A stretch of DNA of 39,113 bases. Source: Atribacterota bacterium. GTDB taxonomy: Bacteria; Atribacterota; Phoenicimicrobiia; Phoenicimicrobiales; Stramentimicrobiaceae. The stretch covers positions 1 through 39,113 of the forward strand of contig JAXGTM010000001.1 of NCBI GenBank assembly GCA_040774925.1. The letters are read 5' to 3'. The first letter of the stretch is position 1. The number at the start of each line of letters is the position of its first letter. Under the pieces are notes generated by a model, which worked only from the letters and a program-made list of their open reading frames with translations, was not told the DNA's origin and made no database searches. Positions 1 to 39,113 of the stretch are shown here, piece by piece. The translations under genes and the position numbers were made by a program.

Positions 1-996
1 AATAATGAGTTATCAAAACCAGAAGTAATATCAAACCATGAACAATTTCAAAAATTGGCAAAAAGACACAGTGAGATTGCAAGAACTGCTCAACTATATA
101 TTGAATATAAGAAAATCGAGCAAGATATTCTTGAGAACGAACAATTAATTAAAAATGAAAAAGACCATGAATTGAATGAATTAATAAGAGAAGAATTAAC
201 AGAATTACACGAGAAACTGGAAAATACAAGAAATACTCTTTATGAAATGATGAATCCAGAAGATCCGCTAAACAAAAAAAATATTATTGTAGAGATAAGG
301 GCTGGCGCTGGCGGTGATGAGGCAGCACTTTTTGTAAGTGATTTATTTAGGATGTATTCTCGTTTTGCAGAAAGGAATCGCTGGAAAGTTGAAATTATGA
401 ATTCAAACCCCACTGGAATTGGTGGTTTCAAAGAGATAAGTTTTGGTATTACAGGAAAGAACGTGTTTGGTTCATTGAAACAGGAAAGTGGTGTACATAG
501 AGTACAGAGAATTCCGGTGACAGAGGCAGGGGGAAGAATTCATACCTCTACAGTTACTGTAGCAATCTTGCCCGAGGCAGAAGAGATTGACATAGAAATT
601 AATCCTAATGATATAAAAATTGACCGATTTCGTTCTACCGGTCCAGGTGGGCAAAGTGTCAATACGACCGATTCTGCAGTAAGAATAACTCATTTGCCTA
701 CAGGTATAGTAGTAACCTGTCAGGATGAAAAATCTCAGCATAAAAATAAAGACAAAGCTCTAAAGATTCTTAGAGCTCGGCTTTTAGATCGCCTGCATCA
801 GGAGCAAGATGAAGAAATAGGACAGCAGAGGAAAAAACAAGTAGGTACAGGCGACCGAAGTGAACGTATTAGGACCTATAATTTTCCTCAAAACAGAGTT
901 ACAGACCACCGTATTAACGCAAATTTTCACAATTTAGAAGATATCCTGGATGGAAATTTATTTGAAATAATCAATCAGTTTAAAGAAAGAGTTTAA
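1..996 (+). CDS. prfA: Peptide chain release factor 1, 5'-truncated by the window edge
   Basis: Frame 1 is open from nt 1 ([26 protein letters not shown]...), so the TTG at 55 is not the true start. Contains the RF1 PVT tripeptide motif (RIPVTE), the GGQ motif ([11 protein letters not shown]) and a typical RF1 C-terminus. Immediately followed by prmC, as in most bacteria. Confidence 0.95.
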
Positions 997-1941
997 ATGG
1001 CTGCTTCTTTATCTGAAAAATATTTAGAAGATAATAATATACAGAGCATCGGAATATTGCTTGATATCGGGAAGAATATTTTAAAAGAGATTGGTAATAA
1101 CAGAGCTGAGGATGAAGCACTCCTCCTTATGAGTTACCTGCTAAATAAGTCTAAAAGTGAAATATTTTTAAATAGAACTGAAGCAATCCCTCCGGAAAAG
1201 AGCAAAAAATATATACGGTGGTTAAAAAAAAGAAAAAAAGGTGTGCCCATACAGCATATTACCGGATATCAGAATTTCATGGGGTTAGAATTTGCCGTCT
1301 CAAAAAATGTTTTTATACCAAGATTAGACACTGAAATTCTTGTTGAAGAAATTATTAGGATAATAGAGAATATTACTGAAGCAAAATGTTTACATTTAAT
1401 GGACCTGGGAACTGGTAGTGGAATAATACCAATTTCCATTTGTCATTATTTTAGAAATGAGAGTATAAATATAGATTTTTATGCAGTCGATATTTCTGTC
1501 GATGCAATCAAACTGGCAAAAAAAAATGCCAGACTTTTTAATTGCTGGAACAGAGTAAATTTTTATCATGGAAATCTCTTTCAGCCTTTTTCAGAAGAAA
1601 AATATATGAATTACTTTGATGGAATTATTTCTAATCCACCATATATTAGTAGAAAAGAGTGGAAAAATCTCTCTGATGAGGTTCGTCTATTTGATCCTCC
1701 GGATGCCTTGTTGGGAGGAGAAAACGGAATCGATTTTTATCACATTATTGTTAAAAAATCTTCAGAATTTTTAAAACCGGGAGGATTTTTAGCTTTAGAA
1801 ATTGGTAATGTGCAGAAAAAAAGTGTTTGCAATATCATAAATAATAGTGGCGATTTTCAGGAAGAAATTCTCACATTTCGTGATTATCATCAGAATGATC
1901 GGGTGATAATTGCATATAAAAAAAAGGTAAGAATTAGATAG
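997..1941 (+). CDS. prmC: Release-factor glutamine N5-methyltransferase (HemK/PrmC)
   Basis: ATG directly abuts the prfA stop. SAM-binding motif DLGTGSGI and catalytic NPPY (ISNPPYI). Classic prfA-prmC pairing. Confidence 0.9.
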   Translation: MAASLSEKYLEDNNIQSIGILLDIGKNILKEIGNNRAEDEALLLMSYLLNKSKSEIFLNRTEAIPPEKSKKYIRWLKKRKKGVPIQHITGYQNFMGLEFAVSKNVFIPRLDTEILVEEIIRIIENITEAKCLHLMDLGTGSGIIPISICHYFRNESINIDFYAVDISVDAIKLAKKNARLFNCWNRVNFYHGNLFQPFSEEKYMNYFDGIISNPPYISRKEWKNLSDEVRLFDPPDALLGGENGIDFYHIIVKKSSEFLKPGGFLALEIGNVQKKSVCNIINNSGDFQEEILTFRDYHQNDRVIIAYKKKVRIR

Positions 1942-1951
1942 AGGGGTAGAA

Positions 1952-2428
1952 TTGGAAAAGAAAAAAATCCTTTTTGTTTGTACTGGAAATACCTGTCGTA
2001 GTGTGATGGCAAAGGCATTATTTCAAAAAATGGTTGGTGAGATAACCCCTGAATTAAGATACTATGCTGATTCTGCTGGCATTGCAGCTGAAGTTGGTGC
2101 GTCAGCCAGTAAAGAGGCAATTTCCTGCATGGCTGAACTGGATATTGATATAATGGAGCATCGAGCTAAAATCGTTGATAGCAATCTTCTCGAAGAATCT
2201 TCTCTTATTTTAACTATGACAAAAGGGCAGATGAACCACTTGATAGAAAAAAATCCCTTAATAAAAAATAAAACCTTTCTTTTTAAACCTTTCTGTCATC
2301 AAAAAATATATATGATAAATGGAGAGATAGAAGATCCTTTCGGAAGAGGTCTTATTTTTTATCAGAAATTATGTATAGATTTAAAGAAAGATATTAAAAA
2401 ATTAATTTCCCATTTGAGAAAGGGTTAA
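1952..2428 (+). CDS. Low-molecular-weight phosphatase family protein, YwlE-like (likely protein-arginine phosphatase)
   Basis: TTG start 5 nt after GAGGGG. N-terminal P-loop VCTGNTCRSVMA (CX5R-S) and a DPFG-type Asp loop (EDPFG). Sits just before rpiB, as ywlE does in Bacillus. Confidence 0.85.
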   Translation: MEKKKILFVCTGNTCRSVMAKALFQKMVGEITPELRYYADSAGIAAEVGASASKEAISCMAELDIDIMEHRAKIVDSNLLEESSLILTMTKGQMNHLIEKNPLIKNKTFLFKPFCHQKIYMINGEIEDPFGRGLIFYQKLCIDLKKDIKKLISHLRKG

Positions 2429-2432
2429 AATT

Positions 2433-2888
2433 ATGGAAAAAGTTAACAAAATAGCTATTGCCAGTGATCATGGAGGGTATGAGCTCAAAAATCATATCAT
2501 TGATTTTTTAAAGCAATCACTCTATATCTATAAAGATTTTGGATGTTATGATCTTAAATCAGTTGATTACCCGGACTATGCTCAGAAGGTTAGTAAAGCT
2601 ATTATTAGCAATGACTATCAATCAGGTATTCTTGTCTGCGGAACTGGTATAGGAATGTCTATAGCAGCAAATAAAATTAAAGGCATAAGGGCTGCTCTAT
2701 GTCATGACACTTTTTCTGCACGAATGGCAAAAGAACATAATAAATCGAATATTCTCACTCTCGGTGAAAGGGTGATTGGCAAAGGTCTGGCTATTGAGAT
2801 TGTGAAGATATGGTTAATGGCTGAATTCAGTCAGGAAAGTCGTCACATCGTAAGATTGCAAAAAATAGAGGACCTATACGATAAATAG
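2433..2888 (+). CDS. rpiB: Ribose-5-phosphate isomerase B (RpiB/LacA/LacB family)
   Basis: IAIASDHGGYELK N-terminus, CGTGIGMSIAANK motif, about 150 aa. Confidence 0.9.
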   Translation: MEKVNKIAIASDHGGYELKNHIIDFLKQSLYIYKDFGCYDLKSVDYPDYAQKVSKAIISNDYQSGILVCGTGIGMSIAANKIKGIRAALCHDTFSARMAKEHNKSNILTLGERVIGKGLAIEIVKIWLMAEFSQESRHIVRLQKIEDLYDK

Positions 2889-2987
2889 TTAACCTATCTG
2901 GTTGAAAATGTTATACCATATTCGATAGAACTGAACATAAAGTCATTATTTTTTGTAATAAATATTAGTAGATAGGAAGGATAAATT

Positions 2988-3617
2988 ATGGATGGAGTAA
3001 TAATACCTGACCACCCCCTGATCCAACACAAACTTACCCTTCTTAGAGATAAGAATACTGCTAGGAAAGATTTCAGGGAGATAATGGAAGAACTATCAAT
3101 TTTAATGGCTTACGAAGTTACCAGAGATATGACTTTAAAAGAAGTTAAGATTGAAACTCCTGTTTCAATGTCAACAGGAAAAAAAATATTTGGGGAAGAA
3201 GTAGTTATTATTGCAATTTTGAGGGCAGGCCTCGGCATGGTAAGCGGATTATTACGACTATTGCCTCTCGCCAGGGTAGGTCATATAGGCATCTATCGTG
3301 AACCGGATACTTTAAATCCAATCTATTATTACAAAAAATTACCTGTTGATATTAAAGGAAAAGATGTGATTATAGTTGATCCTATGCTGGCAACTGGCGG
3401 AACTGCTGTTGCAGCGATAGAATTTATCAAGAATATTTCTGAAGCAAAGATAAAATTTGTATGTCTGTTTGCTGCTCCAGAAGGTATTAAAAAAATTAAA
3501 AATAATTTTAATGACATAACAATTTACACCGCAACTATTGACCATGGATTGAACAGTAACGCATATATTGTTCCAGGTTTAGGTGATGCTGGTGACCGAC
3601 TCTTTGGGACTGAGTAG
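2988..3617 (+). CDS. upp: Uracil phosphoribosyltransferase
   Basis: AGGAAGGA RBS. HPLIQHKLTLLRDK N-terminus, PRPP loop DPMLATGGT, C-terminal YIVPGLGDAGDRLFGT. Confidence 0.95.
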   Translation: MDGVIIPDHPLIQHKLTLLRDKNTARKDFREIMEELSILMAYEVTRDMTLKEVKIETPVSMSTGKKIFGEEVVIIAILRAGLGMVSGLLRLLPLARVGHIGIYREPDTLNPIYYYKKLPVDIKGKDVIIVDPMLATGGTAVAAIEFIKNISEAKIKFVCLFAAPEGIKKIKNNFNDITIYTATIDHGLNSNAYIVPGLGDAGDRLFGTE

Positions 3618-3693
3618 AAATCAGAAATACGTGTCAATTATTAAAAAAGAATATTTTAGTTAATATAAATATAAGAAACTTATTAAAAAGAGA

Positions 3694-3729
3694 TTCACCT
3701 TCAGTAATTTAATGAAGGTGAAAGTTTTT
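3694..3729 (+). terminator. Rho-independent terminator downstream of upp
   Basis: Perfect 10-bp stem TTCACCTTCA (3694-3703) / TGAAGGTGAA (3713-3722), 9-nt loop, followed by AGTTTTT. Confidence 0.7.
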
Positions 3730-3781
3730 AATTTCTGATACAGGTAAATAATAAAACTGAGTTAAAAGTTAGGGAGGAATT

Positions 3782-4222
3782 ATGTCCAGACCATCCTGGA
3801 ATGAATACTTTATGCAGATTGCAGTACTGGTTTCAGAAAGATCTACTTGCCTGAGGAGGAAGGTAGGGGCAATAATAGTAAAAGACAAGAGAATTCTGAC
3901 GACCGGATATAATGGCGTTCCCCGTAATCTGTCTCATTGCGCAGAAGTGGGGTGTTTGCGTGATAAGATGGGGATTCTTCCAGGAAAAAATCAGGAACTT
4001 TGTCGTGGTTTACATGCAGAGCAAAATGCCATTATTCAGGCAGCTTTGCATGGCATAAGTATAGACAATAGCATCCTTTATTGTACAGAACAGCCATGCA
4101 TTACCTGTGCAAAGATGCTCATTAACGCTGGTATTAGTAAAGTATTTTACCTTAACAGCTACCCTGATGAATTAGCCAGAGAAATATTACAAGAAGCGGG
4201 AATCGAAGAGAATTTATTATGA
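3782..4222 (+). CDS. dCMP deaminase (ComEB-type cytidine/deoxycytidylate deaminase)
   Basis: GGGAGG RBS. Zinc motifs HAEQNAI and PCITCAK. About 146 aa. Confidence 0.85.
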
Positions 4223-5403
4223 AGAAAATCCCTGATAAAAAAATAAAGATTGCTTTTATCTTCGGGACAAGACCCGAATCAATTAAGATGTATCCTGTCA
4301 TTAAAGAGGCACAAAAATACCCTGATTTTATAGAACTGTACACTATTTTGACTGCCCAGCACAGGGAGATGTTAGATCAAATGATTGACCTTTTTCAGAT
4401 TAGGCCTAATGTAGATTTGAATATTATGAATCATGGGCAATCACTGACCAGCTTAAATTCAACTACTATACTTAAATTGGAAGAAGTTTTTAAGGAAATC
4501 AAGCCAGATTTAGTTTTGGTGCAAGGCGATACTACCACCACATTTTCTGGTGCCCTGGCAGCTTTTTATCAGAAAATAAAAATAGGACATATTGAAGCAG
4601 GATTGAGAACTAATAAAAAATACTACCCATTCCCGGAAGAGATTAATAGACGATTAACAACAGTGCTTGCTGATTATCACTTTACACCTACTGTACTTGC
4701 TAGCAGGATGCTTTTAGATGAAGGAATTTTAAAAGAAAATATAGTTGTTACTGGAAATACGGTAATAGATGCCTTAATGCTTATGCAGGAAGAAAAATTC
4801 AGATTTAACGATTCAAGAATTAATCAATTTATCGAACAGAATAGACGTGTCTTGTTAGTTACAACACATAGACGGGAAAATTGGGGTGAACCGCTCTCAG
4901 AAATATGTCAGGCACTTACAAAAATAGTAGAAAAACACAAAGATGTTGTTATATTTTTTCCAATTCATAAAAATCCAATTGTTAGAGAGATAGTATATAA
5001 ATATCTTAAAAACAGAGAAAACATTGTCCTATTAGAGCCTTTGGATTATCGTGAAATGGCAAATTTAATGGCACTCTCAACTGTAATTTTAACTGATTCC
5101 GGAGGAATACAGGAAGAAGCTCCTTCTCTAGGAAAACCGGTACTGATTTTAAGAGAAGAGACAGAAAGACCCGAAATACTCAATATCGGTGCGGCAAAGT
5201 TGGTTGGTACTAATAAGGATGTCATTTGTAGTGAAATTGATTTGTTGTTGGGAGATAAGAATTATTATGAAAATATGGTAGCTCAAAAATCACCTTATGG
5301 TGATGGCCTCGCTTCAAAGAGAATTATTCAATATATTCTGTATAAATGGCATTATTTGGATAGTCTGCCTGAAGAGTTTATAGTCTCCCTGGAAAATCAT
5401 TAA
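4219..5403 (+). CDS. wecB: UDP-N-acetylglucosamine 2-epimerase (non-hydrolysing)
   Basis: IFGTRPE N-terminus, [26 protein letters not shown] motifs. Start overlaps the upstream stop by 4 nt (ATGA). Confidence 0.9.
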
Positions 5404-5450
5404 TAGTAAATAGGTTTAAAACCGAAATTATAATAGGAAAGCAGTAAGAA

Positions 5451-6134
5451 ATGTTACCATTATGGGATGAAATACCAACCAGAAGAATACCGTTAATAAC
5501 CTTAATTATCATTATAATCAATTGCCTGGTATATTATTATCAGATATTTATGGTTGCCGACCCAAATATTTTTATCTATTCTTATGGACTGATACCATAC
5601 GAAATCAGTAATGGTATCTCTATTTCCCATCCTGGGCCCTCTTCAGTATATATTACTATCCTCTCGTCAATGTTTATGCATGGAAGCTTTTTTCATCTTT
5701 TTGGCAATATGCTTTACCTGTGGATTTTTGGAAATAATGTTGAAGACTATCTTGGAAAGTTACGTTTCATCCTTTTTTATATCCTATCAGGTTTTTTTGC
5801 TGCTCTGGGACAGGTTCTAATTAGTCCACACTCAACTGTTCCTATGATCGGGGCAAGTGGAGCTGTTGCCGGAATTTTAGGAGCATATTTTATTCTTTTT
5901 CCCAGAGCAAGAATAACTACACTTATATTTTTCGGGTTTTTTATCCGCCTGGTTAAACTTCCAGCCATATTTGTTCTAGGACTCTGGATAATTTTTCAAT
6001 TTTTTTACGGGTTTTCAGAATTGTCAACAGTAGGTAGAGATGCAGGGGTTGCCTGGTTTGCACATATAGGTGGATTTATTGGTGGTATAATTCTGATAAA
6101 AATATTTAAACCGGTTAAACATAAATATTATTAA
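5451..6134 (+). CDS. Rhomboid-family intramembrane serine protease
   Basis: Multi-pass hydrophobic protein with HGSFFHLFGNMLYLW, catalytic GASGAVAGILGAY and AHIGGFIGG motifs. Confidence 0.85.
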   Translation: MLPLWDEIPTRRIPLITLIIIIINCLVYYYQIFMVADPNIFIYSYGLIPYEISNGISISHPGPSSVYITILSSMFMHGSFFHLFGNMLYLWIFGNNVEDYLGKLRFILFYILSGFFAALGQVLISPHSTVPMIGASGAVAGILGAYFILFPRARITTLIFFGFFIRLVKLPAIFVLGLWIIFQFFYGFSELSTVGRDAGVAWFAHIGGFIGGIILIKIFKPVKHKYY

Positions 6135-6160
6135 TATATAGAGGTGATAAACAGTATTGC

Positions 6161-6201
6161 AAACCGGAAGTAAAAGATGCTACTTTGCTAATCCGGTTTT
6201 T
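6161..6201 (+). terminator. Rho-independent terminator downstream of the rhomboid gene
   Basis: AAACCGGA (6161-6168) pairs with TCCGGTTT (6192-6199); the T-run continues to 6201. Confidence 0.7.
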
Positions 6202-6391
6202 GCTAATTTCAATTTATTATTATATAATTCTTATGTGCAGCCAGTCAAAGTTACTTTTTATACTCAATATTCAACTTTGAAAAGATTATTTGATCAGAAA
6301 ATGTTTATTGTATCAGGTATTATAATTAATAATTAAAAACGTTTTAATAATAGAAAATAATTATGCAACAGGTTAAGAAGGAGTATTTATT

Positions 6392-7111
6392 ATGAATAAT
6401 GGCTATTTTATTACCTTAGAGGGTTTTGAAGGTTCCGGGAAAACTACTCTGGCAAAATTGTTATACCAGTTATTGTTAGAAAATGGCTTCCAGGTAATGC
6501 TGGCTAAGGAACCGGGAGGCACCCTGATTGGTGATAAAATTAGAAAGATTGTGCTGGAAAGGGGAAATGAGGAATTAGGATACAAAGCCGAGTTGTTGCT
6601 CTTTACTGCATCCAGAGCTGAAAATGTAAGAATAAATATAAAGCCTTCCCTTGAAAAAGGCTTCATAGTTATTTGTGATAGATACTTTGATTCTACCACA
6701 GCCTATCAGGGATACGGTAGAGGTATCGATATGGATGTAATAAACTATCTAAATAATTTTGCAGTAGAAGATGTCATTCCTGATCTGACCATTTTTCTAG
6801 ATGTCGATACCGAGGTGGGGTTAAAGAGAGCTACCAGCCTTAATACAAACTTAGAATTACGTTTTGAAGATGAATTTTTACAGAAAAAGAAAGTAGATGG
6901 GGAGTTGTTTCTGGAAAGAGTTCGAAAAGGATACTATCAGATTGCCGGACAAAACCCGAAAAGGATACAGATAGTTGATGCAAATCGTGATATTTCAGAG
7001 CTAATTGATGAAATGATAGCAATTCTTAATGGCAGATTATCAAAAAAATTTAAAAAAGAAGTTATTCTAAAGAGAATGACAGGCATTCATAATGGAAAAG
7101 GCATTCGGTAA
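6392..7111 (+). CDS. tmk: Thymidylate kinase, with a short basic C-terminal extension
   Basis: AAGGAG RBS. P-loop FITLEGFEGSGKTT and DRYFDST motif. Confidence 0.9.
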   Translation: MNNGYFITLEGFEGSGKTTLAKLLYQLLLENGFQVMLAKEPGGTLIGDKIRKIVLERGNEELGYKAELLLFTASRAENVRINIKPSLEKGFIVICDRYFDSTTAYQGYGRGIDMDVINYLNNFAVEDVIPDLTIFLDVDTEVGLKRATSLNTNLELRFEDEFLQKKKVDGELFLERVRKGYYQIAGQNPKRIQIVDANRDISELIDEMIAILNGRLSKKFKKEVILKRMTGIHNGKGIR

Positions 7112-7122
7112 TAATTTTAAAT

Positions 7123-8118
7123 ATGATTGATTTTAAAAAAATAGTTGGTCAAAAAAAACCTATTCAACAACTAAAAAATATAATTAAATATGAACAGATA
7201 GGTCACGCTTATCTTTTTACCGGTAGAGAAGGTACCGGTAAAAAGATATCTGCAATCGCCTTTGCCAAAGCAATTAACTGCCATCATCTGTCTGAAGACT
7301 TTAATCCGTGTAATCATTGCCCTTCCTGTCTGAAAATTGAAAATGGTACACATCCGGATTTTCATTTAATTACTCCAGATAACTATATGATACTCCTTAA
7401 TCAAATTCAGGATATTAAAAAGACCATTTTCTGGAAGCCATTGGATAGCAGAAAGAAAATCTTCCTTATAGATGATGCGCATAAAATGAATGACGAAGCC
7501 TCCAACTCATTATTAAAAATTTTAGAAGAACCTCCTCCATTTGCTGTAATTATATTGATTACAGACAAACCAAGAAATTTATTATCCACAATTTTATCCA
7601 GATGTAATAGAATTTCCTTCTTTCCCATAAGTATAGCTGAACAGAAAAAAGTACTTTTAAGTATGAATGAAAGTATAGATATCAGGCTGTTAGATGAGGC
7701 TATCATATTTTCTGCAGGCAGTTATAGTAAAACATTAGAATTAATTAATAATCCCGCCGGTATAAAAGAAAGGCATAAACTTCTAGAATGGCTTTCGGAA
7801 TCTAACCCAAAAAAATTACTTGAAAAGTTATTTTCTTCGCCAGAAAAAGAGCTGAAAAATATTCTACACTCCTTTCTGGATTTTACTGAGATGATGATTC
7901 TCTGGTTTCGTGATATACTATTTTTTCAGTTAGAATTGGGGCCTGAAACACTATCTTTCCCGAACAGAATAGACAAAATCAGAGAGTTTGCCAATTATTA
8001 TTCTAAGGACAAAATAATCTCTGTATTAGAATATCTGGCAGAAATACCTGATAAGGTAGAAAAATATATTCAACCGAAAATATTGTTAGAAAATTTCATT
8101 ATACAATTAGGTGATTGA
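7123..8118 (+). CDS. holB: DNA polymerase III subunit delta'
   Basis: GHAYLFTGREGTGK, Zn module CHH..CNHCPSC, LLKILEEPP, SRC motif. Follows tmk as in Bacillus. Confidence 0.85.
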   Translation: MIDFKKIVGQKKPIQQLKNIIKYEQIGHAYLFTGREGTGKKISAIAFAKAINCHHLSEDFNPCNHCPSCLKIENGTHPDFHLITPDNYMILLNQIQDIKKTIFWKPLDSRKKIFLIDDAHKMNDEASNSLLKILEEPPPFAVIILITDKPRNLLSTILSRCNRISFFPISIAEQKKVLLSMNESIDIRLLDEAIIFSAGSYSKTLELINNPAGIKERHKLLEWLSESNPKKLLEKLFSSPEKELKNILHSFLDFTEMMILWFRDILFFQLELGPETLSFPNRIDKIREFANYYSKDKIISVLEYLAEIPDKVEKYIQPKILLENFIIQLGD

Positions 8119-9005
8119 TGATGCCCAAAGTTATCGGAATTCAATTTCGTCATTCGAATGTTATTTATTATTTTAAATATGGAAAACAGGTTCCTGAGAT
8201 GGAAGACCTCTGTGTGGTAAAAACATCGATGGGACTGGATATAGGAAAGGTGGTTACGCCGGTATTGGAACTTGAGCCAGAAGAACTGGAAGAGCCACTT
8301 AAACCAATTGTTCGTAAAGCTACAGAAGAAGATTGTGAGAAATGGGAAAAAATAAAGGCAGAAGAACGTGAAGCCTTTATAATAGGCATGGAAAAAATAG
8401 ATAGACTAAGTCTCGAAATATACCTTATCAGCTGTAAATATTTATTTGATAAGAGCCGCCTGGTATTCTATTTTTATGCTGACAACAGAGTCGATTTTCG
8501 TGAATTAGTTAAAGAAATTGCAGCACAATTCAAAACAAAAATTGAATTGAAACAGATTGGCGTCAGGGATAAAGCAAAAATGGTCGGTGGATTGGGTATA
8601 TGTGGCAGACCATTATGCTGCTCAGTTTTTTTAACTGACTTTAAACCGGTACCGATAAATGTGGCAAAAATGCAGAGTGTAGCCCTGAATCTTTCAAAAA
8701 TATCCGGTATTTGTGGCCGGTTAAAATGCTGCCTTAACTATGAAGCTCAGTTTTATCAGGAAGAATTAAAAAAATATCCTAAAATGGGCAGTCATGTAAA
8801 AATAAATGAGGAAAAAGAGGGGAAAGTTGTAGAGGTAAATGTTCTCAGTAGATATATGATTATTGAAACATTGGAAAAAGAGGATAATGAAAGTATTAAA
8901 AATAGGATTAAACTATCACTTGAAGATTGGCAAAAAAATAGTAATAGGATAAATAGAGAAACACATCATGCAAAAAGTAACTCTACAACCAGGAGAAACA
9001 ATTGA
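8115..9005 (+). CDS. PSP1-domain protein (YaaT/RicT-like)
   Basis: PSP1 core with paired Cys clusters (GICGRPLCC ... ISGICGRLKCCLNYE). Start ambiguous among TTG 8115, ATG 8118 and ATG 8121, overlapping the holB stop. Follows holB as yaaT does in Bacillus. Confidence 0.85.
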   Translation: MMMPKVIGIQFRHSNVIYYFKYGKQVPEMEDLCVVKTSMGLDIGKVVTPVLELEPEELEEPLKPIVRKATEEDCEKWEKIKAEEREAFIIGMEKIDRLSLEIYLISCKYLFDKSRLVFYFYADNRVDFRELVKEIAAQFKTKIELKQIGVRDKAKMVGGLGICGRPLCCSVFLTDFKPVPINVAKMQSVALNLSKISGICGRLKCCLNYEAQFYQEELKKYPKMGSHVKINEEKEGKVVEVNVLSRYMIIETLEKEDNESIKNRIKLSLEDWQKNSNRINRETHHAKSNSTTRRNN

Positions 9006-9666
9006 GCATCTGGGTGAATATCAGCTAAAACTCATACAAAGTAAGAATAACTACTGTTTTTCAATAGATGCAATTTTACTTGCTGAATTCATAAAGACAA
9101 AAAAATGGGAAAAAATTATCGATTTAGGTACCGGTTGCGGTATAATCCCTCTTTTGATCTACCGTCCGAATAAAAAAAATACTATTTATGGGGTTGAAAT
9201 TCAGGATAATCTGGCATCTATTGCCAGGAGAAATATTTTACTGAATTGTCTGGAAGAAGAAATATTTATTTTACATGATGATATAAACAATCTCAGGGAA
9301 AAATTTTCCGGTGAGACTTTTGATATAATAACTACTAACCCGCCCTATAATCCGGGTGGCAGGGGAAAGATTATATCCAATCATGAGCAGCTAATTGCCC
9401 GACATGAAATACATATAGATTTAGAGAGTATTCTAAAAATCAGTAATTATCTTTTAAAAAAGGGCGGCAGAATATATTTTATCCATAGAGCAGATATCTT
9501 TGTTCCGATATTAACTGCTCTGAAGAAAAACAATTTTGAACCTAAAATATTACAATTTATCTATACAAAAAAGGATAAAGAAGCTAAAAGATTTCTTCTT
9601 GAAGCCAGAAAAGAAGGAGGAACTGAACTCAAAGTACTTCCTCCCATTTTTCTGCCAGAAAAGTAA
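8968..9666 (+). CDS. SAM-dependent methyltransferase, YabB/TrmN6 (tRNA adenine-N6) family
   Basis: DLGTGCGIIP SAM motif and TNPPYN catalytic motif. Overlaps the PSP1 gene by 38 nt. Confidence 0.7.
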   Translation: MQKVTLQPGETIEHLGEYQLKLIQSKNNYCFSIDAILLAEFIKTKKWEKIIDLGTGCGIIPLLIYRPNKKNTIYGVEIQDNLASIARRNILLNCLEEEIFILHDDINNLREKFSGETFDIITTNPPYNPGGRGKIISNHEQLIARHEIHIDLESILKISNYLLKKGGRIYFIHRADIFVPILTALKKNNFEPKILQFIYTKKDKEAKRFLLEARKEGGTELKVLPPIFLPEK

Positions 9667-9688
9667 ATATGCAAATAATACAAAAGAT

Positions 9689-9736
9689 AAACAAGAATAA
9701 TAAACACTTATTGTATAAAACTTTATTATTCTGTTT
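9689..9736. repeat. AT-rich inverted repeat (15 bp with one bulge, 17-nt loop) in the trmN6-like/rsmI spacer
   Basis: AAACAAGAATAATAAA (9689-9704) versus TTTATTATTCTGTTT (9722-9736). No following U-tract. Confidence 0.5.
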
Positions 9737-9758
9737 ATGAAAAGATTATATAAATTAT

Positions 9759-10664
9759 ATGCCTGGTTCTCTTATGAGTAATAAACAAGCTGGTAAACTG
9801 TATATATGTGGTACTCCGATCGGTAATCTGGAAGACATCACTCTTCGCTGCCTGTCAACTTTAAAAAAAACAGATTTAATTGCGGCAGAAGATACCCGTC
9901 ATACAAGAATTTTGCTGACACATTATCAGATCAGTAAGCCCGTTATCAGCTATCATAAATTCAGCAAAGAAAAGAAAATAGAATATATTTTACAACAATT
10001 AAAAGATGGGAAAAATGTAGCCTTATTATCGGATGCAGGAATGCCGGGCATCTGTGACCCGGGATTTGAAATTATCAACAGGTCTATTGAAGAAGGTATT
10101 GCTATTGAGCCTATTCCAGGGGTTTCAGCCTCAATAACTGCTCTTGTATTATCAGGCTTCGCTATGGACCGTTTTATCTTTATGGGGTTCATTCCAAGAA
10201 GAAAAAAAGAAAAGGAAAAATTTTTTTCAGCACTGAAAAATGATGATAGAACTATGATTTTCTATGAGACACCCCATAGAATTATTGATACCCTTTCTGT
10301 TCTTAAAAATATATTTGGTAAAAGAAGGATTGTTATAGCCAGAGAATTGACAAAACTATTTGAAGAAATTATTAGGGGAGATACTTTCTCTGTAATTGAA
10401 AAATTGGATTCTAAAACTATTAAGGGTGAAATAACACTGGTTTTGGAAGGAAATAGAGTTAAAGAGAGGGAAGAAATATTATCAGAGATAATGACCGAAG
10501 AAAAATTAAGAAAAGAGATAAAGAACTATCTGGATAGAGGGTATTACAATAAAGATATTGTAGCTTTTATCAATGAAGAGTATCATATATCAAAAAAAAC
10601 AATATATAAAAAAATTCTGGAATTAAGGAAAGAGACAAACAACTGTAAAAGTATAACAGTTTAG
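9759..10664 (+). CDS. rsmI: 16S rRNA (cytidine1402-2'-O)-methyltransferase
   Basis: GKLYICGTPIGNLEDIT, AEDTRHT, SDAGMPGICDPG motifs. ATG 9774 is an alternative start. Confidence 0.9.
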   Translation: MPGSLMSNKQAGKLYICGTPIGNLEDITLRCLSTLKKTDLIAAEDTRHTRILLTHYQISKPVISYHKFSKEKKIEYILQQLKDGKNVALLSDAGMPGICDPGFEIINRSIEEGIAIEPIPGVSASITALVLSGFAMDRFIFMGFIPRRKKEKEKFFSALKNDDRTMIFYETPHRIIDTLSVLKNIFGKRRIVIARELTKLFEEIIRGDTFSVIEKLDSKTIKGEITLVLEGNRVKEREEILSEIMTEEKLRKEIKNYLDRGYYNKDIVAFINEEYHISKKTIYKKILELRKETNNCKSITV

Positions 10665-10777
10665 GTTGATAATCTATTATATATACCGGTCAGATTGGCT
10701 GCAGAAAAAGGAAAGCAACTGCAAGCTTTATGAATATTCAGGAAATATTGTCAGGAGAAAGGATTGTTAGTAGAGTT

Positions 10778-12727
10778 ATGGACAAAAATAAAGTATTTTA
10801 TATTACTACCCCGATCTATTATGTCAACGATGTTCCCCATATAGGGCATGCCTACACTACCATAGCAGCAGATACAATGGCTAGATATAAAAGGTTAAGA
10901 GGGTTTGATGTTCTCTTTGCTACCGGTACTGATGAGCACGGACAAAAGATTGCTAAATCTGCTGCTCAGCTGGGAATGACTCCACAGGAGCTGGCGGATA
11001 AAGTTGTAGTAAAATTTCAAGATCTTTGGAAAATTTTAGATATTAACCCAGATGATTTTATTAGGACTACCGAAAAACGGCATGAAGTGGTAGTACAGAA
11101 CATATTTAGTTTATTATATGAAAAGGGAGATATCTATAAAGGAGAATATGAAGGATGGTATTGTGTTCCCTGTGAAACATTCTGGCCTGAAAGTCAGATA
11201 GAAAAAGACATATGCCCCGATTGCGGCAGACCAGTTGAAAAGTTTAAAGAAGAAACATATTTTTTCCGGATGAGCAAATATCAGGAAAGGCTTTTGGAAC
11301 ACATTAAATCTCATCCTGATTGTATCAAACCTGAATCCCGGAAAAATGAAATTGTCAGTTTTATTAAGCAAGGATTAAGAGATCAGAGTGTAACCAGAAT
11401 AAAATCAAGTCTCAATTGGGGAATAGATGTCCCCTTTGATGACAACCATGTTGTTTATGTCTGGTTCGATGCTCTTATCAATTATCTTACCATTGCCGGT
11501 TATGGAATTGACGAGAAAAAGTTCAACAAATACTGGCCAGAGGTAGTACATCTTATTGGCAAAGATATACTGAGATTTCATACAATTATATGGTTTACCA
11601 TGCTGATGGCTGCCGACCTCACTCCACCCAGGATGGTCTTTTCCCATGGATGGTGGACGAGTGAAGGAGAAAAGATGTCTAAATCCAAAGGTAATGTTAT
11701 TGACCCTTATCAGGTAGCAGGAGAATTCGGTACAGATGCTTTTCGTTATTTCCTGTTAAGGGAGCTTTCTTTTGGTCAGGACGGAAATTTCTCACGTCAG
11801 TTATTAGTTAAGCGTATTAACTATGACCTTGCCAATGACCTTGGTAATCTTCTCAGTAGGACGGTTGCCATGACAATTAAATATTTTGATGGAAAGATTC
11901 CTTTGTCACCAGAAGGTAGTGAACATTTTGAGAAAGAACTGCAGTCTACTGCTGCCGAAACAGTTAAGCAAATGGTTGAGAATATGGACCAGTTTTCTTT
12001 CAACCTTGCTTTGGAAAATATCTGGACTCTGATAAAAAGGACCAATAAATATGTAGATGAGACTGAACCATGGATACTGGGCAGAGATAAAAATAAAAAG
12101 AAAAGATTGGAAGAAGTTATTTATCATCTATGCGAGTCTCTTAGGATAACAGCAATTTTACTATATCCTTTTATGCCCTCTACTTCGGTTAAAATTTGGA
12201 AACAACTGGGTATAGAAGATGATATTGAGAAAATGTCTATCCCTGAAGACACGAGCTGGGGCAGAATGAAGGCAGACATTATTGTAAAAGAGAATAAAAG
12301 TCTATTTCCAAGAATTGACGAGAAAACTACTGGTATTACCGATCGCAATATTTCCAATAAATTAGATTGTGTTGAAAAAAAGAAAGTGGCTGAACCTCAG
12401 AAACCGATTATCTCTATTTCAGAATTTCAAAAAATAGACCTGAGAGTGGGTAGAGTTATTTCAGCAGAAAAAGTAGAAGGTGCAAGTAAGCTTTTAAAGA
12501 TGTGCGTAGATTTTGAAAATGAGCAAAGAACTCTGGTTGCCGGAATAAAGGAGTTCTATAATCCAGAAGAAGTCGTAGGGAAAAACATTGTTGTGGTTTA
12601 TAATCTTGCTCCCGCTAAGATAAGAGGAATTGAATCACAGGGAATGCTGCTTGCTGCTTCCAATGAAGAGGGTGTCGTTCTATTAACTACCGACCAGGAT
12701 ATATCTCCAGGTAGTAAAATTAGATAG
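10778..12727 (+). CDS. metG: Methionine--tRNA ligase with C-terminal tRNA-binding (Trbp111/EMAP-like) domain
   Basis: Start set at MDKNKVFYITTPIYYVNDVPHIGH (HIGH motif); the ORF-track start at 10730 adds 16 non-conserved residues. KMSKS present, Zn knuckle CVPC...CPDC, C-terminal domain DLRVGRV...VAGI. Confidence 0.95.
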   Translation: MDKNKVFYITTPIYYVNDVPHIGHAYTTIAADTMARYKRLRGFDVLFATGTDEHGQKIAKSAAQLGMTPQELADKVVVKFQDLWKILDINPDDFIRTTEKRHEVVVQNIFSLLYEKGDIYKGEYEGWYCVPCETFWPESQIEKDICPDCGRPVEKFKEETYFFRMSKYQERLLEHIKSHPDCIKPESRKNEIVSFIKQGLRDQSVTRIKSSLNWGIDVPFDDNHVVYVWFDALINYLTIAGYGIDEKKFNKYWPEVVHLIGKDILRFHTIIWFTMLMAADLTPPRMVFSHGWWTSEGEKMSKSKGNVIDPYQVAGEFGTDAFRYFLLRELSFGQDGNFSRQLLVKRINYDLANDLGNLLSRTVAMTIKYFDGKIPLSPEGSEHFEKELQSTAAETVKQMVENMDQFSFNLALENIWTLIKRTNKYVDETEPWILGRDKNKKKRLEEVIYHLCESLRITAILLYPFMPSTSVKIWKQLGIEDDIEKMSIPEDTSWGRMKADIIVKENKSLFPRIDEKTTGITDRNISNKLDCVEKKKVAEPQKPIISISEFQKIDLRVGRVISAEKVEGASKLLKMCVDFENEQRTLVAGIKEFYNPEEVVGKNIVVVYNLAPAKIRGIESQGMLLAASNEEGVVLLTTDQDISPGSKIR

Positions 12728-12787
12728 AACTATAAAGATTGATACCCATAAATATAGTATAATATAAAGTATAAAAAGGAAAATATT

Positions 12788-13696
12788 ATGAGTATTAATA
12801 ACAAACAGAGTGAACCCATAAATGAATTTGAAGGAAAACTTAAGAAGGGTTCTATTGTTGAAAAAAGTCTTAACAGAATGGTGATGGTTTTTTTGATACT
12901 GATGGTTTTACTGTCAGTGTACAGTATAAAGCAATATGAACAGCTTTATCAGAATTTTGTCAATTTGAATCAATCCTATACCGATTTACAGATAGAAAAT
13001 AAAGTCTTTAAAGAGACGGTAGAAAAACAGAATCTTAAACTGGATGACCTTAATACAAAGATTGATAAATTTTTAATAGACAAAATTAGTAAAAATCAAT
13101 TTAACGAAGTATATGTGCAGATTAGAGAATTGACCGGCATGATATCTGAAGAAAAAAAAAGAGAGTATTATCTTAACCGCATAGCCAACATTGTCTCTAA
13201 TAATAAACAGCTTGATGGAGAAACGGTCTACGAGATAGCAAAAAATATCTACGAGATTTCACTAAAATATAAATTCAACCCATTTTTAATCTGTGCATTG
13301 ATAAAAGTAGAAAGTGATTTTAAAACAGATTCTATATCTGATTCAAATGCGTATGGTTTATGTCAGGTCAGCCGGCTATTAGCAAAAGAACTGGCGAAAA
13401 ATCTGGGCATAGAATGGGATGGTGCTGAAAAGACTCTTTTTTGTCCTGAAAAAAATATCATGATAGGTACGCATTATCTGTCAATGCTTTATAATGATTT
13501 CGGAGAAATTAAATTAGCTTTGACCGCATACAACTATGGCCCGTTCAAGGTTCAAGAACTTATATCGCAAAATAATAATGTTCCTAATGGTTACGCTGAT
13601 AAGATACTGAATTATTATGCAAGATACCGTGGTTTTCCAATTGAAGAAATTGAAGAAATTCTTAGCGGTGACAATGAGGAGTACAGCTTTCTTTAA
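12788..13696 (+). CDS. Membrane-anchored lytic transglycosylase (SLT domain) with coiled-coil linker
   Basis: N-terminal TM segment (MVMVFLILMVLLSVYSI), heptad-like region, then SLT motifs IKVESDF, AYGLCQV, AYNYGP. Confidence 0.75.
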   Translation: MSINNKQSEPINEFEGKLKKGSIVEKSLNRMVMVFLILMVLLSVYSIKQYEQLYQNFVNLNQSYTDLQIENKVFKETVEKQNLKLDDLNTKIDKFLIDKISKNQFNEVYVQIRELTGMISEEKKREYYLNRIANIVSNNKQLDGETVYEIAKNIYEISLKYKFNPFLICALIKVESDFKTDSISDSNAYGLCQVSRLLAKELAKNLGIEWDGAEKTLFCPEKNIMIGTHYLSMLYNDFGEIKLALTAYNYGPFKVQELISQNNNVPNGYADKILNYYARYRGFPIEEIEEILSGDNEEYSFL

Positions 13697-13762
13697 AACT
13701 ATAGACTAAATCAGGAATAATATTAATAAATAATACCTATTAAATAAGAGGGGGCGGATAAA

Positions 13763-14956
13763 TTGGAAAAAAATTACCTGTTTACTTCTGAATCTGTTAC
13801 TGAAGGACATCCTGATAAGATTGCAGACCAGATTTCTGATGCAATATTGGATGATTTGTACAGACAGGATTTAGAGTCCAGAGTGGCTGTCGAGACACTC
13901 GTTGCAACCGGTTTGGTCCTTGTTGCTGGACAAATTACCACTGATGGATATGTCAATATACCAAAAATTGTACGGGACACCGTAAGGGAAATTGGTTATA
14001 CCAGAGCGAAATATGGGTTCGATTGTGATACCTGTGCAGTACTGACAACTATTGAAGAGCAGTCTAAGGATATCGCTCAAGGAGTCAATATGGCCTGGGA
14101 AGTTCGCGAAGAAAAAAATGAGCCCGAAAAGGACGTTGTTTCTTCTACCGGCGCAGGTGATCAGGGTATGATGTTCGGTTATGCCTGTCGTGAAACATCA
14201 GAACTAATGCCTTTACCAATTTCCTTAGCACATAAATTGACCTATCGCCTGGCAGAAGTCAGAAAAGAAAAAATACTGCCATATTTAAGACCTGATGGAA
14301 AATCTCAGGTAACAGTTCAGTATGTGAACGGTATTCCTCAAAGAGTTGAGGCAATCGTTATTGCTGCGCAGCATCATCCCAAAGTTGGGGTAGACACTCT
14401 GCGTAATGAAATTAAGGAGAATGTCATTAAAGCAGTTATTCCTGAAAGATATCTTGATGAAAATACAAAAATATTCATCAACTCTACCGGCAGATTTGTT
14501 ATTGGCGGACCGCAGGCAGACACAGGACTTACAGGAAGAAAGATAATTGTAGATACCTACGGAGGTGTAGGAAGTCATGGCGGTGGATGTTTCTCCGGCA
14601 AAGATCCTACCAAAGTAGACCGTTCCGGCAGCTATATTGCTAGATATATTGCAAAAAACATTGTTGCCTCTGGAATTGCTGACAAATGTGAAATACAAAT
14701 CGCTTACGCTATTGGTGTGGCAAATCCTGTTTCCATTATGATTGATACTTATGATACAGAAAAGATTCCTCATGAAAAAATTATTAAATTGATAAATAAA
14801 AATTTTGACTTAAGACCGGCAGCAATAATAGAAGAACTTAAATTAAAAAGACCTATTTATAAAAAGACAGCATCCTACGGACATTTCGGACGTGAATTAG
14901 ATGAATTTACCTGGGAAAAAGTAGATAAAGCTGATATTTTAAGAAAAGAACTGTAA
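13763..14956 (+). CDS. metK: S-adenosylmethionine synthetase
   Basis: TTG start after [36 protein letters not shown] motifs over the full length. Confidence 0.97.
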
Positions 14957-15039
14957 TAATTGATAAATAAGATAATGTAAAAATATCAATTGTCTTATGT
15001 TCCTCTTCACAAAAAATAATACAAGAAAGAGGTATAATA

Positions 15040-16086
15040 ATGAACATTACAGAACTACTCAATATTACCAGTGAAATGGGTGCATCGGATTTACACCTGA
15101 CTGTTGGTGTGCCACCTACTTTAAGAATCAATGGTCTGCTTAATAAATTAGATTATCCAGATTTAAGTGAAGATGATGTCTTTGAAATGATCTATAGTTT
15201 ATTGAGCGAAGAACACCGTAAGAAATTTGTAGAATTAAAAGAAATAGATTTTTCTTTGGAAATCGTTAATGGTTCTCGCTTCAGAGTAAATGTTTTTATG
15301 CACAGACGTGGTATAGCAGGTGCATTTCGTTTAATTCCGGAAAAGATAAAATCCCTGGAAGAATTAGGTTTACCCTTAAGATTGGCTGATTTTACCAGAA
15401 AACCTAAAGGACTAGTTCTAATTACCGGACCAACCGGAAGCGGAAAATCAACCACTATTGCCAGTCTCATTGATATTATTAATGAAAACCAAAAACTTCA
15501 TATTATAACAATAGAAGACCCCATTGAGTTCATTCATAAACATAAAAGCTGTATTATTGACCAGCGTGAAGTCGGTGTACATACCAGGTCTTTTTCTTAT
15601 GCTTTAAGAAGTGCCCTGAGAGAAGACCCGGATATTATCATGGTTGGAGAGATGAGGGATCTTGAAACAATATCTATGGCAGTAACGGCTGCAGAAACAG
15701 GACATTTAGTATTTTCAACACTCCACACAAACAGTGCTGCTGAAACTGTCGAACGAATTATTGACGTATTTCCATCACATCAGCAGCGACAGGTTCGCAT
15801 TCAGCTTGCTGAATCTCTGCAGGGAGTTGTTACACAGACTTTACTTCCCAGCATTGACGAGAGTAAAAGATATCCCGCAATAGAGATAATGTTTGCCACA
15901 CCCGCTATTAAGAATATTATACGTGAGGAACGTATCCATATGATACCCACAACCATTCAAAGCTCTCAGCAGTTTGGCATGCAGACACTTGACCAGTCTA
16001 TCAGACAGCTGTATCTTAATCACATGATAGATAGAGAAACTGCCTTATCCAAAGCAAATGATCCTAAATTTGTAGTTCCACATTGA
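15040..16086 (+). CDS. pilT: Type IV pilus retraction ATPase PilT, paralogue 1
   Basis: Walker A GPTGSGKST, Walker B IIMVGEMRD, His box GHLVFSTLHTN, PilT signature AIKNIIRE. About 348 aa. Confidence 0.9.
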   Translation: MNITELLNITSEMGASDLHLTVGVPPTLRINGLLNKLDYPDLSEDDVFEMIYSLLSEEHRKKFVELKEIDFSLEIVNGSRFRVNVFMHRRGIAGAFRLIPEKIKSLEELGLPLRLADFTRKPKGLVLITGPTGSGKSTTIASLIDIINENQKLHIITIEDPIEFIHKHKSCIIDQREVGVHTRSFSYALRSALREDPDIIMVGEMRDLETISMAVTAAETGHLVFSTLHTNSAAETVERIIDVFPSHQQRQVRIQLAESLQGVVTQTLLPSIDESKRYPAIEIMFATPAIKNIIREERIHMIPTTIQSSQQFGMQTLDQSIRQLYLNHMIDRETALSKANDPKFVVPH

Positions 16087-16167
16087 TTAATTATCATTTA
16101 TTTAATAATTTTATATTTATCGTAAGCTAATAACAATCAAAGACAGAAAGATATTCAGGGGTAAATT

Positions 16168-16623
16168 ATGATTGAGAACAAAAGAAAAAGACTCGGAGAG
16201 TTATTATTCGAATATGGAATAATAACCGGAGAGGAATTAGTAAGAGCATTAGAAGAACAGAATATCAAAAATAAAAGAATTGGACAGATACTGCTCGAAT
16301 TGAAACTCGTAACACAGGATCAGATTAATTGGGTTTTAAGCAAACAATTAGACATCCCTTATATACAGATTGATACTGCACAGCTTGATATAGAGCTACT
16401 AAAAAGATTTCCTGACTATCTAATAAAAAATTACTATGTTATTCCTTTGTTAGAAATAAATGATACTCTGGCTTTAGCTATGAGTGACCCTACTGATGAG
16501 GAAGCCATTAAGAAAATTAAGTCTTTTTATAACAGAGATATAGAAGTATCACTGGCTTCCTTCAGAAATATTTTTGAAATTATTCAATACATTGAGAAAG
16601 AATTTCCACATATCTGGGAATAA
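16168..16623 (+). CDS. Stand-alone MshEN / GspE-N-terminal (T2SSE_N) domain protein, no ATPase domain
   Basis: Residues 8-60 give two 24-residue MshEN-type motifs (RLGELLFEYGIITGEELVRALEEQ, 5-residue spacer NIKNK, RIGQILLELKLVTQDQINWVLSKQ). They are followed by a T2SSE_N-like segment (LDIPYIQID...YYVIPLLEINDTLALAMSDPTDEEAIKKI). The protein ends at 151 aa. Confidence 0.75.
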   Translation: MIENKRKRLGELLFEYGIITGEELVRALEEQNIKNKRIGQILLELKLVTQDQINWVLSKQLDIPYIQIDTAQLDIELLKRFPDYLIKNYYVIPLLEINDTLALAMSDPTDEEAIKKIKSFYNRDIEVSLASFRNIFEIIQYIEKEFPHIWE

Positions 16624-16682
16624 AATAACCATTTACAGCTATTTACGTAATACTATTTTATTGCAGGAGTTGAGGTATAGAG

Positions 16683-17741
16683 ATGGATTTAACAATACAG
16701 GAAGTTTTGAGAAAAGCCAGGGAAATGGGGGCATCAGATGTCCATTTTAATGTTGGTATTCCACCGGTTTTCCGTTTAAATGGCAAATTAATAAAAAGTG
16801 ACTACCCCCTTTTAGATGCAGAGGGTGTACATAAGATTATTTACAGTATTTTATCAGATAAGCAGAAAGAGATGTTTGAAAAAGATAGACAGTTGGATTT
16901 TGCTTATGAGATACCAGGAGTGTCACGATTTAGAATAAACATTTTCCGTCATAGACTCGGGGAAGCGGCGGCAATAAGATTAATACCGACAAAAATAATG
17001 ACAATTGAACAGCTCGGGCTACCGGATATTATCCGTACCTTAGCAGAACATACCAGAGGGATTGTCCTTGTTACAGGACCAACCGGAAGTGGCAAATCAA
17101 CTACTCTGGCGGCACTTATAGATATAATTAACAGAACCCGTTATGAGCATATCATATCAATAGAAGACCCTATTGAATATATCCATTTTCACAAAAATTG
17201 TGTTATCTCACAAAGAGAAATAGGAGACCACACAGACTCTTTTGCCAGCGCTCTAAGGGTTGCTCTTAGAGAAGACCCTGATGTTATACTGGTTGGAGAG
17301 ATGAGGGACCTTGAAACTATCTCTATGGCTTTAAGGGCTGCGGAAACCGGACACCTTGTATTTTCAACACTTCACACAAACAGCGCTGCCGAAACCATTG
17401 AACGAATTGTTAATGCTTTTCCAGCGCATCAACAGGCGCAGGCAAGACTGCAGGTAGCAGGGACTATTGAGGCGGTCATTGCACAGACTCTTATTCCAAC
17501 TGCTGATGGTCAGGGCAGGGTAGCAGCAGCCGAACTGATGCTTGCTACCCCTGCAATACGTAATCTCATAAGAGATGAGAAAATATACCAAATTCCATCA
17601 AGTATTCAGATTAGTAGAAAAATTGGCATGCAGAGTCTTGATCAATCATTAAAAGATTTACTGATGGCAGGAAAAATTACCAGAGATGATGCTGTTAAAA
17701 GAGCAATAAATAAAAAGGCTTTTCTTGACTATTTAGAATAA
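16683..17741 (+). CDS. pilT: Type IV pilus retraction ATPase PilT, paralogue 2
   Basis: Walker A GPTGSGKST, VILVGEMRD, GHLVFSTLHTN, canonical AIRNLIRD(E) signature. About 352 aa. Confidence 0.9.
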   Translation: MDLTIQEVLRKAREMGASDVHFNVGIPPVFRLNGKLIKSDYPLLDAEGVHKIIYSILSDKQKEMFEKDRQLDFAYEIPGVSRFRINIFRHRLGEAAAIRLIPTKIMTIEQLGLPDIIRTLAEHTRGIVLVTGPTGSGKSTTLAALIDIINRTRYEHIISIEDPIEYIHFHKNCVISQREIGDHTDSFASALRVALREDPDVILVGEMRDLETISMALRAAETGHLVFSTLHTNSAAETIERIVNAFPAHQQAQARLQVAGTIEAVIAQTLIPTADGQGRVAAAELMLATPAIRNLIRDEKIYQIPSSIQISRKIGMQSLDQSLKDLLMAGKITRDDAVKRAINKKAFLDYLE

Positions 17742-17835
17742 TATAATATTTTGACTTTATGAACAGGATTGAGTAAAATAACTGCAGTATTTGTTCTTTT
17801 GATATCTTAAAAAAATATGAATCGTTAATAGATTT

Positions 17836-18042
17836 TTAAGGGAAAGTAGATTGCCGGTTATGGTAATTGAACGACATCTCTTAAATAATATCTGGAATAT
17901 TATTTCATAATCTATACGTTACATTGCGTTAATAAAATGAGCGGAATGGAAAGTAAATATCCATTCAATGAGGGTGGCACCACGAGAAGAAATTTTCGTC
18001 CCTGATAGTACTATTATCTATAATAGAACTATCAGGTTTTTT
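17836..18042 (+). promoter_or_regulatory. T-box leader (tRNA-sensing transcription attenuator) upstream of hisS
   Basis: Specifier-loop-like helix: TTAAGGGA (17836-17843) pairs with TCTCTTAA (17877-17884). It encloses AAGUAG on the 5' side and UGAACGACA on the 3' side. Stem II-like hairpin AAATAATAT/ATATTATTT. Stem III GAATGGA/TCCATTC. T-box core AATGAGGGTGGCACCACG (17967-17984). Antiterminator helix ACGAGAA-GAAA-TTTTCGT. Terminator CCTGATAGT (18001-18009) / ACTATCAGG (18028-18036) plus T6 (18037-18042). Confidence 0.85.
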
Positions 18043-18157
18043 GTTTATTATAACCCTAAGAAAAAAACGAAATTTGTGATAACTCTTTTTTAAAATAGCT
18101 TATATTTTAGTGAAACAGTTTCATTTATAGAATAAAACATTTTCAAAGGAGAAAATA

Positions 18158-19438
18158 TTGTTAACAAGTTCACCGAAAGGGACCAACGATATACTTCCCG
18201 TTCAGATAGACCAATGGTACTATCTGGAAGAAGTAATAAAGAAAGTATTGCAAAATTATGGTTACAGAGAGATTAGAACACCTGCTTTTGAGCATATAGA
18301 ATTATTCATCAGAGGCATAGGTGAGGCGACCGATATAGTGAAAAAAGAGATGTTTACTTTTCAGGATCGAAAAGGAAGGAATCTCGCTCTTCGCCCTGAA
18401 GGGACTGCACCTGTTGTCAGAGCCTATCTCGAACATAGTCTCGGCAGAGACAATCCAATAAGTAAATTATTTTATATTGGTAATATGTTTCGCTGTGAAA
18501 AACCACAGGCTGGAAGGTATCGCCAATTTAGCCAGTTCGGTTCAGAGGCTATCGGTTCTTTTTTGCCTGTAATAGATGCCGAAATAATCTCTTCCTGTTT
18601 AGCCGTCTATGAGGAGTTAGGATTATCTAATTTGCAATTGATGTTGAATAGTGTTGGATGTAGAAAATGCAGACCATTATATATAAAGAGTCTAAAAGAA
18701 TATTTTCATGACAAGAGAGATATGCTCTGCGTCGATTGCAAGCAGCGTTATGAAGAAAATCCGTTGAGGATACTTGATTGCAAAAAAGAGAAATGCCGCA
18801 TAGTAATTGACAAATCTCCTTCTATTTTTGACTACTTATGTGAAGAATGTGCTACACATTTTAATGAATTACAAAAATATCTGAATGAATTAGGAATAAG
18901 CTATCAGATTAATCCGCAACTGGTCAGAGGATTGGATTATTATACTAAAACTGCTTTTGAGGTAATATCAGGAGAACTGGGGGCTCAGAATGCCATTGGG
19001 GGAGGCGGAAGATATGATTATCTGGCGGAAGAGCTTGGCGGTAAACCTACTCCGGCTGTTGGATTCGCAGCAGGAATGGAAAGAGTTCTGGAAACAATGG
19101 CAAAACAGGCAATAAAAATACCTGCCTGGAAGGGAATAAATGTCTTTTTAGCTGTGACCGATAAAGAGCAGAGCAGCCTTGCATTGTCTATTGCTAATCA
19201 GATAAGGGAAAAAGGAATATCAGCTGAATTGGATTTCCTTGGTAAAAGTTTGAAGGCACAGATGAGAATGGCAAATAAATTACAGGTGCCATTTGCTGTC
19301 ATTTTAGGACAGGAAGAGTTAAAAAATAATCAAGTAACTATCAAAGATATGCTAAAGGGAACACAGGAAGAGATATACCTGAAAGATATAATCTCATATT
19401 TGCAGAAGCTTATACATAAAGATAATTATAGTAAATAG
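18158..19438 (+). CDS. hisS: Histidine--tRNA ligase
   Basis: AAGGAG RBS then TTG start. PKGTNDILP N-terminus, class II motifs (FRCEKPQAGRYRQF, GGGGRYD), HisRS Cys-rich insertion, C-terminal anticodon-binding domain. Confidence 0.95.
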   Translation: MLTSSPKGTNDILPVQIDQWYYLEEVIKKVLQNYGYREIRTPAFEHIELFIRGIGEATDIVKKEMFTFQDRKGRNLALRPEGTAPVVRAYLEHSLGRDNPISKLFYIGNMFRCEKPQAGRYRQFSQFGSEAIGSFLPVIDAEIISSCLAVYEELGLSNLQLMLNSVGCRKCRPLYIKSLKEYFHDKRDMLCVDCKQRYEENPLRILDCKKEKCRIVIDKSPSIFDYLCEECATHFNELQKYLNELGISYQINPQLVRGLDYYTKTAFEVISGELGAQNAIGGGGRYDYLAEELGGKPTPAVGFAAGMERVLETMAKQAIKIPAWKGINVFLAVTDKEQSSLALSIANQIREKGISAELDFLGKSLKAQMRMANKLQVPFAVILGQEELKNNQVTIKDMLKGTQEEIYLKDIISYLQKLIHKDNYSK

Positions 19439-19498
19439 CAGTAAATATGTTTGCTTAAAGTAATATTTTCCGTTTATAAATAAGGAGGAAATACCCTG

Positions 19499-20794
19499 AT
19501 GAAAGAGGTAATAATAGCAGAGATAGGAAATTATGAAGGTGAACTCGTTTCAATCAAAGGCTGGCTTTACAACCAGCGGTCCAGCGGTAAAATAAAGTTT
19601 ATGATTATCAGAGATGGAACAGGTTTTTTACAGGGAACTCTGGTTAAAAGCGAAATGGAGGAAGAATATTTTAACTTACTGGATGAGTTAAATCATGAAT
19701 CTTCTATCATAGTTGAAGGTATTGTAAAAAAGGAGCAGAGAGCGCCTAGTGGCTTCGAGATGCTGGTAAAAACAATAAAGGTAGTACAGAATGCTGAAGA
19801 GGACTATCCCATCTCTTTGAAAAAACATGGTGTTGGTTTTTTAATGAATTACCGTCACCTTTGGATAAGAACTGAGAGGCAAAATGCAATATTGAGAATC
19901 AGGGTAGAAATAGTTAAAGCTATCCACCACTTCCTTCAGAAAAAAGGCTTTTATCTAATCGAATCACCTATACTGACTCCTGCTGCCTGTGAAGGAACAA
20001 CCACTCTGTTTGAAACAGATTATTTTGGAGATAAAGCCTATCTAACTCAGAGCGGACAGCTTTACAATGAAGCATCTGCAATGGCTTTTGGAAAAGTATA
20101 TTGTTTTGGTCCAACTTTCAGGGCTGAAAAGTCTAAAACAAGAAGGCATCTAATGGAATTCTGGATGGTAGAGCCGGAGGCTGCCTATTTTGATTTCAAT
20201 GATAATAATCAATTACAGGGAGAATTGATTGTAAATATAGTTGAACATGTTTTACGGCATTGTACTATGGAATTAAAAGTGTTGAAGAGGGATATTTCGG
20301 CATTAGAAAAAATAAAATCTCCTTTCCCTTATATTTCATATGATGATGCAATAAAACTTATCCAGAAAGAAGGCAGTACAACTAAATGGGGAGATGACCT
20401 TGGTGGAGAGGATGAAACGATTATTTCACAGCAATTCGATAAACCAGTCTTTATACATCACTTCCCCACTGTATGCAAGGCTTTTTATATGAATCCTGAT
20501 CCTGACAGACCTGAAACAGTGCTGGGTGCCGACCTGATAGCGCCTCAGGGATATGGAGAGATAATAGGCGGGGGAGAACGGATACATGATTACAATCTTA
20601 TCAAACAGAGAATTAAAGAACATAATTTGCCAGAAGAAGATTATCAGTGGTATATAGACTTGAGAAAATACGGTTCCGTTCCTCATTCAGGATTTGGATT
20701 GGGAATTGAAAGAACAGTTGCCTGGATATGTAATCTTACTCATATAAGAGAAACAATTCCTTTTCCAAGGATGCTGAATAAGATTTACCCTTAA
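19499..20794 (+). CDS. asnS: Asparagine--tRNA ligase
   Basis: AAGGAGG RBS. About 431 aa class IIb enzyme with the AsnRS-type motif GPTFRAEKSKTRRHLMEFWMVEPE, KAFYM, and C-terminal GFGLGIERTV. Confidence 0.9.
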   Translation: MKEVIIAEIGNYEGELVSIKGWLYNQRSSGKIKFMIIRDGTGFLQGTLVKSEMEEEYFNLLDELNHESSIIVEGIVKKEQRAPSGFEMLVKTIKVVQNAEEDYPISLKKHGVGFLMNYRHLWIRTERQNAILRIRVEIVKAIHHFLQKKGFYLIESPILTPAACEGTTTLFETDYFGDKAYLTQSGQLYNEASAMAFGKVYCFGPTFRAEKSKTRRHLMEFWMVEPEAAYFDFNDNNQLQGELIVNIVEHVLRHCTMELKVLKRDISALEKIKSPFPYISYDDAIKLIQKEGSTTKWGDDLGGEDETIISQQFDKPVFIHHFPTVCKAFYMNPDPDRPETVLGADLIAPQGYGEIIGGGERIHDYNLIKQRIKEHNLPEEDYQWYIDLRKYGSVPHSGFGLGIERTVAWICNLTHIRETIPFPRMLNKIYP

Positions 20795-21138
20795 AAATAA
20801 TTACTATTTATATTTTTCGGCTTTTATTCGTAGATGCAGCAATAGGAATGACTCATCTCAATTTACGACCCAAAAAATATATTGGAATTATTAATTAAAA
20901 GACTTCCCTAAAAACATAATTAAGCATTTTGTTTTTATAAATATTTTTAATCTGAATTAATTTCGATATATTATAAGAATACTTTAGGTTATCTTATTTA
21001 GCTTTTACGGAACAGAACTAATTTTAATTAGATTTTCCTGAAGAAAAGGATGCTTCTAAAATCGGAAAAAACATAATTAAATAATTTTTTATCTCATTTT
21101 ATAATTTATATCAATATGAAATAAGGAGTGAACCAAAA

Positions 21139-22938
21139 ATGATTTTACCCGAAGAACAGAAAACCGCTTTACAAATCTGGAAAAGAACCCATAGTTGTGG
21201 TGAATTAAATAAAGAAAATACGGGTGAGACAGTTACCCTGATGGGGTGGGTAAATTCCCGCAGAGACCACGGTGGACTAATCTTTGTAGACCTCAGGGAT
21301 AGAGAAGGAAAGACTCAGGTCGTATTTGACCCTGAAATATCACAAGATGCACATATAATGGCACATAAAATTCGTAATGAATATGTTATTGCAGTTAAAG
21401 GGAAAGTTTTTCCCCGTGGAAAAGATGCCATTAATCCAAATTTAAAGACCGGTGAAATTGAAGTTAAAGTACACGAAATGAGAATATTAAACCAATCAGA
21501 AACGCCGCCATTTAGTCTGAATGATTATTCAGAAATTGGAGACGATTTGCGTTTAAGGTATCGTTTTCTTGATCTGAGGAGACCTGAGATGCAGGAGAAT
21601 ATTATTTTACGCCACAAAGTAGCCCTGTTGATTAGAAACTTTTTGAGTGGCAGGGGTTTTCTCGAAATTGAAACACCGTTTTTAACCAGAAGTACACCAG
21701 AAGGCGCCAGAGACTATATTGTACCGAGCAGAGTTAATCCGGGGAAATTTTATGCACTTCCTCAGTCACCACAACTTTTTAAGCAGTTACTGATGATTAG
21801 CGGTTTTGATAAATATTTCCAGATTGTAAGGTGTTTCAGGGATGAAGATCTCCGGGCTGACAGGGCACCTGAGTTTACCCAGCTTGATATGGAAATGTCA
21901 TTCATTGAACGTGATGACCTATTCAGTCTGATTGAGGATCTAATGACATATCTTTTTAAAGAAGTTCTGGGTATTGAGATTGAAAAACCATTCCCCAGAT
22001 ATGATTATAATGATGTCATGTCTAAATATGGTATAGACAAGCCTGATTTAAGATATGGTATGGAGATTCAGGATCTGAATGAAATATTTAAAAACACTGA
22101 TTTTACGGCCTTTTCAGAGGTCATAGCATCAGGAGGGAAGATAGGTGCCATAAAAACAGAACAGCCTGAAAAATTTTCTCGTAAAAATATTGATGACCTT
22201 GAAATCTACATAAAATCATTTGGATTAGAACGCATGGCATATATCCGTTTCAAAGATGATAATCAGATCCAATCATCTATTGCGAAATATATAAACGATG
22301 AAGAAATCTCCGCTCTGAAAGATAAGGTTCAGGCAAAACCTGGAGATCTGCTCTTCGTCGTAGCTGGAAATACTGACACAGTAAATGAAGCCCTGGGTAT
22401 GTTACGGATAAAGCTGGCAAATACATTAAAGATTATTCCTGAAGGAGAGTACAATTTTTTATGGGTAACCAACTTTCCTTTATTTGAATACTCAAAGACC
22501 GAAAAGAGATATTCTTCTATGCACCATCCCTTTACTGCACCAGTAGACGAAGATATTCCCATGCTTGAGAGCAACCCTTTTCAAGCCCGTTCTAAAGCTT
22601 ATGATTTAGTCTTGAATGGTAATGAAGTCGGTGGTGGCAGTATTCGTATACATCGGACTGAATTGCAGCAAAAAATCTTTGATTTACTGGGGATTAATGA
22701 AATAGAAGCAAAACAGAAATTCGGTTTCCTGCTGGAGGCTTTACAGTATGGTGCCCCACCACATGGCGGTATTGCTTTTGGTATGGATAGACTGACAATG
22801 ATATTGGCAAACGCCACCTCTATCCGTGAGGTTATCGCTTTCCCAAAAACACAAAGAGCGACCTGTATGTTGACAGGTGCTCCCGCTGAAGTCAGTCCAG
22901 AACAACTGAAAGAATTACACTTGAAAATAGACCTTTAA
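21139..22938 (+). CDS. aspS: Aspartate--tRNA ligase, bacterial type with GAD insertion domain
   Basis: AAGGAG RBS. 599 aa. GWVNSRRDHGGLIFVDLRD, QSPQLFKQLLM, FRDEDLRADRAPEFTQLD, GGGSIRIH, HGGIAFGMDRL. Confidence 0.95.
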   Translation: MILPEEQKTALQIWKRTHSCGELNKENTGETVTLMGWVNSRRDHGGLIFVDLRDREGKTQVVFDPEISQDAHIMAHKIRNEYVIAVKGKVFPRGKDAINPNLKTGEIEVKVHEMRILNQSETPPFSLNDYSEIGDDLRLRYRFLDLRRPEMQENIILRHKVALLIRNFLSGRGFLEIETPFLTRSTPEGARDYIVPSRVNPGKFYALPQSPQLFKQLLMISGFDKYFQIVRCFRDEDLRADRAPEFTQLDMEMSFIERDDLFSLIEDLMTYLFKEVLGIEIEKPFPRYDYNDVMSKYGIDKPDLRYGMEIQDLNEIFKNTDFTAFSEVIASGGKIGAIKTEQPEKFSRKNIDDLEIYIKSFGLERMAYIRFKDDNQIQSSIAKYINDEEISALKDKVQAKPGDLLFVVAGNTDTVNEALGMLRIKLANTLKIIPEGEYNFLWVTNFPLFEYSKTEKRYSSMHHPFTAPVDEDIPMLESNPFQARSKAYDLVLNGNEVGGGSIRIHRTELQQKIFDLLGINEIEAKQKFGFLLEALQYGAPPHGGIAFGMDRLTMILANATSIREVIAFPKTQRATCMLTGAPAEVSPEQLKELHLKIDL

Positions 22939-22979
22939 AGTAAAGCAAACAGGTATTTTGAAAGGATTGATTAGCCATA

Positions 22980-23008
22980 TTGTTTTTTTGGGAAAAATGT
23001 GCTATATT
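22980..23008 (+). promoter_or_regulatory. Sigma-70-type promoter with extended -10, driving the putative 6S RNA
   Basis: -35 TTGTTT (22980-22985), 17-nt spacer ending in TGC, -10 TATATT (23003-23008). Confidence 0.55.
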
Positions 23009-23014
23009 GTAATC

Positions 23015-23235
23015 AAAGTGTGACAACCGATAAGTTACCCTGCTGTGAACGCTTAACTGTATAAGTTTTGACCCAACACTTTTTAAAAAGGTAATCGACC
23101 TCCGAATGTGTAATGCAAGCCTGTGGTTCCCAAGAGGGTTACCTAAGATTAGCAGAGATGTTAATTAACTGGAAGCATAAAGCACTCGGGTAGATATCCA
23201 CCTGTTTGAGGGGTCGGTATCAAAACTTGTAGTTG
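23015..23235 (+). ncRNA. ssrS: Putative 6S RNA (SsrS); boundaries approximate
   Basis: About 220 nt with no plausible ORF, directly downstream of the promoter above. Extended imperfect 5'/3' complementarity (for example ACCGA 23027-23031 with TCGGT 23214-23218, CCC 23038-23040 with GGGG 23210-23213) and an apical helix (GGTAA..CCTC with GAGGGTTACC). Sits immediately upstream of the 5-formyl-THF cyclo-ligase gene, the classical ssrS-ygfA linkage. Confidence 0.55.
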
Positions 23236-23376
23236 GCGACATGGCGGGGTTATTCTTTATTTTAACCATATACCCAATTTATTTAATGGCTGTCAAAAAG
23301 TTTCATAAGTATCAAAAGTTTCAGAATATATAGAGTAAATCTACAATTCTATTGACAAGATATTGTTAGTTGTATT

Positions 23377-23991
23377 ATGATATTAAAGTTTAGTAAACAA
23401 TCTGTAAGAAGAGAGCTTCTCTTAAGGAGAGGCAGACTATCACCAGAAATTGTACTGGAAAATAGTAAAAAAATATCTGAATATTTAATAAATTTAAATA
23501 TCTATCGGCAATCGACAAATATTATGCTATATGTTGCTACTAAAAATGAAGTCCAGACAAAAGCAATCATAGAATCTGCACAGAAAGATAGTAAAAAAGT
23601 TTTTGTACCGATAATTGTTCGGAGAGAAAAGAAATTGCTTCCTTCTCTACTAATTGATTTTGATAAAGAACTTACAATCGGGTATATGGAAATACCAGAA
23701 CCCAGGAAAGAATTCTACAGAATTTACCCACCGACCGCCTTAGATCTGATAATTGTTCCGGGCGTAGCATTTACTGTTCAAGGAGACCGTTTGGGAATGG
23801 GCGGGGGCTATTATGACAGATTTTTAAAACAGATAAATCCCGATACGCCCACTGTTGCCCTCTCATTCGAAACACAGATATTAGAAGATATTCCCTTAGA
23901 AGATAATGATATGGCGGTGGATTACATTATTACTGAAAATAGAGTTATTTTGACCAAACAGTACCGAAAAAAATCTCAACAGAAACTGTAA
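23377..23991 (+). CDS. 5-formyltetrahydrofolate cyclo-ligase (MTHFS/YgfA family)
   Basis: KQSVRRELLLRR N-terminus, PGVAFTVQGDRLGMGGGYYDRFL motif. No obvious Shine-Dalgarno sequence. Confidence 0.85.
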   Translation: MILKFSKQSVRRELLLRRGRLSPEIVLENSKKISEYLINLNIYRQSTNIMLYVATKNEVQTKAIIESAQKDSKKVFVPIIVRREKKLLPSLLIDFDKELTIGYMEIPEPRKEFYRIYPPTALDLIIVPGVAFTVQGDRLGMGGGYYDRFLKQINPDTPTVALSFETQILEDIPLEDNDMAVDYIITENRVILTKQYRKKSQQKL

Positions 23992-24159
23992 ATATGATGG
24001 ACCAGTGTATTGCAGGAAAAAATTGAAGATTTGTTATATAATTAATAATCAGGTTTATCTTTATCTATTTTAAGAGTTGTTTATAGAGGAGAAATCAGAT
24101 TTATAGAAATATTAATAAATATATGATAAGATTGTCGCAACAATTAAGGAGGAAATAGC

Positions 24160-26157
24160 ATGCTTATGGAAAAACAGAATGATAACATTGAAGAAAAAAA
24201 AGAGATTGAAAGCCAGGACCAGATGGATATGATGATGCATGATTCTCTGGATGGTTTCAAACAGATCAGGAAAGGAGAAATTATTCGGGGCAGAGTAGTG
24301 AAGGTAGATGACGAGGGATACCTGCTCGATATCAAGTATAAGATGGAAGGCTTTCTTCCTGCTGTTGAAGAATCTCTTCTAAGAATGGGACAGGATAAGG
24401 TAAACCATACTCTGGAATTAGATGATGAGGTCGATGTCTATGTAGAACAGGTTGATGAGAAGAATGGATTGATAAATCTTTCCAGAGAAAGAGCACGCTA
24501 TATAGCCTTATGGGATCAACTTATAAATGCCTATAAAACTAAAAAACCTTTACAGGGTGAAGTTATTGAGAAAAACCCGAATGGATTGATTGTTGATTTA
24601 GGAGTTAAGGCATTTGTACCTTTATCACAGGTAGACAGTAATTTTATTACTGAAGAAGATCTGGATAAATATATTGGCAAGGCACTCACTTTTTTCATCT
24701 TAAAGCTGGATAAAGCCAAAAACAGTGTAGTATTGTCACATCGGCAGGCATTGGAAAGAGAAAGAGAATCTATCAGACAAAAAACACTTTCAAATTTAAA
24801 AACAGGCCAGATAGTTGATGGTAAGATTGTCAACATGACCGATTTTGGAGCTTTTGTCGATATCGGTGGAATCGAAGGTTTGCTTCATATTTCTGAAATA
24901 ACCTGGAAAGAGATGAGAGACCCACTCAAGCTTATAAAAAAGGGTGATGAAATAAAGGTTAAAGTAATCGATTTTGATAAAGAACAGAATAGAATATCTC
25001 TCAGTATAAAACAGATTAATCCAAATCCCTGGGATGTAGTGAATGAGAAATACAGCGTTGGTGATGAGATTGAGGGAAAAGTTGTAAATATTAAGGATTT
25101 TGGTGCCTTTATTGAATTGGAAGAGGGTTTGAATGGACTGCTCCATATTTCAGACATGTCATGGGCTTATACTAGAAATCCCCAGGAAGTCTTATCAGAA
25201 AACGAAGTAATTAAAGTTAGAATTTTAGAAATCGATAAAGAGAATAAAAAAATATCACTTGGTTTGAAACAGCTCATGGAAGATCCATGGGCAAATATAG
25301 AAGAGAAATATGCAGTAGGAAATACTGTTGAGGGAAAAATAACCCAGGTTACTTCTTATGGCGCAAATGTTGAATTGGAACCTGGAGTCTCAGGTATCAT
25401 TCATCTTTCTGAAATTGATTGGAAATATATTGAAAAACCATCTATTATACTGAAAAAATACAGTGTACTGCCTTTACAGATTGTAAAAGTTGACAAAAAA
25501 GATCGTCTCTTATTCTTAAGCAGGAAACTGACCCTGCCGAATCCCTGGCAGAATATTGACACAAAATTCAGAGTTGATGATAAAGTGGAAGGTACTGTAA
25601 AGAGACTGAAAAATTTTGGTGTTTTTGTCTCTCTTGATGATGAAATTGAGGGATTTTTACCATTTTCAGAGATTGCCTGGGAAGAAATAAAACATCCTAA
25701 TCAGGCTCTGAAAAAAGGTGATAAGGTAGAACTGAAAATTATTGAGATAAATCCAGAGAAATACCAGATAACTCTTAGCCGTAAACGCCTGATGCCAAAT
25801 CCATGGACAGAAACCAGAAAAAAATATGAAGTCGGTACAATTGTTGAAGGAAAAGTGGTTAACATCACTGACTTTGGTGCATTTATTAATCTGGAAGAGA
25901 ATATTGATGGTCTGGTGCCTCTTAATGAGATAGCTGACCATAGAGTTGAGCAGGCAGAGAATGTGCTTTCAGTAGGAGATAAAGTACAGGCAATCGTTAC
26001 TAAAATTGATGACAGAAGAAAAAAGATAAGCCTCAGCATCAGGAAGGCTGAAAAAGAAGTACAGAAGAGACTGGTAAAAGACTATAATAAGCAGGAGAAC
26101 AGTGAAAGAATTCTGCTCAAAGATGTGTTTGGTGATATCTTAAATTTTAAAAAATAA
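24160..26157 (+). CDS. rpsA: 30S ribosomal protein S1 with seven S1 (OB-fold) repeats
   Basis: AAGGAGG RBS. Seven repeats, each starting G-x-(I/V)-x-G-x-V and ending (L)S(L/R)(K/R), for example GQIVDGKIVNMTDFGAFVDIGGIEGLLHISE. Confidence 0.9.
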   Translation: MLMEKQNDNIEEKKEIESQDQMDMMMHDSLDGFKQIRKGEIIRGRVVKVDDEGYLLDIKYKMEGFLPAVEESLLRMGQDKVNHTLELDDEVDVYVEQVDEKNGLINLSRERARYIALWDQLINAYKTKKPLQGEVIEKNPNGLIVDLGVKAFVPLSQVDSNFITEEDLDKYIGKALTFFILKLDKAKNSVVLSHRQALERERESIRQKTLSNLKTGQIVDGKIVNMTDFGAFVDIGGIEGLLHISEITWKEMRDPLKLIKKGDEIKVKVIDFDKEQNRISLSIKQINPNPWDVVNEKYSVGDEIEGKVVNIKDFGAFIELEEGLNGLLHISDMSWAYTRNPQEVLSENEVIKVRILEIDKENKKISLGLKQLMEDPWANIEEKYAVGNTVEGKITQVTSYGANVELEPGVSGIIHLSEIDWKYIEKPSIILKKYSVLPLQIVKVDKKDRLLFLSRKLTLPNPWQNIDTKFRVDDKVEGTVKRLKNFGVFVSLDDEIEGFLPFSEIAWEEIKHPNQALKKGDKVELKIIEINPEKYQITLSRKRLMPNPWTETRKKYEVGTIVEGKVVNITDFGAFINLEENIDGLVPLNEIADHRVEQAENVLSVGDKVQAIVTKIDDRRKKISLSIRKAEKEVQKRLVKDYNKQENSERILLKDVFGDILNFKK

Positions 26158-26197
26158 TTAATAAAATTTATTAATTTATTAAGTAAGGAGAAATACA

Positions 26198-27919
26198 TTG
26201 GACATAAGGGATGAGAATAAGCCTTATCTTTCCAACCTGAAATTGGGTGAAATCCTTATAAATCAGGGTTATATAAAACCTGAACAATTAAAAAAAGCTT
26301 TAGATGCCCAAAAAACTGATGGGAAAAGTAAGATAGGAGAAATCCTTATAAATCAGGGTAGTATTACACAAAAACAGCTCAATGACGCATTACAGCATGT
26401 ATATGAAACTGAGTATGTTGAGCTTGATGATATTGTAATTGACCCTGAATTAATTTCCCTTATCCCCAAAAAGATAGCACAGCGTTTTAAATTGGTACCA
26501 CTGAACAAAGATGATAATGTTCTGACCATAGCTATGGCAAATCCTTTGGATTTTAACGCTATAAACTATATCAAAGAATATACCAAAATGGATATCAGAA
26601 CAAAATTTTCTTCAGAAAATGATATCTTAAATTCTTTAAGCAGCAGTTATGATGATGTATATCAGTTTGATGATCTCCTTGATAAAGTAGATGTTGCAAC
26701 AGTTATAGATATTTCAGATGAAGTCAATCTTTCTGCTCTGGAAGCAATAAGCCAGGAAGCGCCCATCATTCAGCTGGTAAACATGATTATAGTAGACGGC
26801 ATAAAAGAGCGAGCCAGTGACATACATTTAGAACCAAATCAAAGAGGTCTGCTCGTTAGATACCGTATAGACGGTATGTTGCATGATATTCGGTTATTGC
26901 CGGTAAGGGTGAAGCCTGCGGTAATATCGAGAGTCAAAATATTATCAAACATGGACATAGCTGAGAGAAGGCTGCCTCAGGACGGCCGTTTCCAACTGCG
27001 CTTTGGAGCCCGTGAAGTTGATTTGCGCGTATCCTCTATTCCTACTGTCCATGATGAAAAAATAGTAATGCGTCTTCTGGACAAGAGCCAGGGTGTCATC
27101 AGTCTTGACAGTGTTGGCTTTACCGGAGAGCAGGCAGAACAATTCCGCAAGATGATACATTATCCTCACGGCATTATTCTTTTAACCGGACCGACCGGCA
27201 GTGGAAAGAGTACCACTTTGTATGCTGCCTTAAATGAAGTAGATTCAACCAAAAAAAATATTATCACAGTAGAAGACCCGGTTGAATACAAACTTGACAG
27301 AATAAATCAAATTAATGTCAGACCAAAAATTAACCTTACCTTCGCCAATGCCCTGCGCTCCATACTGCGTCAGGACCCTGATGTCATCATGATAGGAGAG
27401 ATGAGAGACTCAGATACAGCTCATATAGCCATTCAGTCAGCACTTACAGGGCATCTTGTCTTAAGTACACTTCATACTAATGATGCAGTAAGCTCCTTAA
27501 CCAGAATGACCGATATGGGTGTTGAGCCATTCCTGATCTCTTCTTCTGTAATAGGAGTTATGGCACAAAGATTGGTACGCAAAATCTGCCCCAGATGTAT
27601 AGAAGATTATATTCCTGAAGAGAGTATATTCAATGAACTTAAACTGAATATTACCTTGCCTGACAGGGATAAAATAAGGCTTTACCGGGGAAAGGGATGC
27701 GACTATTGTAAAAATACCGGATACTACGGAAGAATAGCAATATTTGAAATGATAGAGATAAATGATGAAATACGCTCAATGATTTTAAGAAAAGTATCAA
27801 GTAATGAGATAAAAGAAACTGCCATTCGCTATGGTATGAAAACCCTTCTTGACAGTGGAATTAATAAGGCACTGGAAGGCGTTACATCTATTGACGAAGT
27901 ATTTCGTGTAGCAGTTTAA
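26198..27919 (+). CDS. pilB: Type IV pilus assembly ATPase PilB/GspE family, paralogue 1, with MshEN-type N-terminus
   Basis: AAGGAG RBS 7 nt before the TTG start. N-terminal tandem motifs, T2SSE_N segment, Walker A GPTGSGKST, IMIGEMRD, GHLVLSTLHTND, tetra-Cys CPRC...CDYC. Confidence 0.9.
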   Translation: MDIRDENKPYLSNLKLGEILINQGYIKPEQLKKALDAQKTDGKSKIGEILINQGSITQKQLNDALQHVYETEYVELDDIVIDPELISLIPKKIAQRFKLVPLNKDDNVLTIAMANPLDFNAINYIKEYTKMDIRTKFSSENDILNSLSSSYDDVYQFDDLLDKVDVATVIDISDEVNLSALEAISQEAPIIQLVNMIIVDGIKERASDIHLEPNQRGLLVRYRIDGMLHDIRLLPVRVKPAVISRVKILSNMDIAERRLPQDGRFQLRFGAREVDLRVSSIPTVHDEKIVMRLLDKSQGVISLDSVGFTGEQAEQFRKMIHYPHGIILLTGPTGSGKSTTLYAALNEVDSTKKNIITVEDPVEYKLDRINQINVRPKINLTFANALRSILRQDPDVIMIGEMRDSDTAHIAIQSALTGHLVLSTLHTNDAVSSLTRMTDMGVEPFLISSSVIGVMAQRLVRKICPRCIEDYIPEESIFNELKLNITLPDRDKIRLYRGKGCDYCKNTGYYGRIAIFEMIEINDEIRSMILRKVSSNEIKETAIRYGMKTLLDSGINKALEGVTSIDEVFRVAV

Positions 27920-27944
27920 TAAATATAAAACAAAGGAATATTGT

Positions 27945-30602
27945 ATGAGAGAGATGAGCAGCAGCCAAATTAGAGAAGCATTTTTACAATTTTTTCATTC
28001 TAAGGGACATAATATTGTACCAAGTGCCTCACTTATTCCAGAGGACCCTTCTATATTATTCACTATTGCCGGAATGGTCCCTTTCAAACCGATATTCCTT
28101 GGAAAGAGAAAACCATCATTTAAAAGAGCTACCAGTTCACAAAAATGTCTCAGAACAAACGATATAGAGAATGTAGGGAAAACTGCACGCCATCATACTT
28201 TTTTCGAAATGCTCGGTAATTTTTCTTTCGGTGATTATTTTAAAAAAGAAGCTATCATGTGGAGCTGGGAATTTTTTACTGAAGTAATTGGATTTCCTAA
28301 AGATAAGCTCTATGTTTCTGTCTATAAAGATGATGACGATGCATTCAATTTATGGCACAAAATGGTTGGAGTATCAGAAAGCCATATCGTAAAACTGGGA
28401 GAGGAAGACAATTTTTGGAAAGTAGGTCCCGAAGGCCCCTGCGGCCCATGTTCTGAAATATATATAGATTTAGGACCTGAAAGATCTACTACAAAGAATG
28501 GCGGAGTAGGGGTAGATGACCGTTATCTGGAACTTTGGAATCTTGTATTCATGCAATATAATAGGAGTCAGGATGGCTCACTGGAGCCATTGCCTTCTCA
28601 AAATATCGATACCGGTTTAGGCCTGGAAAGAATTACTTCTGTATTACAAAAAGCCCCATCAGATTTTGAAACAGACTTATTTTACCCGATTATTCAATAC
28701 ACCGCTCAGAAAGCAGGTTTACCATTTGGTAAAAATAAAAAGAATGATGTTGCCTTTAAAGTAATTTCAGATCATATTAGAGCACTGGTGTTTATGATTT
28801 CAGACAATATTCTTCCATCAAATGAAGGAAGAGGTTATGTATTGAGAATGCTCTTAAGACGGGCTTACCGTTTCGGAAAACTACTCAATTTCAATGCACC
28901 TTTTCTCTATGATATAGCGCCACAGGTAGTACAAATAATGCATCAAGCATATCCTGAAATTAAGGAAAAAGAAAAAACAATTTGTGAAATAATCATGACC
29001 GAAGAAAAGCGTTTTCAGGAAACACTGCATCTCGGTCTTACTATTTTAGAAGAATATACTGACAAACTTAACCGCGCCAATCAGAAAGTTTTAGACGGAA
29101 AAGATGCCTTTACTCTCTATGATACATATGGTTTTCCTCTTGAACTTACCAGAGATATACTTTCAGAGTCAGGCTTGCTGGTAGATGAAGAAGGGTACGA
29201 AAAATATATGCAGGAGCAGAAAGAACGTTCACGCTGTCATCAGTCCTGGGGTGCAGGCAAAGGAGATCAGAAGTTGGCTGAGGAGCAGAAAAAAGTTTTC
29301 AAATCTATTCATTCCGAAAATGGCGATACCAGATTTTGCGGTTATGTACAGATTTCATCAAATACAAAAGTTATTGCACTCTTCAATGATAATGGACTCA
29401 CCGATGAACTTACCGCTGGCGAAGAGGGGATTATCATTATAGAAGAGACGCCTTTTTATGCTGAAAAAGGCGGTCAAAAAGGGGATACCGGTATTATAAA
29501 GGGTAATGACGGCTCAAATACAATAGCCCGTGTCTGTGATACACAGATGCCCGTAGAGGGTTTAACAGTACATTACATTCGAGTAGAAAATGGTTCACTT
29601 CATAAACATCAGCAAGTTATTGCACAGATAGATGATATGGAAAGAATAGCTATTGCTGCCAATCATACTGCTACACATCTCCTACACTATGCCTTGCTGG
29701 AGGTTTTGGGCAGCCACATAAAACAGGCAGGTTCTTCTGTAACCTCCAGTCAGCTGAGATTTGATTTTACACACAACAGTCCTCTAAAAAGAGATGAAAT
29801 AGATAGGATAGAAGAGCTGATTAATCAGAAAATTAGTGAAAACCATCTGATAACATCTGAAATTACCGATTTCAGCACTGCACAGGAAAAAGGCGCAATC
29901 GCCCTGTTTGGTGAAAAATATGGTGAGAGAGTCCGTATTGTTGATATCGGTGGATTCAGTAAAGAACTTTGTGGTGGAACACATCTCGACCAGACTTTCC
30001 GCATAGGTATTTTTAAAATTGTTTCAGAACAGGGTATTGGCAGTGGTGTACGTAGAATAGAAGCAGTTACCAGAGAGAAAGCCTGGCAATTTATTAAAAA
30101 AGAAGAAGATGCTTTATTTGAACTGATGCATAGACTTGAAGTTCCTCAGGAAAGACTCCTGCAAAAAGTCGATATTTTGTTGGAAGAGAATGCTCTTTTA
30201 AAACGTGATTATCGTCAGCTATGGAAAAATACTCTCCCATACAGGCTGGAAAAAGTTTTACTGGAAAAAAAGCAGATAAATGGAATAAATGTTATTTCTG
30301 CAATTATTGATACCACAGATAAAACAGAGTTAAGAACTGCTGGAGATTTAATTAAAGAGAAGGCAGGCTCCGGAATAATTATACTTGCATCACAATTGAA
30401 AGATGATAGGATTATGCTGATTGTTATGGTTTCCGATGACCTGATTAACAGGGGTTATGATGCCGGTGAACTCATTCGACCGCTTGCTGAAAGTCTGAAC
30501 GGACAGGGCGGGGGTAAGAAGCATTTCGCTCAAGCTGGCGGCACCGGGCATGCCGTACTGCAGAATATGTTTTCAGATATAGGTAAATACCTCGAACTTT
30601 AA
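27945..30602 (+). CDS. alaS: Alanine--tRNA ligase
   Basis: IREAFLQFFHSKGH N-terminus, editing-domain HTATHLLH and CGGTH, C-terminal DHHA1-like domain. ATG 27954 is an alternative start. Confidence 0.97.
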   Translation: MREMSSSQIREAFLQFFHSKGHNIVPSASLIPEDPSILFTIAGMVPFKPIFLGKRKPSFKRATSSQKCLRTNDIENVGKTARHHTFFEMLGNFSFGDYFKKEAIMWSWEFFTEVIGFPKDKLYVSVYKDDDDAFNLWHKMVGVSESHIVKLGEEDNFWKVGPEGPCGPCSEIYIDLGPERSTTKNGGVGVDDRYLELWNLVFMQYNRSQDGSLEPLPSQNIDTGLGLERITSVLQKAPSDFETDLFYPIIQYTAQKAGLPFGKNKKNDVAFKVISDHIRALVFMISDNILPSNEGRGYVLRMLLRRAYRFGKLLNFNAPFLYDIAPQVVQIMHQAYPEIKEKEKTICEIIMTEEKRFQETLHLGLTILEEYTDKLNRANQKVLDGKDAFTLYDTYGFPLELTRDILSESGLLVDEEGYEKYMQEQKERSRCHQSWGAGKGDQKLAEEQKKVFKSIHSENGDTRFCGYVQISSNTKVIALFNDNGLTDELTAGEEGIIIIEETPFYAEKGGQKGDTGIIKGNDGSNTIARVCDTQMPVEGLTVHYIRVENGSLHKHQQVIAQIDDMERIAIAANHTATHLLHYALLEVLGSHIKQAGSSVTSSQLRFDFTHNSPLKRDEIDRIEELINQKISENHLITSEITDFSTAQEKGAIALFGEKYGERVRIVDIGGFSKELCGGTHLDQTFRIGIFKIVSEQGIGSGVRRIEAVTREKAWQFIKKEEDALFELMHRLEVPQERLLQKVDILLEENALLKRDYRQLWKNTLPYRLEKVLLEKKQINGINVISAIIDTTDKTELRTAGDLIKEKAGSGIIILASQLKDDRIMLIVMVSDDLINRGYDAGELIRPLAESLNGQGGGKKHFAQAGGTGHAVLQNMFSDIGKYLEL

Positions 30603-30870
30603 TGATTAAAGACACTCTAAAACTCTGTTACTGTTACTCGTTCTTTCATTTCCATGTATTATCACATTATCCATGTTAAACAAAACTATAAATAGCTGAT
30701 ACCTTCAATAATCATACAATACAATATAGTACAACAATCAATTGGAAAGCCTTCATATCCACACCAGAGAAGATAAAAAAGTTCTTATCAAATCTTTGTC
30801 GCTGTACGATTATCTATATTACTGGTATACTGATTTAATAAAAAGAAATAATAAGAAGGAGAACGCTAAT

Positions 30871-31305
30871 TTGAGAATACTCGGAGTCGATTTAGGAGAA
30901 AAACGAATAGGGCTCGCTCTAAGCGACCCTTTAGGATTGACTGCACAGGGTCTGCCGACAATGCAAGTAAAAAACGAACAGGAGATCTTCTCAAAAATTT
31001 CAGAAGTAATTAAAGAAAAAAATGTTGACCTGATTGTTTTTGGACTGCCAAAAAATATGAATGGCACATTAGGACCGCAGGCAGCAAAAGTTCAGGAATT
31101 TGCAAAAAAGATTGAAGAAATCAGCAAATTACCTGTAGACTTTGAAGATGAGAGATTGAGCACCGTAAGGGCAGAACAGATTCTGCTTGAAGCCGATACC
31201 AGCAGAGCAAAGAGGAAAAAATCTATTGACCGTCTTGCTGCAGTAATCTTTTTACAATCTTATCTTGACCGAAAAGGTTTTGAAAAGAATGAGAAAAATA
31301 ATTAA
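30871..31305 (+). CDS. ruvX: Putative pre-16S rRNA nuclease / Holliday-junction-resolvase-like protein YqgF
   Basis: Start set at the TTG preceded by AAGGAGAA, giving LRILGVDLGEKRIGLALSD, the canonical YqgF N-terminus, and about 144 aa. The ORF-track start at 30742 adds 43 non-conserved residues. Confidence 0.85.
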   Translation: MRILGVDLGEKRIGLALSDPLGLTAQGLPTMQVKNEQEIFSKISEVIKEKNVDLIVFGLPKNMNGTLGPQAAKVQEFAKKIEEISKLPVDFEDERLSTVRAEQILLEADTSRAKRKKSIDRLAAVIFLQSYLDRKGFEKNEKNN

Positions 31306-32257
31306 AGGATTTTTTAATATCCTGCTATTTTTGTTTTTAATCTCATTTCTGTTTTCCATACTATTTTCTGTCTGGGTTTTTACCCCTGTTGGGAATGGTG
31401 CTTCAGTAGAGAAGGTAGTTGAGATTCCATACGGTTTCAGTACAGCTGAAATAAGGGGATTATTGGAAAAAGAAAAACTAATCAGATCCCATAATTACCT
31501 CTTTCCTGTAATTACCAAGTTATTAAAAATTGATGGGAGACTACAGTCAGGAGAATATCAATTCAGTCCCTCCCAGAGCCTTGCTGAAATAATCGAACAG
31601 ATGGTCAAAGGAAGAGTACTGCGGTATCGCATAACTATTCCGGAAGGGTTACACAAAGGGCAGATTGCCCGCCTGCTGACAGATAAGGGAATAGTGGAAT
31701 ATGATAATTTTTTGAATTTAATTGATGCGGAACAACTTTACCGCGAAGGGTATCTTTTCCCTGATACCTATGAATTTCCTAAAAATTTTGGTGCTGAAAA
31801 AGTATTAAAAGCCATGAAGGTGCGTTTTGATGAAGTGGTACTAGGCAGAATAGACCCTGAACAGAAATTTCCGCTCGACTTGAATTTCGAGCAAATAATA
31901 GTCCTCGCATCTATTATAGAAAAGGAGGCACTGGGGACTGAAGATAAACCGAAAATAGCTTCCGTTTTTTATAATAGACTGGCTGACGGCATGCGTTTGC
32001 AGTCATGTGCAACAATTCAGTATTTATTAGAAAAACCGCAGGAACGACTTACACAGCAGGATCTAGAGATAGAATCACCATTTAATACCTATCTTCATCC
32101 CGGACTACCGCCTGAACCTATCTGTAATCCGGGATTAGAATCAATTCTGGCAGCAGTTTATCCTGCAGAAGAAGATTTTTTCTTTTTTGTGCTGGGCAAA
32201 GAGGGGAAACATATCTTTTCTAAAACATATCAGGAACATCTTAATAATAAACCATAA
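31289..32257 (+). CDS. mltG: Endolytic murein transglycosylase MltG (YceG family)
   Basis: N-terminal TM segment, YceG motifs ASIIEKEA, YNRL, QSCATIQY, NTYLHPGLPP. ATG 31289 (MRKIIKG) preferred; overlaps the ruvX end. Confidence 0.9.
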   Translation: MRKIIKGFFNILLFLFLISFLFSILFSVWVFTPVGNGASVEKVVEIPYGFSTAEIRGLLEKEKLIRSHNYLFPVITKLLKIDGRLQSGEYQFSPSQSLAEIIEQMVKGRVLRYRITIPEGLHKGQIARLLTDKGIVEYDNFLNLIDAEQLYREGYLFPDTYEFPKNFGAEKVLKAMKVRFDEVVLGRIDPEQKFPLDLNFEQIIVLASIIEKEALGTEDKPKIASVFYNRLADGMRLQSCATIQYLLEKPQERLTQQDLEIESPFNTYLHPGLPPEPICNPGLESILAAVYPAEEDFFFFVLGKEGKHIFSKTYQEHLNNKP

Positions 32258-32497
32258 TATTTCATTTTTACTTTAATAAAGAAAGAGCATAATTTAAAAC
32301 TCAATTGATGATTACAATCACTATTTTTCATTATTTCTGCTAATTTTACTTGATTATCCTCTTTAAATGGTATACCTGATAAGAATATATTGTTATACTA
32401 TATTTGTTTTATGGGCGAATTATAATCAATAAATAATAAATATTCCTTCCCATATTTACGCTCTAAGGATATGTGAGAGGAGATTACAGGAGTAGAA

Positions 32498-33115
32498 ATG
32501 AAACCCCTGATAATAGGCATTACCGGTGGAACCGGTTCCGGCAAGACAACAGTTGCTAAAAAGATTGCCAGCGGGATTAAAGAGAAAAAAGCAATCATTA
32601 TTGCACAGGATTCTTATTACGTAGATCTGTCCCATCTTACTCTGAAAGAGAGAAAAAAATTCAACTTTGACCATCCGTCAGCTTTTGATAATAATCTGCT
32701 AATTGAACATCTCAATAAACTCATCAGATATGAAGCTATAGCAATGCCTCAATATTCATTTCAAGATTACACCAGAAAAAAACAGAGCAAAAGAGTAAAT
32801 CCAGCTGAAGTGATAATTCTTGAAGGAATATTGATTTTAGAAGATAAAACTATCAGAGATTTGCTCGACATAAAAATATATGTTGATACAGATTCCGATG
32901 AGCGGTTTATCCGCAGGCTAATGCGCGATACCAGGGAGAGAGGAAGGACTCTCTCATCAGTTGTTGAACAATACTTGAAAAAAGTTAAGCCAATGTTTTT
33001 GCAGTTTGTGGAACCTTCCAAAAAATATGCTGATATTATTATCCCGCAGGGCGGATTAAACAGGGTTGCCATAGACATCATAATTACCAATATAAACGCC
33101 CGGCTCAAGCAGTAA
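32498..33115 (+). CDS. udk: Uridine kinase
   Basis: P-loop IGITGGTGSGKTT, NFDHPSAFD, ILEGIL, RRLMRDTRERGR. Confidence 0.95.
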   Translation: MKPLIIGITGGTGSGKTTVAKKIASGIKEKKAIIIAQDSYYVDLSHLTLKERKKFNFDHPSAFDNNLLIEHLNKLIRYEAIAMPQYSFQDYTRKKQSKRVNPAEVIILEGILILEDKTIRDLLDIKIYVDTDSDERFIRRLMRDTRERGRTLSSVVEQYLKKVKPMFLQFVEPSKKYADIIIPQGGLNRVAIDIIITNINARLKQ

Positions 33116-33225
33116 CATATTATTGCTATAACTATCCATTTACAATATCGTTTATTAGTAATAACATAAAAATGATGCAAGCATATAACAAATTGAAACT
33201 AACTTGAATAGCAAAAGGAGACATA

Positions 33226-33768
33226 ATGTCAGGTTTGCTTAAATTGTTAATACCGGATGTATATCTGGAAAATATCAATGCCATTGATAGTAAAAAATTG
33301 AAAGAGAAAAAGAATATTAAAGGAATTATCCTTGACCTTGATAACACTATTATTCCAAAAGGAACCCGATATCTTGATGAGCAGATCGTCCGCTGGATAG
33401 AAGAAGCGAAAAGGAACGGGATAAAAATATGTCTTGTTTCAAATACACATACCGATTTTTCCGAAATTATCACAAAACTTGAGATACCTTTCTTTTACAG
33501 CAGATACAAACCTATGAAAAAACCCTTTTTGACTGCCATGGAGACAATGAATACAGATAGCAATGAAACTGCTGTCATCGGTGACCAGATTTTTACAGAT
33601 GTATGGGGAGGCAACCGTTTAAAACTTCTTACCATACTGGTACGTCCCTTGAGCAGACGTGATTCGCTGGGTACAGTTATCTTCAACCGTACATTTGAAA
33701 AATTACTTTTTTCATTATGGTTAAAAAAAGGAAAAATAAAATTGAAAGAGGGTAAATGGCCCGAGTAA
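33226..33768 (+). CDS. YqeG-family HAD-IIIA phosphatase
   Basis: AAGGAG RBS. HAD motif I ILDLDNTI, motif II VSNT, motif IV GDQIFTDV. About 180 aa. Confidence 0.75.
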   Translation: MSGLLKLLIPDVYLENINAIDSKKLKEKKNIKGIILDLDNTIIPKGTRYLDEQIVRWIEEAKRNGIKICLVSNTHTDFSEIITKLEIPFFYSRYKPMKKPFLTAMETMNTDSNETAVIGDQIFTDVWGGNRLKLLTILVRPLSRRDSLGTVIFNRTFEKLLFSLWLKKGKIKLKEGKWPE

Positions 33769-34189
33769 TCATTATTCTTCCAAATTTACCCGCCTCAAAT
33801 CCTGTGTTTATAAATCCTTAACTTAATATCTGCATTCAAATAAAATCTATTCTTCTCATCACTTCTCATCTTTTTAACTCTTCTCACCCTATAAAATTAA
33901 CCTATAAATCTGCCTGTAACAGCACCTGAAAATTTTACGACTTTTCACAATAACGAAAAGTATAATAAAAAATACAAAATACAAATATTAAATTATCAGT
34001 TTAAGTATTAGCAGAAAGAGAAATTGTCAGTATAATATATAAGTGAAATACAGATATAATATTTAAAGTATTTGCCCTTTTTATTTTACGAAGGTATAAT
34101 ATTAAAAATTAATCCATCTAAAATAAATAATAAATAGCAATAAATAAAAAGGTCAATCCTGAAATCTGTAAGGAAAAGAAAGGTCAGAG

Positions 34190-35920
34190 ATGGTAGCCCG
34201 CTTTGTAAAAGAAAAAGGAATAACAGGCGATTTTTTATTAAATCTGCTGATAAATAAGAAAATTATCGGAAGCAAGGAAATAGACGATATTTGTCAGAAG
34301 CAGATTAATAATAAGACCTCTATCGAAAGAATTATCCTCTCTTCAGGCATAATAAACAAAAAAGAGATGATGAAACTACTTTCAGAAGAGATTGGCGTTC
34401 CCTATGTTGAGCTTGAGGGCAAGAGTTTTGACCCAACCGTCGTCGCTACACTATCTGAGGAGATTTCCCGTAAGCACAATATAGTTACTATCGGTAAAAA
34501 TAAGGGAAAACTCGTTGTCGCTATGGCAAACCCACTCGATGTCTACATACATGATGAGATCCGTATCACTACCGGTTTTGAAGTGGAGCCATACCTCGCT
34601 TTTAAAGATGATATCAATAAGGCGCTCGATTCAGTATACGGTATCACTGAAAACTGGCAAAACATGATAGGAGATATTGCCGCACTGCCCGTTACCGCTG
34701 TTGAAGAAGAAGCAGAGGAGATGGAGATAACAAAGGGTATTTCCGAAAGTCATGAGACTCCGGTTATCGCTCTGGTCAATCTTATTATGCTCAGAGCTAT
34801 CAAGGAGGGAGCGAGCGACATACATGTGGAACCTTCCGGTGATAAGAACCTCAAGGTTAGGTATCGTATTGACGGTATACTGCATGATATCATGTCACCT
34901 CCCAGAAGTCTGCATATGGCAATAATCTCCAGAATAAAGATTATGTCTAATCTTAATATAGCCGAAAGGCGTCTGCCGCAGGATGGAAGGATTAAGGTAC
35001 AGGTACACGGAAGAGAAGTTAATTTTAGAGTATCTACTATTCCGGCTGTTAATGGTGAAAGTGCTGTCTTGAGAATATTAGACCCGGCTCAAATAATGCT
35101 TGACCTGAAATCTATCGGTTTTTCTGATGAAAATTATGAAAAATATCAGCAGCTGATAGAAAAGCCAAATGGCATTATACTCGTTACAGGTCCTACCGGC
35201 AGCGGTAAATCTACTACCCTTTATGCAACCTTAAATATCTTAAATTCGGTAGAGAAAAAGATTATGACTATCGAAGATCCTGTTGAATACCGTTTGGATG
35301 GTATAAGTCAATTACAGGCAAAACCAAAAATAGGCCTCACCTTTGCTGCCGGATTGCGCAGTTTTCTCCGTCAGGACCCTGATATTATGCTGGTAGGAGA
35401 AATAAGGGATAAAGAGACAGCCGATATCGCTATACAGTCAGCTCTAACCGGCCATCTGGTCTTGAGTACTCTGCACACAAATGATGCGCCCAGTTCAGTC
35501 ATTCGTCTGGTAGATATGGGTATTGAACCATTTCTAATCTCATCATCAGTTATTGGAGTAGTTGCTCAGAGATTGGTGCGTAAGATATGTTCCTATTGTA
35601 AAAAAGAAGCTGCCATCACAGATGAGATAAAAATGGTTATGGAAGAGTTCAATATTCCCCCCGGTGAAATAAGACTATTCCATGGGGAAGGATGTCCACA
35701 TTGCAAGGGGACAGGTTATAAAGGCAGAACAGCAATATTTGAATTGATGGTGATAAATGAGCCGATAAGAGAATTAATTTACAAAAATGCGCCTATTTCT
35801 GAAATCAGAGCTACTGCTATAAAAAAAGGTGGAATGATTTCTTTAAAAGAAGATGGTTTAAATAAGATAAGTGAGGGTGTTACCACACTGGAAGAAGTAA
35901 TGCGAGCAACATCCAGCTGA
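34190..35920 (+). CDS. pilB: Type IV pilus assembly ATPase PilB/GspE family, paralogue 2
   Basis: T2SSE_N segment (VATLSEEISRKHNIVTIGKNKGKLVVAMANPLD), Walker A GPTGSGKST, MLVGEIRD, GHLVLSTLHTND, tetra-Cys CSYC...CPHC. Confidence 0.9.
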   Translation: MVARFVKEKGITGDFLLNLLINKKIIGSKEIDDICQKQINNKTSIERIILSSGIINKKEMMKLLSEEIGVPYVELEGKSFDPTVVATLSEEISRKHNIVTIGKNKGKLVVAMANPLDVYIHDEIRITTGFEVEPYLAFKDDINKALDSVYGITENWQNMIGDIAALPVTAVEEEAEEMEITKGISESHETPVIALVNLIMLRAIKEGASDIHVEPSGDKNLKVRYRIDGILHDIMSPPRSLHMAIISRIKIMSNLNIAERRLPQDGRIKVQVHGREVNFRVSTIPAVNGESAVLRILDPAQIMLDLKSIGFSDENYEKYQQLIEKPNGIILVTGPTGSGKSTTLYATLNILNSVEKKIMTIEDPVEYRLDGISQLQAKPKIGLTFAAGLRSFLRQDPDIMLVGEIRDKETADIAIQSALTGHLVLSTLHTNDAPSSVIRLVDMGIEPFLISSSVIGVVAQRLVRKICSYCKKEAAITDEIKMVMEEFNIPPGEIRLFHGEGCPHCKGTGYKGRTAIFELMVINEPIRELIYKNAPISEIRATAIKKGGMISLKEDGLNKISEGVTTLEEVMRATSS

Positions 35921-36010
35921 TACATTGTTAATGTAATAAACGGAAAAACATTCAATCCATTAAATTATTTATCAAAAGATTTTCTAAAAAATTTTAAAAC
36001 TTTTTGACTG

Positions 36011-36036
36011 GAGCATTACTTTTATAGTAATGGCTC
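36011..36036 (+). terminator. Hairpin downstream of pilB2, possible weak terminator
   Basis: GAGCATTACT (36011-36020) pairs with AGTAATG-G-CTC (36026-36036), 5-nt loop, followed by the T-rich ACTTTCTTTG. Confidence 0.35.
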
Positions 36037-36281
36037 ACTTTCTTTGTTGATAAGAAAGACATTAAATTTTACCCTGCATCAGATTAACTTTACAGCACTT
36101 TAAAATTTCTGCTAAAATAAGAGTATAAAATATAGAATCATCACATATATCTCTACAATAATAGTATACGAATATAAAATATGCTGTTATACTATATTTA
36201 ATCATATTATGCAAATACAGCACAGCCGAATTTTGTCTTTTCTGTTTTATATGTCTGTTAAATCAGGAGGTGTAATAAATA

Positions 36282-37490
36282 ATGGCAACCTATACCTATA
36301 GAGCCAGAGATAATGCTGGAAAATTATTTTCTGGAATAATGGAGGCAGATAGCCAGGAAGCAGTTATTGAACGCCTGAGAGAATTGAGATATTTTATCAT
36401 ATCAGTAAATAAAAAAAGACAGACCGGCTTATCTACCGAAATAAATCTTTTCAAAAGTATCAAGATAAGAGACCTGGCAATCTTCTACCGGCAATTTGCC
36501 ACAATGGTAAATGCAGGTCTCGCACTGGTCAGCTGTCTCGATATATTATCAAAACAGACCGAAAACAAACTGTTAGCCCGGAAGGTAGGAGAAATCAAAA
36601 AGAGTGTTGAGCAGGGCTCCACACTTGCCGATGCCTTTGCCAGTCACCCGGAGACCTTTTCCAAGCTGTATATCAACATGATTAAGGCCGGAGAGCTGGG
36701 CGGAGTGCTTGATGATGTTTTAAACCGTATGGCTACCCTGATGGAGAAAGAATATGAACTCCGTCAGAAAATTAAATCAGCTATGACCTATCCCGTCTTT
36801 ATCTTTGGGGCTGCCTTTGTAATGGGAATATTTGTCCTCGTTTTTATTTTACCCCAATTTGTACAGGTATTCCAGCAATTCGGCGGAGAGATGCCCTTTT
36901 TAACCAAGATGCTGGTCGCAGTGACTACGGCGTTTAACCGGTACTGGTATATCTTTTTTGGTGCGCTCGCTCTCCTTGTATTCGCTTTTCTATCCTATAA
37001 CCGTACCAAACAGGGTCATAAGAATATAGACCGATTAAAGTTAAAATTACCCATCTTTGGTAACCTCTTTTTAAAGACATCTATCAACCGTTTTACCAGA
37101 ACACTCGGCACCTTAATCCGCAGCGGGGTCCCCATTATTCAGTCTCTTAAAGTATCAGCAGAATCTATCGGTAATGATATTCTGGCAGAAGCGGTAATGA
37201 GTGCTGCGGAAAGAATTAAAGAGGGGCAGAGTATCTCCACACCGCTGGAGGAGAGCAGGGTATTTCCGCCTATGGTTACTCAGATGATTATGGTTGGTGA
37301 GGAGAGCGGTGAGCTGGAAAGTATGCTAATAAATGTTGCTCAGTTCTATGATCAGGAAGTGGAAAGAGCAGTTGAACAGCTTACCTCTGTCATAGAACCC
37401 ATTCTAATGATTGTTGTTGCCGGAGTTGTCGGCGTGATGGTTATAGCAATGTATCTCCCCATATTCAGTATGGTAAATTTAATACAGTAG
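36282..37490 (+). CDS. pilC: Type IV pilus platform protein PilC (GspF/T2SSF family)
   Basis: AGGAGG RBS. Two T2SSF repeats (FYRQFATMVNAGL... and FTRTLGTLIRSGVP...), three TM segments, about 402 aa. Confidence 0.9.
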   Translation: MATYTYRARDNAGKLFSGIMEADSQEAVIERLRELRYFIISVNKKRQTGLSTEINLFKSIKIRDLAIFYRQFATMVNAGLALVSCLDILSKQTENKLLARKVGEIKKSVEQGSTLADAFASHPETFSKLYINMIKAGELGGVLDDVLNRMATLMEKEYELRQKIKSAMTYPVFIFGAAFVMGIFVLVFILPQFVQVFQQFGGEMPFLTKMLVAVTTAFNRYWYIFFGALALLVFAFLSYNRTKQGHKNIDRLKLKLPIFGNLFLKTSINRFTRTLGTLIRSGVPIIQSLKVSAESIGNDILAEAVMSAAERIKEGQSISTPLEESRVFPPMVTQMIMVGEESGELESMLINVAQFYDQEVERAVEQLTSVIEPILMIVVAGVVGVMVIAMYLPIFSMVNLIQ

Positions 37491-37553
37491 GAGAAGCAGT
37501 AAGAGAAAGCAGCAATTATATATAATAATATATAGGTAGGAGTGGTAATAGTT

Positions 37554-38099
37554 ATGCCAGAAAAAGAGGCAGTCAGCAGTCCTGCTGAACAGAATAACAG
37601 CATGAAAATAGTTGAAGAACATATGGATTTTTTAAAAGAGATTGTAAAGGGTTTTGAAAATTCCGGTGAGCAGGAAGAAGACCTTCTTCAAGCCGGTTAT
37701 ATCGGTCTCTTGAATGCAGCTAATCTCTATCAGAAACAGGAAGACATCACATTTAAAGAATATGCCAATCATTTAATCAGCGGAGAGATAAGAAACTATA
37801 TCAGAGAAAAGAATAGAAGAACTAATATCCCTGAATGGCTCTCTGTAATGATAAATAAGATGCTTAACCAGCTGCTCTCATCATATCGGGCACAATATAA
37901 CAAATTTCCCGATATAAATGAACTTTCCCGTATGCTGGAACTCTCACCCGATATACTGAAGGAAGCGCTTAAAGCGCGAAAAGCTGCGCAGGAGATATCT
38001 ATTGACAGACAGAGGAGAGAGCTGATTGACCTGCAGGAGCCGATAGATATCTCAAAAATAAGAAGAGAAATTAAGAACAGAAAATATGGTAACAAATAA
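37554..38099 (+). CDS. Sigma-70-family paralogue containing regions 2 and 3.0 only (no region 4)
   Basis: ATG 37554 lies 11 nt after AGGAG (37538-37542); the track's GTG 37542 overlaps the RBS. EDLLQAGYIGLLNAANLY...FKEYANHLISGEIRNYIRE aligns with region 2 of the downstream sigma, and ELSRMLELSPDILKEALKA aligns with its region 3.0. The protein ends in a basic tail with no HTH. Confidence 0.6.
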   Translation: MPEKEAVSSPAEQNNSMKIVEEHMDFLKEIVKGFENSGEQEEDLLQAGYIGLLNAANLYQKQEDITFKEYANHLISGEIRNYIREKNRRTNIPEWLSVMINKMLNQLLSSYRAQYNKFPDINELSRMLELSPDILKEALKARKAAQEISIDRQRRELIDLQEPIDISKIRREIKNRKYGNK

Positions 38100-38781
38100 G
38101 ATTAGTGATGATATTGTCCATAAATATAAACCGTTGGTCAGGTCTATAGCCCTTAAATATATCAATTCCGGTGAACTGCTGGAAGATCTGGAGCAGATTG
38201 GTTACCTGGGGTTAATAAATGCTCACAACCTCTTCGATGAAAAGAAGGGTGTCAAATTTGAGACATATGCCTACTGGCTTATAAATGGAGAAATACGTCA
38301 CTATATCCGGGACAAAAACTCAGTGGTGAAGATTCCACACTGGATAAGGGATTATAACCGTAAAATTGACTCCTTTATAGAATCCTTCCGTAAGGAACAC
38401 CGGAGATTCCCCACTGTGGAAGAGATGTCAGCACATTTCAATATCACCGAAGAGGGTATTATGGAAATCCTGAAGGGCAGAAATGCTGTACAGGTGGTCT
38501 CTTTAGATAAAGGATTGAGACAGAATGATGAATCGACTATCCCTGTCCTGGATAAAATTAAAAGTAAAGAATATCAGAGCTTTCAGCTCCCGATAGAAGA
38601 TGTCATCTTCTTAAAGAATATTTTTAATAAACTGAAGACAATTCAAAAACAGGTAATCTATTACATCTTTTACAAGGACCTGACTCAGGTCAATATTGCT
38701 AAAAGAATGGGGCTAACCCAGAGGCAGGTTTCCCGTATCAAACAGGAAGCATTAGAAGAACTAAGAAAGAATTTTGAATAA
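38086..38781 (+). CDS. RNA polymerase sigma factor, group 3 (SigB/F/G / FliA-like)
   Basis: Region 2 (EDLEQIGYLGLINAHNLFD...FETYAYWLINGEIRHYIRD), region 3, and region 4.2 HTH (LTQVNIAKRMGLTQRQVSRIKQEALEELR). Start overlaps the upstream gene by 14 nt. Confidence 0.8.
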   Translation: MVTNKISDDIVHKYKPLVRSIALKYINSGELLEDLEQIGYLGLINAHNLFDEKKGVKFETYAYWLINGEIRHYIRDKNSVVKIPHWIRDYNRKIDSFIESFRKEHRRFPTVEEMSAHFNITEEGIMEILKGRNAVQVVSLDKGLRQNDESTIPVLDKIKSKEYQSFQLPIEDVIFLKNIFNKLKTIQKQVIYYIFYKDLTQVNIAKRMGLTQRQVSRIKQEALEELRKNFE

Positions 38782-38795
38782 AGGAGTTAGACAGA

Positions 38796-39113
38796 ATGCT
38801 TGGTAAAAAGATAGTGGTAAAATACAACAATGGTTCTTTAGTAAAGGGGTTTACTATAGATTTCAATCCAGATGAAGATATCTTCCATCTCTATGTTATA
38901 GATGAAGAGACGGAAGAGGCAGATGAAGATAAAAAGATAAAAATAAATATCAATGATATAAAAGCGGTCTTCTTTGTGAAGAGCTTTAAAGGGAATAAGG
39001 ATTACAAAAAAGTCAGGACCTTTAATGGCTATCCTGCAGGCGCTCTCACCGAACGGAGAATAATTGTTATTTTTAAAGATGGTGAAAATTTTTACGGCAC
39101 CACACACAGCTAT
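38796..39113 (+). CDS. Hypothetical protein, 3'-truncated by the window edge; not in the supplied ORF track
   Basis: ATG 38796 lies 9 nt after AAGGAG (38781-38786). The frame stays open to the window end (MLGKKIVVKYNNGSLVKGFTIDFNPDEDIFHLYVIDEE...IKAVFFVKSFKGNKDY...RRIIVIFKDGENFYGTTHSY). Co-directional with all neighbours. Confidence 0.6.
   Translation, partial: MLGKKIVVKYNNGSLVKGFTIDFNPDEDIFHLYVIDEETEEADEDKKIKININDIKAVFFVKSFKGNKDYKKVRTFNGYPAGALTERRIIVIFKDGENFYGTTHSY

What the first reader, a model, noticed from the sequence alone, without database searches (positions are those of the whole stretch)
15040..17741. Tandem PilT paralogues split by a small non-ATPase gene, with no other pilus genes nearby
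Two full-length PilT retraction ATPases sit 597 nt apart in the same orientation. Both have Walker A/B, the His box and the AIRNLIRE-type signature (AIKNIIRE versus AIRNLIRD). They share stretches of high nucleotide identity, for example around TTTTCAACAC(T/C)(C/T)CACACAAACAG. They flank a 151-aa gene. The trio lies between metK and the hisS T-box leader, with no pilin, pilB, pilC or pilMNOPQ adjacent. Both copies keep the PilT signature that PilU-type paralogues usually lack. This therefore looks like two true retraction motors plus an adaptor, not a PilT/PilU pair.
Basis: partly seen in the sequence, partly recalled or inferred. Interest (0 to 1): 0.6.

Follow-up and report, generated by a model that had tools for sequence, protein, structure and literature searches.

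The report
Two PilT motors flanking detached MshEN sensor
In one order of the uncultured phylum Atribacterota, two genuine pilus-retraction (PilT) motor genes flank a small gene that encodes only the c-di-GMP-receptor-type head domain normally built into the pilus-extension motor, which suggests (untested) that this second messenger acts on pilus retraction.

Summary
Two full-length PilT genes (15040-16086 and 16683-17741, 57% identical) flank a 151-aa gene (16168-16623) between metK and a T-box/hisS.

Both ATPases are PilT-type, not PilT/PilU. They exceed the TIGR01420 cut-off, keep AIRNLIRE-like motifs and score about 100 bits higher against solved PilT than PilU. In trees they form one lineage-specific clade apart from PilU-like proteins.

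The small gene is a free-standing MshEN domain, the N-terminal c-di-GMP receptor domain of MshE/PilB. Pfam, NCBIfam and a high-confidence AlphaFold model agree, with V. cholerae MshE plus c-di-GMP as the best fold match. Both 24-residue motifs and the 5-residue spacer are kept, apart from the motif Gly.

The cassette occurs in 26 of 86 Atribacterota genomes, all in one order. Other families have one pilT inside pilB-pilT-pilC. MshEN is always followed by the downstream PilT where the contig allows, and the two were lost together several times. Actinomycetota (Nitriliruptoria) carry MshEN-PilT fusions.

"No pilus genes nearby" is only locally true: two pilB genes and pilC lie 8-19 kb downstream. 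In the sister family the T-box leader sits in front of MshEN-PilT-hisS.

The function is inferred, not shown. Earlier scan notes describe similar detached MshEN genes in Omnitrophota.

The parts
13763..14956 (+). metK (S-adenosylmethionine synthetase), the conserved upstream neighbour of the cassette
   Evidence: ORF. Orthologues lie upstream of PilT-up in relatives of both families.
15040..16086 (+). PilT-up (PilTA), a PilT-type retraction ATPase of 348 aa with the motif AIKNIIRE
   Evidence: TIGR01420 480.4 bits against a cut-off of 319. PDB PilT about 380 bits against PilU 277. Falls in the UP_f1 clade, support 100/99. RBS AGAGG read.
16168..16623 (+). Free-standing MshEN domain protein, 151 aa
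   Evidence: PF05157 5.8e-15. NF053729 c-di-GMP_motif 57.7 bits against a cut-off of 38. AF2 pLDDT 93.2. Foldseek top hit 5HTL MshE with c-di-GMP, E 3e-10. dN/dS about 0.1.
16189..16347 (+). Tandem 24-residue c-di-GMP-type motifs (residues 8-31 and 37-60) with a 5-residue spacer (NIKNK)
   Evidence: RLGELLFEYGIITGEELVRALEEQ / NIKNK / RIGQILLELKLVTQDQINWVLSKQ. Motif 1 fits the published relaxed pattern. Motif 2 fits except for Lys at position 10 (pattern from PMC5013675).
16683..17741 (+). PilT-down (PilTB), a PilT-type retraction ATPase of 352 aa with the motif AIRNLIRD
   Evidence: TIGR01420 481.7 bits. PDB PilT 390 bits against PilU 285. Falls in the DOWN_f1 clade, support 100/100. Always follows MshEN in relatives where the contig allows.
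17751..17779 (+). Promoter-like site (TTGACT-17-TAAAAT) in front of the T-box leader
   Evidence: Consensus scan, 10 of 12 matches. A pattern match only.
17827..18043 (+). T-box leader (17827-18006) plus a terminator-like hairpin and U-run (about 18000-18043) in front of hisS
   Evidence: RF00230 75.4 bits, below the gathering score of 93, E 1.8e-16. Hairpin CCCTGATAG...CTATCAGG followed by TTTTTT read.
18158..19438 (+). hisS, the conserved downstream neighbour
   Evidence: Pfam tRNA-synt_His. Synteny.
26198..27919 (+). PilB1 (MshEN + T2SSE extension-type ATPase) with a degenerate c-di-GMP signature
   Evidence: Pfam. Only motif 1 fits the relaxed pattern and the spacer is 6 residues.
34190..35920 (+). 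PilB2 (MshEN + T2SSE) with no c-di-GMP motif
   Evidence: Pfam. No motif match.
36282..37490 (+). PilC platform protein (T2SSF), 362 nt after PilB2
   Evidence: Pfam PF00482. Other Atribacterota families have pilB-pilT-pilC here.

Best explanation
SHOWN. The trio is a retraction-motor module specific to one order of Atribacterota. An in-lineage duplication gave two intact PilT-type hexameric ATPase genes. Between them sits a separately encoded MshEN domain, the N-terminal c-di-GMP-receptor domain of MshE/PilB-type extension ATPases. This gene is under purifying selection, folds like MshE-N, and keeps the Arg/Lys-h-Gly heads, the Leu/Ile contacts, the terminal Gln residues and the 5-residue spacer of the ligand site.

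INFERRED. The MshEN protein works with the downstream PilT as an in-trans N-terminal domain. It would bind c-di-GMP, made by the genome's GGDEF proteins, and thereby control whether or how PilT-down engages the PilC/PilM platform or hydrolyses ATP. Second-messenger level would then set the balance between extension (PilB1/PilB2, whose own MshEN motifs are degenerate or absent) and retraction. PilT-up would be the constitutive retraction motor, because it is the copy kept when the other two genes are lost.
For: Both genes are PilT-type:
- TIGR01420 about 480 bits.
- 377-390 bits to solved PilTs against 277-285 to PilU 9n32.
- AIRNLIRE-type motifs are present, and this motif is absent in PilU (PMC6762196).
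- In the careful IQ-TREE, all PilTs of families f1 and f2 form one clade (100/97). They are separated from a PilU-like clade (98/96) that includes the genes downstream of pilT in Pseudomonas and Marinobacter.

Identity of the small gene:
-.
- Motifs are conserved in all 26 orthologues.
- dN/dS is about 0.1.

Linkage to PilT-down:
- MshEN orthologues occur in 26 of 86 genomes. 25 of these 26 have at least 2 PilTs, and the exception is cut by a contig end.
- MshEN is directly followed, after a 30-90 nt gap, by PilT-down in every locus not cut by a contig end.
- Five f1 genomes (G002, G003, G005, G006, G014) have metK-PilTup-Tbox-hisS with both genes gone. They are scattered among cassette-bearing sisters in the tree, which implies at least 3-4 independent co-losses.
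- G029 keeps a decayed MshEN remnant and no PilT-down.
- Both PilBs persist in genomes without MshEN.

Rosetta-stone support: MshEN-PilT fusion proteins form 29 clusters in Nitriliruptoria, including cultured Egicoccus and Nitriliruptor alkaliphilus.

c-di-GMP is plausible in this organism: at least 4 GGDEF genes, and a pilus machine is present, with PilM and a secretin.
Against: - No binding or interaction was tested.
- The motif Gly (position 10) is replaced in at least one of the two motifs in every orthologue, and the published relaxed pattern does not allow this.
- Co-loss of two adjacent genes can be a single deletion, so it is weaker evidence than co-loss of unlinked genes.
- PilT-down can persist without MshEN: G027 and G031 have PilT-PilT, and G075 has Tbox-PilTdown-hisS.
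- The Actinomycetota fusions arose independently and have a degenerate ligand motif.
- None of 80 PilT loci from other phyla has a small MshEN gene within 4 kb.
Confidence: 0.55

Rival explanations
1. The free-standing MshEN is the c-di-GMP sensor, or a decoy, for the extension motors. It would act on PilB1/PilB2 or compete with their N-terminal domains for the platform. Its position between the PilTs would be incidental.
For: PilB1 has a degenerate signature (Lys heads, 6-residue spacer, second motif broken) and PilB2 has none, whereas the free-standing protein has the best-kept signature of the three. Earlier scan notes describe the same pattern in Omnitrophota. Trans-acting c-di-GMP adaptors on PilB N-domains are known, for example FimX-PilZ-PilB (PMC8389850; PDB 7LKM among the fold matches).
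Against: Its presence tracks PilT-down, not the PilBs. Genomes that lost MshEN keep both PilBs. The gap to PilT-down is short. MshEN-PilT fusions exist.
Confidence: 0.2
2. There is a functional division of labour like PilT/PilU. One copy (PilT-down) is an accessory motor that works only through the other, despite being PilT-type by sequence. MshEN would be a minor modulator or irrelevant.
For: PilT paralogues that cannot replace PilT are known, for example Neisseria PilT-2 and PilU (PMC6762196). PilT-up is the copy retained when one is lost in f1.
Against: Both copies keep AIRNLIRE-type motifs and all catalytic boxes. Neither clusters with PilU-like proteins. G075 keeps only a PilT-down-type copy.
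Confidence: 0.15
3. The 151-aa ORF is a functionless relic, a detached pilB 5' fragment, and the tandem PilTs are simply redundant.
For: The gene has been lost several times. Position 10 Gly of the motif is not conserved.
Against: The ORF is intact in 26 genomes across two families at 42-75% identity. dN/dS is about 0.1. The AF2 model has pLDDT 93. It is only 32% identical to the genome's own PilB1 N-terminus, so it is not a recent fragment. An RBS is present.
Confidence: 0.03

Closest known systems
PilT/PilU tandem retraction ATPases of Pseudomonas, Vibrio and Acinetobacter (PMC6762196)
   Same: Two PilT-family hexameric ATPase genes lie in tandem on one strand, with a possible division of labour between a main and a second motor.
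   Different: Here both copies keep the AIRNLIRE-type motif and form one lineage-specific PilT clade apart from PilU-like proteins. A third gene separates them.
MshEN domain of V. cholerae MshE and of PilB-type ATPases (PDB 5HTL; PMC5013675); PilF GSPII-B of Thermus (PMC11731258)
   Same: Same Pfam and NCBIfam families, same fold (best Foldseek hit 5HTL, TM 0.68-0.72), and the same two 24-residue motifs with a 5-residue spacer.
   Different: It is not fused to any ATPase. It is encoded next to retraction motors, not within an extension motor. The motif Gly is substituted. Binding is untested.
MshEN-PilT fusion proteins of Nitriliruptoria (Egicoccus spp., Nitriliruptor alkaliphilus), found here and annotated only as 'PilT/PilU family ATPase'
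   Same: The same two domains (MshEN plus a PilT-type ATPase) are associated, in a pilus operon.
   Different: They form one polypeptide with a roughly 40-residue linker. They arose independently: the PilT part groups with Actinomycetota PilTs. The ligand motif is degenerate in the example read.
FimX-PilZ-PilB complex of Xanthomonas (PMC8389850)
   Same: A separate c-di-GMP-binding protein regulates a pilus motor in trans, and the MshEN-type N-domain serves as the docking surface.
   Different: The receptor type is different (degenerate EAL/PilZ). Its target is the extension motor, not PilT.
Free-standing MshEN genes in Omnitrophota pilus operons
   Same: A detached MshEN with a kept ligand signature sits beside pilus motors whose own signatures are degraded.
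   Different: A different phylum and a different layout (next to pilB/pilT and a degenerate GGDEF, not between two PilTs). I did not test those notes.

Membership tests
PilT (type IVa pilus retraction ATPase; TIGR01420 PilT/PilU family) | Full-length match above the curated cut-off | tested here: met
   480.4 and 481.7 bits against a cut-off of 319.1, covering model positions 2-342.
PilT (type IVa pilus retraction ATPase; TIGR01420 PilT/PilU family) | Walker A, Asp box, Walker B and His box intact | tested here: met
   GPTGSGKST, EDPIE, VGEMRD and TGHLVFSTLHT are present in both translations and invariant in alignment A1.
PilT (type IVa pilus retraction ATPase; TIGR01420 PilT/PilU family) | C-terminal AIRNLIRE motif, which is present in PilT and absent in PilU (PMC6762196) | tested here: met
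   AIKNIIRE and AIRNLIRD. The same column in PilU-like proteins reads LMSDLIFK, RIKDLIKK and similar.
PilT (type IVa pilus retraction ATPase; TIGR01420 PilT/PilU family) | Groups with PilT and not with PilU in a phylogeny | tested here: met
   Careful IQ-TREE of 73 rows. The PilU-like clade is separated at 98/96, and the f1+f2 PilTs form one clade at 100/97 next to PilT-motif proteins. PDB PilT scores 377-390 bits against PilU 277-285.
PilT (type IVa pilus retraction ATPase; TIGR01420 PilT/PilU family) | Powers pilus retraction | not testable with these tools
   Needs genetics or biochemistry.
PilU (PilT-dependent accessory ATPase) | Lacks AIRNLIRE and belongs to the PilU clade | tested here: not met
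   Both copies keep the motif and lie outside the PilU-like clade.
MshEN c-di-GMP receptor domain (PF05157; NF053729) | Profile matches above the curated cut-offs | tested here: met
   PF05157 55.5 bits against 23.1. NF053729 57.7 bits against 38, covering model positions 1-53.
MshEN c-di-GMP receptor domain (PF05157; NF053729) | Fold: an N-terminal four-helix bundle plus an alpha/beta C-subdomain | tested here: met
   AF2 pLDDT 93.2 and pTM 0.79. Foldseek top hits are 5HTL (E 3e-10, TM 0.68-0.72), then X. citri PilB-N and PilF GSPII-B with c-di-GMP.
MshEN c-di-GMP receptor domain (PF05157; NF053729) | Two 24-residue motifs [RKPN]hGxxhhxx[GAS]hhxxxxhxxxhxx[QNKRYWST] joined by 5 residues (PMC5013675) | tested here: inconclusive
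   Motif 1 fits. Motif 2 fits except for Lys at position 10. The spacer is 5 residues. Across 26 orthologues every position is kept except position 10, which fails in at least one motif of each.
MshEN c-di-GMP receptor domain (PF05157; NF053729) | Binds c-di-GMP | not testable with these tools
   Needs ITC, DRaCALA or MST. The genome does encode at least 4 GGDEF proteins.
MshE/PilB-type extension ATPase | MshEN domain fused to a T2SSE ATPase in one polypeptide | tested here: not met
   The ORF has 151 aa, its own RBS and its own stop. Gaps of 81 and 59 nt separate it from the neighbouring genes. It is a separate ORF in all 26 genomes.
T-box leader (RF00230) in front of hisS | Covariance-model match with the T-box sequence and a terminator | tested here: inconclusive
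   75.4 bits, below the gathering score of 93, but E 1.8e-16 over the full model length and AGGGUGGCACCACG present. Terminator-like hairpin read. Relatives score up to 94.4 bits.

The most novel reading that the evidence does not exclude
The detached MshEN protein is a c-di-GMP-gated clutch for a dedicated second retraction motor. It would be the first direct second-messenger input to a PilT-type ATPase, acting in trans here and in cis in the Nitriliruptoria MshEN-PilT fusions. In the sister Atribacterota family the MshEN-PilT pair additionally sits behind a T-box leader, so uncharged tRNA (amino-acid starvation) would switch on regulated pilus retraction together with hisS-asnS-aspS.
Probability: 0.25. 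Interest if true: 0.75.

Novelty: new variant of a known kind. Interest (0 to 1): 0.55.

Why it matters
All described c-di-GMP control of type IV pili acts on the extension motor (MshE, PilB, PilF) or on adaptors that bind it (reviewed in PMC11656802). How retraction motors are regulated is largely open.

A conserved MshEN gene wedged between two true PilTs, co-inherited and co-lost with one of them, points to a direct messenger input to retraction. The independent MshEN-PilT fusions in cultured actinobacteria point the same way.

This can be tested with three small soluble proteins. The placement of the pair behind a T-box leader in the sister family would, if functional, extend T-box regulons beyond amino-acid metabolism.

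The cassette also documents how the canonical pilB-pilT-pilC operon was dismantled and scattered among housekeeping genes in one Atribacterota order.

Tried and rejected
- PilT/PilU pair: rejected by motif, PDB scores and two trees.
- Small gene as relic or pseudogene: rejected by conservation, dN/dS about 0.1 and a confident fold.
- MshEN as a recent fragment of the genome's own pilB: rejected. It is only 32% identical to PilB1-N and 21% to PilB2-N.
- MshEN as a fragment of a frameshifted MshEN-PilT fusion: rejected. The ORFs are separate, with stops, gaps and RBSs, in all 26 genomes.
- Simple positional orthology of the upstream copies of the two families: the best tree places f2-up with the downstream copies (99/97). 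The AU test does not reject up-copy monophyly (p 0.08), so this stays unresolved.
- c-di-GMP riboswitch or other known RNA in the cassette: none in the window at gathering scores and none in 10 related loci at E <= 0.01.
- A free-standing MshEN next to PilT outside the phylum: none within 4 kb in 80 PilT loci from other phyla. About 13 of the best 149 library representatives are MshEN-only proteins of 200 aa or fewer. Their context could not be fetched.
- Terminators between the three genes: none convincing.
- Complex prediction: no multimer tool, and structure prediction returns no inter-domain error map. I therefore did not spend the second job on the fusion.
- Literature: no paper found that links MshEN to PilT as partner or fusion, or a T-box to pilT.
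Full report
**1. Observation**

The ORF map shows three genes on the + strand. PilT-up is at 15040-16086 (348 aa), a 151-aa ORF is at 16168-16623, and PilT-down is at 16683-17741 (352 aa). The gaps between them are 81 and 59 nt, and each gene has a Shine-Dalgarno-like sequence.

The two ATPases are 57% identical over 343 residues. Each scores about 480 bits against TIGR01420, whose cut-off is 319. It encodes the His box.

metK precedes the trio. Downstream, Rfam finds a T-box leader at 17827-18006. It scores 75.4 bits, below the gathering score of 93, which is why the default scan missed it. Its E-value is 1.8e-16 over the full model. It is followed by a terminator-like hairpin with a U-run and then hisS.

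The only factual weakness is "no pilB, pilC ... adjacent". The same window holds two PilB-type ATPases (26198-27919 and 34190-35920) and PilC (36282-37490). Elsewhere the genome holds PilM and a secretin.

**2. What the parts are**

Both ATPases are PilT-type.
- They carry all catalytic boxes plus AIKNIIRE and AIRNLIRD. The AIRNLIRE motif is conserved in PilT and absent from PilU (PMC6762196).
- Against solved structures they score 377-390 bits to P. aeruginosa, Geobacter and Aquifex PilT, but 277-285 bits to PilU 9n32.
- For a phylogeny I collected PilT-family ORFs from 60 Atribacterota loci and from 80 named loci of other phyla. Many of the latter carry a second, downstream paralogue.
- In the motif column, 41 external proteins read LMSDLIFK, RIKDLIKK and similar. 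These include the genes directly downstream of pilT in Pseudomonas sp. and Marinobacter.
- They form a separate clade at 98/96 in a careful IQ-TREE run. All PilTs of the window's order form one clade at 100/97, nested among PilT-motif proteins.

The pair is therefore a lineage-specific PilT duplication.

The 151-aa protein is a free-standing MshEN domain.
- PF05157 gives 5.8e-15, and NCBIfam's c-di-GMP motif model NF053729 gives 57.7 bits against a cut-off of 38.
- The best PDB sequence matches are PilB, PilF and MshE N-termini.
- An AlphaFold2 model built on 34 sequences has pLDDT 93.2. Its best structural match is V. cholerae MshE-N bound to c-di-GMP (5HTL, E 3e-10, TM 0.68-0.72). X. citri PilB-N and c-di-GMP-bound PilF GSPII-B follow.
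- The published signature is two 24-residue motifs joined by five residues (PMC5013675). Here it reads RLGELLFEYGIITGEELVRALEEQ / NIKNK / RIGQILLELKLVTQDQINWVLSKQ.
- Motif 1 fits even the relaxed pattern. Motif 2 fits except for Lys at position 10.
- In 26 orthologues every signature position is kept except that Gly, which is replaced in at least one motif of each. The source paper notes that perfect conservation may not be needed, but binding remains untested.
- The genome's own PilB1 has a degraded signature and PilB2 has none.
- The genome has at least four GGDEF genes.
- dN/dS against close orthologues is about 0.1, with dS near or above saturation.

**3. Distribution and evolution**

Source names place the organism in Atribacterota.
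- Orthologues of the small gene occur in 26 of 86 genomes of the phylum. All 26 are in two families (f1, f2) of one order, and none is in the other 34 genomes.
- Those other families have a single pilT inside a canonical pilB-pilT-pilC operon. In the window's order that operon has been dismantled. PilB2 and PilC are neighbours with a 362-nt gap, and the PilTs sit between metK and hisS.
- Of the 26 genomes with MshEN, 25 have at least two PilTs, and the exception is cut by a contig end.
- In every locus not truncated, MshEN is immediately followed by PilT-down.
- Five f1 genomes (G002, G003, G005, G006, G014) have metK-PilTup-Tbox-hisS, with both MshEN and PilT-down missing. Their PilT belongs to the up clade and is interleaved with cassette-bearing sisters; for example G003 is sister to G004 at 99. 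This implies at least three or four independent joint losses.
- G029 keeps PilT-up, a decayed MshEN remnant with a stop, and no PilT-down.

There are counter-examples. G027 and G031 have PilT-PilT with no MshEN. The small MshEN-like frame on another G027 contig is the start of a pilB. G075 has Tbox-PilTdown-hisS only. So MshEN is never seen without PilT-down, whereas PilT-down can exist without MshEN. That is the pattern expected for an accessory of that motor.

Both PilBs persist where MshEN is absent.

The best tree gives UP_f1,(UP_f2,(DOWN_f1,DOWN_f2)). An AU test does not reject monophyly of the upstream copies (p 0.08). The order of events is therefore unresolved.

**4. Independent association of the two domains**

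Among 80 PilT loci from other phyla, none has a small MshEN gene within 4 kb. One of them, from Egicoccus sp., encodes a 531-aa MshEN-linker-PilT fusion inside pilB-[fusion]-pilC.

A database search found 29 clusters of this architecture in Nitriliruptoria. They include isolate genomes of Egicoccus and Nitriliruptor alkaliphilus and are annotated only as PilT/PilU family ATPases. The PilT part groups with actinobacterial PilTs, so the fusion is independent of the Atribacterota cassette.

An exhaustive HMMER search shows that MshEN-only proteins of 200 aa or fewer are not rare: about 13 of the best 149 representatives. It also found one 887-aa MshEN-MshEN-PilT-type protein.

Earlier notes of this scan report detached MshEN genes in Omnitrophota pilus operons and another MshEN-PilT fusion clade. 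I did not test those. One follow-up report overlapping my stretch was withheld.

**5. T-box position (beyond the finding)**

In f1 (11 genomes, including this one) the order is PilTup-MshEN-PilTdown-[T-box]-hisS.

In f2 (13 genomes) it is metK-mmuM-PilTup-[T-box]-MshEN-PilTdown-hisS-asnS-aspS. Rfam scores there reach 81-94 bits. In L021 a promoter-like site lies upstream of the leader, a clear terminator lies at 1328-1364, and the MshEN start follows about 105 nt later.

In f2 the pair is thus placed to be read through from a tRNA-sensing leader. A weak internal promoter cannot be excluded. I found no paper linking T-boxes to pilT.

**6. Mechanism**

Shown: two intact PilT-type motors; a conserved, well-folded, selected MshEN-only protein with a nearly complete ligand signature; its genomic coupling to PilT-down; and independent fusions of the same two domains.

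Inferred: the protein supplies PilT-down in trans with the N-terminal regulatory and docking domain that extension motors carry in cis, making engagement or activity of that motor responsive to c-di-GMP. PilT-up would be the default retraction motor.

The main rival is that the protein senses the messenger for, or competes with, the PilBs. That reading fits the degraded PilB signatures but not the co-occurrence pattern.

**7. Verdict**

The reading "two true PilTs, not PilT/PilU" is supported. "Adaptor" is sharpened to a detached MshEN domain that is probably tied to the downstream PilT.

This is a new variant of known parts and is not described in the literature I could search. It is of moderate to good interest because it makes second-messenger control of retraction testable.

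Noticed in passing
L018:1140-1336, L021:1136-1336, L077:4647-4847 (- strand) and 10 further family-f2 genomes; window 17827-18006 for comparison: In the sister family the T-box leader lies between PilT-up and MshEN, so MshEN-PilTdown-hisS-asnS-aspS all follow the leader and its terminator. In the window's family the same leader lies after PilT-down. A pilus retraction motor behind a T-box would be an unusual regulon member.
   Followed up: partly
L109:3461-5053 (Egicoccus sp. MAG); P0058-P0086: MshEN-linker-PilT fusion proteins of 530-610 aa sit inside pilB-[fusion]-pilC in Nitriliruptoria, including cultured Egicoccus spp. and Nitriliruptor alkaliphilus. They are annotated only as PilT/PilU family ATPases. 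The ligand motif looks degenerate in the example read.
   Followed up: partly
window 34190-37490; L062-L072, L079: Other Atribacterota families have a canonical pilB-pilT-pilC operon. In this order PilB2 and PilC remain neighbours with a 362-nt gap where pilT would be. PilB1 sits alone between rpsA and alaS. The order's PilTs group closer to PilTs of other phyla than to the canonical Atribacterota PilTs (100/98, unrooted), so their origin is unresolved.
   Followed up: partly
window 17868-17876; alignment: At the aligned specifier position the T-box reads GAACGACAUC in f1 and GAAAGACCCC in f2. GAC (Asp) is conserved, and in f1 it overlaps CAU (His). The leader in front of hisS-asnS-aspS may therefore sense tRNA-Asp and not tRNA-His, as another first-reader note proposed.
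   Followed up: partly
window 1-39113: Every ORF of 100 aa or more that has a Pfam match lies on the + strand across all 39 kb. Cumulative GC skew rises steadily. This looks like one long co-oriented array of housekeeping genes with pilus genes interspersed.
   Followed up: no
window 23034-23254: 6S RNA (RF00013, 74.9 bits, above the gathering score) lies between aspS and the 5-formyl-THF cyclo-ligase gene.
   Followed up: no
L075:590-721, L077:8330-8440 (- strand): Family f2 has a SAM riboswitch in front of metK and a homocysteine S-methyltransferase gene (PF02574) between metK and PilT-up. The window has neither: an SLT transglycosylase gene ends 66 nt before metK.
   Followed up: no
L073:3052-4119 (G017, family f1): One f1 genome has a divergent PilT (48% identical) next to a PilC. 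In the tree it pairs with a Saccharimonadales PilT (97, on a long branch). This may be contamination of the bin or horizontal transfer.
   Followed up: no

Follow-up and report, generated by a model that had tools for sequence, protein, structure and literature searches.

A stripped-down T-box leader ahead of hisS in an Atribacterota bacterium most likely reads tRNA-Asp rather than tRNA-His

The leader ahead of hisS in the window (the whole 39,113-nt stretch of Atribacterota DNA that was analysed) is a real but stripped-down T-box, most likely reading uncharged tRNA-Asp and not tRNA-His. On the basis of sequence and structural models, we consider it highly probable that the segment from about 17828 to 18042 is a T-box riboswitch of the terminator type that senses uncharged tRNA-Asp. 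Fit to the family model, specifier register, tRNA discriminator bases, conservation and covariation were computed; tRNA binding, antitermination, co-transcription of aspS and the start of transcription are what we infer.

The genome of the window, G000, is a MAG of 320 contigs and 86% completeness with a GC content of ~ 30-35%, and belongs to an AT-rich lineage. The leader lies in a gap of 416 nt between pilT (16683-17741) and hisS. Histidine--tRNA ligase is encoded by hisS at 18158-19438 on the + strand (TIGR00442, 502 bits), with a TTG start after AAAGGAG. It is followed on the same strand by asnS for asparagine--tRNA ligase (19499-20794; NF003037, 569 bits) and by aspS for a bacterial-type aspartate--tRNA ligase (21139-22938; NF001750, 870 bits), and each of the three genes is single-copy in the genome. 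The SD of hisS, at about 18146-18152, is located outside the T-box switch, and the terminator hairpin with its U-tract ends 115 nt before the start codon. A consensus scan returned a candidate sigma-70-type promoter at 17751-17779 on the + strand (TTGACT, 17 nt, TAAAAT; 10/12 matches), which lies ahead of the outer helix P0, a position that P0 demands.

The spacer between asnS and aspS (20795-21138, 344 nt) displays no Rfam match, no second leader ahead of aspS and no + strand terminator; at this length, it could hold a separate promoter for aspS. Across the loci compared (the window at 20795-21138, L075, L076, L078, L080 and L106), such spacers measure 120-680 nt, are unconserved and dense in short lineage-specific repeats, and are a frequent assembly break point. 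A repeat-rich insert of ~ 600 nt also separates the T-box terminator from hisS in G003 and G006 (repeat inserts at L016:900-1490 and L135). Downstream of aspS, a 6S RNA (23034-23254, + strand; RF00013, 74.9 bits, above the cut-off) is situated between aspS and the gene for 5-formyl-THF cyclo-ligase.

Scanned at the gathering thresholds of Rfam, the window yields only this 6S RNA and no T-box. With permissive filters in a gap scan, RF00230 matches 17827-18006 with 75.4 bits (E 1.3e-16) and the whole model covered, a score below the curated gathering cut-off of 93. Since 11 of the 12 further T-boxes in G000 likewise score below this cut-off, low scores appear to be a property of the AT-rich lineage. 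The leader shares with class I T-boxes (RF00230) the S-turn specifier loop, the CGUUA element, Stem III, the T-box sequence with its UGGN bulge and the terminator. In contrast to that class, it stays below the gathering score, aligns poorly at Stem II and lacks the distal Stem I and the K-turn.

The 3' side of the specifier loop, U17868-G-A-A-C-G-A-C-A17876, offers GAC (Asp) at 17873-17875 on the + strand, complementary to the GUC anticodon of tRNA-Asp; the triplets AAC (17870-17872) and CAU (17875-17877) are present in G000 as well. The first-pass annotation had located all three triplets, A17876 and UGGC (17975-17978) correctly, and had taken GAC to be in the canonical specifier position. 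The check that it proposed, alignment to RF00230, fixes the register in this way, with GAC followed by A17876, and not CAU, in the slot. The model leaves the eight positions GAA-C-GAC-A (17869-17876) unpaired with high posterior probability and pairs UCUC (17877-17880) with GGGA (17840-17843). A thermodynamic fold of 17828-17916 agrees, as only GACA (17873-17876) remains unpaired before a 9-bp lower helix (z -2.9), and U17877, the U of CAU, sits within this helix, paired with A17843. Model alignment and independent fold thus both point at GAC with the purine A17876 as the specifier. The S-turn (AGUA/GAA), the codon and the 3' purine abutting the lower helix are kept in 18 family leaders, with the purine being A in 17/18 and G in 1/18.

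The second determinant of tRNA identity is the discriminator base. Among the 35 tRNA genes of G000 (aragorn), tRNA-Asp(GUC) and tRNA-Asn(GUU) both end in G73-CCA, bearing out what had been predicted for them, and the C of UGGC in the hisS leader complements G73 of tRNA-Asp. A tRNA-His gene was not found in the 86%-complete G000 assembly by aragorn with default and relaxed settings or by a pattern search. In 40 relatives, a pattern search followed by aragorn placed tRNA-His(GUG) in a conserved cluster Pro-Gly-Arg-His-Arg-Lys-Leu. All 21 relative loci examined, six of them from the same genus, carry C73 (ending ...CGCUCAC-C73-CCA), in agreement with the earlier expectation of a tRNA-His without G73, here for the relatives, as the G000 gene is not assembled. 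With C73, a His-specific T-box would need UGGG. Of the two alternatives put forward in the first-pass annotation, the GAC register and the C73 of tRNA-His in relatives support the one that ties HisRS expression to the charging of tRNA-Asp.

The remaining T-boxes of G000 offer an internal control. Read in the same RF00230 register, the codons of ten other T-boxes fit their downstream genes in 10/10 cases. These leaders (specifier/bulge) are GUC/UGGU before valS, CUC/UGGU before leuS, UUC/UGGU before pheS, AUC/UGGU before ileS, AUC/UGGU and CUC/UGGU each before ilvB, AGA/UGGC before argC, ACC/UGGA before hom, UCC/UGGC before a class-V aminotransferase gene (Ser-type) and GAA/UGGU before an amino-acid ABC permease gene. 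An eleventh leader, UGG/UGGC (Trp), has no downstream ORF on its contig. Wherever the tRNA was assembled, UGGN complements its discriminator (A73 for Val, Leu and Glu, G73 for Trp and Ser, U73 for Thr; six pairs). Against these ten fitting T-boxes, only the leader of hisS has a first gene whose amino acid differs from that of the specifier.

Several of the other leaders display features of their own. Distal Stem I is deleted in the valS, pheS, ileS and hom T-boxes (L001, L007, L009 and L012), where 30-51 model positions are reduced to 0-7 nt, and is kept in the Trp, Ser, Leu, Arg and ilv leaders of G000. The leuS leader (CUC, UGGU; G000:C78:5798-6094, L005:1501-1797) harbors a complete tRNA-Ala(GGC) gene in the loop of Stem III (C78:5968-6043, CCA encoded). 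DNA searches with this tRNA-containing leader gave matches in 26/26 genomes of both families; in genera g1, g4 and g7, matches run collinearly through the 5' part of the T-box, the tRNA and the core, and the tRNA lies on the same strand in 11/11 loci (aragorn). To our knowledge, a tRNA gene embedded in a T-box has not been described. An Ile-type T-box (G000:C255, L003:1501-1719) is followed ~ 45 nt later by a match resembling the Guanidine-I riboswitch (L003:1766-1871; 53 bits against a cut-off of 63); the pair precedes ilvB and could represent a tandem arrangement. A GC-rich Thr-type T-box (ACC/UGGA; G000:C284:119-339, L010) sits on a short contig of a composition unlike the rest of the genome, and this contig is probably a contaminant in the MAG.

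The architecture of the hisS leader, all on the + strand, starts with the outer helix P0, in which AUAGAUU (17828-17834) pairs with AAUCUAU (17909-17915) to give 7 bp that are also present in the minimum-energy fold. P0 encloses Stem I and a variable hairpin. The lower helix of Stem I (17835-17843 with 17877-17885) is supported by both the RF00230 alignment and the fold, and it is continuous, without a K-turn: where the model has UGA...GGA, the leader has UUU...UUA. On the 5' side of the specifier loop lies AAGUA (17844-17848), of which AGUA, one half of the S-turn, is conserved in RF00230 and invariant in the family. The opposing GAA (17869-17871) is invariant too, and in relatives any of the four bases can follow it. 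Eight base pairs (17849-17856 with 17861-17868) make up the upper helix, which spans 17849-17868 and is closed by a loop of 4 nt. There is no distal tRNA-elbow platform, as 47 model positions are reduced to 6 nt in the RF00230 alignment with no AG-bulge/distal-loop, and per-sequence folds display the same absence in all family members. The second hairpin inside P0 (17886-17908), seen in per-sequence folds, is variable in sequence and present in relatives; it is weak in G000 (AU-only) and strong in G008, G013, G014 and G015.

Directly after P0 come a Stem IIA/B-type element, CGUUA...GCGUUA (17917-17931; aligned to the CGUUA region of RF00230), Stem III (17944-17966; RF00230 alignment) and the T-box sequence with the antiterminator (17971-18003). 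The latter folds with a 7-nt bulge, UGGCACC, that contains the UGGC at 17975-17978. The intrinsic terminator (18001-18042; stem 18001-18036, U-tract 18037-18042) folds with -25 kcal/mol (z -4.3) and is nearly invariant in relatives. Antiterminator and terminator are mutually exclusive and overlap in CCU only (18001-18003), that is, in 3 nt. As transcriptional T-boxes are said to need a long Stem I with an elbow-binding platform (PMC7583486), the hisS leader constitutes a structural variant. A more far-reaching reading would make this transcription-terminating leader, with its platform-less, K-turn-less Stem I and second hairpin nested in P0, a distinct structural class, in which P0 would replace Stem II, tRNA-Asp and tRNA-Asn would be captured without the elbow, and GAC may read both through a G-U pair. 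We regard this reading as unlikely.

Comparison with relatives extends the picture to 18 leaders from nine genera of family f1. GAC occupies the specifier slot in 15/18 and AAC in 3/18 (genera g2 and g3), while UGGC is found in every one of the 18. In both families of the order, hisS and asnS are linked, and the arrangement hisS-asnS-aspS is seen wherever contigs reach far enough, including G018, an AAC genome, after joining two overlapping contigs. To regard the insertion of asnS and the discriminator evidence as peculiar to this locus was therefore too strong, the former being order-wide and the latter shared by all family leaders. Family f2 is mostly without the leader and has hisS directly after pilT; an Asp T-box closer to the canonical form (GAC, UGGC, 91.6 bits) persists in one f2 genome. 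A model of the leader 5' domain is found once per genome in 17/21 other f1 genomes and gave no match in 34 genomes of the other phylum families f3-f7. In G013 (100% complete), hisS-asnS and a GAC leader are present, but the search for a bacterial-type aspS gave no match with an E-value of 1e-60 or lower; the contig may break there, the search may have missed the gene, or the AspRS may be of another type.

The helices were defined by hand and then tested for pairing and covariation; RNAalifold, applied to the full leader, predicted spurious long-range pairs and was discarded. In a MAFFT alignment of 16 leaders, 89.4% of cells are paired, compared to 33-44% with partners slid, and 11 pairs are changed on both sides, a count reached in 0/500 shuffles. 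Between genera, the 5' strand of the lower helix is out of step by one column in this alignment, a fault that is partly repaired in a model-fitted alignment. The model-fitted alignment (19 sequences, including one unrelated Val leader), which leans towards the structure, gives 89.9% paired cells and 13 double-changed pairs; slid partners reach 33-49% across alignments. P0 has 89-92% of its cells paired across relatives and is kept in G016 via three double changes (UAAGUUUU/AAAACUUA). Compensatory changes are found in all four modelled pairs of the Stem I lower helix (e.g., GAAGA/UCUUC in G006), and 4-5 pairs of the upper helix covary. In the Stem IIA/B-type element, GCGUUA is invariant and three pairs are kept at 96-100%. 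Conservation of the leader in 18 genomes with covarying helices indicates more than chance.

In the proposed mechanism, the GUC anticodon of uncharged tRNA-Asp would pair with GAC (17873-17875) in the minimal Stem I, and its free 3' end, G73-C-C-A, would pair with UGGC (17975-17978) in the antiterminator bulge. The 3'-end contact would stabilise the helix AGGG/CCCU against the terminator at 18001-18042, leading to read-through into hisS-asnS and probably aspS. Charged tRNA-Asp would be unable to make this contact, and transcription would stop. HisRS would have no sensor of its own, riding on the Asp signal or, in three relatives, on the Asn signal. GatB is present in 5/5 near-complete relatives, and a GatB fragment is found at a contig end in G000; AsnA was not found in the five near-complete relatives, nor was an AsnB above the curated cut-off or a bona fide AsnB. 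This gene content is consistent with de novo Asn-tRNA being made via AspRS and GatCAB. With such a route, uncharged tRNA-Asp and tRNA-Asn would report overlapping information, which in turn would explain how the sensor can be retuned by one base with the operon unchanged.

Register slippage was the other alternative put forward at the outset: a leader slipping between AAC, GAC and CAU would let tRNA-Asn, tRNA-Asp and tRNA-His all induce the three-synthetase operon. All three codons are indeed present in G000, tRNA-Asn has the matching G73, and experiments on another T-box have demonstrated that the register can move by one base between two tRNAs (Saad et al. 2013, as summarised in PMC4052509 and PMC4574755). 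Conservation, however, makes slippage very improbable here. The base before GAC varies (C in 3, U in 5, G in 4 and A in 6 of the 18 leaders), and AAC, which overlaps the invariant S-turn GAA, thus has its third base C in only 3/18; the triplet is fortuitous, consisting of the last two S-turn bases and the variable C17872. CAU is confined to genus g1 (8/18 leaders), with CAA or CAG in 9/18 and CGU in 1/18 elsewhere. Its U belongs to the lower helix and is replaced by A or G in other genera, the base after it is C and not a purine, and tRNA-His with its C73 would clash with UGGC. Slippage is therefore unsupported, and the apparent three codons for three synthetases result incidentally from the invariant GAA, the codon, the purine and the U that closes the helix. 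Alternative registers were rejected as well: AAN at -3 is unconserved (AAY in 8/18, AAR in 10/18 leaders), and so is CAN at +2 as a His codon, with CAU in one genus only. The +1 register gives ACA or ACG (Thr) in 18/18 leaders, conserved only as a by-product, and the U73 of tRNA-Thr is incompatible with UGGC; the Thr-type T-box of hom uses UGGA.

A single codon might instead serve two tRNAs, with GAC read fully by tRNA-Asp and, via a first-position G-U pair, by tRNA-Asn (GUU), so that Asp and Asn charging would be integrated. Several observations are compatible with this: both tRNAs carry G73, within the family GAC and AAC alternate ahead of the same operon, AspRS may be needed for both tRNAs given the presence of GatB with AsnA/AsnB not found, and codon-anticodon pairing takes place here without ribosome proofreading. 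Yet the idea is reached purely by reasoning, codon-anticodon geometry is believed to be checked by T-boxes that have a Stem II-type element, and three lineages would have had less reason to fix AAC if GAC already read tRNA-Asn; we hold dual reading to be improbable. Even less can be said for a decaying or constitutive relic that answers no tRNA any more, to which we give almost no credence. The missing platform and K-turn, the terminator-antiterminator overlap of merely 3 nt and the loss of the leader from most f2 genomes would fit decay, but the specifier, the purine, UGGC, the IIA/B element, the antiterminator and the terminator are invariant or covarying across nine genera, and several other G000 T-boxes with a short Stem I precede cognate genes.

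The preferred reading, a hisS leader responding to tRNA-Asp, has a counterpart in Bacillota. The T-boxes of hisS-aspS operons in bacilli and lactobacilli carry GACAC in the specifier loop and are interpreted as reading mainly tRNA-Asp, as stated in a passage of PMC5313534 citing Gutierrez-Preciado 2009. T-box control of hisS-aspS was thus rightly described beforehand as a known theme, with the Asp reading published for Bacillota, and the S. aureus element is still called 'histidine T-box' in one paper (PMC7927825). As far as that passage portrays the elements of B. subtilis, lactobacilli and staphylococci, they and the present leader both precede an operon with hisS as its first gene and aspS among the others, and both hold GAC in the slot with a His codon overlapping its C (here in G000). 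Both would read mainly tRNA-Asp, with HisRS not induced by uncharged tRNA-His. The Atribacterota leader differs in its phylum, in having asnS between hisS and aspS, and in a Stem I that is minimal and enclosed by an outer helix. Instead of GACAC it displays GACAU in G000 and GACAA, GACAG, GACGU or AACAA in relatives, with the His overlap unconserved and some relatives switching to AAC.

Two further systems are instructive. In Clostridium acetobutylicum, the two-codon Asn/Glu T-box of the transamidation operon (Saad et al. 2012, 2013, as related in passages of PMC4052509 and PMC4574755) is likewise tied to Asx-tRNA metabolism and provides a precedent for the reading of neighbouring codons. In contrast to what is related there, the second and third codons of the hisS leader are unconserved and one of them mismatches the discriminator, which sets it apart from the two-codon type. 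The actinobacterial ileS T-boxes have an ultrashort Stem I and act translationally by SD sequestration (Sherwood et al. 2015, as cited in PMC7583486). To the extent of that citation, they and the hisS leader both lack the interdigitated T-loop platform and keep the specifier loop and the IIA/B region. Unlike these Ile-reading translational elements, the hisS leader ends in an intrinsic terminator, would read Asp, has no canonical Stem II and encloses its Stem I in P0.

The wiring of HisRS to an Asp-type T-box is already known from Bacillus-type bacteria; what is new is that it occurs in the phylum Atribacterota, that a single family alternates between Asp and Asn, and that a leader of the terminator type has its minimal Stem I enclosed by an outer helix. 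The Bacillota oddity of HisRS under an Asp-type T-box would thereby extend to an uncultured phylum, in which one base change appears to retune the sensor from Asp to Asn with the operon unchanged. For T-box annotation, the first downstream gene is an unsafe guide, whereas the specifier together with UGGN is a safe one. The combination of a minimal Stem I with an intrinsic terminator runs against the rule that transcriptional T-boxes need the tRNA-elbow platform, which makes these leaders candidates for work on the minimum size at which a T-box is still kinetically competent.

Follow-up and report, generated by a model that had tools for sequence, protein, structure and literature searches.

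Region 4 counts among the features by which sigma70-family factors are defined, and we know of no cellular sigma factor of the group-3 type that lacks it. A 39,113-nucleotide stretch of an Atribacterota genome (the window) raises the question of what such a protein might do: toward its end, the gene for a 181-aa sigma paralogue without region 4 (the short sigma; positions 37554..38099, plus strand) precedes and overlaps that of a full-length, 231-aa group-3 sigma factor (the long sigma; 38086..38781, plus strand). We consider it fairly probable that the short protein is an old, vertically inherited cellular group-3 sigma paralogue that works in the transcription machinery without region 4, either as a sigma independent of the -35 element and the beta-flap or as a core-competing mimic of its partner. 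If true, it would be the first natural non-phage sigma initiating without -35 or beta-flap contact or, alternatively, the first sigma-derived mimic regulating its own full-length partner by competition for core polymerase; whichever holds, it would be a fixed member of a gene pair that is coupled in translation and controls type IV pilin expression in Atribacterota. The locus also gives initial access to gene regulation, namely of type IV pili, in the class Ca. Phoenicimicrobiia, of which to our knowledge no member has been cultured and which, to judge from the samples behind the named genomes, may live in the subsurface and in digesters. The literature on region-4-less, truncated, split or mimic sigmas and on Atribacterota sigmas, as searched here, does not describe the short family. 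Surveys often require both region 2 and region 4 in a sigma factor (an example of the criterion is found in PMC9205884), and proteins like the short sigma are therefore filtered out.

The short open reading frame starts at ATG 37554, stops at 38097-38099 and is preceded by a Shine-Dalgarno sequence, AGGAG (37538..37542, plus strand), read off the sequence 11 nt 5' of the ATG. An alternative start, GTG 37542, is unlikely to be used because it lies inside this same Shine-Dalgarno sequence. Pfam identified a single domain in the protein, Sigma70_r2 (42.3 bits against a gathering score of 24; residues 19-89, 37608..37820, plus strand), and two parts of it do not vary across the short family: region 2.2 (core binding; LLQAGYIGLLNA) and the helix of region 2.4 (GEIRNYIREK). 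Region 3.0/3.1 (residues ~91-147; 37824..37994, plus strand) had no match to Pfam r3; sigma3 is instead supported by alignment to the r3 segment of the long protein, by the NCBIfam profile TIGR02980, by helices in the AF2 model (residues 94-115, 121-127 and 132-147) and by the motif of region 3.2. This last region (SIDRQRRELIDLQEPIDISKI; SID..RR..D..P.ID..KI[KR] in the family) is followed by a short basic tail (RREIKNRKYGNK), the two together spanning 37995..38096 (plus strand) in the alignment with full-length relatives. The family alignment places the C-terminus 8-10 residues beyond region 3.2, just ahead of the position of the long protein's region 4.1 (QSFQLPIED...). The predicted product of the short gene is a functional protein, derived from a sigma factor, that consists of sigma2, sigma3 and the linker of region 3.2.

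No region 4 or helix-turn-helix was matched by Pfam in the short protein even at E<=1, and tblastn with four region 4 queries, run in all frames of the window and of 19 related loci (L001-L019), recovered only the long sigma's own region 4, with no hidden, vestigial or separate copy. An earlier note on this DNA had claimed, from the sequence, that the upstream protein is a sigma paralogue devoid of even a decayed region 4; that claim stands, as do the two protein lengths and the 14-nt overlap (start 38086, stop 38099) that it gave.

The best NCBIfam match of the short protein was TIGR02980 (SigB/F/G; 85.5 bits, profile positions 4-143 of 227), which the long protein matched over its full length with 200.5 bits; both scores fall below the curated cut-off of 234.35 bits, and the two proteins are related to the SigB/F/G subfamily as NCBI delimits it, yet outside. 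The pair share 38% identity over 138 aa (BLASTP, E=1e-33). The AF2 model of the short protein (pLDDT 68) consists of sigma2 and sigma3 helices plus a single C-terminal helix, and all its top Foldseek matches in the PDB were sigma factors. By sequence, the closest PDB entries were S. aureus sigmaB (8x6g_H) and G. stearothermophilus sigmaF (1l0o_C), both within the SigB/SigF/SigG family; unlike members of that family, the short protein lacks region 4 and no genes for anti-sigma/anti-anti-sigma partner switching lie nearby. The significant Pfam and NCBIfam matches of the short protein were to sigma families only, with no homology to anti-sigma families (RsbW/SpoIIAB kinases, FlgM), so any brake-like action would be mimicry without membership of an anti-sigma family.

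In contrast to its neighbour, which matched r2 only, the long protein matched Pfam r2 (67.2 bits), r3 (36.6 bits) and r4 (48.7 bits), all exceeding the gathering score. Its region 4.2 helix-turn-helix (IAKRMGLTQRQVSRIK; 38695..38742, plus strand), already recognized in the earlier note, belongs to the Sigma70_r4 match at residues 181-228, and the recognition helix QRQVSRIK is kept in all full-length Atribacterota copies in the family alignment. To judge from sequence, this helix-turn-helix is the sole -35 reader in the pair.

The two genes share 14 nt (38086..38099, plus strand), the ATG of the long gene falling among the final codons of the short one, in the +1 frame, and no separate Shine-Dalgarno sequence for the long gene is present in the window. 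Among 13 related species, 11 show the same arrangement, with an overlap of 4-29 nt and no Shine-Dalgarno sequence for the long gene; two species show no overlap, and 12 have genes that either overlap or abut. No terminator-like site was found between the short and long sigma genes. The junction has the features of translational coupling that the earlier note had read into it, and coupled overlapping genes are a frequent arrangement of sigma/anti-sigma modules. The two sigma genes of Ca. Phoenicimicrobiaceae, the sister family, are instead 17-98 nt apart, and most of these spacers contain GGAGG as a Shine-Dalgarno sequence.

The position of the short gene between pilC and the long sigma gene is kept in 13 of 13 species examined, all from the Atribacterota family Ca. 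Stramentimicrobiaceae; in Ca. Phoenicimicrobiaceae, which belongs to the same class, Ca. Phoenicimicrobiia, two full-length sigmas occupy the equivalent position. The short family is monophyletic (100% bootstrap) and includes no frameshifted members. Its length is held at 173-186 aa across 31 clusters with identity down to 44%, and 40 invariant residues are spread along the whole protein, with conserved motifs in region 3.2 and the tail as well. Over the full length of the gene, pN was 0.13-0.21 against a saturated pS of 0.63-0.9, and dN/dS, where computable, was ~0.05-0.12, similar to that of the long sigma. These results show strong purifying selection and rule out the recent truncation, or unconserved pseudogene, that the earlier note had kept in mind as an alternative. 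An apparent short/long chimera at one locus (L016) proved to be a scaffold gap of 100 Ns.

As for ancestry, positional orthology of the short sigma with the upstream full-length sigma of the sister family was considered, but two results speak against it: in a neighbour-joining tree all other copies form a clade to which the short family does not belong (95% support), and the family has motifs in common with sigmas of Bipolaricaulota and Thermotogota. Therefore, either the short form is the older lineage or long-branch attraction misleads the tree; we think that it may be an old separate lineage and not a copy of its neighbour, long-branch attraction being the alternative. The family is narrow, essentially a single 50% cluster, and when 1.84 billion representatives were searched with a profile for further region-4-less group-3 sigmas, no more than 4 matches fell below 1e-30. 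Other matches of <200 aa look like contig-end fragments. A phage origin was likewise rejected, IMG/VR containing no relatives of the short protein; the short gene sits amid housekeeping and pilus genes.

Upstream of the pair lie pilB2, for a type IV pilus assembly ATPase (MshEN + T2SSE by the Pfam labels on orthologues; 34190..35920, plus strand), whose position is kept in both Atribacterota families, and pilC, for the platform protein (T2SSF; 36282..37490, plus strand), separated from the short sigma gene by 63 nt. The sigma pair is always followed by a DUF6982 gene (PF22478; 38796..39113, plus strand), cut by the window's end after 106 codons; the full-length protein (P0197, 154 aa) is 100% identical over the part within the window. 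A candidate promoter of the housekeeping type, TTGCCC-N17-TATAAT (34072..34100, plus strand), lies 90 nt 5' of pilB2. The pattern matched once in the window and not at all in 100 shuffles, and it recurs at the equivalent position in four other loci (L001, L010, L018 and L087); it is the sole conserved block in the upstream regions of pilB and pilC, which are too divergent to align. No terminator-like site was found on the plus strand from 33700 to 39113, and this promoter probably drives pilB2, pilC, the short sigma, the long sigma and DUF6982 together.

Pilin genes just downstream of the sigma pair carry a conserved two-part promoter, GTCTAA-N13/14-T-N-GGGAATA, that resembles the B. subtilis sigmaB consensus GTTTAA-N12-14-GGGTAT. 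Searching only the cluster neighbourhood in related loci, we found 22 sites of the form GTCTAA-N13/14-[GT]GGAATA, all on the plus (gene) strand and none on the minus strand, with ~0.045 expected; in the window's own lineage (L088) the motif stands 5' of both pilin genes. The adjacency and the resemblance to the sigmaB/F consensus suggest that the long sigma can use these promoters and, as they carry a -35 element, only the long sigma could read it. The earlier note's hint that the pair controls the pilus regulon, made from its position after pilB2-pilC, thereby gains support.

A precedent is known from cyanobacteria, in which transcription of pilA1, a type IV pilin gene, is directed by the self-regulating group-3 sigma SigF, and in which the pilin promoter is an unusual two-part one with -32 TAGGC and -12 GGTAA (Asayama & Imamura 2008, PMC2532724). 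The Atribacterota locus is similar in that a group-3 sigma lies in a pilus cluster whose pilin genes have a two-part motif with a GG-rich -10. It differs in that cyanobacterial SigF is one full-length sigma without a region-4-less partner, in that SigF is self-regulated whereas the Atribacterota pair appears to be driven by a housekeeping-type promoter, and in that the link between sigma and promoter is here an indirect one, drawn from position and motif.

How might the short sigma bear on these promoters? Our first, though tentative, choice is that it binds core RNAP and tunes its co-translated partner. Co-transcribed with pilB2-pilC from the housekeeping-type promoter, it would be translated just ahead of the full-length sigma, whose translation appears to depend on that of the short gene. 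Through intact regions 2.1/2.2, 3 and 3.2 it would still dock on core RNAP, and it could neither contact the beta-flap nor read a -35 element because it is without region 4. With the full-length sigma acting at the GTCTAA-N13/14-T-N-GGGAATA pilin promoters, the short protein would be a built-in competing partner that occupies core polymerase and possibly the shared -10 element, and such occupancy without productive -35-dependent initiation would set or buffer the pilin transcription driven by its partner. Both core binding and the direction of the effect are what we infer from the following evidence.

First, the gene is conserved and appears functional. Second, in a paired comparison of mean pairwise identity across 13 species (short/long), the short family equals or slightly exceeds the long in the core-docking parts (region 2.2, 0.83/0.79; 3.0, 0.62/0.57; 3.1, 0.72/0.69; 3.2, 0.60/0.57), but drops clearly below it in region 2.3, which serves melting and non-template-strand contact (0.64/0.90), and in the loop ahead of that region (0.40/0.76). 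Third, the junction has the architecture of a coupled one. Lastly, each intergenic copy of the -10 element that we found is paired with a -35 GTCTAA, and we found no additional gene setting the short family's cluster apart from that of the sister family. Several points weigh against a competitor, however. Lacking region 4, the short protein is expected to bind less tightly than its partner both to core and to promoters with a -35 element, and it could compete only weakly if it were not produced in excess; core competition is not partner-specific; the region 2.4 helix, the P.W motif of region 3.0 and the 3.2 finger are strongly conserved, and regions 2.3/3.0 are conserved but different; and T4 gp55 and RsoA, which also lack region 4, are promoter-recognition subunits.

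Almost as likely as the competitor reading, and likewise tentative, is that the short protein is a true sigma for -35-independent promoters, whose holoenzyme would read an information-rich or extended -10 element and serve a gene set of its own in the pilus programme. The strong conservation of GEIR[NH]YIREK, P.W and the 3.2 finger is that of bona fide sigmas. Positions of regions 2.3 and 3.0 that are conserved in the short family yet unlike the partner (E/Q69, R/K72, K/R88-89 and D/E94), together with a 1-aa insertion in region 3.0, suggest a specificity that has shifted and not been lost; altered DNA specificity fits this pattern as well as decay does. Both Atribacterota families keep two sigmas in the cluster, which suggests that the programme needs two, and the local -10 element (T-N-GGGAATAA) is long and of a kind able to support initiation without a -35. 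On the other hand, copies of T-N-GGGAATA without a -35 showed no excess over background in 143 kb of related loci, and k-mer enrichment revealed no second enriched or conserved intergenic motif in the same ~143 kb. Moreover, the melting region 2.3 is the least conserved relative to the partner, with the equivalent of sigma70 Y430 lost in one sub-clade of the short family and that of W433 variable.

There are precedents for such a sigma. The natural sigma2-only proteins T4 gp55 and B. subtilis RsoA are real promoter-recognition subunits and not decoys. Like the short sigma, gp55 is a natural sigma-family protein without region 4, recognizing a -10-type element only; unlike it, gp55 comes from a phage, is reduced to a sigma2-like minimum and requires gp33 and gp45, whereas the short sigma is cellular, keeps sigma3 and region 3.2, and has no gp33-like neighbour. 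An engineered E. coli sigma70 without region 4, from work by Kumar and colleagues in 1993, reportedly forms holoenzyme and initiates at extended -10 promoters. Its domain content is identical to that of the short protein, but it was made in the laboratory by truncating a group-1 sigma; the short sigma would be the naturally conserved counterpart of this classic experiment. The locus comes with a built-in control, namely the full-length partner encoded in the same operon and the two full-length copies of the sister family, and the defined target promoter therefore makes sigma function without -35 or beta-flap contacts testable with a few purified proteins. Cyanobacteria also encode an uncharacterised sigma70-like family, H.1, that by domain architecture alone has region 2 only and no region 4, having arisen from r2+r4 (ECF-like) ancestors (PMC11119718). 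The short family shares with H.1 the lack of region 4 and differs from it in being group-3-derived, in keeping sigma3 and region 3.2 and in being fixed beside a full-length partner.

Compared with a competitor or a -35-independent sigma, an anti-sigma decoy is an unlikely role for the short protein; in this role it would soak up an inhibitor (possibly DUF6982 or an RsbW-like kinase encoded elsewhere) and so free the long sigma. In the sigmaF-SpoIIAB complex the contact is on sigma3; the closest solved relatives of the short protein include sigmaF in this complex (1l0o_C), and its sigma3 is as conserved as the partner's. In addition, two DUF6982 paralogues usually lie downstream of both sigma genes. 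However, the SpoIIAA/AB- or RsbW-type partners envisaged in the earlier note are not encoded in the window, and neither the window nor the conserved cluster contains a STAS, RsbW/SpoIIAB or FlgM-type gene. DUF6982, modelled as two small Tudor/Sm-like beta-barrels with weak structural matches, showed nothing that links it to sigma binding or marks it as an anti-sigma or PilZ protein, and it is equally present where both sigmas are full length.

A split sigma is slightly less likely still; the short protein would then form one half, and another protein would replace region 4 in contacting upstream DNA or the beta-flap. Its end falls exactly on the 3.2/4.1 border, a natural domain boundary, and T4 gp55/gp33 and SigO-RsoA are precedents. 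In SigO-RsoA, the two proteins are complementary parts, encoded like the present pair by adjoining, co-expressed sigma-related genes, one of them without part of the usual domains. The earlier note had raised this comparison, but it is a poor fit: the adjoining Atribacterota partner is complete (r2+r3+r4) and no complementary half, the short protein keeps sigma2, sigma3 and region 3.2, the search of the window and 19 loci gave no region 4 gene nearby, the family's cluster has no gene that the sister family's lacks, and there are no viral relatives. An entry on SigO-RsoA is found in PMC10141391.

Lastly, the short gene might be a functionless, decaying remnant of a tandem duplicate, kept only for the long start codon in its 3' end, so that some constraint on it could be indirect, the long gene having no Shine-Dalgarno sequence; this is effectively refuted by the conservation data, namely the constant length over 31 clusters, the invariant residues across the whole protein, the low full-length pN and the well-supported, frameshift-free clade whose one apparent exception was the gap in L016. 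The overlap does bear on the Lys/Arg-rich tail described in the earlier note: the tail is present, kept across the short family and under purifying selection, but as the purine-rich stretch encoding it also holds the long gene's start codon, its composition may partly reflect dual coding. No obvious slippery sequence was seen in the 14-nt overlap, and a frameshift fusion of the two ORFs was rejected given the +1 frame, an overlap that varies from 4 to 29 nt and its absence in two species. The only Rfam match was a 6S RNA, 14 kb distant.

The short protein (37554-38099, + strand; 181 aa counted from an ATG with the Shine-Dalgarno sequence AGGAG 11 nt upstream) overlaps by 14 nt the gene for the 231-aa long sigma (38086-38781, + strand), and domain searches bore out the earlier note's description of the pair as a sigma factor without region 4 followed by a full-length group-3 sigma. 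Sigma70_r2 was the sole Pfam match of the short protein, with no match to region 4 or helix-turn-helix models even at E<=1, while the long protein matched r2, r3 and r4 each above the gathering score and is an ordinary though divergent group-3 sigma. TIGR02980 (SigB/SigF/SigG) was the top NCBIfam match for both, the short protein covering positions 4-143 of the 227 in the profile, and the two proteins share 38% identity over 138 residues (E=1e-33). In a family alignment with full-length relatives, the short protein contains region 3.2 (SID..RR..D..P.ID..KI[KR]) and ends 8-10 residues past it, right ahead of the partner's region 4.1 (QSFQLPIED), and so lacks the region 4 expected of the sigma family. 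Its AF2 model, of moderate confidence (pLDDT 68), has sigma2 and sigma3 helices and one C-terminal helix. The top structural matches of this model were sigma factors throughout, the nearest solved relatives by sequence were S. aureus sigmaB and sigmaF from the SpoIIAB complex, and no homology of the short protein to anti-sigma factors was found.

A protein search returned 31 clusters of short-form relatives (173-186 aa, identity from 99% down to 49%), after which all matches were full-length sigmas. Alignment of 22 members revealed 40 invariant residues along the full length, covering region 2.2, the region 2.4 helix, the P.W motif of region 3.0, region 3.2 and tail motifs. Between species pairs, non-synonymous differences were 0.13-0.21 with synonymous sites saturated (0.63-0.9), and dN/dS was ~0.05-0.12 where computable, a range equal to that of the long sigma, tail included. 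Judged by these comparisons, which speak against the recent truncation or pseudogene that the earlier note had considered, the short gene is a conserved family. The family is narrow: among 1.84 billion representative proteins searched by profile, just 4 matches fell below 1e-30, and there is essentially one 50% cluster. Genome records assign it to Atribacterota, with Ca. Stramentimicrobium fermentans and Ca. Oleihabitans oleiphilus (both Ca. Stramentimicrobiaceae, class Ca. Phoenicimicrobiia) as named anchors, and we found no description of it in the literature. Other matches of <200 aa resembled contig-end fragments. Many matches of 400-480 aa (e.g. P0058, P0063, P0067 and P0070, 409-470 aa) have an N-terminal sigma2-sigma3 part resembling the short family, followed by ~250 more residues.

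The 13 species-level loci that have both genes all show one gene order: udk, HAD phosphatase, pilB, pilC, short sigma, long sigma, one or two DUF6982 genes and pilins, the pair thus lying between pilC and DUF6982 in each. The sister family Ca. Phoenicimicrobiaceae (Ca. Sediminicultor, SCGC AAA255-G05 and others) carries the same block, except that two full-length sigmas (231-246 and 236-253 aa) occupy that position. In the short-sigma family, 11 of 13 junctions overlap by 4-29 nt, one abuts and one has a 38-nt gap, and a proper Shine-Dalgarno sequence is missing ahead of the long gene, whereas the sister-family sigma genes are separated by 17-98-nt spacers, mostly with GGAGG. This difference supports the earlier proposal that the short and long genes are translationally coupled, and would mean that the purine-rich stretch coding for the Lys/Arg tail also serves as the long gene's translation-initiation region. 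The junction has evidently been altered together with the truncation. In one species (L004 9794-10171; L005 4780-7733), the pilus cluster is broken by several inserted genes: a 23S-rRNA-IVP/bAvd-like four-helix protein between both DUF6982 genes, HicA and ParE toxin genes, and an AAA_14/DUF4143 ATPase.

In a neighbour-joining tree of regions 2-3 (140 columns, 100 bootstraps), the short family was monophyletic (100%) on a long branch, all full-length Atribacterota copies formed one clade excluding it (95%), and the two sister-family copies paired together (86%). Motifs altered in the long copies (among them QAGYIGLLNA, YA.HLI and the 3.2 form SID..RR..D..P.ID) are common to the short family and to Bipolaricaulota and Thermotogota sigmas. 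On this phylogenetic evidence, the short gene is not a copy of its neighbor; either it is an older paralogue that shed region 4 in Ca. Stramentimicrobiaceae, or the tree was misled by long-branch attraction. The same bacterial family also has a third sigma lineage (L074 132-848, Ca. Oleincola secundus, full-length at 238 aa; fragment P0062), with divergent helices in region 2.4 (TKEIHQYLMDSK) and 4.2 (SQGRADQIK) and another gene context; the tree placed this lineage with the short family, possibly by long-branch attraction.

Contigs of the window's own lineage run beyond the window end, with a DUF6982 protein of 100% identity over the window's portion, and carry two downstream pilin genes, each with GTCTAA-N13-GGGAATAA ahead. 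Across 24 non-redundant loci of both families, 22 copies of GTCTAA-N13/14-[GT]GGAATA were counted, all of them on the gene (+) strand and none on the opposite one, with 0.045 expected by chance. These sites lie upstream of type IV pilin genes in both families (L088 1799-1826 and 2397-2424; L001 10903 and 11493; L013 9920, 10519 and 12784; L021 8661 and 9386; and others). An invariant T two bases ahead of GGG extends the motif to GTCTAA-N13/14-T-N-GGGAATA, similar to the sigmaB-type consensus and alike in principle to the Synechocystis pilA1 promoter that depends on SigF. All sites have a 14-nt spacer in the sister family, with its two full-length sigmas; in the short-sigma family the spacer is 13 nt at 9 of 13 sites. 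The region 4.2 recognition helix QRQVSRIK is kept in all full-length copies, consistent with a common -35 element. The pilin genes are therefore the likely regulon of the cluster's sigma, as the position of the pair had hinted. A housekeeping-type promoter candidate, TTGCCC-N17-TATAAT (34072-34100, + strand), lies 90 nt upstream of pilB2, conserved in the same place in four species (L001, L010, L018, L087), and no terminator-like sites were found on the + strand up to the window end, so that the sigma pair seems to be expressed along with pilB2-pilC. In the sister family, a second conserved element, G[CT][CT]TAAC[CT]CA[CT]GAAGAAG[CT][AG]TGGAATA, precedes the first sigma gene by 80-400 nt (L020 7051, L024 2367, L025 963, L026 3409, also L022 4146); it resembles a weaker pilin promoter and could serve auto-regulation, and is absent upstream of the sigma genes of the short-sigma family. 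Long arrays of 7-8-nt tandem repeats, whose unit varies by species ((AACTAATT)n, AAACCAA, TAATACG-like), fill the intergenic space directly upstream of pilin promoters, lying ahead of pilin or DUF6982 genes (L088 1525-1660 and 1730-1790; L001 ~10830-10880; L007, L015, L019).

In the sigma70 family, the beta-prime clamp helices are bound by regions 2.1/2.2, with extra core contacts from sigma3 and region 3.2, and region 4 contacts the beta-flap and the -35 element. Because of these roles and its absent region 4, the short protein should bind core but cannot use the -35 element GTCTAA. Mean pairwise identities in the same 13 species were on a par for short and long proteins in regions 2.2 (0.83 and 0.79), 3.0 (0.62 and 0.57), 3.1 (0.72 and 0.69) and 3.2 (0.60 and 0.57), whereas the short protein was much lower in the melting region 2.3 (0.64 versus 0.90) and the preceding 2.2-2.3 loop (0.40 versus 0.76). 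The equivalent of sigma70 Y430 is gone from one sub-clade and that of W433 is variable. Neither -35-less copies of the -10 element above background nor a second enriched motif was found in the searched loci. The less conserved region 2.3, these two results and the coupled upstream position lead us to lean, tentatively, toward a core-binding partner that would tune the long sigma. A true -35-independent sigma has nearly as much in its favor, if somewhat less probable: the 2.4 helix and 3.2 finger show full conservation, several 2.3/3.0 positions hold conserved residues unlike the partner's rather than being free to vary, two sigmas are retained in both families, and a competitor without region 4 should be handicapped. 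Known natural sigma proteins without region 4 are, moreover, genuine promoter-recognition subunits. The missing -35-less class of -10 copies nevertheless counts against it. A decoy for an anti-sigma factor is unlikely, as no STAS, RsbW or SpoIIAB genes lie within the window. Slightly more doubtful still is one half of a split sigma with another partner: the long sigma is complete, and tblastn with region 4 queries turned up neither a remnant nor a separate copy of region 4 in any reading frame of the window and 19 related loci, so the SigO-RsoA arrangement suggested earlier does not apply. A pseudogene is scarcely credible given the purifying selection.

The short protein is also not of the gp55 phage type, having no relatives in viral contigs. 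Region-2-only sigma-like proteins of cyanobacteria have been catalogued but are uncharacterised and of ECF-like ancestry (PMC11119718), whereas the short family is related to group-3 sigmas. With internal controls and a defined promoter, the short protein, in the role proposed from sequence, is of interest for transcription-initiation research.

The DUF6982 gene, whose start portion occupies 38796-39113 (+ strand; full length in L087, 6604-7068), encodes ~150 aa, comes after the sigma pair in every case, mostly as two paralogues, and may be part of the same regulatory module. Its AF2 model (pLDDT 71) has two small beta-barrels with weak Tudor/Sm-like PDB matches, and some sources label its relatives 'snRNP-like'. 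The rest of the window holds housekeeping genes with additional pilus motor genes scattered among them: two PilT-like ATPases (15040-16086 and 16683-17741) flank a stand-alone MshEN-domain ORF (16168-16623), and a second PilB-type ATPase is encoded at 26198-27919. A 6S/SsrS RNA (Rfam RF00013; 23034-23254, + strand; 74.9 bits, gathering score 46.4), a regulator of sigma-holoenzyme, lies between aspS and the 5-formyltetrahydrofolate cyclo-ligase gene, 14 kb from the sigma pair with nothing connecting them. Every credible gene in the window (1-39113) is on the + strand, and the sole two minus-strand ORFs of at least 120 aa sit within + strand genes.
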